Shown here: positions 1 to 64,000 of the stretch, in pieces | Numbering within the stretch: the first letter of the stretch is position 1 | Layout of the letters: each line of letters starts with the position of its first letter | From: Hormiphora californensis | Taxonomy: Eukaryota; Animalia; Ctenophora | Direction: 5' to 3' | DNA: 64,000 nt | NCBI GenBank assembly: GCA_020137815.1 | Contig: CM035358.1 | Coordinates: forward strand, 7,192,001-7,256,000 | Translations under genes and position numbers: made by a program | The notes under the pieces: model-generated | The model's input: only the letters and a program-made list of their open reading frames with translations | Databases searched by the model: none | Told to the model about the DNA's origin: nothing

Positions 1-251
1 GTCGAACAAGGTTTGCAATGTATTCCTCTTCTTCGGAGGACAGAAAGGAGGACTCAGGTGAAAAGATAGGCTCAGCAGCTGCACACTCATTACGTGTTAT
101 GTAAACAGGGGGAGAGATTTGCAGGCTTTCACTCAACTGAAATTCGGCTTTGTTACACAATATGCTTCACAACATGGTACGCTTAAAAAGTAATATTATC
201 ATACATATAGACTGGTGACATAACAAATAACTTACCATAACAAATAAAGAG

Positions 252-1330
252 TTAAGACTGAATGACATCATAACTTACCAGTGACGTCAATGCAGTGGAT
301 GGTATGTTAAGATGCTCCTTTTTTGGAGGGCTCACTAGTGGAGGCAGTGAAATCTTGGACTCTCCCCGTTTCATAGGGAATTTCACCATCCCACTCTCTT
401 TTGATGCAATACGCAGCAATCTCTTCCCGTGCTCTTCAGCGTTAGATTCATCTCTCCTTTGTGACACAGTTTTGGTAGGTAGGTTCATCGCTTTCTGGAA
501 GTCTTCTATCGAGGCCTGTCTGGTTGTGTGGCCGTTAGTAATGGCCGGCAAACTGAACTCCTTCTTCGCAGGTTCCTCATCCTCTGTTATCTTCCCAAGG
601 ATATCCAGGAATATGTTTGAAGACCTCTTGGATTTGTGATCCAACTTCCTGTTCATTCTCTTGATGCGTTTAGCAAGTTCAGGAATGAGGGGCATCATCG
701 GAGCGTTCTTGGGCGGCTTTACAACCACATCACCCAGACTTCCTGAAGAGAGAGGGGTTTGTGATGATGAGTTTTAGGAATAAAGGGCGTTATGCCTCAG
801 CTGCCGATATGCCGGCACCACTAGTGGCGGGCAAACAAGTCAGTATAGGAATAACGCCCTGCCACCGAGTCTATCACAAAACTCACGGCGTTTTTTGACG
901 ACATTTATCCAGTTATCCTGCAGGGATAGTTTCTTCCTGTGAAGTTGTTCTAGCTGCTGATTGAATTCCATACGTTTTGCTTGTAGATTCTCCTGGTCAT
1001 CTCGTAGGAACGAAGAACGGGTGAGGGCTGAGAGGATAGAGACTATAAGTTAGCTGGGAGGATGGGGATATATTAAAACAACTATAGAGACTATAAATTA
1101 GCTGCGTTTTAGCAAACAACGATAAGTCGATTAAAGTGTCATGTTATGATCTACAAACTGGACTGAGTGTGGTAAATCTAAATGCACCTACACGCATAAG
1201 ATCCAATGAGGGCGATCTCCTCCTCCACTCGTAACTCCCTGTGTTTTATCGCCTTGGTCAACTGTCGGTGAGCGTTCATTAGCTCATCATATGTCAAACC
1301 ACGGAAAAATTTCTGCTGATCTTCCTCCAT
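252..1330 (-). CDS. Uncharacterised coiled-coil/basic protein (spliced; may continue past the window start)
   Basis: Phase-consistent GT-AG exons 1192-1330 (MEEDQQKFFRGLTYDELMNAHRQL...), 887-1027 (SLTRSSFLRDDQENLQAKRMEFNQQLEQL...) and 742 down to 252 or 279 (matches ORF 252..728). A GTAAGT donor at 278 suggests more exons beyond base 1. No family recognised. Confidence 0.65.
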
Positions 1331-1851
1331 GATACTTCCCACAAAACAACAAACTAGATAACACTACGAACTATTATATATAGTTATATATGTTATATAT
1401 AACGTACTGATACAAATACTACAAAGTATGATCTAGAGCTCTGGCCTCATCTCACACACAAGTGTGTGGGTGGTGGTAACTATTTAAATGCGCCCTCTGT
1501 GTTATACCCTCTCGTGTGCTGGCCCCCTCCCCCTCCCTCATGTTCTGGCCCCCTCCCTCCCTCCCTTCCTCCCTCTGGTAGAGATTAGTGGTGTGTTCTT
1601 ACCACAGCGACAAGCACAGAATTAACATGTTGCACGTTAAATAGAGGCTGCCGCCCCAGAAATGGTGGGTATGAAATTAATATTTTCATGTAAATGGTAT
1701 GTTGATAAGTGTGGGAAACTAGTTGAGAACGTAGCGCCTTGGATTTCCATGGTCAATTTCAATCAAGCAATGCACTTAAGCAATGCACTTAAGCAATGCC
1801 TTGATGTTGTTCATGTTAGTTAATCATTCAGTGTATTATCGGTTATCATAC

Positions 1852-4800
1852 CTTGAAAATTTCATTATTTTCAGCCATCTCTCTGCGATTGAATAGTTTT
1901 GGAATTTCTCTCTTCCCAGTGGGAAGGGGGAGGCTTGTTGAAAAGATCGGTCTAAAACCGTTGTTTTCCTTTTTGCCCTTTACAGACACTCTCCGTTCCA
2001 GAGTTTCTGAAAAAAAATTCATTAGATCAATTCATGGTTTAGTTGTCATGGTAACGTTATACGTTGTCATGCATGGTTTTAGCTAAATCAGCTGGTTCTA
2101 CAATTTTCCCTGCAACTGCTAGAGTTCAATTCTCAGCTGTCAGAGCATTGGCCTGTCGGCCTGACCCTATTCTGATTTCTTCAAATGAGCGCATGAGAAC
2201 TGTGGTCAGAGTATTGGCCTGACAGACTCTCAGGGTTCTACAACTTTTACCTTTCACTTTTGATGGCCTGAACCCTTTCCTATCCCTTTCTTGTAATAAT
2301 GATGACGCAGGCAATGAAACGTGCAAGTCTCTGAAAAATGTGTTTCAGTTAATATTTACATGAGAGGGCAGTAGGGTTATCTATTTGCGCAACGAAAGTC
2401 ATACTGGAATGTTCGGGCGTCCAGCATGATGACCAGGGGACTTAAGGGTACACCTGGCGTTTTTCATCATCGAGTGCCCAACCAAATGACTTCACCAGGG
2501 TTTAGGCCATACAAAATGGACCTCAAATATGCAATTTTAGCCCTAAAGTCGAATTCATATTTTTGCTACAGCCTATTTTCAAAGTGGCGTTTTTTCAATT
2601 TTTGTTGAAATTTTTAACCTCAGGACCACTTTTTTTGAGATAGAAACATTAAATTCTTGGAATTTGAAGAGAATATAAAGGTGAATAAGCCCAAAGAAGG
2701 ATTTTTGAAATGGAGCTTATTTCTGGCCATGAGAACGGTTTACTTTTTTGCTTCTTTGACACGCTGGCTGAGAATGTTCCCATGCTTCATTAGAGATGAA
2801 AATCTGGAAATAGTTGCTCAAAACGATTATCTATGTGGCCCAAAAATTTTGGAACTTTCCCGCCAAAGATGTGGTGTACAGAGCTTTTTTTGTGAAACCT
2901 GTCTTTTTGAAAAAGAGGGAAATTCCCTGTATCTCAAAAACGGATGATCATAGAGACCTGGGACCAAGCTTAATCGATTCAGAAGGTCCGATTTTGGGGG
3001 GGTCTTCTGAGAGACATTTTGCTCCTACTCCAACCGATTTTGCTGTAATTGCAAAAAACTAATTCTATGAAAAGGGGAAACAACTCTATTCCAGTAGCCT
3101 GCTTCGGGCTGATTTCCCCCTTACTTGCTGATACCTTTTTCGCAATTACAGCAAAAACGGTTGGAGTAGGAGCAAAATGTCTCTCAGAAGACCCCCCCAA
3201 AATCGGACCTTCTGAATCGATTAAGCTTGGTCCCAGGTCTCTACGATCATCCGTTTTTGAGATACAGGGAATTTCCCTCTTTTTCAAAAAGACAGGTTTC
3301 ACAAAAAAAGCTCTGTACACCACATCTTTGGCGGGAAAGTTCCAAAATTTTTGGGCCACATAGATAATCGTTTTGAGCAACTATTTCCAGATTTTCATCT
3401 CTAATGAAGCATGGGAACATTCTCAGCCAGCGTGTCAAAGAAGCAAAAAAGTAAACCGTTCTCATGGCCAGAAATAAGCTCCATTTCAAAAATCCTTCTT
3501 TGGGCTTATTCACCTTTATATTCTCTTCAAATTCCAAGAATTTAATGTTTCTATCTCAAAAAAAGTGGTCCTGAGGTTAAAAATTTCAACAAAAATTGAA
3601 AAAACGCACTTTGAAAATAGGCTGTAGCAAAAATATGAATTCGACTTTAGGGCTAAAATTGCATATTTGAGGTCCATTTTGTATGGCCTAAACCCTGGTG
3701 AAGTCATTTGGTTGGGCACTCGATGATGAAAAACGCCAGGTGTACCCTTAAGGGGTTCAGAGAATCACTTGCGCGTAGGCAGCAACCCTATGGGCGAGGC
3801 GTACGGGCCGATAGTTAATAATAGTTTTTAAAAGTTAATAAAAGTTATAAAAAGTTAAAAATGCGCGGCACCCTGAAAAGCCGAAAAAAATTAAATTTTT
3901 CAGGGTTCCGCGCATTTTTAACTTTTTATAACTTTTATTAACTTTTAAAAACTTTAAAAAACTATTATTAACTATCGGCCCGTACGGCTCGCCCACAGGG
4001 TTGCTGCCTGCGCGCATATGATTCTCTGAATCCATTTAGACCCCCGGTCCTCATGCTGGACGCCCGAAGTCTCGAAAAGCCAATTCCAAAGATCGATAAC
4101 CCTAGAGGGCAGTCTTTGTCTTAAGGGTACGCTAACCAAAAATTTTTTTCGAGTGCAGGGAAATCTCTCACCGTAGGGTTGTAGGCCATACCAAGGAGAC
4201 CTCAAATATGCAATTTGAGCTCTCAAGTCGAATTCATATTTTTGCTACAGCTGCTTGAAAAATGAACTGAAAATAAGTTTTTGGCATCTTAAAAATACAT
4301 TTGTAAAGATAGGAGCATGAAAATTTGGGGATTTGAAGAGGACATGAAGGTGAATAACCACAAAAATTTTTTTTGCAATCCGAGCTGATTTCCGGTCCTG
4401 AGATGGATTTCTTTTTTTCCACTTTAACGCCCTATTTGGCAAAGTTCCGAAAACATGTGAAAGCTGTAAATTGGTGAAAAGTTGCGTCTAACGATTATCT
4501 AAGTGGCCATAAATTTTGGGCGTGTCCTTATTTGAGATAAGCTGTACAGAGTTTTTTTTGTGAAAGCCGTCATTTTAGAAATAAATAAATTCCCTGTATC
4601 TTAAAAACGGCTGATCGTAGAGACCTGAGACTATGCTTAAACGATTCAGAAGGTCCGATTTTGGGGGGGTCTTCTGAGAGACATTTTGCTCCTACTTCAA
4701 CCGTTTTTGCTGTAATTGCGAAAAACAAATTCTATGAAAAGGGCAAAAGCTAAACTCCAATATCCTGTAATTAGGGAATTTTGGCTAAGAAAGGACCGAA

Positions 4801-7593
4801 ACTATGGAAAAATGTGTAACAATCTAATTCCTTCACTATTTGGTCCATATGGGTCCCTATAATCACCAAAAACAAAATCACAAAAAATCCACGATGGCGA
4901 AGATGGATTTTTGTTTTTCGCAATTACAGCAAAAACGGTTGAAGTAGGAGCAAAATGTCTCTCAGAAGACCCCCCCAAAATCGGACCTTCTGAATCGTTT
5001 AAGCATAGTCTCAGGTCTCTACGATCAGCCGTTTTTGAGATACAGGGAATTTATTTATTTCTGAAATGACGGCTTTCACAAAAAAACTCTGTACAGCTTA
5101 TCTCAAATAAGGACACGCCCAAAATTTATGGCCACTTAGATAATCGTTAGACGCAACTTTTCACCAATTTACAGCTTTCACATGTTTTCGGAACTTTGCC
5201 AAATAGGGCGTTAAAGTGGAAAAAAAGAAATCCATCTCAGGACCGGAAATCAGCTCGGATTGCAAAAAAAATTTTTGTGGTTATTCACCTTCATGTCCTC
5301 TTCAAATCCCCAAATTTTCATGCTCCTATTTTTAAAAAAAAATTTTTGAGATGCCAAAAACGTATTTACAGGACATTTTTTAAACAGCTGTAGCAAAAAT
5401 ATGAATTCGACTTAAGGGCTAAAATTGCATATTTGAGGTCTCCTTGGTATGGCCTACAACCCTACGGTGAGAGATTTCCCTGCACTCGAAAAAAAATTTT
5501 GGTTAGCGTACCCTTAATCTTTACATGAAAGGGCAGTCTTTGTCTTGCTAGACCCTGTTTCCCAAGACAGGTTTTAATTATGAGACAAGCTATAGTGGTT
5601 CTCCCCCTAAGTGTTATGACCACATGACCACATGATACTCTAGCTCACAGCTGCTTTATATTTACCCGATGCTATCAATGAGTTCCTCTTGTTTCGCTAG
5701 GATTTCATCATCACTCATTTTACAGAGCTGCTTCGTTGTTTCCTTCCACCTGCAAGTTAATAGGGCTGGTTACCATAGCAACAGGTATAAGGGTCATGGT
5801 TACCATAGTAACAAGTATAAGGTACATGGTTACCATAGTAACAAGTATAAGGGTCATGGTTACCATAGCAACAAGTATAAGGGTCATGGTTACCATAGCA
5901 ACAAGTATAAGGGTCATGGTTACCATAGCAACAAGTATAAGGGTCATGGTTACCATAGCAACAAGTATAAGGTACATGGTTACCATAGCAACAAGTATAA
6001 GGGTCATGGTTACCATAGTAACAAGTATAAGGGTCATGGTTACCATGGTTACCACACTTTACTACCTCCTGGCTCCTACTAATGGCCTGTTATACAAGTG
6101 GACATGACCCGCTCCCGTCATTACCAGTGGTAATACATACCACGTGTTGTGGTGATTTTAGAATTGTTTCTAAACTGGAAAACCATTATAATCGTATGAA
6201 CTATAATAGTAGTAATTAAGGGGCATGAATTTACTTGGGCATGAACATATCCATTGCAGTTTTGGCTGAGAAGTGTAGAGCTTTATGTTCCGTCTTGCTA
6301 AGTACCATCCCCGGCCTCCTACTTCTCTTTCTCGTTTTACCAGCCTTGGTAGGTTCAGTCCTGTAATCTAAACATGTTTGTGTGAGAGCGGAATACATTG
6401 TCATGGTTACCATGGTTACCACACCTTGGTAGGTTCAGTCCTGTAATCTAAACATGTGAGAGCGGAATACATTGTCATGGTTACCATGGTTACCACACCT
6501 TGGTAGGTTCAGTCCTGTAATCTAAACATGTTTGTGTGAGAGCGGAATACATTGTCATGGTTACCATGGTTACCACACCTTGGTAGGTTCAGTCCTGTAA
6601 TCTAAACATGTGAGAGCGGAATACATTGTCATGGTTACCATGGTTACCACACCTTGGTAGGTTCAGTCCTGTAATCTAAACATGTTTGTGTGAGAGCGGA
6701 ATACAGATCTGTCTGATCAAGGATGTCTGAATGGACCCGCCGGATAAGGGGTCAGGAAACTGCTCCCGCACATGCAATTTATGCTGGGCGCGCAACGGAT
6801 GAATTATACGTACCAGTGTTTTACCTTTGAATGTACTAGTACAATAAGTTACCGGTATTAATTACCTTTGAATGTACTATTATTATAAGTTACCAGTCTT
6901 TTACCTTTGAATGCCAGATATGATTCCATGTTGAGGACAGTTCCCAAGTTAGCCTCAGGATCAGTGTTTTTCAAAGAATCTGATGCTAGTTTCAGCCTCT
7001 TCATGTAGGTCCCTCCCATACCAGCTCTCTTCTTAGCAACAACCTGAATTGGAATAGATAAAGATAGGACATTTCATTATCAATACCTTCGAATGATGCT
7101 AGACACTCTGAATAACTAACTGACAATTTCACTAACTAATTGTTGAGCACATTAGCAGGAGATACATAAGAAGTCCTAGCCTACTAGAAGTCCTAGTCCG
7201 TCCAATTACGAGTAGTATGACTTCATGATATAGCAGATGACATACATTTAAACACTGCATTCGGAAGATTCATTGAAGTTTGAACACGCGTCTAGACTCT
7301 AGACAGGATGATCAGATACCACATACAGCAGCGTACTACAGAACACACACAAAAAGGGAATTAATTGCGTTCTACTACCGACTGTGTTTTACACATGTTT
7401 CAATAAAGAAAGGTCCTCTCTCACATCTTGGGACCACTTGTTATGTCTAGCTAGGCAAGGGACCACCAGGTACGGGCCATTGTAGAGAGAGTGAAAATAA
7501 CAACTTCACGTGCAAAATAACAGCGCCATTTTAAAACTACCCCCTTTTTTACACATGTGGTAGACCCCTTTCAGGGACCCTACATATACGATC

Positions 7594-7625
<32 letters not shown>

Positions 7626-10600
7626 CTTCCTCTGTGCGGCATATTCCCCTTTCTTGGTAATAGACCATCTCTGTTGGTGTTACACTAGAAAGTAACAGCT
7701 CTCAACGCTGACCCTTGTTTGACCCCAGTTTTTCTCAACCGGCACTGTCTGACTCACTTAATCACTAGTGTATGTTAACAATCTCGATAACATGCAGAGC
7801 AGTTTTGTCAAACAAAGTTAATGTCGTGGTTTCGGGCACGGCCTCTAGACTGCGCCGTAGGGCACCTGTGATAGGTTTCAGACAGACTGACGAACTGGAG
7901 GGGGTAGCAAACAGGGAAGGGTACCCCGCCTAGCCAAGATCCTCTGGCCCTGGAGCGAGATCTCGGTAGGAGGGAAAAGTGAATGATAGGGGGTTGGGGA
8001 GGGGAGGGGATGGAACTAAGGGAGGGGAAGAGGTTGTGCTAGTTCCCGGTTGTTAGACATTTATAAACAATCTTATGTCTATATTGTCCTACAACCCGGA
8101 ACTGATGCAGGGATAAAACAGGGGTAAAATGATATTGAGTGAGATTGATCGTGAGGGCAAAGGTTAATACTATGGCATGGGTTGAGTGCGTGATGCCGCT
8201 AGGTCCAAATTTTACATGAGATACTGTTCTAGTGAATGGGTAGGAAGATTCAGATTCGCCCAATCGCTAGCCAGCCAATCGATACTCGATAGCCAACCGC
8301 CCAACCAGGTGATAAAGTGGTATGTTGGTGTACCGTGTATTCCAATCCACGCGGGAAGGGGCGGGAACTTCCCACTCCCCTCCGGGTAGATTAGAATGTA
8401 CCCATGTGCGAGAGCTGAGAGAGAGTGAAAGAGAGAAGGCAAGAGACGGAAGAGGGCTGAGAGGCCAAGAAGGGGATAGTAATTACAAAATAATATAAAC
8501 AAGAACTGGAAATACTGCCAAAGTGTAAATACAAGAGATTGAGGCCTGGGAAATCCCCGGGGTCCAACAGAGAGAGAAGAGAGAGAGAGAGAGAAAGGAA
8601 AAGAGAGAGAGAAGAAGAGGGGAAGAGAAGGAAAAGAGAGGGGAGGAGAAGAGAAGAGAAGAGGAGAGAGGAGCTAATTCAATTTTCTTCTCTATTACTC
8701 GCAGATCGCCCTTTCATAAGTATAGATCTCTTCTATCTCTCTCTCCTCTCCTCTATCCTCCTCTTATCTCTCTCTGCTCTCTCTCTCTCTCGGGTCTCCC
8801 CTCTCTCTCTCTCTCTCTCCTCCTCTTCTCTCGCTCTTCTCTCCTCTCCTCTTCCCTTTTCCTCTACTCTTTTTTCCCCCTCCCCCTTTTCACTGAAACT
8901 TGGGAATGACTTTGCTTTTTGGAGCTTTAATTACTTTTATTAAGTCCTTCAAATACTTTGGTGAAATTAGCGAGTGAACTCACCTCCTTATCGACATGCC
9001 CTGCAAATGAACTCCCTAGCAATAAGGGGTGTTAAGATATGTGATTATTATCGGTTTTCATGTCTTACCCTTGGTCGACCTGATTGGAATGGTATGGCTG
9101 ATTTGTGTACCAGTACAGGACCTGGGCGAGAGAGCGGCGACAAACAATCACGCCGAACCCACAAACTAAGAAGCAAACCCATCCAATCCCTGCTATACAC
9201 TACAGAACTAAGAACAAGGACCACCCACCCCTTCTCCCTTATTAGGGAGAACAAAACAGCCCTGATACGGGCAACACAAGCGGACCTATAAAAAACTAGG
9301 GGATCAGAAACCCTAGAACCGCACCCTCTCATCCCACAGAAAACTCTGCCAGGTCCTGAAATGAGTGCATGGTCTTACCCTTCCTTGAGCAGAAAACGTG
9401 CCCTGAAACATGTTGCCTAGAAAAGCTAGAACTAGGTATTAATAACAATACCGAGCCGGCTCTACAAAAACCCGCTGGGAAGTGTGACCGCCCTCCTACA
9501 TCATATACCACCACACACCAGCACAAGAAGGCTAGGGTCATCCGGAAATAAAGCTTTGATATTAGGGTACTACTAGGTTCTCAACCGGGTGGGGGGGGGT
9601 CAACCAGTAGTGGATAATAATATGAATGATAATAGTAATACAATGCAACATGACACAAAACGTATAACCAAAATGAGGGACAGCATACATGACGAAACCT
9701 AGAGAGACAAACATGACAATAATCAGCAGACTGACAACAACGTGACAAGTTTATCTGTTTTGATGCGATGGTTGCTTGTAGATCGATTTTGCCAGCTTTA
9801 CAGGAGGTTGGGTTGGTGTCCTCGTTGAAATACACACACACACTTTTCTCTCACACTATGTAATGTGTGATACTCTCTCAAATGTAAACAAATTTCAATA
9901 AAGGGGGTAGAGGTCCTTCCCGTGCAACGTAACAAAAAGTGGCAGTGAAAAGTATACGATCACTTGTCAGCTGAATTAAACTATTACAGTTGCAGTAGTA
10001 CATTAGTATAATTACCCTAATTAATTAGTTATTACCCTTCTGCGTCGCTTCCTCAGTAGTCTATTCTCTGGTTTTGAGTCCCTCTTCTCAGGATCCCCAG
10101 TTCCTCCTGTAAAGACTCGTTCCAACTTCCTTAGTCTCCTGTTGCTGTCTGTTTTGGATATCTTGGCCAGATATCGCTCTTGTTTCTTCTCGTACAGCTG
10201 GACAGGAAATATGTTGTAATTTTATTAAGCTGCTTCCGTTGGTGAATTTGTTTTCTCTTTCAAGATCACATAGCTTAGCGAACCTAGCTGTCAGAGCATT
10301 GGCCTGACTTATATGAGATAGGCAAACCTGATATTCAGTCATAGCAAGACGTTCCATGCTATCAATTACCTGATATTCAGTCATAGCAAGACGTTCCATG
10401 CTATCAATTACCTGATATTCAGTCATAGCAAGACGTTCCATGCTATCAATTACCTGATATTCAGTCATAGCAAGACGTTCCATGCTATCAATTACCTGAT
10501 ATTCAGTCATAGCAAGACGTTCCATGCTATCAATTACCTGATATTCAGTCATAGCAAGACGTTCCATGCTATCAATTACCTGATATTCAGTCATAGCAAG

Positions 10601-13600
10601 ACGTTCCATGCTATCAATTACCTGATATTCAGTCATAGCAAGACGTTCCATGCTATCAATTACCTGATATTCAGTCATAGCAAGACGTTCCATGCTATCA
10701 ATTACCTGATATTCAGTCATAGCAAGACGTTCCATGCTATCAATTACCTGATATTCAGTCATAGCAAGACGTTCCATGCTATCAATTACCTGATATTCAG
10801 TCATAGCAAGACGTTCCATGCTATCAATTACCTGATATTCAGTCATAGCAAGACGTTCCATGCTATCAATTACCTGATATTCAGTCATAGCAAGACGTTC
10901 CATGCTATCAATTACCTGATATTCAGTCATAGCAAGACGTTCCATGCTATCAATTACCTGATATTCAGTCATAGCAAGACGTTCCATGCTATCAATTACC
11001 TGATATTCAGTCATAGCAAGACGTTCCATGCTATCAATTACCTGATATTCAGTCATAGCAAGACGTTCCATGCTATCAATTACCTGATATTCAGTCATAG
11101 CAATTCCTGATATTCAGTCATAGCAAGGACGTTCCATGCTATCAATTACCTGATATTCAGTCCATAGCAAGACGTTCCATGCTATCAATTACCTGATATT
11201 CAGTCATAGCAAGACGTTCCATGCTATCAATTACCTGATATTCAGTCATAGCAAGACGTTCCATGCTATCAATTACCTGATATTCAGTCATAGCAAGACG
11301 TTCCATGCTATCAATTACCTGATATTCAGTCATAGCAAGACGTTCCATGCTATCAATTACCTGATATTCAGTCATAGCAAGACGTTCCATGCTATCAATT
11401 ACCTGATATTCAGTCATAGCAAGACGTTCCATGCTATCAATTACCTGATATTCAGTCATAGCAAGACGTTCCATGCTATCAATTACCTGATATTCAGTCA
11501 TAGCAAGACGTTCCATGCTATCAATTACCTGATATTCAGTCATAGCAAGACGTTCCATGCTATCAATTACCTGATATTCAGTCATAGCAAGACGTTCCAT
11601 GCTATCAATTACCTGATATTCAGTCATAGCAAGACGTTCCATGCTATCAATTACCTGATATTCAGTCATAGCAAGACGTTCCATGCTATCAATTACCTGA
11701 TATTCAGTCATAGCAAGACGTTCCATGCTATCAATTACCTGATATTCAGTCATAGCAAGACGTTCCATGCTATCAATTACCTGATATTCAGTCATAGCAA
11801 GACGTTCCATGCTATCAATTACCTGATATTCAGTCATAGCAAGACGTTCCATGCTATCAATTACCTGATATTCAGTCATAGCAAGACGTTCCATGCTATC
11901 AATTACCTGATATTCAGTCATAGCAAGACGTTCCATGCTATCAATTACCTGATATTCAGTCATAGCAAGACGTTCCATGCTATCAATTACCTGATATTCA
12001 GTCATAGCAAGACGTTCCATGCTATCAATTACCTGATATTCAGTCATAGCAAGACGTTCCATGCTATCAATTACCTGATATTCAGTCATAGCAAGACGTT
12101 CCATGCTATCAATTACCTGATATTCAGTCATAGCAAGACGTTCCATGCTATCAATTACCTGATATTCAGTCATAGCAAGACGTTCCATGCTATCAATTAC
12201 CTGATATTCAGTCATAGCAAGACGTTCCATGCTATCAATTACCTGATATTCAGTCATAGCAAGACGTTCCATGCTATCAATTACCTGATATTCAGTCATA
12301 GCAAGACGTTCCATGCTATCAATTACCTGATATTCAGTCATAGCAAGACGTTCCATGCTATCAATTACCTGATATTCAGTCATAGCAAGACGTTCCATGC
12401 TATCAATTACCTGATATTCAGTCATAGCAAGACGTTCCATGCTATCAATTACCTGATATTCAGTCATAGCAAGACGTTCCATGCTATCAATTACCTGATA
12501 TTCAGTCATAGCAAGACGTTCCATGCTATCAATTACCTGATATTCAGTCATAGCAAGACGTTCCATGCTATCAATTACCTGATATTCAGTCATAGCAAGA
12601 CGTTCCATGCTATCAATTACCTGATATTCAGTCATAGCAAGACGTTCCATGCTATCAATTACCTGATATTCAGTCATAGCAAGACGTTCCATGCTATCAA
12701 TTACCTGATATTCAGTCATAGCAAGACGTTCCATGCTATCAATTACCTGATATTCAGTCATAGCAAGACGTTCCATGCTATCAATTACCTGATATTCAGT
12801 CATAGCAAGACGTTCCATGCTATCAATTACCTGATATTCAGTCATAGCAAGACGTTCCATGCTATCAATTACCTGATATTCAGTCATAGCAAGACGTTCC
12901 ATGCTATCAATTACCTGATATTCAGTCATAGCAAGACGTTCCATGCTATCAATTACCTGATATTCAGTCATAGCAAGACGTTCCATGCTATCAATTACCT
13001 GATATTCAGTCATAGCAAGACGTTCCATGCTATCAATTACCTGATATTCAGTCATAGCAAGACGTTCCATGCTATCAATTACCTGATATTCAGTCATAGC
13101 AAGACGTTCCATGCTATCAATTACCTGATATTCAGTCATAGCAAGACGTTCCATGCTATCAATTACCTGATATTCAGTCATAGCAAGACGTTCCATGCTA
13201 TCAATTACCTGATATTCAGTCATAGCAAGACGTTCCATGCTATCAATTACCTGATATTCAGTCATAGCAAGACGTTCCATGCTATCAATTACCTGATATT
13301 CAGTCATAGCAAGACGTTCCATGCTATCAATTACCTGATATTCAGTCATAGCAAGACGTTCCATGCTATCAATTACCTGATATTCAGTCATAGCAAGACG
13401 TTCCATGCTATCAATTACCTGATATTCAGTCATAGCAAGACGTTCCATGCTATCAATTACCTGATATTCAGTCATAGCAAGACGTTCCATGCTATCAATT
13501 ACCTGATATTCAGTCATAGCAAGACGTTCCATGCTATCAATTACCTGGTATTCAGTCATAGCAAGACGTTCCATGCTATCAATTACCTGATATTCAGTCA

Positions 13601-14346
13601 TAGCAAGACGTTCCATGCTATCAATTACCTGATATTCAGTCATAGCAAGACGTTCCATGCTATCAATTACCTGATATTCAGTCATAGCAAGACGTTCCAT
13701 GCTATCAATTACCTGATATTCAGTCATAGCAAGACGTTCCATGCTATCAATTACCTGGTATTCAGTCATAGCAAGACGTTCCATGCTATCAATTACCTGA
13801 TATTCAGTCATAGCAAGACGTTCCATGCTATCAATTACCTGATATTCAGTCATAGCAAGACGTTCCATGCTATCAATTACCTGATATTCAGTCATAGCAA
13901 GACGTTCCATGCTATCAATTACCTGATATTCAGTCATAGCAAGACGTTCCATGCTATCAATTACCTGATATTCAGTCATAGCAAGACGTTCCATGCTATC
14001 AATTACCTGGTATTCAGTCATAGCAAGACGTTCCATGCTATCAATTACCTGATATTCAGTCATAGCAAGACGTTCCATGCTATCAATTTGACGAAATGCC
14101 TGGGCAAGTTGACTGTTCCCCATTAGCTGCACTGTCCTTTTCAACTGAAACAATATCATGATCAGAGTTGTAATGATAGCGGGGGGTTGTAACAAGTTGT
14201 AGATTATCTTTATCACAATATACCTTGATGAATCCTTTCAATGGAGACATGGCGATGGTGTTTCTATAGGTTTTGAAGTGATCAGCGGAGTGCGGTCCAC
14301 CACAATAAACGCTTTGAAAACTTGTCATGTTATCAGTCAACACCAT
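1852..14346 (-). CDS. Uncharacterised basic protein (at least 8 exons, at least 324 aa; last exon unresolved)
   Basis: Hand-spliced exons 14224-14346, 14049-14144, 10036-10197, 6905-7043, 6235-6367, 5666-5749, 2251-2330 and 1852-2006. All are GT-AG with matching phases and no stops (…KGFIK|LKRTVQL…MTEYQ|LYEKKQERY…|VVAKKRAG…|DYRTEPTK…|WKETTKQ…|DLHVSL…|ETLERRV…EIFK). It ends either by read-through (GTA TGA, ~1846) or with a further exon near 1600-1740. Confidence 0.65.
2372..4104. mobile_element. Non-autonomous hAT-like MITE interrupted by a TTAA element
   Basis: Termini TAGGGTTATC…GATAACCCTA with an exact 8-bp target-site duplication GAGGGCAG (2364-2371 and 4105-4112). Internal inverted arms at 2412-2440/4038-4068 and 3753-4032. 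Confidence 0.85.
2446..3747. mobile_element. Fold-back MITE with TTAA TSD (Kolobok-like)
   Basis: TTAA|GGGTACACCTGGCG…CGCCAGGTGTACCC|TTAA; ~610-bp near-perfect inverted arms, which explain the mirror-image ORFs 2657..2947 / 3247..3537. RR..YY termini with a TTAA TSD are typical of Kolobok. Confidence 0.85.
4125..5513. mobile_element. Fold-back MITE with TTAA TSD (Kolobok-like), related subfamily
   Basis: TTAA|GGGTACGCTAACC…GGTTAGCGTACCC|TTAA; ~600-bp inverted arms; shares internal blocks with 2446-3747. Confidence 0.85.
5768..6055. repeat. Intronic 30-bp minisatellite (~9.5 copies), each unit carrying an RFX X-box-like motif
   Basis: Unit GGTTACCATAGYAACAAGTATAAGGKWCAT, period 30. GTTACCATAGYAAC fits the X-box consensus GTNRCC(N0-3)RGYAAC. 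Confidence 0.85.
6344..6705. repeat. 74-80-bp tandem repeat (~5 copies) that duplicates a 3' splice site plus the exon start
   Basis: Copies of CCTTGGTAGGTTCAGTCCTGTAATCTAAACATG… begin at about 6344, 6424, 6498, 6578 and 6652. On the minus strand each reads …TTTAG|ATTACAGGACTGAACCTACCAAGG. Confidence 0.85.
7598..9952 (-). mobile_element. Non-autonomous/degenerate non-LTR retroposon insertion
   Basis: ~30-nt poly(A) tail on the minus strand (T-run 7596-7625). 13-bp direct repeat TATACGATCACTT at 7585-7597 and 9953-9965. An RT-like remnant KTGVKQGSAL (cf. GVxQGxxLS) lies ~90 nt upstream of the tail. No long ORF. Confidence 0.75.
10328..14087. repeat. 42-bp tandem array (~89 copies) covering an exon 3' end and 5' splice site
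   Basis: Minus-strand unit ATTGATAGCATGGAACGTCTTGCTATGACTGAATATCAG|GTA (IDSMERLAMTEYQV). Copies are nearly identical: an A>G variant in a few copies (~13548, ~13758, ~14010) and an irregular patch at 11100-11165. Confidence 0.95.
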
Positions 14347-14847
14347 GGCAACCGAATGTCGCTATGTAGCAAGTACTGGTACTGACAGAGTTGATAAGCT
14401 GTCTTTGGTGCTGGGTACTAATCAATATCTTGATACCTATAAAATAAGAATACAAATTACAAAGATTCAAGATTCACGTAACAACAATTCAAGATTCTCT
14501 CAGCAACTCCCCACGTGTAACTCAGCTGTTGATTTCCTCTTGGGATTACTACCGTAACTAAGTCAATAAATTTACCTGTAAATCTTCAATCCATTATCTT
14601 TCAGCCTCCGTGATTTCCAATTCAATTTTATATGGAACACATTCTATATGAAATACTTAATAGGGGGGAATGGCCAAATTCAAATGATTAATTGATGAAA
14701 ATCCCACTGAAATCAGCGTGCACCAGTGTAACTATTAATCATATCATGGTGTAGCTGTTATACTGTTATGTCCACGGCCCTCCTTTACATTTGTAAACAG
14801 AGTCTAGCTAGGCAAAGCTACACGCGTGTAGGTTGTCTAGTGATATA

Positions 14848-16535
14848 GGGTATACCGGGGTAATTTGGACGGTGGGGCAATGTGGTCACAGGACGGGGCA
14901 ATGTGGACTAGTGATTTATATGGGACTTTCAAATTGTGGTGTTTAGTGTGAAATAACGAAAAATGACGACTTTAAAGTTTAACTTTATTTCGGTAAACTT
15001 AATTATGATAATTATTTAAATTATGGGTCAGAATTGCACAATATGATATTTTTCTATCCAGTTTCATCATCCAAATGACATTAGCTTTCGAATTAATTAG
15101 CTAATTAGCATTTTAATGAAGCGGGGCAATTCGGACAATTTGGGGCAATTCGGACGAAAAAATCGGGGGCAATTCGGTCATAAACCAGATTGCCCCATGG
15201 GGCAATTTGGACTAGACCAAATTGCCCCGTGGGGCAAATTGGTTAAGACAAATTGGCCTCATGGCGCCATTATACTCGTTTCTATGGAAACGATAGACAA
15301 CCTACTTTCATAGTTATCCTATTCAATCAATATAGATGGCTAAAACTAATTAAATATACCAAAAAATAGAAAAAAGGCGCATGTTACAACCAATTCTCTG
15401 CTTGCCAAGGTCACAAGTCAATCCAAGGTGTGGCATTCGACAAACCAACTTAATGGGGTGCTCCAGAATATCTAGGACTGGTGCTTTGATAACCAAAAGT
15501 AGTGTTTTATCATGATAATCATCCTTATGCAGCTGATAAAACTGAATAAAGGGATAAATTACAGGCTAAATTAGAGCAATAGGCATACATTTGATAACCA
15601 AAGCCACTGATTTGCTAGTCATGGCTGGTAACTGAGGGCAGTCTGATGTCTCATTGTGATTCACAATCATGTTTAAACAATCGATAGTCTAATAATACGG
15701 ATGTATTGGGTGAATTTGGAGCAAGAAAATAGTACATTACTGCAAACTCGTCGGTTGCTATGGTAACAAACTCCGTTGCTATAGCAACCCCAGGGAATTG
15801 CATTGAGTGGGAATCAGCCACGAACATGATTTATTAGACTGGATCCCCATAATAGAAATTTCTGGCCTTGGAAGCACCTGAAAACACAGACACGGCCATT
15901 CCTTTGAAAACCGTAGCTTTATTTGTGGCTTTTTGATCTTTGATGTCGATTTTCTCAAAAACCCTATTCGGGATTAGATTAAATCTTTTTCTGATCGACT
16001 AGGCTAATCCTGAGCTTTCGAAAATGCACCCTATTGATATAGATTTGATGAACACTTAATTTTTTGGTTAATTAGGCTAATTACTACTTAATTAACCAAT
16101 TTTGAAAAAAGTAATAGCACGGGATACTAAATTACTAGATGACTGAAAAGTTTGAAATCGATATCTCAATAACTGTGGCTACAATCTAAGTTTGTCCGAA
16201 TAGCCCCAACCTCGGTCTGATTTACATTGCAGATTTACAGCTGGGGCAATGTGGTGTGTCGCGGTCACGTGATTGAATGCGCGCATTGTGATTGGTGTAG
16301 AGGGCCACTAGTCCACATTGCCCCGTGTCTCGCGATCGAAAATATTCCGACTTACCTTCATTAACAAGGTTAATTAGCTATCTAAAAGTTATGCTTTCGG
16401 TGTAAATTTGTTCTGAGGCTCTAGATAAAGGTTCAGTTGCACAAATTGAGTAGCTAACTAATTGATTAAGTAAATAAATGGCTCTTGAAAAACCAGTTGA
16501 ATGCAAAAAGTGGTCCAAATTACCCCGGTATACCC
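14848..16535. mobile_element. Non-autonomous DNA transposon, TA-flanked (Tc1/mariner-pogo-like)
   Basis: TA|GGGTATACCGGGGTAATTTGGAC…GTCCAAATTACCCCGGTATACCC|TA. Many subterminal GGGGCAATTTGG/GGGGCAATGTGG motifs in both orientations; no transposase ORF. Confidence 0.75.
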
Positions 16536-17515
16536 TACGTGAAGAGGCTTCAGAAAAAAGGAAACTCAAGCAGTGGTCGATAGTAAAAGATATATTATGA
16601 TGTGTTAAGAACCTTGAATTAAGATTTTAACATGAATTGTGTTAATAACCGAATTATGGTTTAACATGTTCCCGTGTTCCCATGCTCACACTTTGCGGCT
16701 TGTATCATGATACAATTATAGGCAATAAGTGCTACATGATCAATACTATAATGCTGCACCAACAGGGGCGGTATCTATTACAAAGGTTTAGGTTCGTGTC
16801 AAGTGTATCATGATATCATGCACAGTGGTTACTGGTTATATTGTGCATTACTCCGATCAATGTCATATTATCAGAGTTTAAATCTTATCGATTGATTTAT
16901 CGGTCAAAACATGTGCTTGTCGCAAGAATCCTACAAAAAGTGTAATTAAAAACTAGATGCATTAACAGCACATGAAATAATTTCAGGAGTAATTTCATAG
17001 CAATTAATTAACGGGTGAAGTTTGGTAATTAAATCAAGACAAGGTGATTTGAATTTTAAAGTTAAAATAGTAACCGTGAGAGAGGATCCTTTTTTCTCAG
17101 TCATAATACACAGTGCAATTAAAACCGCAAACACTTACTGTAACGCAGAGATATAGTGATAGTGATAGAGAGAGAGAGAAAAGTATTTTCTAAACTGCTT
17201 GTTATCGTCGAAGAAGACTGAAGAGAAAGTGGGATGGTAGTCGGTATAACAGTTGTAGTGCATCAGGAGAGATACATGTAGGAGAAACTTTGCGGAAAAA
17301 AGTACATGATAGATCAAACGGATAGTGTGCAGAGTGTGAGAGAGAGGGATTATATGAGAGGTATAAGACAGAGAGACAAAAGAAGAGAGGGAAGAAAGTT
17401 CTACAGCTGCAAAAACTATGTTATGATTTACCAATTCACGTGAGATCTGCGTTAAAAACTGCTGAGTAGCTGCAGCACATACGGCATTACAGCAGGACCC
17501 TCTTCCGGAATTTAG

Positions 17516-18018
17516 ACCTTAGGACATTAGGACCTTAGGACCTTAGGACCAGAGGACCAGAGGACCTTAGGACCTTAGGACCTTAGGACCTTATGACCTT
17601 AGGACCTTAGGACCTTAGGACCTTAGGACCTTAGGACCTTAGGACCTTAGGACCTTAGGACCCTTAGGACCTTAGGACCTTAGGACCTTAGGACCTTAGG
17701 ACCTTATGACCTTAGGACCTTAGGACCTTAGGACCTTAGGACCTTAGGACCTTAGGACCTTAGGACCTTAGGAACTTAGGACCTTAGGACCTTAGGACCT
17801 TAGGACCTTAGGACCTTAGGACCTTAGGACCTTAGGACCTTAGGACCTTAGGACCTTAGGACCTTTAAGGACCTTAGGACCTTAGGACCTTAGGACCTTA
17901 GGACATTAGGACCTTAGGACCAGAGGACCTTAGGACCTTAGGACCTTAGGACCTTAGGACCTTAGGACCTTAGGACCTTAGGACCTTTAAGGACCTTTAA
18001 GGACCTTTAAGGACCTTA
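17516..18018. repeat. 8-bp tandem repeat (AGGACCTT)n, ~60 copies
   Basis: Directly visible, with occasional variants (AGGACCAG, ATGACCTT). Confidence 0.95.
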
Positions 18019-18234
18019 GTCAGGCCCTATGAAGGTCCAACTCGATTGATACCTTTTCGAGGTGAAGATAAAAAAGATTTTTTTGACGAGACAAACAATT
18101 CAATGTACACAATCATAATTATTCACATAATATTCATTCATTCGAAAACTCTGTTTACTCAATCACATTTTCATAGTTCCTCCTAAGTTTTCCCGCCAAA
18201 ATTCACAGGCTAAAAGAAATCTAACAGCTGGTTA

Positions 18235-20273
18235 TTAGATGAAGGTAACTCCATTGCGAAAGTAAGGCTTCCTCTCGGGGTATGGTCGGTGAATTATCCT
18301 TCGAGAGATATCCCTATGTGGCATTCCTGCAAAGTGCAAATAGAAACTGTAGATAGAAACTGTGAGACAACGAGTTGTAGCAGCTTTTTGCGATAAAACT
18401 GTACATTAATAGCAGTTGCCGAGTTCTTGACTTACCAACTCCTGAGCACCTACATTCCCAGTTTTCTCCGTGTAGTTCTTTGGAGAGAGAACAAATGTAG
18501 CTGATCGCATTCTTCAGAGTTTGTAGTCTCGTCGGCTTCTTGGCACTTGGGCCTGTGAGGGATAATGAATAAACCTTATTTGCTCTCATTATCGAGCTGT
18601 GCAACCCGGGGACAATGAGGGCCTAATATCAAGTGTCAATAATTGCGACTTTTTACCGAATCACAGCTATACAACTGTGATAGTAGACTCTTATAATAGA
18701 TGCTCCTGTGGCTAGTACACATTGTCTACCGGGACATGACTAACGATCTGCAGGGATCACAGCTGGTTCACATGTCGCCAGTAAACATGGTATCAATTCG
18801 ATATTTCAATAATAATATTTTATTATTCATTGATAAAGATATCAACTGATAAATGATACGGAACTCTTTACTAAAGAAATATAGGTGGAAATCCTATAAA
18901 GGTCAAGGCCATTAACCCCTGAAACCTTAGGTCTCAAGTTGTTTTGTTTTCTCGCGGAGAGAGAAAGAGAGGGGATCGAACAAGGCAAGGCTCAGTCACG
19001 GCCATTCCCAGATTCCCTAAGACCTCGGGTTTCAAAGGTAACCATGGCCGTGAACTGTTCAGACACGACTATTTTTCCCTTGGTTATTGATATCAGCTTG
19101 AGTAGGAATTCGAAGAAAGCACTGTGGTACATAGTGTGTACCACATGAGTGCGTAGTACACACCCTGTGTGTACTAGGGTGTGTTATACTAGGAACTGAT
19201 AATAATCTTACCTTGTTGAAACTCGGGATCAATTTTCTTGCGGAGTGTCTCCACATTGTGACGAATATCTGCCACTCTCTTTCTCTCCCTTTCCCCTTTC
19301 TCCACCCGTCTACTTTCAGGGCTTGTCTCCAGAGACCGGGCTATGTGGACACCTAGGGGTGGGTGGAGGGGTTAGGTGGAGGGGTGGGTGGAGGGGTGGG
19401 GTAGAGGGGTTGGGTGGAGGGGTTGGGTGGAGGGGTTAGGTGGAGGGGTGGGTGGATGGGTTAGGTGGAGGGGTGGGTGGAGGGGTGGGGTAGAGGGGTG
19501 GGTGGAGGGGTTAGGTGGAGGGGTGGGGTAGAGGGGTGGGTGGAGGGGTTAGGTGGAGGGGTTAGGTGGAGGAGTTAGGTGGAGGGGTTGGGTGGAGGGG
19601 TGGGTGGAGGGGTGGGGTAGAGGGGTGGACACCTAGTGAAAGGTATTTAGCGGGCTATTTGGACACCTAGTGAATAGTAGAAAGGATTACTAATGTCCGG
19701 ATTGAACTGGGGCTGATCCGAGAGCAGTCAGCGGCACAAAACAAGACAACTAGGAAAACACTTACTGGAGTTAGAGATGGTTGGAGATTGTATCACAGTT
19801 TTCTGTTGCTGCTGTATCAACCCGTACTGAAATTGGGATAAAACCTTAGTTTCACAACAACAGCTCAACAACAAGACAGTATGAAACCAAGCATAGCCAT
19901 GATATCAAATCGAAAAATCAAGTATAACAATCGGTTCAAAATCAAGTCAATTGGGGTATTATGGCCGGGGTATTGTGGGGTATTATGGGTTGGACCAGTC
20001 TGAGAGGACTGGGGGCACCATCCGCGGTAGGAGAAGAGGGTTTGCAGCTGGAAGCTGCAGCAGTTCTCGCGTTTACCAGAGTTGATTCAGACATTCATAA
20101 CACAAGTAATTTCAAATGGGAATTGTCATTTGAAATTACTTGTGTTGTGAATGTCTGAATTCCAACTCTGGCAAACGCGAGAACTGCTGCAGCTCCCAGC
20201 TGCAAACCCTCTCCCCGGGTATTATGGGGGCTGACTTGAATCTTACCTGAAGATGCTCTTGTTCAAGTCTGGC
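18235..20273 (-). CDS. Divergent bHLH transcription factor (group A-like); 5' exon(s) not identified
   Basis: Phase-consistent exons 20247-20273 (ARLEQEHLQ), 19766-19826, 19212-19340 (…SRRVEKGERERKRVADIRHNVETLRKKIDPEFQQ: basic region + helix 1), 18436-18552 (GPSAKKPTRLQTLKNAISYICSLSKEL: loop + helix 2) and 18235-18326 (stop TAA). All donors are GTAAG. Confidence 0.8.
19358..19628. repeat. G-rich minisatellite (GGGTGGAGGG-type) in a bHLH intron
   Basis: Degenerate 11-13-bp units flanked by the direct repeat GTGGACACCTAG (19346 and 19625). Same motif family as 21040-21840, 22980-23730 and 27795-27895. Confidence 0.85.
20035..20212. mobile_element. Small fold-back (hairpin) element / MITE
   Basis: AGAGGGTTTGCAGCTGG…CCAGCTGCAAACCCTCT; ~85-bp near-perfect arms with a short loop. 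Confidence 0.7.
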
Positions 20274-20609
20274 CTGGTGTAGAATTAGAGAAAACTGCAT
20301 GATCGGGACAAGAAATGAGGATCAAAGCTATAATAGTTGAAGGGAATACCAGTTAGTGGGAGTATAACAGTTAGTTGCAGAGAGAGAAAATTATAGTAAA
20401 GGAGAGAGAAAGAGAAGGAGAGAGATAAGAAGAGAGAAAAACTAGAATGAAAAACAAGAAAGGCAGCTGTGCTCTGAGCTGGGTGCAATTATTTCTGCCA
20501 CGCGCCCACGCGATCATCTTAGAGCTCTGTGGCACTCGCAAAAGAGTAGCGTTAATTGATATATACTGCAGGGGCACTGCACCCTCTCTCTCTCACTCTC
20601 TCTCTCACA

Positions 20610-23760
<3,151 letters not shown>

Positions 23761-24327
23761 CGAAACAGGAGGTGGAATAAACGCTTTGGGATAAAAAACC
23801 TTTAATTTTAACGGGGGGTAGTTAATCAAAAAAAAAAAAACAAAAAAAAAACCTTTGTGGTAATAAAAAAAATTTAAATTGGGGGGGAAAATTTTTTCCG
23901 TTTTTTTTTTAGGTTTTTGTTGGGGGGGTAAAGCTTGGGGTTTTTTCCGATTTTTTTTTTGGGGGTGGTTTGAATAAGGGTGTTTGTTTATTTAAAGTTT
24001 TTGGGGTTTTTTTTAAAAGGGGGGGGTAAAATTTTGGGAAAAGTTTAACTTTTGATTTTTTTTTTTGAAAAATTGTTTTTTTTGGGGGTTTTTCCCCCCT
24101 TTTTTTTTTTCCCCCCTTTTTCTTCCCCCTTTTTCCCCTTCCCTTTCTCCCCCCCAAATTTTTTCCCTTTTCCCCCTTTTTTCCAAGTTTGTTCTTTTTT
24201 CCCCCCCCTTTTGGGGGGAAAAAAAATTTTCCCCTTTTCCTTTGGGGGCCCCAAAAAATTTTGGGGGGGGAAAATTTAACCCGGGGAAAAAAGAAAAAAG
24301 GGAAAAAAGGGGGGGAAAGGGGGAAAA

Positions 24328-24370
<43 letters not shown>

Positions 24371-25025
24371 TTTTTTTCGCCCTTTGCGGTCCTCTCCCCC
24401 CCTTTTTTCGTTTTTGCAAGGTTTTTCGATTATATTTTTTCCTTCGCGGGGGGGGGTTTTTTCTGGGGGCCCCCCCCCCCCCCCTGTTGCGCAGCCAAAG
24501 GCAAGGAGGTACTACTCGTCCATTTTCTCTGCACTCCCAGATCGCTGCCCCCAAATTTTGAGAAGAAAGGTGGGCGCATATCCTCTTTTGTGATGAAACA
24601 AAACAATTCAATACGCGCGAGAGCAGTTTCCCGACTTACTTTTCCTGATCCCTTATCCGGCGGGTCCATTCAGACATTCGATGATCGGGATCCGGTGTCC
24701 TTCCTATTTTCTACTTTCTTTCGCACTTTCCAGTAAACTCGTGCGTGCTTTCAGGCCAATGCTCTGACCACAGTTCTCGCGTGCCCTTATTTAAAAGAAA
24801 TGAGAATAGGGTCAGACCAATGCTCTGACAGCGTGTCATAAAATACTGTTCTCGAAGTCCTACTGGACTTTCCTAACCTAGAAAATTTCCATTCCGAGTC
24901 TTTCTGATCCGATATAAGATAAATGAACTATGAACGTTTGTAGACTGGCGCGTTATCAAGTTGGCTGTTCCCAGCGCGAGCTGGGGACAGCCAACTGGAG
25001 TTTAATCGCCCGGCAGGGCGATTAA

Positions 25026-25494
25026 AGTGAGAGTGGACCGAATCAGAATTGGACAAGTTTTTTGTAGGTAGTAGAGATTAGCTTTCTGAGCATTTTGCGT
25101 CTTTGCCGCTCAAAATCGACCCACCCATCACTGAGATATATTTGTTATGTTGGGAGAACTCCTGTTTAATCAGTATGTATAAAACAGAATAGAAACAATC
25201 GTGGTGTTTTACTAACACATTCTGAATATAAGAAGTGAGGTTGACATGTCCATGCACAGAAGCAGGGCAATGCAAGCCAGCATATCAAACATTTAAAGAA
25301 TGTGTTAGTAAAACACAAGGATTGTTTCTATCCTGTTTGATAAATATTGATCCAGCAGGAATTCTCCCAACATAACAAAAATATCTCAGTGATGGGTGGG
25401 TCGATTTTGAGCGGCAAAAACGCAAAATGCTCGGAAAGCTAATCTCTACTACCTACAACAAACTTGTCCAATTCTGATCCGGTCCACTCTCACT
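25026..25494. mobile_element. Fold-back MITE with TTAA TSD (Kolobok-like)
   Basis: TTAA|AGTGAGAGTGGACCG…CGGTCCACTCTCACT|TTAA; ~200-bp inverted arms. Confidence 0.85.
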
Positions 25495-28025
25495 TTAAAC
25501 TGGTTTAACAGTTTCCAGCCGCAGGGGTATAAGAGCCGCCTATTGTGGGTTAATATTGCCCACACGACACTCTAAGGCCCATATTTCGCTTTTGGATTGA
25601 CTTTTCAATCTAAAACTTATATCTAACGATAGCCATAACACTTGTCTCTCACATGAACAAATGATAATTTGTATAATCAGTGATCTTAATGGGGTTTGCT
25701 TGCATTTTATACAGCTCACTCAAATATGCACTATAGAGCACCAGTTATCACGTGACAGGGCAAGATGTCAACACCTCTTAGTACACGTGATCAGTGCATC
25801 CCCCATTCCCCATCCTGGTCCCTATCACATGGGTAGTGCACTACAGACCATTGGACGATGACAGGTGGTGAAACCATATCACGTGTTCGATTTATGACAT
25901 GTGAACCCTTCCCATGTGAGTGTTTTTCAGCCAATGAGATGTCACCACCATGAGTAACGCTTGACAAATCGCTAATAAATCAATCGCCTTATACAGTTGG
26001 TTTTCATTATTCATATCATCAGAGAGATAATTGTCAAAAAGTAAGACTTAAGAAATGCTAGGCAGATTGAATGAAAACTATGGCCTACAGATACCGTTTT
26101 ATAAACCACCCCCCCTGCTGATATTTCCCGCAGTCTACTGTGGTATATCAAATAATTCCCTCCCTCTGTTTTCACACCTTTCATAATTCCCGGGGTCGTT
26201 TTATAAGAAATAACCACGGCTAGTAAAGTGATGAAATTTGATAATCCCCTACGGGGATTATCACACGATATTCCCCTCGTCACTCCGTTCCTCGTGGATA
26301 TCGTATTGATATACCAGCCTAATAGGCTGGTATATCAGATTTCATCCCTCTACTAACCGGGGTTATCTATATTATATGCGTGTGGGCAAATTTAACCCAC
26401 AGTAGGCTATATACTGTTAAATCCTGACGCCGATCCCGAGGCGCTAGCCGAGGGTGAGGGGGAGGTGATTTAAACCTATAACGCGATAGGCTAACAAACG
26501 TTCATAGTTTATAAAACCCGATAGCAATTTCACACTAACAAGAGACACAACACAAGGTAAAACACAGAAGGAGTTCTGGAAAATAGTCAACAGACGTCCC
26601 CAAACTGTGTGTAGACTAACTGGCACCTAGTTGCAACTTGCAACTGTTCCTAACATATTTGAGTAAGAGAGAGGAAGATTGGGGCTAATACACACAGTGA
26701 GAGATATTGAACAGTAAAAGAGAGAATGAGAGAGAGAAGAGATAGGAATGCGATTCTTTTGACTTTTTATGAGAGAGATAACATTGAAAAGTGTTGCAGA
26801 TGTGTTCCCCTCTCTGTTATTGACAGAACTGTGTGTTTACACACATTTTATTTACTCTGAATTTTACACGCATGTTATTCAAATGAAGAGAAATGCGTGA
26901 AAAAGAGAGCGGGACTGTTAAAACGCGAGCAGGGTGTTAAATCCCCCACCTAGCAGTTATCATGAGCGCGCAAAATCTTCAAACGACTGTTAAATCAGCT
27001 ATCGGGTTTCATAATAACTTGACAAGGGTCAGCACAGTGTGCTGATAGGCCAGTTTCGACCCCCGTGAAATATATCAGCACACACCATTCACCAACGTTA
27101 AAATTAAAAATAAAATTTGACGTTTTTTGGTCATAACTCTGCCATTTCTTGGCAAAATTGCTTCATTTTGGGCTTGTTGGAAAAAGGGCATTTAATTTTA
27201 ACGTTGGTGTGTGCTGATTCGATGAAATACCGTAAGAAGACGCGTAGCATTGACCAATCACAGCCCTAGACCGTGCGTTACAAAAACGGTGTGCGTCTGC
27301 GTACCGTTTTTGAAAACCGTTTCTCAACTACTAAAAGCGGCACTGTCACACGACTCACAGGTTTTGGGAAAATGATAAAATTAATAAAACAACAAACAAC
27401 AAACAAAACTCTCTCTTTTCGTCGATTTGTTCAGTAAACAGAACTTGTCATAAATGACCATATATGGTCATGATGGTACTCTGATCCCTATATATTACTG
27501 ATCATACATTAGGTTAATCGATCTAAAGTTATCGATAAAAATCTCCTAAAGCTATTTTATATAAATTAAAATAGTTTTTATAAGTTTGTCTGGTTATAAT
27601 TAGAACCGCAACACAAATAAATACATTTTGATAGAAAGTGAACAATCTAAAGTGAGTGAATGTTGTATAACACTCAAGAGGGAGACATTGTGAGTTGCAG
27701 CTCACAGCTCACACACTGCATGAGTTGCAGCTCACAGCTCACACTAGGCTCTGCCCGGTAGATCATTGTCTCAACAATTTGTTATTTGTTAGGGGAGGAG
27801 TTGGGTGGAGGGGTGGGTGGAGGGGTGGGTGGAGGGGTGGAATGGTGGGTGGAATGGTGGGTGGAGGGGTGGGTGGAGGGTTGGGTGGAAGGGTGGCTCC
27901 GCCCGGTAGATCATTGTCTCAACAATTTGTTGTAGGGTATGCGGTTCACTTTCCGCCATTACCGTATCACTAACAGTTAACACGAACACGAGAGAAAAAT
28001 AAAACAAGGAAAACACACACACATG

Positions 28026-31000
28026 TCACACTATTCTGATCCAAGAAAGAAGGAGGGTGAGAATGATGACAGTGTGGAGGCTCGCTCTGCACCCTGATCC
28101 CGCCGGATCAATCTTTGTCTGTGCATCAACACTGTTATTGTCTGTAGTGGGTGGTATTGCGGTGAAGTAGCTGGGGAGAGAAGAGATGGAGGAGGAGAGG
28201 TCGGCCAGTTTAGCTTTTAACCGGGGCAGATGGACCTTAAACTGATCATCCTCAAGAGGGGGCGTCACTATCGGCTCTCTCCTGGAAACATGTGATTGTT
28301 AAAACATCATCATGTTAGTTAGACAGAAATCTGTTTTGATTCTCACGGCCGGTCTTGGCCTGATAAGGCAAAACTGCCAGCAATACAGCAAAAGTGCCAG
28401 CCATACGGCAAAAGTGCCAGCAATACGGCAAAACTGCCAGCAATACGGCAAAAGTGTTTTTAGCCATACCATGTCTTTCAAAGGAGACACTGGAAATATG
28501 TCTAGAAGGTACACACAAAATGTGTTGGTCGACCTATTTTCACGTACCGTGTGTAGGTCCCAGCCCAAGTTCCATTCCAGCAATGTTGGTGGAGAACCAT
28601 GCCTGTCCTTCTGTAACAAACTATACCAGGGTCAAACAAACTCTGAAAATAAGACATTGTTACCCAGACAACATGATTGTATCACTTTATTATAATATCA
28701 AGAAATGCCTCGTATTTGACAGCCATGTATATCCAGTATTATTCACCTGGGAGGGGTTCACAGCTATACAACCACGTGATGCCCATATATGGTATTATAC
28801 CTGGGAGGGGTTCACAGCTGATCTTGGTGCCTCTGTGGTCACGTGATGCCCATATATGGTATTGTGTCATGTACTAACCTGGGATGGGTTCACGGCTGAT
28901 CTTGGTGCTTCTGTCGGGCCCGCTGGAGTCTCAGAAACAATGGATCGAGTAGTGGGACTTATCCGAACTGGGTTGGATGCCGCTGACGCGTTCTCCTCTT
29001 TCTCAACCCTCTTGTGACGTCTCTGGAGAGGTACATTGTGGTTGAAGGACGACAGGGTTGAAGCACGACAGTGTGTGACTATAATACAGCATGGTTGAAG
29101 CAGTGTGTGTGACTATAATACGGCATGGTTGTGAGAAAAGTAATATTGGAGCTTCTATTGCTGTTGTTGATGAGTGACAATTGACTAACCTTTCTATTGT
29201 TGATGAGTGAAAATTGACTAACCTTTCCATTTCCCCTGTTGTCAACATTGTAATAGCGACCTCGGTCCGTAAAGTGATAACGACACTGAAACGAAGCACG
29301 TAAAATAACAGCTATAACACATGAAAGTACTTCTTGATTTGATTCATATAATAATGCTAGGATTTATGCTACACTAATTCACTAGGCAAACCTACCACTT
29401 GTTATGTTCTAACCCTCCTTGACAGAGTCTAGCTAGGCAAACCTACCACTTGTTATGTTCTAACCCTCCTTGACAGAGTCTAGCTAGGCAAACCTACCAC
29501 TTGTTATGTTCTATAACCTTCCTTTACAGAGTCTAGCTAGGCAAACCTACCACATCTCGGAAGTGATCGTCACTGTCCATTTTCCTGGAAATGTAATCCC
29601 GGAGTATCCTCTCAATGTCATCTACCCTTTCTGTTATAGTTGCTTCACGCGCCTTCAGCTGGTAAAATTTTATCTTATCGGGGGTTAAAAAAGAGAAGAA
29701 ATTCTTTTAACAAAACAAACGTCAAACAATCGGTCAACCATGAAATTATTTCATGAAATTGAAAAAGTATTTCGAGTTTACCTCTGAGTAGAGCAGTAAC
29801 CAAGATTCGGTGATGCTTATGATTTCTTTGAAAGGTCTCAGGCAAGTCCCAATTACGTCCTCACAGTAGTTAAAACATGTGGGAATCCTCGCAGTTTGGT
29901 CCATGCATGTCTTACAACTAACACCCGTCACTACAGTCGGGAAGAACACATCAAGAAATGAAACTGTTGAAAAACTTCTAAATTCATTCAACAATGAGGA
30001 CAAACTTTGTTCTCATTGTTGAATGAATTTAGAAGAGGGGCCTGCAGCGTATGTCACTGCAAGTTATAAACAGAGGGGCCTGCAGCGTTATAGAGTTTAG
30101 AGGGCCCTGCAACAACTTACACCCTGCTTGTATGAGCTGATCTCTACACTGGTCCGATACACTGCTGTCCTTGACGAGGTTAAAGATATCCTCTGCAAGA
30201 TCCCAGTTCGATTCCATCAGCCCAGACATAAACTTGATCTCCTGGGTAATTTGGGTTTAGCTTTTTAAGGAACCCGGGAGTCTCAAGGAATGTCCCCTTC
30301 CAAAAGTTCTTACCTGTAGGAATGTCCCCTTCCAAAAGTTCTTACCTGTAGAAGGTGCTGAACTGCGGGACGTATAATGTCGTGAAGCCCGCCCTTACAA
30401 AAAGTGGGCATATCCCTCATGGAGAAGAGAGAGTCAAGGAAACCTCCAGCTGCCTTCTTAATAACTGTTTCCGGCGTTGCTAGGGAGTTGTCAAGGATTC
30501 GGTAACTAAGAGCAGCCCTCCGCAAGCTATCTGACAATCCCACCAGATTTAAATCTCGGTACGCTGAAAGAATATGAAAATTGAAACTAAATTAAGGAAC
30601 CGAGAACACGAAACCAGTGTCCAGTACTATGATAAGTTTGTAAAATGAAAGAAAAAGATTTCTAGTGCTGAAAAATAAAATGATTCGGACTGGACTATTT
30701 CAGGGGTAATCTACACGAGATGAATTAACACCACTGTGAATCTATTGTTTGAATCTATTGTTTGAATCTATTTAATACCTGCAGCTTCACTCTCCACTTT
30801 TTGTCGAAGTTGGTCTAGGTGGCCAAACAGTAGTGTGTGAGGTTTGGCCTGTGCTACAAGGGATTCTTCAACTGATCTTCTGCAACAGTGCTCTGCATCT
30901 CGCTTACTATCCTTATAAGGGCACAGGTCTCCTGTAAAATAATGGTGCTAGATCAAATCATATTAGGTTGGAACATGAACATGGTACAGTCGGACCCCGA

Positions 31001-31618
31001 TTTAGTGGCATCCTCGGGGGAAAAAAATCCTGCCACTAAATCGGGGTGCCACTAAATCGGGTTCAAATAATGTTAATTTCCTCTATCGGGGGAAAAAAAA
31101 TCCTGCCACTAAATCGGGGTGCCTCTAAATCGGGGGCCACTAAATCGGGGTCCGACTGTACTGGATAAAATTTGGGACTCCCATTTAATTTGTTAGCCAG
31201 TAGCCACCATCCCTTTGCTTGAAGCTCCTAATGAATCATCCCTCTAAAGCATAAAGAATCCCCCACTCTAATCTAGTGAAGCCAGGATCAAGTAAGGAAG
31301 CCCAGCTGTACTTACGTTTCCAACTGTTGCTAAATGTCGTCTCGGGGTAAATGAAGCTGTTGATAATATCACAGGTCACTAAATCCTGGTCTGATGCTGC
31401 TAAAACATATATCAATTAGTTAATTAGTTAATTAGTTAATTAGTTCGTTAGTTAATTAGTTCGTTAGTTAATTAGTTAATTAGTTAATCAGTTAATCAGT
31501 TAATCAGTTAATTAGTTAATAATAGTAAAATCAACCAATCACCCAAAAACAACATTTATAAACAGAACTTACCTCTCACCATGGAGAGAGAGACAGATAT
31601 TATCCACAGTAGTTGCAT
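28026..31618 (-). CDS. GPC: Glypican (GPI-anchored proteoglycan core protein), ~478 aa, 11 exons
   Basis: Exons 31573-31618, 31316-31399, 30779-30931, 30346-30563, 30121-30241, 29782-29930, 29551-29658, 29223-29285, 28879-29022, 28548-28642 and 28026-28281 (1437 nt, phases consistent). Signal peptide MQLLWIISVSLSMVRA; 14 Cys including HCC, CKTC, TCFNYCEDVIGTCL and CWNG; furin-type KRRHKR; C-terminal GSG plus hydrophobic GPI signal. Confidence 0.9.
28366..28455. repeat. 20-bp intronic tandem repeat
   Basis: GGCAAAASTGCCAGCAATAC, about 4.5 copies. Confidence 0.85.
30987..31158. mobile_element. Tigger/pogo-like MITE in a glypican intron
   Basis: TA|CAGTCGGACCCCGATTTAGTGGC…GCCACTAAATCGGGGTCCGACTG|TA, with repeated CACTAAATCGGG subterminal motifs. 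Confidence 0.85.
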
Positions 31619-31777
31619 ATCACCACGATGTCAACCAGCTGCTTCCACAACACTACACAATACTACAGCCATTCTGCACAGTGGGGTTTTAAAATAATTG
31701 GTTATCCTTATTTCTAAAAACACGCCATGAAACTTCTAAAAAGTTTCACGGCGGATTAATGTGCAAGGCAGATGATA

Positions 31778-31975
31778 ATGCCAGAAAAAAAAATTGTCAG
31801 GAAACCCTGTTAGCTCTTATCAATGACAAATTATGTGCTTCTCTCAGAGAATAGGCAGTGTGTGCTAATGATCACGTCGCGCGCGATGTCTCATTATCTA
31901 TGAAGAAAGCACACAATCTGTGATGGCGCAAACCGGGTTTCCTGACCTTATAATTTCTGGCATTGTTTCCTGGGA
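31778..31975. mobile_element. Degenerate inverted-repeat element upstream of the glypican
   Basis: AATGCCAGAAA…TCAGGAAACCC vs GGGTTTCCTGA…TTTCTGGCATT; imperfect arms. Confidence 0.5.
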
Positions 31976-33889
31976 TTTCTATCGACTATCAGGGCCAGGG
32001 ATCTACAGACTGAAACTACTAAAGATGTGTTGAAAAACAATTGTTTGCCTTAACATGGCAGGCAGACCTAAATGGGTCAGGCACAGGTCATGCAGTGCAG
32101 TAGAGCTGTACTACTACTACTACTACTGCACTAGCTGCCTGCTGCAGTGAGGGAAGCCCTGCAATCTGCATTGAGCAACGAGTCAAGTCTCCACTATTAG
32201 CATTGCTACAACAAAAACAACTGCAGCAAAACGTCTAACGAATTAAACAGGAAAAAGGCAGCGTCATACTGCAAAGAGAATATTGTAGACGACAATATAT
32301 TATGTGTAAATACAATTATTATGCAAGACTAAACTTGATTCTACCATAAATTTGCATTAAGTTTTTCTTCGAAAAGACAATTTACTGTACAAAATGTCAA
32401 GTAATGAACTGCATTCAAGTAAAGTGTCACTATTCAATAGTGTTCCTGCAAGGAGAACATCTGTTCATTGCTCAATTCAGGAACACAGGAAATCGATTGT
32501 ACACAATTGATAATAAAGAGAGAATGTAAATTAGAAACAATGCGCCTGAAAACACAATAATTTCTAACTACCATGTGTAGCACTTTGTGAAATGTAGGAA
32601 TATTAGAAAATGAAAATACAATTTTATTGTTTGGCAAGATGTAATACAAAAAGTGTTTAATTCTTTTGTTACAATGTATAGCCCCAGACAATGAAATCAG
32701 GTAAATTTCAGGTGACAGAATACTAAAAATAGGACACCGCCGCACACCTCGTATCCCCCCACCCCCGCAACTGCTATAACAGGCAATGGGAGTTATGACT
32801 ATAGGATTACCAGACCCCTCCAGTCTCTATATACGGTGGAGGGCCGTATATAGAGACTTAAATAAAGTTAATCACGCTGCAACTCTATCAAGTTAGAAAT
32901 TCTACCTCATTCAATTTCACCTGCAAATCATGGGATTCTTAGGATCCGGGGGAAGTTAATTAGATCCTCTATAGAATCAATTCGATTGATGAAATAGTGG
33001 GGGTCTATATTCTATAATTATAATTATAGAGTCTATTAGAGTATATAAATACTCAAACCATTTTACTTTGCAAAGACTCTGCTGTACAATATGTGATTCT
33101 GGGGAGCGGGTAATGTTAAATTCTTATTTTCGGTGGATCTAGCTCATTCGCCTACTCTATGGGAGTCGGGGGAGGGGGCATTACATTCCAGGTTCTTAGA
33201 TTACATAGTCATAGTGCATTCTACAGCTGTAGTACGTTCCTGTTGATCCTGCGAGACTGCAGTTCATTATACTAGCTGCTGAGTTAGAAAAAACAAGAAA
33301 GGGAAATAAAATTGCCCGCGAAAGTAAAGGGCAATCCCCGACTGCCAACAGTTTTTTTTCTACAAATTGTTTTAAACCCCCCAATAGGAAGATGGTGATC
33401 ATGCACATGTGCACCTGTAGCTTTATATTGAAGAAACCTACTGTCACATTCTATCTCTCTCTCTCTCTCTCTCTCTCTCCCCTCTCTCTCCTCTAGCTTT
33501 TCTCTCCCTCTCCCTCTCCTCTCCCTCTCCTCTCTCTCCTCTCCCTCCCCTTCTCCTCCCCTCTCCTCTCATCTCTCCTCTTCTCTCTCTCTCTCCCTCC
33601 TCTCCCTCACTCCCTCTTCTCTCTCCCTCCTCTCTCTACTCTCTCTTTCTTCCCCCATGTCCCTAGTTCCTGCCATACCCACCGCAGTACTGGCTATGGG
33701 GTGGGACTACCGGTTTCCCCCAATCTTCGTGAATAAAGGGATAAGGACTACTGGGAGAAGGGACGGGGGGTCAGAGAGGGGAAGCACACTATAGTTTTAG
33801 AACTACATTTATCCTAAAACTTTAGGGAATGGTTTTTAAAAACTCTTACAGTTTACACTTTACAACTGTTGTTGTAAAAAACAACCGCC

Positions 33890-35610
33890 CACCACTCCGG
33901 CCTCAATCACCCCATCCCGCCCGCCCTCCACCCCCCTCCGCCCCCCATCAACCCCCCCCCGCCCCCCCCGCCCCCCCCATCCAAAACCACCCCCCCGCCC
34001 TTCAACAATAAAAACCCCACCCCCCCGCCCCCTATCCCCCCCCCCTACCCAAACCACCCCCCCCGACCGCCAATTAAACAATCACATAGCCCCCCCCCCG
34101 CCCCCATCCAAAAACCCCCCCCGCCCCCCCCCCCAAAAAACCCCGGTCCAACCCGGGGGCCCCTCCCCCCAACAACCACCACCACCCGCCGCCCTCCAAC
34201 CCCCCCCCGCCCATCCCCCCGCCCCCAAAAAACCCACCCCGCCCCCCATTAACAATAAAACGCCCACCCCCCCGCCCCCCATCCCCCCCACCTACCCAAA
34301 CAAACCCCCCCCCGGCCCATTAAAAAATCCTACATCCCAAACCCCCCCCCATCCACAACCACCCCCACCCCCCCCACCAAACCCACCCCCCCCCCCCCCC
34401 CCCCCCCCCCGCCCATCCCGCCCCCCCACCCCCCCCCCCCGCCCGCCCATTCACAATCAAATCCCCACCCGCCCGCCCCACCCCCCCCCTTCAACAACCA
34501 CCCCGCCGCCCTTTCAACAATAAACGTATGCCCCCCCGCCCCCATCCAACAACCACCCCCACCCGCCCGCCCATCCAAACCCCCACCCCGCCCATCCCGC
34601 CCCCCCCCCCCACCCAAAAAACCCCCCGCCCCCCATTCAACAATCAAAACTCCCCCCCCCCCCCCCATCCCCCCCCATCCAAAAACCCAAAACCCGAACC
34701 GCCCATTCAAAAATCACGTCTCCCCACCCCCCCGCCCATCCAACAACCACCCCCACCCCCCCTCCAAAACCACCCCACCCCCCCCTCCAAACCCCCACCC
34801 CCCCGCCCCACCCCCCCCCCACCCAAAAAACCACCCCACCCCCCTTCAACTCAAACGGGCCCCCCCCCCGCCCGCCCCCTTCCCGCCCACCTATCCAAAA
34901 ACCACCCCGACCGCCCTTTCAACAATCACAGTAAGCCCACCCCGCCCGCCACCAAACAACCCCCCCACCCCCCCCGCCCACCCAAAAACCCCCCCCCCGC
35001 CCACCCGCCCGCCCATCCAAAAACCCCCCCCCCCCCCCCATTCAACATAAAACTGCCCCTGCCCCCGTGCCCCCCATTCAAAAACCAAAAAAACGCCCCC
35101 CTCCAAAACCCCCCCCCACCCCCCACCCACCAAACCCCCACCCCCCCCCCCCGCCCCCCCACCCAAACACCCCCCCCCCCCGCCCTTTAAAAACAATCAA
35201 ACCCCCACTGCCCATGCCCCCCCTTCAAACAACCACCTCCCCCCCCCCATCCAAAACCACCCCCCCCGCCCTTTCAACAATCAAACTGCCCCCCCCCCCC
35301 CCTATGGGCCTACCCCCCCCGCCCCACATTCCAAAAAAAAAACCACCCCGCCCGCCCATTCAACAATCAAACTGCCCACCCCGCCCGCCCCATCCCGCCC
35401 ACCTATTCAACAACCACCCCGCCCGCCCATTCAACAATCACAGTACTGCCCACCCCGCCCGTCCCCATCCCACCCACCTATCCAACAACCACCCCGCCCG
35501 CCCATTCAACAATCACAGTACTGCCCACCCCGCCCGCCCCCATCCCGCCCACCTATTCAACAACCACCCCGCCCGCCCATTCAACAATCACAGTACTGCC
35601 CACCCCAAAT
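33890..35610. repeat. ~75-bp C-rich minisatellite, error-ridden toward its left end
   Basis: Clean units CCCGCCCGCCCATTCAACAATCACAGTACTGCCCACC… at 35350-35610 decay into homopolymer-rich copies leftwards. Confidence 0.75.
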
Positions 35611-36256
35611 CCCCGCCCAAGTATCCAATCCTCCCATGATCATTTAACCGCTAATAGAACTTAGGGGGATGTAGTCTTCCTATAATACTTACCGCAGCTA
35701 CTCTGCAGTGTACTTCTTGCAGCTCTGTACAAATGGGCCTGAGAAAATCTCAACAAATATCAACTTAGCTAGTAGCTAAGATCAACTAAGCTTAGCAGTT
35801 TTTCTCAAAGAAGATGTAGAAGGTATGATATCAATTGACCAACGTAGCAGCAGCTGTCTGCTGCGTTCATTATCATGTGATTGTTTACTAATACAACCAA
35901 GTGAGATAGATATAGATAGCGAGAGAGAGATAGAAACATATAAGTAAAGAGAGAAAAGGAGGAGCCGGCGGTTTCAACCTTCATCAAAGGTAAACTTCCT
36001 GAGTTCACTGCGGTTTTCGAGATAGACAAGATACAGACAAAGATGAAAAATATGCAGAGCTACTTTACAATTATATCTATCTCTATCTCTATCTATCTCT
36101 ATCTATCTCTATCTCTCTGTTTCTGTCTGCAGAACGACGCATTTCACACCTCCATCTGGAGCTAGTGGGACTGCAGAACAACAGTGACAATATACAAGAG
36201 TCTTGTCAAGACGGTAAGTGATAACTAACTGAGGAGGAGTTGGAGTGAAAAAAGAT

Positions 36257-36298
<42 letters not shown>

Positions 36299-36363
36299 CT
36301 CTCTCTCTCTCTGCTCTCTCTCATCCCTCTCGCGCCAGCATCTCGCCCTCTCTCTCTCTCTCT

Positions 36364-36423
<60 letters not shown>

Positions 36424-36680
36424 TCTAGATCAGAACCCACTGTCGACATCTACCGCAGTTCAGTATCAGAGGTCCAATTAACCACCCGTCTTCTTTTACG
36501 ATACACATTGCATACTATAAAGGCTAGCAATTCATGCTCGTAGTTTTTTCAACTTTCTATTACTTTCTCTATCTTTCTCAATTTCCTCCTCTGTCTAGTC
36601 TGTATAATTGAAAGGATTAACTAAGTGAGAACATCTAGGACTATAAAAATCGGTTAACAAGGACTCCTTGTCAAGGAGGA

Positions 36681-36729
<49 letters not shown>

Positions 36730-36999
36730 ATCTCTCTCTCTCTCTCTATCTCTCTTTCTCTCTCATCTTCTCGGAAGATAGAAAGAGAGCTATCTTTCCA
36801 TCTCCTCCTCCCATTTCCAGTAGGGCACATATTACAACACGGATTAGTATAGCTGTAAAGCGTGCAGCTACAACTGCTGCTTGCTGCTGCTTTACCTTGT
36901 AAAGAAACCCTACAGTTCTCTCTCTCTCTCTCTCTCTTTCCCTCTCTCTCTCTCTCTCCTCTCTCCTCTCTCTCTTCTCTCTTTCTCTCTCTCTCTCTC

Positions 37000-37042
<43 letters not shown>

Positions 37043-38671
37043 AATCCTCTTCGCTCCAGCCTCTCTCTTCCCATCATCGCCACGTATCATCCGCACGATC
37101 ACTGCGCTGCGTCGCCTCTTCGGCGCCAAGATGCAACGGGCACTCCACTCTCATCAAGCACTTCTCATTGAGACGGGAGTCAATCCAGAAAACTGAACGT
37201 GTCAGAATTACATTCCAGCCAGCATCCCCGAAATTGGCTACAAGCAAGAGATCAAAACTCCTACTGAGTACGGGGAGCAAAAAGAATCGAAGGTCCGCGC
37301 AAGCCCTGAGCAGAGTCCGCTGTATAGTCATCATCTATCTCCTTCTATCGTCAAAGCATTCCTACTAATTGGAAGACAGACTGGGTCGCAAACAACAATT
37401 TTTCACGACGACAGGCCTCGTGAGAAAGCTGCAAGAGAGGAGACAAACAATATTTGTTAGTTCGACTTCATCAAGTTCAACTTCGCAGCTATTGCCTAGC
37501 TAGACTGTGTTTCGTGCGCCCCGTAAAGGAGGGTTAACAACGCAGCTATAATAGGTTTTTAGTTCAAAATGATTGGACGAAACAACGAAACTTGAAATTA
37601 CTTTGTTTCGGCTAGGTAATTGTGACTATCAATATGGTTGTTTGTTGTAGGTTGTGACTATGAAAATGGGTAACTTGAGTTCATCTAAAGCGATTTGTAA
37701 ATATCTGGGCTCCTATAATTGGGCTCCTAGTAGTGGAATTATTAAAGCTGTATGACCTAATGGAGAATAAGAAGGTGAAGAAAGCTAAAACAATTAAATC
37801 CAGACACTAGATTCACAGTTGTGTCTAGTTTAATGTCACTGCTGCAGTGGGGGAGTGTCTAGTATAAATGCTAAATTCCAGCTGAGCCGGGATGGGGGTA
37901 TCCCGCCTGGATTCCTGCTGTCTCAAACAAATTGGAGCAAATTATTATTACCCCGGGATGGGGGCGGGGGTACATAGTTTGAAGATGTGGTAGACGACCC
38001 GGGGGGGGGGGGGGGATGAATTTGTCACATTAATTTGTCACGGCCAACCTGGACAACAACCCACAAGAGTAATAGCTTATAGCAGCTTTACACAAACAAC
38101 AAAGTATATGTGACAGCATTCCGAGAGGGGGGGCAGGGCAAATAGTAGCAGCTGAAGGGGGGCTCAATGTGTGTAATGCAACGAATAAAAAGCATAGAGA
38201 ATTTAGGATTTTAAATTTAACGTGGGAAAAAAGAGTTTGAAAGTGCAATGTGGATAGTATTAAGTAGGCTCATTAAACTATCTGATTTCTATTTTCTACA
38301 CCCTAGCTCACTTTCACATTTCATCAGCACTAAAATTCGATCTTTTCTCTCTTTCAATCTCTCTCTCTCTCTCCTATCTCTCCCTCTCCGATCTCCCTCT
38401 CTATCTCTCTCCCCTCTCCGATCTCCCTGTCAGTTTCACTCTTTATCTATCTCTATTTATCCTATCAATTTTGTAGTCTTTACCCATCACTCTTAATCGA
38501 TTCATCACTCATTCACAGCATTTTCTCTACTATAACTCTCTCCTTTTTCTCTACTACTCTCTCCTTTCTTACGCTATAATCACCTTGTTCAAGGCGACCA
38601 GAGGTCAGTCATTAGCCTTACCGTTCACTTCTCTCTCTCTCTCTCTATCTTTCTCTCTCTCTCTTTCTCTT

Positions 38672-38719
<48 letters not shown>

Positions 38720-41700
38720 CTCCTCTCTCCTCTCTCTCTTTCTCTCTCTCTCGTCCTCCAATCATCTATCTCTCTCCTCCTACGTCTCTCACTACGTGTC
38801 GTCTCCTCAATCTCGTCGTTCCTCTCACCGGGTTCTCCTCTTCTCCTCGCTTCGCGCTCCGTGGGCGGCTCTCGCTCCCCCCTATCTCTCGGCTCTGTCT
38901 CAGTCGTCAGTGGAATGATTTATCTCGTTCGGGTCCTCTTGTCGATCGATAATATACGGACTCAACGCAGGAAAAATGAATCGAAAAGAATGTCTGAACA
39001 AACGAGGAGGAAGTTCAGTAAATTCTAACAGACGTGTCGAAAGCAAAGAACTGGAGAACGCAACATAGACTATCATAAACCCCCCAAAAAAAAAAACCCA
39101 AAAAAGGGGGGGGGGGAAAAGGTTTTAAACCCCCCGGGGGGGGGAAATAAATTTGTAAAAATTGTAGGCCCAACCTACAACAAAAAATTTTAAAGTTTTA
39201 TCATTTTCAAAACAACAAATATTTCCTTCCCAACCACCTTTGCCCGGGGGGGGGCCCCTTTTTTCCGGGAATCCCCCATTTTTTAATTTTTTTTTAAAAT
39301 TAACTAAAAAAGTTTTAAAATTTTTTTGTAATAGAAAATTTTCCTTAAACTTCTTTTTTTTTCTACCCCTCTTTTTAAAATTATACCTAAAACGACCTCT
39401 CCAATTTCCCTTCCTTCCCCCTCTCCCCCCCTCTCTTTTTTTCCCCTCCCCTCCCCCTTTTTTCCCTTTTTTCTTCTCTTTTTCTTCTTTTTTTTCTTCC
39501 CTCCTCAATCATTACCCTCTCCCATCTCTACAAAATTCCCCTTTTTCTCTCCCCCCTTTTCTTTTCCCTGTTGGCGCCGGGTGTTTCTTTTTTTAAACGT
39601 TTGGTAGGGGGCCCCGCCAAAAAGGGAAGGAAAAAAAAAGGACAGAGGAGGAAAGAAAGATTCGAAAAAACTAAAACTAGACCTTCCCTTTCTCCCTCCC
39701 TTTTTTCCCAAAAAAAGATCCTTTCTCGACTTTTAAGTTTAAATCTTTTTCCCCTCAAAACTGGGTTTTAGTTTCACTTTTCGAATTATCAAAACTTTTC
39801 TGAAAATTTAAACAAAGCCAGTTTTTTAGGGCTACAAAAAAATTCCCAGGGAAGGGGTTTCCCCGACCCCCGATTGTTGTTAAAACATGATCAGCCATTA
39901 ATACAGTGTTGAAACACGCACAGTCGCACACACTCACAGCGGGGGGAAGTCTTGCTACAATTATTGAATCTACTAACCCCCCACAAAAAATAGCCCCCCC
40001 CCAAAAAAAATAGCCCGGGGGGTTAAATAACAAACCGGGGGGGGGGGGTTTGCATGGGGGGGGGGGGGAGGGGGAAAAAAATAAAGGGGGGGAAGGAAAT
40101 TAAAAATCAAACCCCCCCCCGGGGGAAATTGGGGTTGTGGGGTGGGGGGGGGGGGGGGGGGGGTGGGGGGGGGGGGGGGGGAAAAGCTTGGGGGCGGGGG
40201 GGGGGGGGAGGGGGAAGCAAGTCTAAACCGGGGAAGGGGGGTGTAACGGGTTGTAAGCATATCAGATATACCGGGAGGGGGGGGAAGTCGAACAGCGGGT
40301 GGGGGGGGGGGGGGGACATGGTTGTCATAACCCAGAATAATATTACAGCCCCGGGGGCGGGGGGGGACGGGGTGTAAGCATATATATCTAGCCGGGGGGG
40401 GGGGGGTGTAAGCCTCATCTACTTGGACTAAATTAATAATTCCGAACAACACTGACAGTGACTATAGGCAATACTATTAGAAACTAAATTATTACTATTA
40501 ACATGTACTACAACTGTTTACTGTGAACATGGGACTTGTCACCCAAAATATGTTTATTTACAGCACTCGATTCTGATTTCAGAATGACTGAAAAATTGGC
40601 GGGAAATTGAGAAGATATATGCATCAGATTATAATAACCGATCCAAATTAATTAATAGATTTTCATTCAGCTCACACATCTTATCGAACCAGCACCCCCC
40701 CCCCCCTCCCACGTTATAACACCAACACCCCTAGCTGTGCTAAGACTCGGTAGATAATGGGAAAAAGAATACCCAGGAACCACACAGAGAGAGAAAAGAA
40801 GCGACCCACTGTCCCACATATTTCCGATAAGTTTCGGCAAACGTTTCATTATCATCTTACCACCCCCCCCCCTAACACTATTATAGGCCGGCTGGAAGGT
40901 CATTGGAACTAACTGCGATAACGGATCAATGTAAATTGAATTCTTCTTGGGCCTCTCACTCACTTGTTCGACCCCCTCTCTCTCTCACTCGATCCCTGCA
41001 TTCGACCCTCTCTCTCCTCCCTTCCATGGGGCGTGCCCCATCATCAGATAATTTTACCGTCGACACTGCTGATAACAAATGTTAACATGGTCGACGCGGT
41101 CGTTTTCAGATTAAACGATTCACGAATAACAATATCTATAGTGTCATTAATGTCACTTGGCAAAAGTTATATCCGGCTTAACAGTAAAATATTCAACTTC
41201 CCGTGTCTACAGGATATCAAAAGTATGCCAATTTAATCAAGCTGCTATAATATCTTCTACAACTAACCAAGAAAGTAGAACCCCCTCCTCCTCCTCACAT
41301 ACCCAGACCCCCCCACCCCCTCTCCTCACATACCCCACCCACCACCCCCCCCCCCCTTTCAGAAGAACAAGCATTGAAGAAATCAAAGAAGAAGCTGCTG
41401 AATTGTTTTATAGCAATGTCAGTACGATCAGGACAAATTAACACTAGGATTCCTATATCATTCCTCAATATCTGTAAGCTCAACACCAATGTCTAAACTC
41501 TTCTCTTTATTACTACACCCGCCGCCGAGAAATCAGTGTTTTTTCTAGGGACCCTCGACTGCTGCAGGGTAATGCTCATCATCCCCTCGTATTATATCTA
41601 GAAATTTATAGATTTACACGTCAGGAAAATGTGCATACTTGGAACCTTTGAACAGTAAAAAAGCAAACAAAGCACCCCTAAAAGAGGAGAATAGCTTTTT

Positions 41701-42389
41701 TAGACAATGTTTTGATCACGTAGCACTTTTTTCCCGCGCAAAAGGGTACCAAGCAGTTTAAACAATTATTTTTTTGGATGCCTAGTCAAAACAAGGCAAA
41801 CTAAAGACAAATTCCACTATAATGCCTCATTGTCAAAACTAGACAAACTAAAGACTAATTTGACCTCATAGAAGTTCTATTGGAAATCTTTAGAACTCAA
41901 TCATCCATTGGATTGCCTGGCTATAAGACTGTGTAAAGGGAGGGTTTAGAAAAAAAAACAACCATTAAAAAAATTGCCCCCTTTTTTTGGCTGTGTAAAG
42001 GGAAAAACATAACATCCGGGAGAAAAAGGGGGAAAATTAATAAAAAAAAAAAAAAGAGAACAAAGAGTTCCAAAAAAAAAAAAGGGGAAAAGGGGGTAAA
42101 AAAAATAGCTTTTCCCCGGGGGGTTTGAGGGGAAAGAAAAAAAAAAAAAAAGGGAAAATCTAAAAAAAAAAAATTTTTCTTCCTCTCTTCTCCTCTCTTT
42201 TCTCTCTCCTCTTCCCCTCTCTCTCTTTCCCTCTCTCTCTTTTCTCTCCCCTCCCCCTTTTTCCTTCCCTCCTTTTTTTCTCTTTCTTCTTTCTCTCTTT
42301 CTCTTTTTCCCCCCCCCTTTTTCTCCTTCTCTTCCCCCTTCTTCCTCCCTCCCCACCCCCCCTTTCCCCAAAAGCCGTAACACCGCTTA

Positions 42390-43000
42390 ACAGGAGGATA
42401 CGATGCTCACTCTACTGAAGTCCTTTGTGAGGCCTCAACTAGAATATGTGTCTCCTATTTGGTCTCCTCACTCAGTTGGTGACATCGGCCGTCTCGAAGC
42501 TCTGCAGAGGTCCTTCACTGCTAAAATCAATGGACTTGCATCTCTCAATTACTGGGAAAGATTACGCGTGTTGGACCTTTACTCATTGCAGAGGAGACGA
42601 GAACGTATAAGATTCTCTTCATCTGGAAGATATACCGGGGCCTCATACCTAACCATATGAACCTCTCATTCCGGGAATCGGGGCGAAGGGGAGCTTTTGT
42701 TCAGAGACCCCTTGGTAAATCTTCATCTAAGAGGATAAACTCACTCATTTTCAATTCCTGTACCTCCACAGCTGTCTCTCTCTTTAATGCAGCACCTCGG
42801 GAGGTTAAGGATAAGGGAACTCTCGAAGGGGCCAAGCGAGCCCTGGATAAATTCCTGAGACAAATCCCAGATGAACCCCCAATAAAGGGGTACGGCTGCC
42901 AGAACCACAACAGTATATTGGAATGGCTAGCCTCTAGAGGAACTCTGATAACAGGGGATACCTAGCCCTTTGGCTGAACAAGTCAAAGGTAATCAAAGGT

Positions 43001-43003
<3 letters not shown>
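42390..43003 (+). mobile_element. 5'-truncated CR1/L2-group LINE (3' end of ORF2), frameshifted
   Basis: LLKSFVRPQLEYVSPIWSP…LEALQRSFTAKI…LNYWERLRVLDLYSLQRRRER is the typical C-terminal region of CR1-group ORF2. It continues after a frameshift into ORF 42657..42965 and ends in a short tandem tail (CAAAGGTAAT)2. Confidence 0.85.
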
Positions 43004-43046
<43 letters not shown>

Positions 43047-43327
43047 CACATCTCCACGATTGTTATTCTAATGCAAGGTGCAAGATATACAGCAGCCCGA
43101 TCCACACACATTTACTTGGACAAGTTCACAAGAAAACAATACCCTAATTTGTAGGAATGATGATAATTGCTCATAATTACATAATTGCATAATTAGACAT
43201 TGCAAGTGTACTGTGTGGTAGCTGCAAGAGAAGTCCTAAATATCAATTCAGCGCCCCCATAGAATTATAGGACACGGATATAGGGGCAGCAATGCTAGCA
43301 TCCTAGAAACTATAATACCTGAGTTAA

Positions 43328-44667
43328 GGGTACGCTAACCAAAAATTTTTTTCGAGTGCAGGGAAATCTCTCACCGTAGGGTTGTAGGCCATGCCAAGGA
43401 GACCTCAAATATGCAATTTTAGCCCTTAAGTCGAATTCATATTTTTGCTACAGCTGTTTAAAAAATGTCCTGTAAATACGTTTTTGGCATCTCAAAAAAA
43501 AAATTTTTAAAGATAGGAGCATGAAAATTTGGGGATTTGAAGAGGACATGAAGGTGAATAACCACAAAAAATTTTTTTGCAATCCGAGCTGATTTCCGGT
43601 CCTGAGATGGATTTCTTTTTTTCCACTTTAACGCCCTGTTTGGCAAAGTTCCGAAAACATGTGAAAGCTGTAAATTGGTGAAAAGTTGCGTCTAACGATT
43701 ATCTAAGTGGCCATAAATTTTGGGCGTGTCCTTATTTGAGATAAGCTGTACAGAGTTTTTTTTGCGAAAGCCGTCATTTCAGAAATAAATAAATTCCCTG
43801 TATCTCAAAAACGGCTGATCGTAGAGACCTGAGACTATGCTTAAACGATTCAGAAGGTCCGATTTTGGGGGGGTCTTCTGAGAGACATTTTGCTCCTACT
43901 TCAACCGTTTTTGCTGTAATTGCGAAAAACAAAAACCTATCTTCGCCATCGTGGATTTTTTGTGATTTTGTTTTTGATGATTATAGGGACCCATATGGAC
44001 CAAATAGTGAAGGAATTAGCTTGTTACACACTTTTCCATAGTTTCGGTCCTTTCTTAGCTAAAATTCCCTAATTACAGGATATTGGAGTTAAGCTTTTGC
44101 CCTTTTCATAGAATTTGTTTTTCGCAATTACAGCAAAAACGGTTGAAGTAGGAGCAAAATGTCTCTCAGGAGACCCCCCCAAAATCGGACCTTCTGAATC
44201 GTTTAAGCATAGTCCCAGGTCTCTACGATCAGCCGTTTTTGAGATACAGGGAATTTATTTATAAGGACGCGCCCAAAATTTATGGCCACTTAGATAATCG
44301 TTAGACGCAACTTTTCACCAATTTACAGCTTTCACATGTTTTCGGAACTTTGCCAAATAGGGCGTTAAAGTGGAAAAAAAGAAATCAATCTCAGGACCGG
44401 AAATCAGCTCGGATTGCAAAAAAAAATTTTGTGGTTATTCACCTTCATGTCCTCTTCAAATCCCCAAATTTTCATGCTCCTATCTTTTAAAAAAATTTTT
44501 TGAGATGCCAAAAACTTATTTTCAGTTCATTTTTCAAGCAGCTGTAGCAAAAATATGAATTCGACTTGAGAGCTCAAATTGCATATTTGAGGTCTCCTTG
44601 GCATGGCCTACAACCCTACGGTGAGAGATTTCCCTGCACTCGAAAAAAATTTTTGGTTAGCGTACCC
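43328..44667. mobile_element. Second copy of the 4125-5513 Kolobok-like MITE, opposite orientation
   Basis: Same termini with TTAA at 43324-43327 and 44668-44671. Arm-specific variants are swapped relative to copy 1; internal deletion near 44260. Confidence 0.9.
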
Positions 44668-45119
44668 TTAAACTACTATCCAAACTAAAAACCGCATAGA
44701 CCCACGGAGCTCAAAGAGAGAGAAAGATGGAGGACCAGAGAGAGAGAGAAAGATGGAGGATCAGAGAGAGAGGGGGCTAGACAAGATGGGACGACTGCTA
44801 CACGAGATAAGTGGTGTCCCCTTTGGATACAATGTGTCCTGTGCCGGAAGGAACTGAAGGGGATTGCTCATGAACACAACACAAATCATTTGGGAGAGAG
44901 AGAGAGAGAGGGAGAGAGAGGGAGAGAACATGCACCCCATATAATAACACTGTATAGCAGCTAACTACCCAATCCGCTCCATTGTTTTCAATCACGTGGC
45001 AACTGTTTAGAACAATCTCACGTTCCCAAGCGAGCTAGGTGAATTCCTCCCCCTTCAGAGTTTCTCTCTCTCTCTCCCCTGAGTTAATAACACTGATCAC
45101 AGCGGGGGGAGGGGCTAAT

Positions 45120-45282
<163 letters not shown>

Positions 45283-47617
45283 GGGGGAAGTGCACAAATG
45301 GTCTATCCGGGAAGTGTGGTTTGGGTCCTGGGAGATTGTATTATAGGGATCCGGCCGCTGATGAGCGATTAGCATTTAATAAGGACAAGAGTTTATAGGG
45401 TACACTGCACTAATTGTAACCAAACAGAAGTTAGGGTAATTCGGTGTTTAATATACCAACATAGTCAGAAGGAGAGACGTTACAAATAGTGAATACTTTG
45501 CATAATTGTTAAAACACAGGACACTTTAGTAATTAGTAAATATACAGGTGTTTTATTGCTAGAAAGTTGGCGCCAGATTCAATTTAAAGAAATTACATGC
45601 TAGCACCAAAACACGTGTATGTGTCCTAAAAAATGGAAAGGAGTGACATGATTCAAGGAAGGGGCGGCATAATAGGGTAGGGGGGCCTTGAAACAATTCT
45701 TTTCTTTAATAATGTTTTCTTTTCTTTGGCGCATTTCCTGGCAGCTCATTCTTCATAAACACACTGAGCCCTCAGAGACCTCTCTGCAGGGGTAAAGGCC
45801 TCTGGGGTAAATATCAAAAGGCCGCCCTGTAGAAAGACCCTCTGAAAATTGGGAAAAATTCAAACATTTAACAAAAAAAAACTAAGCAGAGGAGGATAGT
45901 TATCAATACGATCAAAATCCTAATGGGGGTCTAGAAACTCAATATTACAGGAATTGGCATTTATCGTTAATAAACCAAAAACGGTATTAAATTGTTGAAC
46001 ACACTTGTCGATAAACAGTACCATACAGCGCATTGGGAAACATGATTATCGTCAATTAGAGAAAACAACACGTATATCAACGGACTTGACGAACTGCACA
46101 TGGCACCACATACACGGGCCTAATATAACACATCATATGTACAACAGTTGTAACATGAATCGAATTAAAATTCAAAACAATCGGTCACATTCCTAATCCT
46201 ACGGGTCAAAGATTCAAAGATTCAAAGATTCAAGATTCAAAGATTCAAAGGTTCAAATATTCAAAGATTCAAGAATCTATCATCATCTGAATATGACTAA
46301 ACATTGCAAAAAGTGAAAGAAGGAGAAGCATTGATCAAGAGCCAGCATCTCTGCTTACTGGGAGAAAGAATGACTACACGGCCTGTCATATACCTAAATT
46401 TACACTTCATGTAGTGCAGTCAAGCGTCTCAATGTATTCAAAACTACAGTGTGTGTATTAGCTGTCGAGTACAGTGGACAGTGTGGTGGGAAGGGGGCAG
46501 CTGTTCTACACATGTGCAGTGTGGTGTTCGCAGCCTTACACACGTGTCTTACACAGTTTCTAGTGACAGAATACACATGGTTAATTTTAGTAGCACATAT
46601 TTAGACGGTCCCCTCTTCACACCACCTGTTGTACTATATCCAGCGGGCCATGACAAGCGGTGTAAAACTTGGCAGTTGACATTCTAAACGTGTTAGTATC
46701 ACGCTTTCACTAATTCAAACTCTGTCTCAAACCATGCAGTCTGTCTGGCGGTGCCAATCTGAAGGCACATTGTTGAAGAAATCAAAGAGAGGAAAGCAGC
46801 GGCGCACTATGAGCATATATGTTATAACAATCGTCCTCTGAGAAAACTCTCGAACTACAATTTGTCCAGCAGCTAGGTATCAGAGCTGTATCAGAGCTGC
46901 TGCTGTAGTAGTACTAACCCTATACTAGCTATACCCCCCTACTACTGCTGGAATGTGATGGATCAGGGATCACATCTTGACAAATTCAGACGATATATAT
47001 TATATATACCCGGGGCCGCTCGAACGCGCTCTGCTGCAGTAGTAGTCAGTACTGCAGTCATAAACCAAGGGTCTAGGCTCTAGATGACTCCAGTCTCTCT
47101 CGGTACATACGCATATATCTTTTTAATTAAATTTTAAATGAGAAAATGTACCCATCTGCTCGAATGCAATAAAAATACTAACGAAAAAAATGCAAAATCA
47201 AATCTGTGAAAAACCTGTATAAGATTACATAAAACTATAAATTTCCAACCGATAGACGAAAGCCACCTGCATTTATTATAAATGCAATATAATATTGGAT
47301 ATGGTGAAGGATACTTTTGAAAACGAGACAGCTAATTATTAGCATAGCATGTGTCATGGTATTCAAAAAGAGTATACTAGTCCGGAGAAGAAGAGATTCA
47401 CCCCCCCCCCCTCTGGTGACATACTGCAGCAATATAACATCCACTATAGGACTATATAGGACTATAGGTCCAGCAGATAATCTGCTGGACATCTATTGGA
47501 ACCGCTAACCAGCTCTATACCCCGTATAACACTACATATTGGCCTCTAATTGACTACTGAACCGCAACCTGGGACATGAAACAAAGTTCAACTCAGCTTT
47601 TCTTCTCTCTCTCTCTC

Positions 47618-47684
<67 letters not shown>

Positions 47685-47950
47685 TTCAAGACCTCATACA
47701 CAGTTCAAACATTGTGCTAAGGAATTATCGAATGAATCGCAAAATGAACATCTAATTGTCGCCATTCAGTGTTACACATCGTACCAGGTACTGGAATTGA
47801 AATAATTTAATTCTTTTTCTCAAAGTTCTAATGGTTCCTTGCATTCCCAGAGGGTGAGTAAATATCGGGTAGTAGCTACTGATAAAGTCAAAAGAAGATC
47901 ATCAACCCTGACTCGATCAAGAAAGAAAATAATAGAGAATTATATGGTAC

Positions 47951-48963
47951 TAGACCAGTCATATGATGTCGGTTTTGGACCGAAAAAAAACATAATTGAT
48001 CTAAATGTGATTCCACTTCTAGGGCACTCCAATAGGTCCCTAGAACCACCAAAAAAATTTGTCACTCTTCATCAAATGAATAAATGTGGTTTTTGGGCCA
48101 CGCCCTTATACCTGTATTTTCAGTCATGTGGTCAAAACTGAAAACCATCTTAGGAAACGAGTAGAGAAGAAATCAAGGGCACTAAAGTGTGTAGCGTCCT
48201 CGCATTAGTGGGGATAGGTGCCGGAATTAAGTCTCTATCTCATCTGGTTAATTAGATAATTGGATAATTAGGTATGCGCATAACTGTTTTTTGGCTATAT
48301 GGCTATAGCCACTTATAAATGGTTTAGAGACTTTTCACTGGTGCCATTTTGTAGGCAATGGCCAAGTTATGGGGGGTCGACGTCGGACTTTTAAGCTCTA
48401 TCTTCAACCGTTTAGCCGTTATTTGGCTTTTAAGATGCTGAAAATGAGCAAAAAACGGGAAAAAGCCCGATTTTTACTCATTTTCAGCACCTTTGAATCG
48501 AAATAACGGCTAAACAGTTGGAGATAGAGCTTAAATGTCCGACGTCGACCCCCCATAACTTGGCCATTGCCTACAAAATGGCACCAGTGAAAAGTCTCTA
48601 AACCATTCCTAAGTGGCTATAGCCATATAGCCAAAAAACGGTTATGCGCATACCTAATTATCCAATTATCTAATTAACCAGACGAGATAGAGACTTAATT
48701 CCGGCACCTACCCCCACTAATGCGAGGACGCTACACACTTTAGTGCCCTTGATTTCTTCTCTACTCGTTTCCTAAGATGGTTTATAGTTTTGACCACATG
48801 ACTGAAAATACAGGTAAAAGGGCGTGGCCCAAAACCCAATTTATTCATTTGATGAAGAGTGACAAATTTTTTTGGTGGTTCTAGGGACCTATTAGAGTGC
48901 CCTAGAAGTGGAATCACATTTAGATCAATTATGTTCCCTATCATGCATCATATGACTGGTCTA
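47951..48963. mobile_element. ~1-kb almost fully palindromic fold-back MITE
   Basis: TAGACCAGTCATATGATG…CATCATATGACTGGTCTA with ~500-bp arms. Flanks fit either a TA TSD or a 3-bp TAC duplication, so the superfamily is unresolved. Confidence 0.8.
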
Positions 48964-49185
48964 TACTGCAAAATGATGAACAATTATTCTGAACCAATCA
49001 ACTAACAGGAACAGGGCAAATAATCTCAGGGAGGTTGGCAAAATAATACTCCAAATGTAATTAATATTCTCTCCCTCTCTCTCTCTGGGTGGGGGTATTT
49101 CTCACCAAAAACAGACGGTGGTATTTTAAATTATTTTCGGTGATCCCACTGGGGAAAATTATTCAGCGAGAGAGAGAGAGAGAGC

Positions 49186-49340
<155 letters not shown>

Positions 49341-50039
49341 AGAGTCAATAATATACACGCCCATATGGGACTTTTTTCCCAGGTGGCCGCTCCTTGTATG
49401 ACTGGTCGCGAACAAAACAATTTTAGAGTTTCAAATCCGCGCTGACGGCCGGAAAAAAGTAGAGTTTCAGAGTTTCAGAGTAGAAAATAAAGGAGAAATA
49501 AAACCAAGTGACCAGTTAAACTTTCTAAACTTCCTTTCTAAACTTACTAAAATCTGAAATTCTGTTGAACTAAAACATCAAAGAACACATGTAGAAGAGG
49601 TATCCAAGAGGCATATAGCTACTAAAGTATAGAGAGCCGATATTAAGCTAGCTACTACATAAATCCTTGGTGGGCGAAGGGGGCATGAGGGGGTGGCGGG
49701 AAAATATGCGGTGTATTATATTCACGGTTGCGCAGACAACATATATAGCAAATATCAGTTGGACCATATGTTGAGAGCCAGACAGTAGAAATACTATTTC
49801 AAATAGGAGGAGAGCTGAATAAACAAAATCAGATTCTAGATAGTATAACAATAGGAATGTGCAGATTGGTTGTTCATCAGAAGGTGAGGTGTTTTCAAGT
49901 TGTCGGTATATACAGAACAAGCAATCTTTACAATAAAAATCATTTGCTGCAGTAGAGGTCATTTTTTGAAAAAATGAGTAAAACAAACATAGACAATTAC
50001 AGAGCCTTTCTTTTTTATCTCTTTCTCTCTCCCCAACCG

Positions 50040-50072
<33 letters not shown>

Positions 50073-50813
50073 GTGGGAATGATACATTTAGTATCATTTT
50101 AGTCGCTCAAGGTCTAGACTCTGTAATAGCTTTCATAGTAATTGCAAGACTTTGATAATTGCTACCAAAAGGTATCAAACTGTGGCCGCCAACGTTTCAC
50201 ACTATCGCAGTATCTCTAACTTCGCGAAAGATGATTTTATAAAGGAGAAAGCACATATTCTATACCGGCCCTCTTGCATACACGCAAGGACCTCAGCCCC
50301 AAGGGAAGCAATCAAGTAATAATATTCTGTCCCAGTTGAGACATGGGGTCATTGAATTCCGCAGTGTCTAACACACACCCCGTGTTATATCCCCGCGGCG
50401 GTATTATGTTTGTTTTATATAGTGTTAACCGGCCCGCGCTATATCATGATCATATTAGTATGTAAATTTGTATGTAAATGAAGAATTTATCGCATAACTT
50501 TGCTTTTCACCATAGACCACATATAATACCTTTAGACCACAATTTAATTTAACTGCATGTACAGTCTACATTGTAGTCTGTAGACTGCAGTCTGTGATTG
50601 TTGAGTAAGGGGGAAGGGTTACTCAACAAGTCTGTGAGGATCAGGATCTTGTTTTAAATTCGATTAAAAAATGATTTATTTGTAGAAGTAAAAAACATAT
50701 GATAACCTAACAAATTCACACATGTAAATTGACACATGAGTTCTATTCAATAGTCTTTCGTTTTGTATCTGAGGCTATATAAAATCAATAAATTATCACC
50801 CATCTTATAGCTA

Positions 50814-51686
50814 CCGTGTGCGGCAAAAAAAATGCCCCCCCTAGACCACCATAGTTGCCGATATGGTGGAGAGCTGTAACTTGGCAGGGTTGCTCCACTA
50901 TGTCTATCTTGATCCTGACAGAAAAATCAGAGCTCTAGCTCAAAATTCATTTTTTTGATAGGAATGAACATTGTCATTCATTCCAAGAAAAAATATTTTC
51001 GGTCCAGAATTCAAGCAATTATCTTTGGCCATCGATTAGCTTTCCAATGTGACCAAGATCATCTAAATTGGGCAACCACAAGAGACACAGTGTCATGTTT
51101 CTTAAAGTTAGTCAGGTCATGTGATCTTCACCGAATCGTTGATTATCCGGGATTGCTAATCGAGCCAATGGGCAGAGGAATCTCGTATCACGGCCGCTAA
51201 TGAGGTATGTGTACCAATACAGGGTAATGTGATTCGAGGAAAGAGGACATTTATCAAAGAGCTACAGATCTCATGACCAATCAGCATCGTCATCCCTCAT
51301 TAGTAGCCGTGATACGTGATTCTCTACCACTTAGACCGATTCGTAATACTGAACACTCAACGATTCGGTGAAGATCACATGACCTGACTAACTTTAAGAA
51401 ACATGACACTGTGTCTCTTGTGGTTGCCCAATTTAGATGATCTTGGTCACATTGGAAAGCTAATCGATGGCCAAAGATAATTGCTTGAATTCTGGACCGA
51501 AAATATTTTTTTCTTGGAATGAATGACAATGTTCATTCCTATCAAAAAAATGAATTTTGAGCTAGAGCTCTGATTTTTCTGTCAGGATCAAGATAGACAT
51601 AGTGGAGCAACCCTGCCAAGTTACAGCTCTCCACCACATCGGCAACTATGGTGGTCTAGGGGGGGCATTTTTTTTGCCGCACACGG
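50814..51686. mobile_element. Fold-back MITE, TA TSD (Tc1/mariner-pogo-like)
   Basis: TA|CCGTGTGCGGCAAAAAAAATGCCCCCC…GGGGGCATTTTTTTTGCCGCACACGG|TA; ~330-bp near-identical arms. Confidence 0.85.
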
Positions 51687-51872
51687 TACTAATGATGATT
51701 AATTAATCCCGTATAAATGGTAGCAGTCTTTAATTAGCACTGTAGAACTATGTGTGTCACCTCTACACTAACATAATTAGAGGTGATTACATCACTAACA
51801 TTAGACTTCAATTGGGTCACATCTTGATTTGTTGGATGTTGTTGGTCGTTGATAATGTTGGTAATAATGTTA

Positions 51873-54800
51873 TTATACTTCAACGAGAGGGGATGCTTCA
51901 TCAACTGCGTCAGTCTTAGGTGCAGCCCCATTCTTCTTTTTCTTTTTTGTTTCTTCATCGCTACTGGAGCTCCAGGACACTGAAATTAGGGGTGGAGGAC
52001 AGTTGTTTGATGGTGTACCTTTTTGGAAATGTCTATCGTTATCATCTTTATAAAGCTTTATGGAACACCCTCCACCCCACCCCGCCCTGCCCATAACCCC
52101 ACGCCGCCCTGCCAAACCCGCCCCGCCCGCAACATCCACACATAACCCATTCCGCCCTGCCCGTACCCAACCATCCCGCCCGCCCATCACCTCACCCCGC
52201 CCTGTCCGCCCATCCCCCACTCGCCCCCTTACCCCCACCCAATTTAACCTACCACTGTCGTATTCAATGTACTCTCTGAGTAACTCCATCATCTTCTTAT
52301 TCTTGTTATCGTATGCTACAGCGAGGCAGGTTCTCCCATCATAGTCCCCAACGTGCATATTAATACCTGCAGAAATATGACGTCACATTGTGTGGCACAT
52401 GGCTGTATGACGTCACATTGTGTGGCACATGGCTGTATGACGTCACATTGTGTGGCACATGGCTGTATGACGTCACAATGTGTGGCACATGGCTGTATGA
52501 CGTCACAATGTGTGGCACATGGCTGTATGACATGCAGCTCAGAATGTATTGGTGACATAGACACCTGGTCGCGCCAGGTGTCTATGTCACCAACAGAATA
52601 TATTGTATGACGTCACAGTGGTTCAGATTTGAGGAACATTTCGAACTGGATTGCAGTACGTGACACTACATGTATTGAGTTTAATGGGTTTTTGGTCGAT
52701 TATATTGGTTCCTTGCTGGTGGTATTTGGTTTCATGACCGGCTATAAACCAGCACTGTTAGTAGATAAGGGGCGTTATCAGCTGTTACTCAACAAGTTAT
52801 CAGGACATGTGTTGCGGCCACCACGCGGGGCCAAAGTAATTGAAGAAGTTTTAAAATATTTAAATAATCGAATTGAGAAACACGCCGACATGGGCTGATG
52901 CGTGCCCTGGTCAAATTTCAAGGTCTCAGCTTATCAATATTGACACGTTCTAGATACAGGTATCTTTTGTTAAGGGGTTCCCCCTTACTCAACAAGGTAT
53001 ATCTTATCAATATTGACACATTCTAGATCCAGGTATCTTTTGTTAAGGGGTTCCCCCTTACTCAACAAGGTATATCTTATCAATATTGACACGTTCTAGA
53101 TACAGGTATCTTTTGTTAAGGGGTTCCCCCTTACTCAACAAGGTATATCTTATCAATATTGACACATTCTAGATCCAGGTATCTTTTGTTAAGGGGTTCC
53201 CCCTTACTCAACAAGGTATATCTTATCAATATTGACACATTCTAGATCCAGGTATCTTTTGTTAAGGGGTTCCCCCTTACTCAACAAGGTATATCTTATC
53301 AATATTGACACGTTCTAGATACAGGTATCTTTTGTTAAGGGGTTCCCCCTTACTCAACAAGGTATATCTTATCAATATTGACACGTTCTAGATCCAGGTA
53401 TCTTTTGTTAAGGGGTTCCCCCTTACTCAACAAGGTATATCTTATCAATATTGACACATCAATCCGTCGTGGCCAAATTAAGTGATGGATTAGGGACCCC
53501 AACTACAATTTATCACCGAGCTGTACATGAACAGCTAATTGATATACTCAGTATGATATCACTGACCTGCTTCAACAAGTCGTTGGATCATTTCAAAGTC
53601 GTTATTGACAACAGCCCAACAAAGTTCCTGCACCTGCATTTCCATAGCAAGACACAGCTGGGCCCCCTCATCAAGAAGGAAATCACACAGCTGATCGTGC
53701 TTGTGACGACACGCCTCTAGTAGGGGCGAGTTACCAAACCTGCAATGGACCAAATGTAGTTATATGAAGGAGTACTATTTGGTTTGATGAAGGAGCAGAA
53801 TTGATGAGAGTATTGCACCTGTCGATAGCATTAAAGTTTCCGTTATGCCAAACTATTGTTTTAGCACTGTCCAAATCTCCAACAGCACAGGCTATGTGAA
53901 GGGGGCTCCTCAAATCGTAATCACAGATATTCATATCAATCAAAACGTTCTCTTTAATGAGGCGCTCCAATATAGCGTGCTCCTTCATAAAGACAAGTTC
54001 GCAGATAAGGGATGGGAGAAGTGCAACAATTTTATGTTTTTCATTCCCCCTCAACAACTGCCGGATGATGGCCTCTAAAACCTCTGGGTCAATTGTTAGA
54101 TTGTGGCCACCTGAGTGGCTATCGTTCAATCGTTGTCTCATACCTTCAGTCGTCATATCACGGCGATCTGAAAAGGTTGAATGACATAGTAGTTAATTAG
54201 TAGGTCTTATATTTTTAGACATCGTTAAATTATATATCTAGTACAGATAATCCCACTATATTAGTTCAGTGCAGATTAGTAAAGCACATAAAAACAGCAT
54301 GGCAGATACTACTACTACTCCGAGTTGAACAATGGAACATGACTTACTTCGTTTCACATCTTTGACTGGTTCTAAATCGTGGACAGTTTCCCCATAACAC
54401 TCTGAGGGTTTCTTGCCCCACCTGTCCTCAATTTCCTTCTTAGGTGCATACCGACCCAGAAACTTGATAATTCTGGAGGGAATTGGAGGGAATTGGAGGG
54501 AATTGGAGGGAATTGGAGGGGATTGGATTGGAGTATTGGAGGGGGTTGAAGGGAATTGGAGGGGATTGAAGGGAATTGGAGGGGATTGAAGGGAATTGGA
54601 GGGAATTGGAGGGAATTGGAGGGAATTGGAGGGGATTGAAGGGAATTGGAGGAGATTGGAGGGGAGTGGAGGAAATTGGAGGGAATTGAAGGGGATTGGA
54701 GGGAATTGAAGGGGATTGGAGGGAATTGGAGGGAATTGGAAGGGAATTGGAGGGAATTGGAGGGAATTGAAGGGGATTGGAGGGAATTGGAGGGAATTGG

Positions 54801-57800
54801 ATTGGAGGGGATTGAATGGAATTGGAGGGAATTGGAGGGGATTGGAGGGAATTGAAGGGGATTGGAGGGGATTGGAGGGGATTGGAGGGAATTGGAGGGG
54901 ATTGGAGGGAATTGGAGGGGATTGGAGGGAATTGAAGGGGATTGGAGGGAATTGGAGGGAATTGGATTGGAGGGGATTGGAAGGGATTGGAGGAGATTGG
55001 AGGGGAGTGGAGGAAATTGGAGGGAATTGAAGGGGAGTGGAGGGGAGTGGTGGGAATTGGAGGGGATTGGAGGGAATTGGAGGGGATAGGAGGGGATTGG
55101 AGGGGATTGGATTGGAGGGGATTGGAAGGGATTGGAGGGGATTAGAGGGGATTGGATTGGAGGGGATTGGAGGGGATTGGAGGGGATTGGAGTATTGGAG
55201 GGGATTGGAGGGGATTGGAGGGAATTGGAGGGAATTGGAAGGGATTGGAGGGGATTGGAGGGGATTGGAGGGGATTGGAGGGAATTGGATTGGAGTATTG
55301 GAAGGGATTGGAAGGGATTGGAGGGGATTGGAGGGGATTGGAGGGGATTGGAGGGGATTGTAGGGAATTGGAAGGGATTGGAAGGGATTGGAGGGGATTG
55401 GAGGGGATTGGAGGGGATTGGAGGGGATTGGAGGGGATTGGAGGGAATAGGAGGGAATTGGAGGGGATTGGAGGGGGTTGGAGGGGATTGGAGGGCATTG
55501 GATAGTTGGCTAGCTGTATTAGCTAGATTGTTATTGGCTGAACCCCCCCCCCCCCCCCCGTTTTCGGTGCAGGAAAACGTTAAAATCTGATGTAGACTTT
55601 GGTTGGAATGCGCTACAAAGTTAAAGGGGCCTGCAGCGTATGCCAAAGAGTTTAGAGACACGTGAAAGAGCTGGGCCCCAACTCTTTCACGTGTCTCTAA
55701 ACTCTTTGGCATACGCTGCAGGCCCCTTAACTCAGTTGGGCATTATCTTTCAACTGACCTGTCATTCTTCTTTGAGTAAGCCACGTGAAGGGGTGTCCTG
55801 TTATCATAGTCAGTTGAGTTCGGATCAGCTCCGCACTCCAACCAAATCTGTAGCCTCTCTAAATCATCATGGGCTACCATGTAACAAAGCATGGAGGAAA
55901 TCTTGCTCTTTTTCATCCTTATCCTGCCACCTGGTGATAGGGTCGTGTGAGAGAGTTTTATAGCTTAGTTCCTTCCTTATTGAGAAATATATGTTTCTAC
56001 CAAATAAAACATTGAACCTATAGATGTCCTAACATATCAATTAGTATATCATGTACCTACCCTCTTTAAAGATGGATTTGGCGAGTTTAAAGTGGCTATG
56101 AAGTAGAGCTGAACTGAGAGCGTTATTGTTCCAGTTGTCCATTTTGTGTATATCTGCCTGGTATTTTAGCAGTAGAGTCACAATATTGGTCTTGTTCTCA
56201 GCACACGCAATGTGAAGTGCACATCGGCCATCGTAGTCACTGGGAGGGGAAGGGAGGGAGTTGTTGGGTTGTGACACCAAGAAGAGCTGGTTGGGAAAAT
56301 CAGATCAATGATCATGATTCATAAAGGTTGTTCAAAGTGAACATTCCTAATTGTCTCCCTTTAAGATGCACTACATGATGACTTGAAGTGGTTTGTCATG
56401 TTTGAACAAGTATACCTAGCATTAGGATCAGCTCCAAGATCAAGAAGATCTTTCAGAAGGGCCTCATAGTCATTCTTAGCGTAAGCACATAGCAGAATCG
56501 GCAAGATACTACTCTCAATATTCCTGCAGGTGGGGAAATGGATCATGAGAAATTAGAATCAAAATCAATATCAGATTCTAAAGTCTAAATCCCCTGAATT
56601 TTAAATTGCTATCAAGTGTCAAATGTATCCTGTACCTGTAAGCGGATGGGTTAACTCGACCGTGGTCACTGATCCTCAGATCCATAATAATCTTTTGGGA
56701 CAGGATGAACCTTCGGACGTGGTCTTCTGGAGTCGTCACAGCCATCAGCTCTACCTGCAGGGGTGTTGGTAATTGAGTGATTTCAACCTCAGGTTCATGT
56801 CCCCACTGTTCCCCTCCCCTCTGTGGGCTCTATCTACACACCTGTATAACACCTCTTGCTAAGAGATCTAGTGGTACACACCTGTAATATATCTACCTAT
56901 CTACAAACCTGTATAATAACACCTCTTGCTAAGAGATCTACGCACCTGTAATATACGGGGGAAGGATCCTCCTGTGATGTAGAGCATGATAACTATTAGA
57001 TAAGCAGCGATGGGTGCAGATGTAGATAGGTCAAACACCTCAAACATTGAGTTTAGTACCATCGCAAGAGTTGTAGTCAGGAAACACGCCATACAACCAA
57101 CCAACACTGAAATTATGTGGCGGAATGTGGTGTGAGTCAGGAAATATAGGGTCGGGGGAAATGTCGGGGAACTGATCCCTCACATGGTGATTTGTGTCAG
57201 ATAACAAGTTCCCTTTGGATAGCTAGCTCGGTATAATTATAATAGAGCTCTATAACTCACCAGAGTGGACGGAGAGAACAAAGTAGAGTCCTCCGATACT
57301 CATCATAGTAATTGCAGAAGGGAATATCAGCATTTTATCTCCGATATCCTCCCACAGGGGACTGAGGAGGATGGAACTAGCTGCTCCCATGGCAACGCCC
57401 AACCAGGACATAAGGAAGAGGATTGGAGAGGACACCAGGAGACCAATAGCAATGGGGATCGCTGCTTCCCACTTTTCAGAGAACACTAGCCCACTGAATC
57501 CCTTGTAGAATAGGATTCCAAACTGTGTAGCATTCACCTGGAAGGAGGGGGATAGAGGAGAGATTAGGTACTTGGGGACTAGGAGAGAGGAGATTGGGTC
57601 AAAACATCACTATTGGAGAGATGAGAAATATTAGTGTTTATCAAATTACTTGGACTACTAGGTAATTAATTATAAACCAACTAATTAAGTAATAACCTGA
57701 CAGTCATGATCCCCCATACAGTTCACAAAGAATTTCATATTGTCCTGATCAACATCCAGTGAAGATGCCTCGAACTCTTTATTGAACATGTATGTAGACT

Positions 57801-59153
57801 GGGTCTTCAGGGTGTAGAAAGCAAACCCGACCAGAGCTGGAGCAAGAAAGAGAGGAGTGGTCCGAAGGCTGAAGGAGGAGGTTGGAAGTAAGGTTGTTAA
57901 AGTTATCAAGGTTAAGAACATAAAAAAATTAAAAGTTTCTCAACTCACGTTCTGACGAGGAATGTGCCTATAGCTTGAAACACAATCAGAGTTAGGAAAG
58001 TGACGGGAACTAGAACTGCAAGCTGAATTAGCTGACTCTTCATGTCTGTTGAGTCGTTAGAAACATACACTAACATTCCCAGTAACACTCCTGAATAGAA
58101 TTTAGTTAAAACTGGAACAATATCAGTTACCATGGTTACCATGCCTAGTTACTATGTGGTTACCTAGTTACCAACTATTTTACCTTGCGATGGGTAGAGG
58201 CCGTTGTTTATTTGTTCATCAGGCACCCCCAGATAGAAAGCCCAGAGACCAACCCCAATAACACACCATGAGACGTAAAGCACTAGGTATTCACTGGAGA
58301 GAGAAGATGAAGTCAGTAGGACACGAGATGATTATCCTCGTCCACACAGTGGCTGTACAGTTGAAAAGTATAAACACACAAATGATATCTAATCTAATAT
58401 CTAATCAGGCGCGTTGTAAAACACATTTACCTTTCTAAGCAGAGTGAGATGAAGACACAGAGTCCAAGGAATGGGTTACTGATCCCCAGCCACATCCCTA
58501 GCGACCTCAGGAAGGCAAATATAACTGAGAAAAGAGAACTGCAGTTAGTTATTTGAAAACTCGGAATTGAGACATGGTATAGTTTCTTCTCCATTGGAAC
58601 CCCTCAACTGATATGATTTCTCTGACGAGGGGAACCCCTCACTGAAAACAACTCGAACCCTCCATTTACCATTCAGGAAGGTGTAACCCCGGATGAGCTG
58701 ATGAAAGTCTGGCATTGTTCCAGAGAGATATCTCCATGTTGGTTTAGATACCCTTTTAAAGCGGTTCAGGTATGAGGGGTTCCATGGGGATATCTCAGAG
58801 AAATCGAGGTAGAGTTCTCGATCTGTATTCTGGAATGCCTCCCTGTAACGAGGTGCGGTATTAATTAATTATAATTATAATTTCAAATACCAAGCAAGTT
58901 AGGTTATATCCCAAACATGTATAGTGCTGGATCAAACAGTGAAATTATAATGCTCCCTATAATTGCAAGTGTGAAATCCCGTGAAACACTGATGTAACGC
59001 TGATGGGGAACACAAGCTGGGAGAAATCCCGTGAAACATAATAAGCTGGGAAAATCCCGGGGGGAAATATTTGCGACACACTACTCACTCCACGTAAAGC
59101 GACTCGGAAGGTGCCTTAGCAGGCATTAACGCAGCAGGAGCAGGTCGAGTCAT
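51873..59153 (-). CDS. Urea-transporter (SLC14/UT)-like membrane protein fused to ~10 ankyrin repeats, ~879 aa, 17 exons
   Basis: Exons 59089-59153, 58670-58842, 58431-58524, 58184-58293, 57949-58090, 57697-57868, 57261-57537, 56946-57106, 56636-56754, 56416-56523, 56061-56239, 55759-55930, 54348-54472, 53819-54167, 53567-53739, 52253-52366 and 51873-51979 total 2640 nt; all GT-AG, phases match, no internal stop. UT-like landmarks: YLSGTMPDF, FLRSLG…SNPFLG, QINNGLY, IGLLVSSP, VTTPEDH, with ~10 hydrophobic segments. Ankyrin motifs: GADPNASDYDGRCALH, GADPNSTDYDNRTPLH, CDYDLRSPLH, DRFGNSPL, GDYDGRTCL. Confidence 0.85.
52378..52532. repeat. 30-bp intronic tandem repeat (5 copies) containing TGACGTCA
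   Basis: TGACGTCACAWTGTGTGGCACATGGCTGTA x5, immediately upstream of a 3' splice site on the minus strand. Confidence 0.9.
52930..53458. repeat. 73-bp intronic tandem repeat (~7 copies)
   Basis: CTTATCAATATTGACACRTTCTAGATMCAGGTATCTTTTGTTAAGGGGTTCCCCCTTACTCAACAAGGTATAT. Contains the dispersed motif CCCTTACTCAACAAG, also seen at ~22108 and ~50600. Confidence 0.9.
54474..55500. repeat. 10-bp minisatellite (GGAGGGGATT/GGAGGGAATT)n in an intron
   Basis: ~1 kb of degenerate decamers abutting the acceptor at 54473. Confidence 0.95.
55625..55726. mobile_element. Tiny TTAA-flanked hairpin element
   Basis: 45-bp perfect arms GGGGCCTGCAGCGTATGCCAAAGAGTTTAGAGACACGTGAAAGAG with an 11-nt loop; TTAA at 55621-55624 and 55727-55730. 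Confidence 0.7.
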
Positions 59154-59510
59154 GTTAGGGGAAAGAGAAAATATTCAATATTGGAAGATGAAGTGAGAAG
59201 AAGTGAGGGTGTGTTATATGTTCAGTGGAAGAAGAGAAATGTTTGTTTTGCATATAATCAGGGGTGAACCAGGCACTAGCCAGGGTGGGGGATGAATAAA
59301 CACTGAAGGGACAGGGTGGTATCAATACCATGGCATGGGTGGGATATTTTTATTTCAAGTCTCCTGGCCCTGCATGTTCAATGTTAATTGGATCATTAAT
59401 TTTTTCAGGATATGCCTCCATTGTTTGAGGGGCCCGCAGCGTTGACAATTGACATGTTCATAGTCTGTCAGCTCTCACACTGGGCCAAAGGCCCAGTATG
59501 AGCTTATGCG

Positions 59511-60534
59511 AGTCACCCCCTCCCTGCCGACGGACCTCCCTGCCGACGGGTCGGCAGGGAGGTCATTCGGCAGGGAGGGCGGGATATGGGGGTATAATGT
59601 CCTACGTGCCGACGAAATTGGGATGAGATCGCCGTCGGCACGTAGGACATTATACCCCTATTTTCTGCCCTCCCTGCCGACGGACCTCCCTACCGATCGG
59701 CAGGGAGGGCCGTCGGCAGGGAGGACATTTTACCCCTCCTTTTACCCTCTGTACCGACGATCGGCAGGGAGGACATTTTACCCCTCCTTTTACCCTCTGT
59801 ACCGACGATCGGCAGGGAGGACATTTTACCCCTCCTTTTACCCTCTGTACCGACGATCGGCAAGTAGGGCCGTCGGAAGGGAGGACATTTACCCCTCCTT
59901 TTCAGCCTCACTACCGACGATCGGCAGGGAGGACATTTACCCCTCCTTTTCACCCTCTGTGCCGACGAAACCACAACCCAAACTTAGCCCAAACCATCGC
60001 CCTAACCATCACCCTAACCACCGCCCTAACCACCACCCTAACCCTAACCCTAACCACCGCCCTAACCCTAACCCTAACCCTAACCCTAACCCTAACCCTA
60101 ACCCTAACCCTAACCCTAACCCCAACCCTAACCCTAACCCTAACCCTAACGATACTCAGAGGAACAATACACAGTGAACTCTTCGTATTTGGCCTGCCGG
60201 CCAAATTCTCGAGCTCACAGAAGGAGTGAAACGCCCTCCCTACCGATCGTCGGTACAGAGGGTAAAAGGAGGGGTGAAATATCCTCCCTGCCGATCGTCG
60301 GTACAGAGGGTGAATAGGAGGGGTAAATGTCCTCCCTGCCGAATACTCTCTTGGAGTGAGTTTTCGGCAGGGAGGGCGGAATATAGGGGTCAAATGTCCT
60401 ACGTGCCGACGGCGATCTCATCCCAATCTCGTCGGCACGTAGGACATTATACCCCTATATCCCGCCCTCCCTGCCGAATGACCTCCCTGCCGACGAGTCG
60501 GCAGGGAGGTCCGTCGGCAGGGAGGGCGGGTACC
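59511..60534. mobile_element. Fold-back element with internal repeats and an interstitial telomeric array
   Basis: ~150-bp inverted arms built from CCCTGCCGACG/CGTCGGCAGGG. Internal ~50-bp repeats occur in opposite orientations either side of (CCCTAA)n. Flanking near-direct repeat GCTTAYGCG at 59502-59510 and 60535-60543. Confidence 0.75.
59995..60150. repeat. Interstitial telomeric-type repeat (CCCTAA)n
   Basis: Degenerate CCCTAACCAYCR units grading into ~15 almost pure CCCTAA units. Confidence 0.95.
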
Positions 60535-63500
60535 GCTTACGCGAGCCCGATCGCCGAATGGACAGACTGTGTAGCATTGAAACAGCATATGTTAACTGAC
60601 AACAAGTATAGTGGGGTCTGCAGCGCATGCCAACTGAACTCTGAAACCACTTTAGAGCTGGGTCCGCAGCGTTTGCCACTTTGAAACCACTAGTTCACCT
60701 GTGTAAATGATGCACGCCAAAGTTATGTGGGTAGACCTGCATGGATCTCAAATCAACGATAGAACAACGGAGACTATTCCGAATAGTATTCGATGAAACA
60801 GAAACTTTAACTATTCGATCGGATGATGCAACGTAGAAAACTGGTCGAATAATCTGGAACAAGATAGAAGGATGCGTGACAAAAAATGGTCAAACGGAAA
60901 AAGAGTGAGCAAGATACTCGTGTAGTACGTGGTCGAGGCTGTGTATTAACACAGCCATCATGGAACATGCTTATGAAGTCCTGTGGAAGACGGGCCAGGC
61001 TGTGCAGGTCATCTCTACAGAGCCTGTACAAATTTACATGCAATATCCATGAGTGGAAGTGGTAGTAGAAGTCAATCATTCTGAATAAAGAGATCTGAGC
61101 AAGAATTAAATCAGAAGTCATGTCAATCAGTTGAACATTTAAGTGGTATTTCATGCAGATTGGGCCCTCTTATTGTGCATCGCTGGAATTCACAATGTTT
61201 CTCACAGCACAAAACTATGTGAAATTCAATTTCCGAACTGCAGCTGTCTACAAACAGCAGCTGCTTCAAGCAGTGCTTGGAATGTCAAACAGATGTTTAG
61301 AAAGAGCTATCAATAGTGACTGTCACTATCGTATGTGTGAAACGGCCGAACATCAAGTGTATTATTATTGGTACAGCGAATACAATTTTGCTGTATTTTA
61401 TACAATTACCAGTTCGGCAGAGGTGATTATTTTGGGTAGTTCACAGACAATTAGAGGTCCGCGGGGATAAACTTACTTTTCAGTAAAATCCAGGGCGCTC
61501 ATCAAGTATTAATTGCCTTCAGATTATCGCTGAAAACTATAGATGAGTTAAAATAAAATTAGTTAAACTTCAAAAGAACTAAAAACAAAACAATAAACGT
61601 TCTTTCCAAGTCTAAACTACATTGGCAAGCACAGCATTTTGTCTGCATTCAGACCTCCGGAATATGTTTCAACGTGTTGGTGGCCGTGTGATATAATGGA
61701 TATTGTCTGACAACATTCTATAGAGTATACAGTGTATCTAGTAGGTTTACCTATATCATATGCTCCCTGTATATTCAAGTACTATAAAAACCATGTCCCA
61801 AATACAAGAAGCCCAATTCGTAAGCAGTCTAACAAGCAGTTGGCGCAATCAAGCAAAAGTACACGTGGCCATCAGAGACTGTATGCATTTGATAATTAAT
61901 TAATTCCACGAATATAGCGGAGTCTGCAGTACATTCTCAGAGTATTAATGGATTAACTCACATGGGAATTAACACAGTTGCACAAGGAGTACACATGGCT
62001 TAGAAGCAAATACAACGTGCACGTATAACAACTGTACACATGGTGGTGACAGGAAAAGATCTCAAGTTAATTACTGGCAATTACCGGGCAATCACCAGGC
62101 CCCACACAACTAATAGCAAGGAGGAAGATGTTCTTAATTGGCCCTTATTACTTAATACTCATAACATGGGGCATTTTGGCCAAAGAACTTCCAAAGAAAC
62201 ATGGCATATTATTATATTAACATTGGCATATTTTCCCTCTATCATTGGAATGCTAAGGGGTCGCTAGAGAAGGAAGACAATTTACAGACATAAAATATCC
62301 CATAATTATTCACAAACATTACTTTTCCTTAGCAGTGGAAGGCGTATTGATTTGCAGAAGTTCCACTGGAACTTCTGCAAATCAATACGCCGACCAAGAG
62401 CTCCAAAGAGCTCTAACTTTACCTATTCATACCTTAGACGGGTTAGAAACACCGTGTGCTTCACACACAGCAATAACAAATACACAGTAACACACACAGT
62501 ATCACATAGGTCGGAAGTGTGTTGGTAGTACACTCGCCAAATCAGTTCTGTATCCGTGTCTAGCACACTGATACACACTGACACAGAGTTGCCTTTACAG
62601 ACACTGAATCAACCAATAAATCAGACAGCAGTAGTAGTAGTACAATATGCTATAAAATTACACTATGGGAAACTCCATTTCCCTAAATTAATTTCTGAAT
62701 TAGTTCCATCTGGGGGTCGTGCCAGGTGTCACCAATTCCATCATCAGTTCATTATCATGAGAATCTAGGCAGCTATATCGATAGGAACTATAATACCGCA
62801 CACAGTTTAGTTGTATCATTTATTACTACATATTTAATTATATAATAATATGCTACAGGGTCTAGTGGCAGAATATGCAAAAATATGTCTCTGGATAAAT
62901 GCCATCACTAGTTTGTCGGGGAGAGGAGGCCGGGTTTGTCGGGGAGGGGAGACCGGGTGGGCTGAATAACTTCCCATGAAATGGCCGGGGAGTGGTGAGT
63001 TGGTGAATAAGATGTGAAGCTGATGTGACTGTGAAGCAGACATGAAGTGAAAATGTTTATTTTAGAACCAGGGAGGCCAGGGAGAGATAGAAAGGAGAAT
63101 GGGCTAGGGAGAGATAGAGAGTGGAGAATGGGAGGCCAGGGAGAGATAGAGAGGAGAATGGGCCAGGAGGGAAGGACTATGGATGTATGGATCGTACAAA
63201 GTAAACAGGCCCATACACAAACACTGTGAACCAGAGGAAAAGAAAGAGGGGCTGGAGAGCCGGAGAGTGGGATAATATCTAAATCAGATATTATTATAGG
63301 ACATGAGTGAGTTCGACTGGGTAACTAGGGCCCATGTTCGACAGGATGGGCCCCTGATATATTACTGCAACATGCAATCAAAGAAACCATGGCCCTTCGA
63401 GAGACCCTGTGACACAGGGTCTGTGTACTATTGCCATTGAGATCAAGAGCACATATCAAATGGAATGATATTGGAGCAGCGACACATTGCGAACGTTTCA

Positions 63501-63659
63501 ATCTCATGATTGGAACGATTTTGGGGAAAAGAAAGGAAGGAGGTTACTGTCTGTTCGTTGCAGTTTTGTGAATGACGAATGTTATTGGAGCAATCCTGTG
63601 TGATCTTGGAAGGGTCGAGCTGAAACATATTTGACACACAATTACGAGTTTGACACAAA

Positions 63660-64000
<341 letters not shown>

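Follow-up and report, generated by a model that had tools for sequence, protein, structure and literature searches.

The ctenophore Hormiphora californensis carries a gene that joins a urea-transporter (UT) fold to two ankyrin modules and in which the pore residues responsible for passing urea have been replaced. UT channels are known as passive pores, strict for urea, whose filter hardly varies; a conserved clade that has the fold without the filter offers a natural experiment on the other uses to which the fold can be put. With its urea-carrying pore residues lost, the protein has likely taken on a different task, for which sensing or regulation at the cell's inner side is the best candidate. 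We think it quite probable that the protein no longer acts as a classical urea channel; we favor more tentatively the view that it is an ankyrin-coupled sensor or regulator working at the cytoplasmic face of the membrane.

Gene structure and transcription

The gene lies on the minus strand of contig CM035358.1 in the 64-kb window (the whole stretch of DNA that was analyzed), where 17 spliced exons running from 59153 to 51873 give 2640 nt and 879 aa (Table 1). As the initial annotation had proposed, the frame is open; it has a single terminal stop, and 16/16 introns are GT-AG. All 11 motifs that the annotation quoted sit at their expected positions in the spliced protein. RNA contigs from three studies back introns 2, 3 and 9-16 (10/16); introns 4-8 are without cover, which does not speak against them, and run X4 contributed just a 50-nt piece. 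A single RNA contig spans exon 9, which encodes the UT C-terminal landmark, exons 10-13 and exon 14, confirming that the UT domain and the ankyrin tail belong to one gene. The initial annotation also asked whether exons 8, 9 and 10 share a transcript: the last two are joined in RNA, and the junction of exons 8 and 9 falls where cover is missing. The locus is thus a real, spliced and transcribed ctenophore gene.

Its 5' end may be used in more than one form. The annotated exon 1 has no RNA cover in the contigs of the three studies, and a 151-nt contig of depth 2.2 splices exon 2 to an exon that ends at 61477. Translation from an ATG in that exon, at 61502 and preceded by a stop in the same frame, would give a protein of 866 aa. 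Because the Bolinopsis orthologue has three first-exon isoforms, both Hormiphora first exons may be in use. A tblastn search with seven relatives as queries found no second copy of the gene within the window.

Table 1. Exons of the UT-ankyrin gene, in positions of the window, with the evidence for each
Feature	Position	Strand	Evidence
Alternative first exon, coding part	61477..61502	-	GTAAGT donor, phase same as exon 2; transcribed to at least 61536; one RNA contig, depth 2.2; frame check
Annotated exon 1, aa 1-22, candidate alternative first exon	59089..59153	-	Open frame, GT donor; no RNA cover
Exon 2, aa 22-80, cytoplasmic N-terminal segment, most clade-specific conserved stretch	58670..58842	-	Splice frame, RNA, alignment
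Exon 3, aa 80-111, pore helix Pa; Met90/Trp91/Gly93 at Gln/Val/Phe sites	58431..58524	-	Splice frame, RNA, alignment
Exon 4, aa 111-148, helix 2a and 3a motif; Pro145/Ser146 at Gly/Tyr sites	58184..58293	-	Splice frame, RNA, alignment
Exon 5, aa 148-195, membrane helices	57949..58090	-	Splice frame; no RNA cover
Exon 6, aa 195-252, helix 5a, with Phe202 or Leu203 at the first Thr site, and linker	57697..57868	-	Splice frame, alignment; no RNA cover
Exon 7, aa 253-345, pore helix Pb with Gly268 in place of Gln; 3b motif with Phe324 retained and Pro325 replacing Asn	57261..57537	-	Pfam UT match, alignment; no RNA cover
Exon 8, aa 345-398, helices 4b-5b, with a replaced or shifted second Thr site	56946..57106	-	Splice frame, alignment; no RNA cover
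Exon 9, aa 399-438, UT C-terminal landmark and linker helix	56636..56754	-	RNA to exons 10-14; aligns with UT-A and dvUT C-terminus
Exon 10, aa 438-474, ankyrin module 1 start	56416..56523	-	Profile scan, RNA
Exon 11, aa 474-534, ankyrin module 1	56061..56239	-	Profile scan, RNA
Exon 12, aa 534-591, ankyrin module 1	55759..55930	-	Profile scan, RNA
Exon 13, aa 591-633, module 1 end and linker	54348..54472	-	RNA
Exon 14, aa 633-749, linker and ankyrin module 2 start	53819..54167	-	Profile scan, RNA
Exon 15, aa 749-807, ankyrin module 2	53567..53739	-	Profile scan, RNA
Exon 16, aa 807-845, ankyrin module 2 end	52253..52366	-	Profile scan, RNA
Exon 17, aa 845-879 plus stop codon, tail of low complexity; 3' UTR extends beyond 51700	51873..51979	-	Splice frame, RNA

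A UT fold with a duplicated ankyrin module

The proposed combination of UT and ankyrin domains stood up to a Pfam scan in which 15 exons were each searched separately. Exon 7 alone matches the UT family PF03253 (36.8 bits against a cut-off of 25, E 3e-9), for which the orthologues score 42.9-65.7 bits, and ankyrin families exceed their cut-offs in exons 11, 12, 14 and 15, with weak matches in exons 10 and 16. A ten-helix, two-pore-helix UT fold is predicted for the Bolinopsis orthologue, whose UT part is 66% identical to the Hormiphora protein (pLDDT 78, pTM 0.74); the model superposes on human UT-A with Z 42.6 and an rmsd of 2.3 Å over 343 residues, and its TM score is 0.83-0.89 depending on the UT target. 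Profile match, aligned landmarks and orthologue model together uphold the UT fold.

The two ankyrin modules are duplicates of one another (31% identity over 159 aa, E 5e-26), which with the RNA joins bears out a double module on one gene. Ankyrins of the SKOR/GORK potassium channels match the tail at E 1e-25 to 5e-25, and those of glutaminase match the orthologue model at Z 15.4. Among 22 hand-picked top ankyrin-only matches, eight carry an ion-channel domain, four more a cNMP domain and one an asparaginase. By this analogy the tail is of the kind borne by regulated channels, and we counted it in favor of a sensor or regulator. The 50 matches listed from a Foldseek search of viral models were all to ankyrins, and an Atlas search gave nothing beyond short ankyrin clusters.

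Loss of the urea relay

The urea path described in excerpts of PMC11589576 is a Gln-Thr-Thr-Gln relay, and according to excerpts of PMC12171576, Thr-to-Val changes bring the flux of urea, water and NH3 down to that of controls. In UT-A2 numbering the sites considered here are Q67 (Pa), Q231 (Pb), T176 (5a) and T338 (5b), together with the aromatic pair Y123 (3a) and F287 (3b). As aligned, the Hormiphora protein keeps none of the four relay residues. Q67 is replaced by Met90 and Q231 by Gly268, while T176 aligns with Phe202 or Leu203, so that Thr is absent in either register. A one-residue insertion makes the second Thr site hard to place: T338 falls on Ala375, Pro376 or Ile377 depending on register, and Ser374 lies one place upstream of the insertion. 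The aromatic pair is half preserved, Y123 being Ser146 and F287 being kept as Phe324. The initial annotation had all pore motifs replaced, which is right for the Gln sites, the first Thr and Tyr123 and goes slightly too far for Phe324 and for the second Thr, whose register is unsure.

The same loss extends across the clade to which the protein belongs, which comprises ctenophore-type paralogues and intronless giant-virus genes (MGVL30) and has 16 members in the pore count. No relay residue is kept in 15/16 rows and a single one in the remaining row, whereas all four sites are intact in 12/15 other proteins (Glu counted as Gln). The claimed loss of polar pore residues is supported and, being common to the whole clade, is not decay within one genome. 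At the second Thr site 12/16 clade rows have Ala without an insertion, and all five rows of two paralogue groups have Ser/Thr at 374, which might replace the second Thr (the model's mean pLDDT over this block is 64). The outer Gln site is Gly in Hormiphora, Tyr in Bolinopsis and Mnemiopsis, and one of five different residues across the clade.

Other positions have become fixed. Gly93 is invariant in the clade (15/15, against 0/13 others), and His69 (15/15 against 0/13), Pro145 and Trp297 (each 15/15 against 0/15) are found in the clade only. These new invariant residues concentrate on the cytoplasmic face, sidedness being taken over from UT-A2/UT-B topology. Mean pairwise identity among five clade representatives, compared with that among five canonical proteins, is 0.54 vs 0.17 in the N-terminal segment, 0.66 vs 0.59 in the 3a motif and 0.52 vs 0.39 in the C-terminal landmark; it is 0.32 vs 0.52 in 5a, 0.25 vs 0.51 in 3b and 0.32 vs 0.52 in 5b.

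Orthologues and kinship with giant viruses

The fusion is also present in the Bolinopsis and Mnemiopsis orthologues, to which the Hormiphora protein is 63-66% identical in UT part and tail alike, and the ctenophore side includes at least three related paralogue groups, two of them with Pleurobrachia members. In a tree of 19 rows the ctenophore/giant-virus clade stands apart from the canonical UT-ankyrin proteins with support of 100/100, and trees of the UT part and of the ankyrin part alone recover the same grouping (SH-aLRT 97 and 98). An AU test rejects a group of ctenophore-type proteins with three holozoan protists at p 8e-83, the group having been chosen after the trees were seen. Of the relatives detected beyond its own group, those closest to the Hormiphora gene are marine giant-virus genes, and the gene has therefore likely been exchanged between animals and giant viruses.

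Two of the viral genes lie on named contigs, GVMAG-S-1059906-5 and GVMAG-S-1059904-8 (loci L001 and L002), both of lineage MGVL30, with lineage and marker counts taken from the supplement of PMC7162819. Scans of viral contigs gave no match for P0148, P0033, P0019 or P0181, which leaves P0013 and P0179 as the only rows placed on named giant-virus contigs; six other rows are called virus-like from 65-83% or ~40% identity to P0013 and AT-biased composition, and L004, L006 and L009 also from their dense intronless neighbors. P0148 was not found in the prokaryote genomes searched. The viral copies and transcript copies are intronless with one open frame. A crude dN/dS in the UT part of the viral copies is 0.32-0.38 for three closer pairs and 0.48-0.59 for three distant pairs, and by this measure they are under purifying selection. 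Excerpts of 10.64898/2026.09.08.750034 list a urea transporter, its fold not given, among the genes of alga-infecting giant viruses. The main text of the Mnemiopsis gene-transfer paper contains neither "urea" nor "ankyrin", and a literature search for a ctenophore urea transporter or SLC14 found no relevant report.

Possible functions and history

What we infer from these changes is repurposing, either as a sensor or as a channel for another solute. If the first, tentatively preferred interpretation is correct, the source would be an ancestral UT-ankyrin channel, still intact in holozoan and other protists, from which a derived lineage arose whose outer pore half was freed of constraint, whose inner pocket was remodeled (in UT-A2 numbering, Val68 to Phe/Trp, Phe70 to Gly, Gly122 to Pro and Tyr123 to Ser) and which gained the conserved N-terminal segment. 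The linker helix would then pass ligand binding or membrane state at the inner pocket on to the ankyrin modules, whose own role would be to bind partners. Several points count against a sensor. Urea is bound by main-chain carbonyls in the pore helices irrespective of side chain (PMC11589576, in excerpt), Phe324 is retained, and the fixed changes on the inner side mostly remove aromatic side chains and could equally widen a conducting pore.

It is possible, though we would not rely on it, that the protein is a re-tuned channel, gated by its ankyrin tail, for a bulkier or less polar solute such as an amine, ammonia or a gas. The aromatics that form the slot are gone (Phe70 to Gly in 15/15 rows, Tyr123 to Ser/Val in 15/15 and Phe341 to Ala/Ser/Gly in 16/16), and the UT fold appears fully retained in the model (343 residues, rmsd 2.3). 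Nutrient transporters are common in giant viruses, and both viral genomes here also encode ammonium transporters, which would fit a nutrient-flux role better than a sensor. However, the space could refill, since Val68 is Phe/Trp in 14/15 rows and the first Thr is Met/Phe/Leu in 10/15; the outer half is weakly conserved, unlike a selective filter; and Phe341 is Ser/Ala/Gly in 5/15 canonical rows as well.

We consider it unlikely that the protein still conducts urea (or water and ammonia) through other chemistry, with pore-helix carbonyls and a shifted Ser/Thr in place of the relay. A Pfam UT match over cut-off, the UT fold, the kept Phe324 and a Ser/Thr374 close to the second Thr site all suit such a channel. 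No canonical ctenophore UT appeared among the matches of the homologue searches, which were run outside the ctenophore genome, and the animal may therefore need the UT-ankyrin protein for urea. Nevertheless, single Thr-to-Val or Ala changes abolish or cut flux (PMC12171576, PMC11589576, both in excerpt), all four polar sites and Tyr123 are changed in Hormiphora, and most clade rows have an insertion-free Ala at the second Thr.

Rather improbable is a non-conducting regulatory subunit that co-assembles with UT-fold paralogues, or in the viral case with a host channel, and tunes or blocks them. UTs are trimers (excerpts of PMC12171576), there are several paralogue groups with which to assemble, and mimicry of a host channel subunit would account for viral retention; but the relay is absent in all ctenophore-side paralogues found, which leaves no known conducting partner. 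Finally, two merged neighboring genes, or an ankyrin gene next to a UT pseudogene in decay, would be compatible with the missing RNA cover of introns 4-8 but are hardly credible and largely refuted by the RNA join of exon 9 to the ankyrin exons, the annotation of the orthologues as single proteins in three ctenophores, their similar identity across both parts and the single open frame of the intronless copies.

As for history, the gene probably moved once, with MGVL30-type giant viruses on one side of the exchange and, on the other, the ctenophore lineage, a relative not sampled here or a shared host. A fuller and distinctly doubtful scenario is that ctenophore UT-fold pseudo-channels or transceptors signal through their ankyrins from the rebuilt inner pocket, and that the family was exchanged with marine giant viruses, possibly passing from a virus to a ctenophore ancestor and then acquiring introns and duplicating. 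If that scenario is correct, the gene would be a membrane signaling gene of giant-virus origin in one of the earliest-branching animals and the first gene-based hint that MGVL30-type viruses infect, or once infected, the ctenophore lineage. The kinship itself places a membrane protein among the host-like genes of viruses and connects a virus lineage that has not been cultured with the ctenophore branch of the tree.

Comparison with known systems

Against solved SLC14/UT structures (human UT-A 8BLO and 8XDE, UT-B 8XDF and Desulfovibrio dvUT 3K3F) the orthologue model gives Z 42.6, 42.2, 41.8 and 38.2, with an rmsd of 2.1-2.3 Å across 326-348 residues and aligned N- and C-terminal landmarks, although identity is just 18-21%. 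The Hormiphora protein differs in that the urea recognition motif and the Gln-Thr-Thr-Gln relay are replaced and a 440-aa ankyrin tail is added. SKOR/GORK/AKT1 plant Shaker channels, glutaminase and an ankyrin-bearing asparaginase share its ankyrin subtype in sequence and fold; in Hormiphora, unlike these, the module is duplicated and sits on a UT fold, without a cNMP-binding or enzyme domain.

The initial annotation took the architecture to be undescribed, which is not so: UT-ankyrin proteins are known from rotifers, arthropods and alveolates, with 25 hits in Table S3 of PMC12998343 (2026), and have the UT domain followed by C-terminal ankyrin repeats as in Hormiphora (e.g. UniProt A0A814UYH3). 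Such fusions are thus widespread but scarcely characterized, that paper proposing tail-based regulation and only speculating on function. Its main text and two supplement files do not mention ctenophores or viruses, and no pore analysis of the UT-ankyrin proteins appears in excerpts of it. No named rotifer or arthropod UT-ankyrin protein was among our homologue-search matches, and in 13 of the other UT-ankyrin rows that we aligned the pore is mostly canonical. Capsaspora CAOG_00074 and the Chromosphaera and Acanthoeca (choanoflagellate) proteins share the two-module tail and linker motifs but, unlike Hormiphora, keep all four relay residues; their UT part is only 18-22% identical, and they fall outside the ctenophore gene group. 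The canonical Capsaspora and choanoflagellate proteins are ready controls for the role of the tail.

The giant-virus UT-ankyrin genes share with the Hormiphora gene the architecture, the rebuilt inner-pore residues and the N-terminal segment; their UT part is 29-30% identical to that of Hormiphora and their tail 35-36%. Unlike the ctenophore gene they are intronless, with 25% GC and ~800 aa, and they are annotated only automatically, as "ankyrin repeat protein/urea transporter". What is new here is thus the change in the pore and the kinship with giant viruses, the fusion architecture being already known.

A single gene joins the two domains

Splicing the minus strand from 59153 to 51873 yields 17 exons, 16 introns with GT-AG borders and an 879-aa product with a single terminal stop, as the initial annotation had read it. 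Pfam places a urea-transporter (UT) domain above cut-off in exon 7 and ankyrin repeats across exons 10-16. RNA contigs from three studies confirm introns 2, 3 and 9-16, with introns 4-8 outside their cover. The claim that both domains belong to one gene is borne out by a single RNA contig in which exon 9, carrying the UT C-terminal landmark, is spliced to ankyrin exons 10-14, and by orthologues that combine them in one protein: 914 aa in Bolinopsis microptera and 824-1039 aa in Mnemiopsis leidyi, 63-66% identical to the window protein over the membrane domain and 65% over the tail. A Pleurobrachia bachei gene model matches the exon-7 peptide at 98% identity, which makes the source of the window a ctenophore near that species. 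In place of the proposed exon 1, one thin contig splices an exon ending at 61477 to exon 2, giving an 866-aa version. This sole contig contains 25 of its letters twice, possibly an artefact of assembly or of the library. In the Mnemiopsis protein P0176, one annotated isoform opens with some ten nearly identical repeats of 15 residues that resemble the beginning of exon 2.

Features of the window and of relatives' loci
Location	Feature	Remarks
59153-51873, minus	UT-ankyrin gene	
61477-61536	Candidate alternative first exon	
59460-60560	48-bp repeat element on either side of telomere-like (TTAGGG)n (60000-60150)	In alternative first intron
52376-52531	Tandem array, 30 bp x 5.2	Intronic
52930-53459	Tandem array, 73 bp x 7.3	Intronic
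54474-55502	Tandem array, 10 bp x 104	Intronic
10091-14237	Long tandem array, ~42-bp unit	Stop-free frames of ~1000 codons on both strands; probably non-coding
255-773, minus	173-codon open frame	Composition ordinary for protein; likely one exon of an adjacent gene
L006:4492-13467	Two fusions, one of anthranilate synthase (665 aa) and one uniting four tryptophan-pathway domains (1225 aa), together a nearly full tryptophan pathway; ceramidase	Giant-virus-like contig, 28% GC; beside viral-type UT-ankyrin gene
L016:360-2717; L013:346-2685	UT-ankyrin transcripts	Open only with table 6 (ciliate-type code)

The initial annotation knew of no described protein with this architecture, but the UT-ankyrin fusion is known: ankyrin repeats are the commonest partner of UT domains, with 25 matches and examples in rotifers, arthropods and alveolates (PMC12998343). 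The accessible part of that paper treats a regulatory role of the tail as speculation and makes no mention of ctenophores or viral genes. The two-module fusion also occurs in Capsaspora, Chromosphaera, the choanoflagellate Acanthoeca and many protist-like sequences.

Loss of the urea relay

Urea passes along Q231-T338-T176-Q67 (UT-A2 numbers) and binds to the motifs Q67/V68/Y123/T176 and Q231/V232/F287/T338 (PMC11589576, accessible part), and Thr-to-Val replacement reportedly brings urea, water and NH3 flux down to control level (PMC12171576; PMC3869693, each in part). Alignments to solved UTs and a 34-row alignment place Met90, Trp91, Gly93, Ser146, Phe202 or Leu203, Gly268, Phe324 and Ala375/Pro376/Ile377 at the pore sites. 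By these alignments both glutamines, the first threonine and Tyr123 are lost, and the second threonine is probably gone, its register being unsure; Phe287 is retained as Phe324, so the earlier view that every pore motif had been replaced holds only in part.

The loss extends to the clade of ctenophore-type and viral genes. No relay residue is found in 15 of its 16 rows (one of these, the Pleurobrachia paralogue P0065, covers a single site) and one in the remaining row, against all four in 12 of 15 other rows, three plus a gap in one and two in two; two basal rows have zero and one, and one row lacking the UT part is left out of the count. Gly93, Pro145, Trp297 and His69 are fixed in the clade and missing in canonical rows. 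Within the clade the N-terminal segment, the 3a motif and the C-terminal landmark, which UT topology puts on the cytoplasmic side, are conserved, whereas the 5a, 3b and 5b motifs vary more than they do in canonical proteins. Separately from the clade, both threonines are lost in L016 and one in another locus, L022, so the pore has eroded more than once.

Kinship with giant-virus genes

A phmmer search of 1.84 billion representatives returned full-length relatives at 31-43% identity among the best 150. One of the relatives, P0013, matches at 99% identity a gene without introns on a giant-virus contig, and a second viral contig carries a UT-ankyrin relative identical to P0179. Published tables place both genomes (812 and 868 kb; 14 and 16 of the 20 marker genes) in lineage MGVL30 and record ammonium transporters for each (PMC7162819, accessible part). 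Neighbouring viral genes include Ras, RING, OTU, ferritin, NUDIX and an RPB9-like gene, at 25% GC. The viral copies have dN below dS in 12 of 12 comparisons, by a crude method on AT-rich sequences.

Ctenophore-type and viral genes form one clade with support of 97 for the UT part (33 rows), 98 for the tail (32 rows) and 100/100 for both parts (19 rows, 15 of 34 being omitted as partial, redundant, long-branched or tailless). A tree constrained to unite the ctenophore-type rows with the three holozoan protists is worse by 340 log units (AU p 8e-83). Given the length of the clade's stem and the differences in base composition, the grouping may instead reflect long branches drawn together by the model; shared derived residues and UT-part identity (26-33% versus 18-25%) nevertheless favour the clade. 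The long-branched P0033 and P0148 fall outside both sides, also when each is placed alone. Viral rows form their own group (support 91-95), which in these trees makes the two sides sisters rather than one nested in the other and gives no direction of transfer. The ctenophore-type side comprises the window gene; P0065, P0166 and L008; and P0006 with P0186. The last two break off at one shared position of the second ankyrin module, following ~660 codons without interruption; this suggests a paralogue, in a eukaryote genome, whose single first exon is very long. The contig that carries P0006 measures 545 kb.

Within the literature searched, mostly outside subscription papers, we found neither a conserved clade lacking the urea relay nor its presence in ctenophores or sharing with giant viruses; the accessible part of one preprint names a giant-virus urea transporter of unspecified type (10.64898/2026.09.08.750034).

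Likely function and comparison with known systems

The window protein is probably not a classical urea channel. Of the other readings we favour, tentatively and by a narrow margin, that of a membrane-anchored sensor or regulator: constraint is concentrated on the cytoplasmic side, to which the ankyrin modules are joined, and at the outer binding site even orthologues differ. Close behind comes a possible gated channel re-tuned to another solute, given that several aromatics shrink and that the viruses encode other nitrogen transporters. Residual urea conduction seems unlikely, and a role as regulatory subunit more doubtful still.

The fold was taken from an AlphaFold2 model of the Bolinopsis orthologue (43-sequence alignment; pLDDT 78, pTM 0.74). 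This model matches human UT-A (Z 42.6, rmsd 2.3 A over 343 residues), UT-B (Z 41.8) and dvUT (Z 38.2); ankyrins are the next fold class, from Z 15.9, and Foldseek is concordant. The tail is a duplicated module whose copies are 31% identical over 159 aa. P0187 and P0188 are UT proteins with EF-hand-type or unassigned tails and an intact canonical pore; a C-terminal linker motif is common to them and the ankyrin forms. The ankyrin subtype of the tail is that of SKOR/GORK channels, glutaminase and asparaginase; one of the comparisons behind this covered 22 proteins hand-picked from 150.
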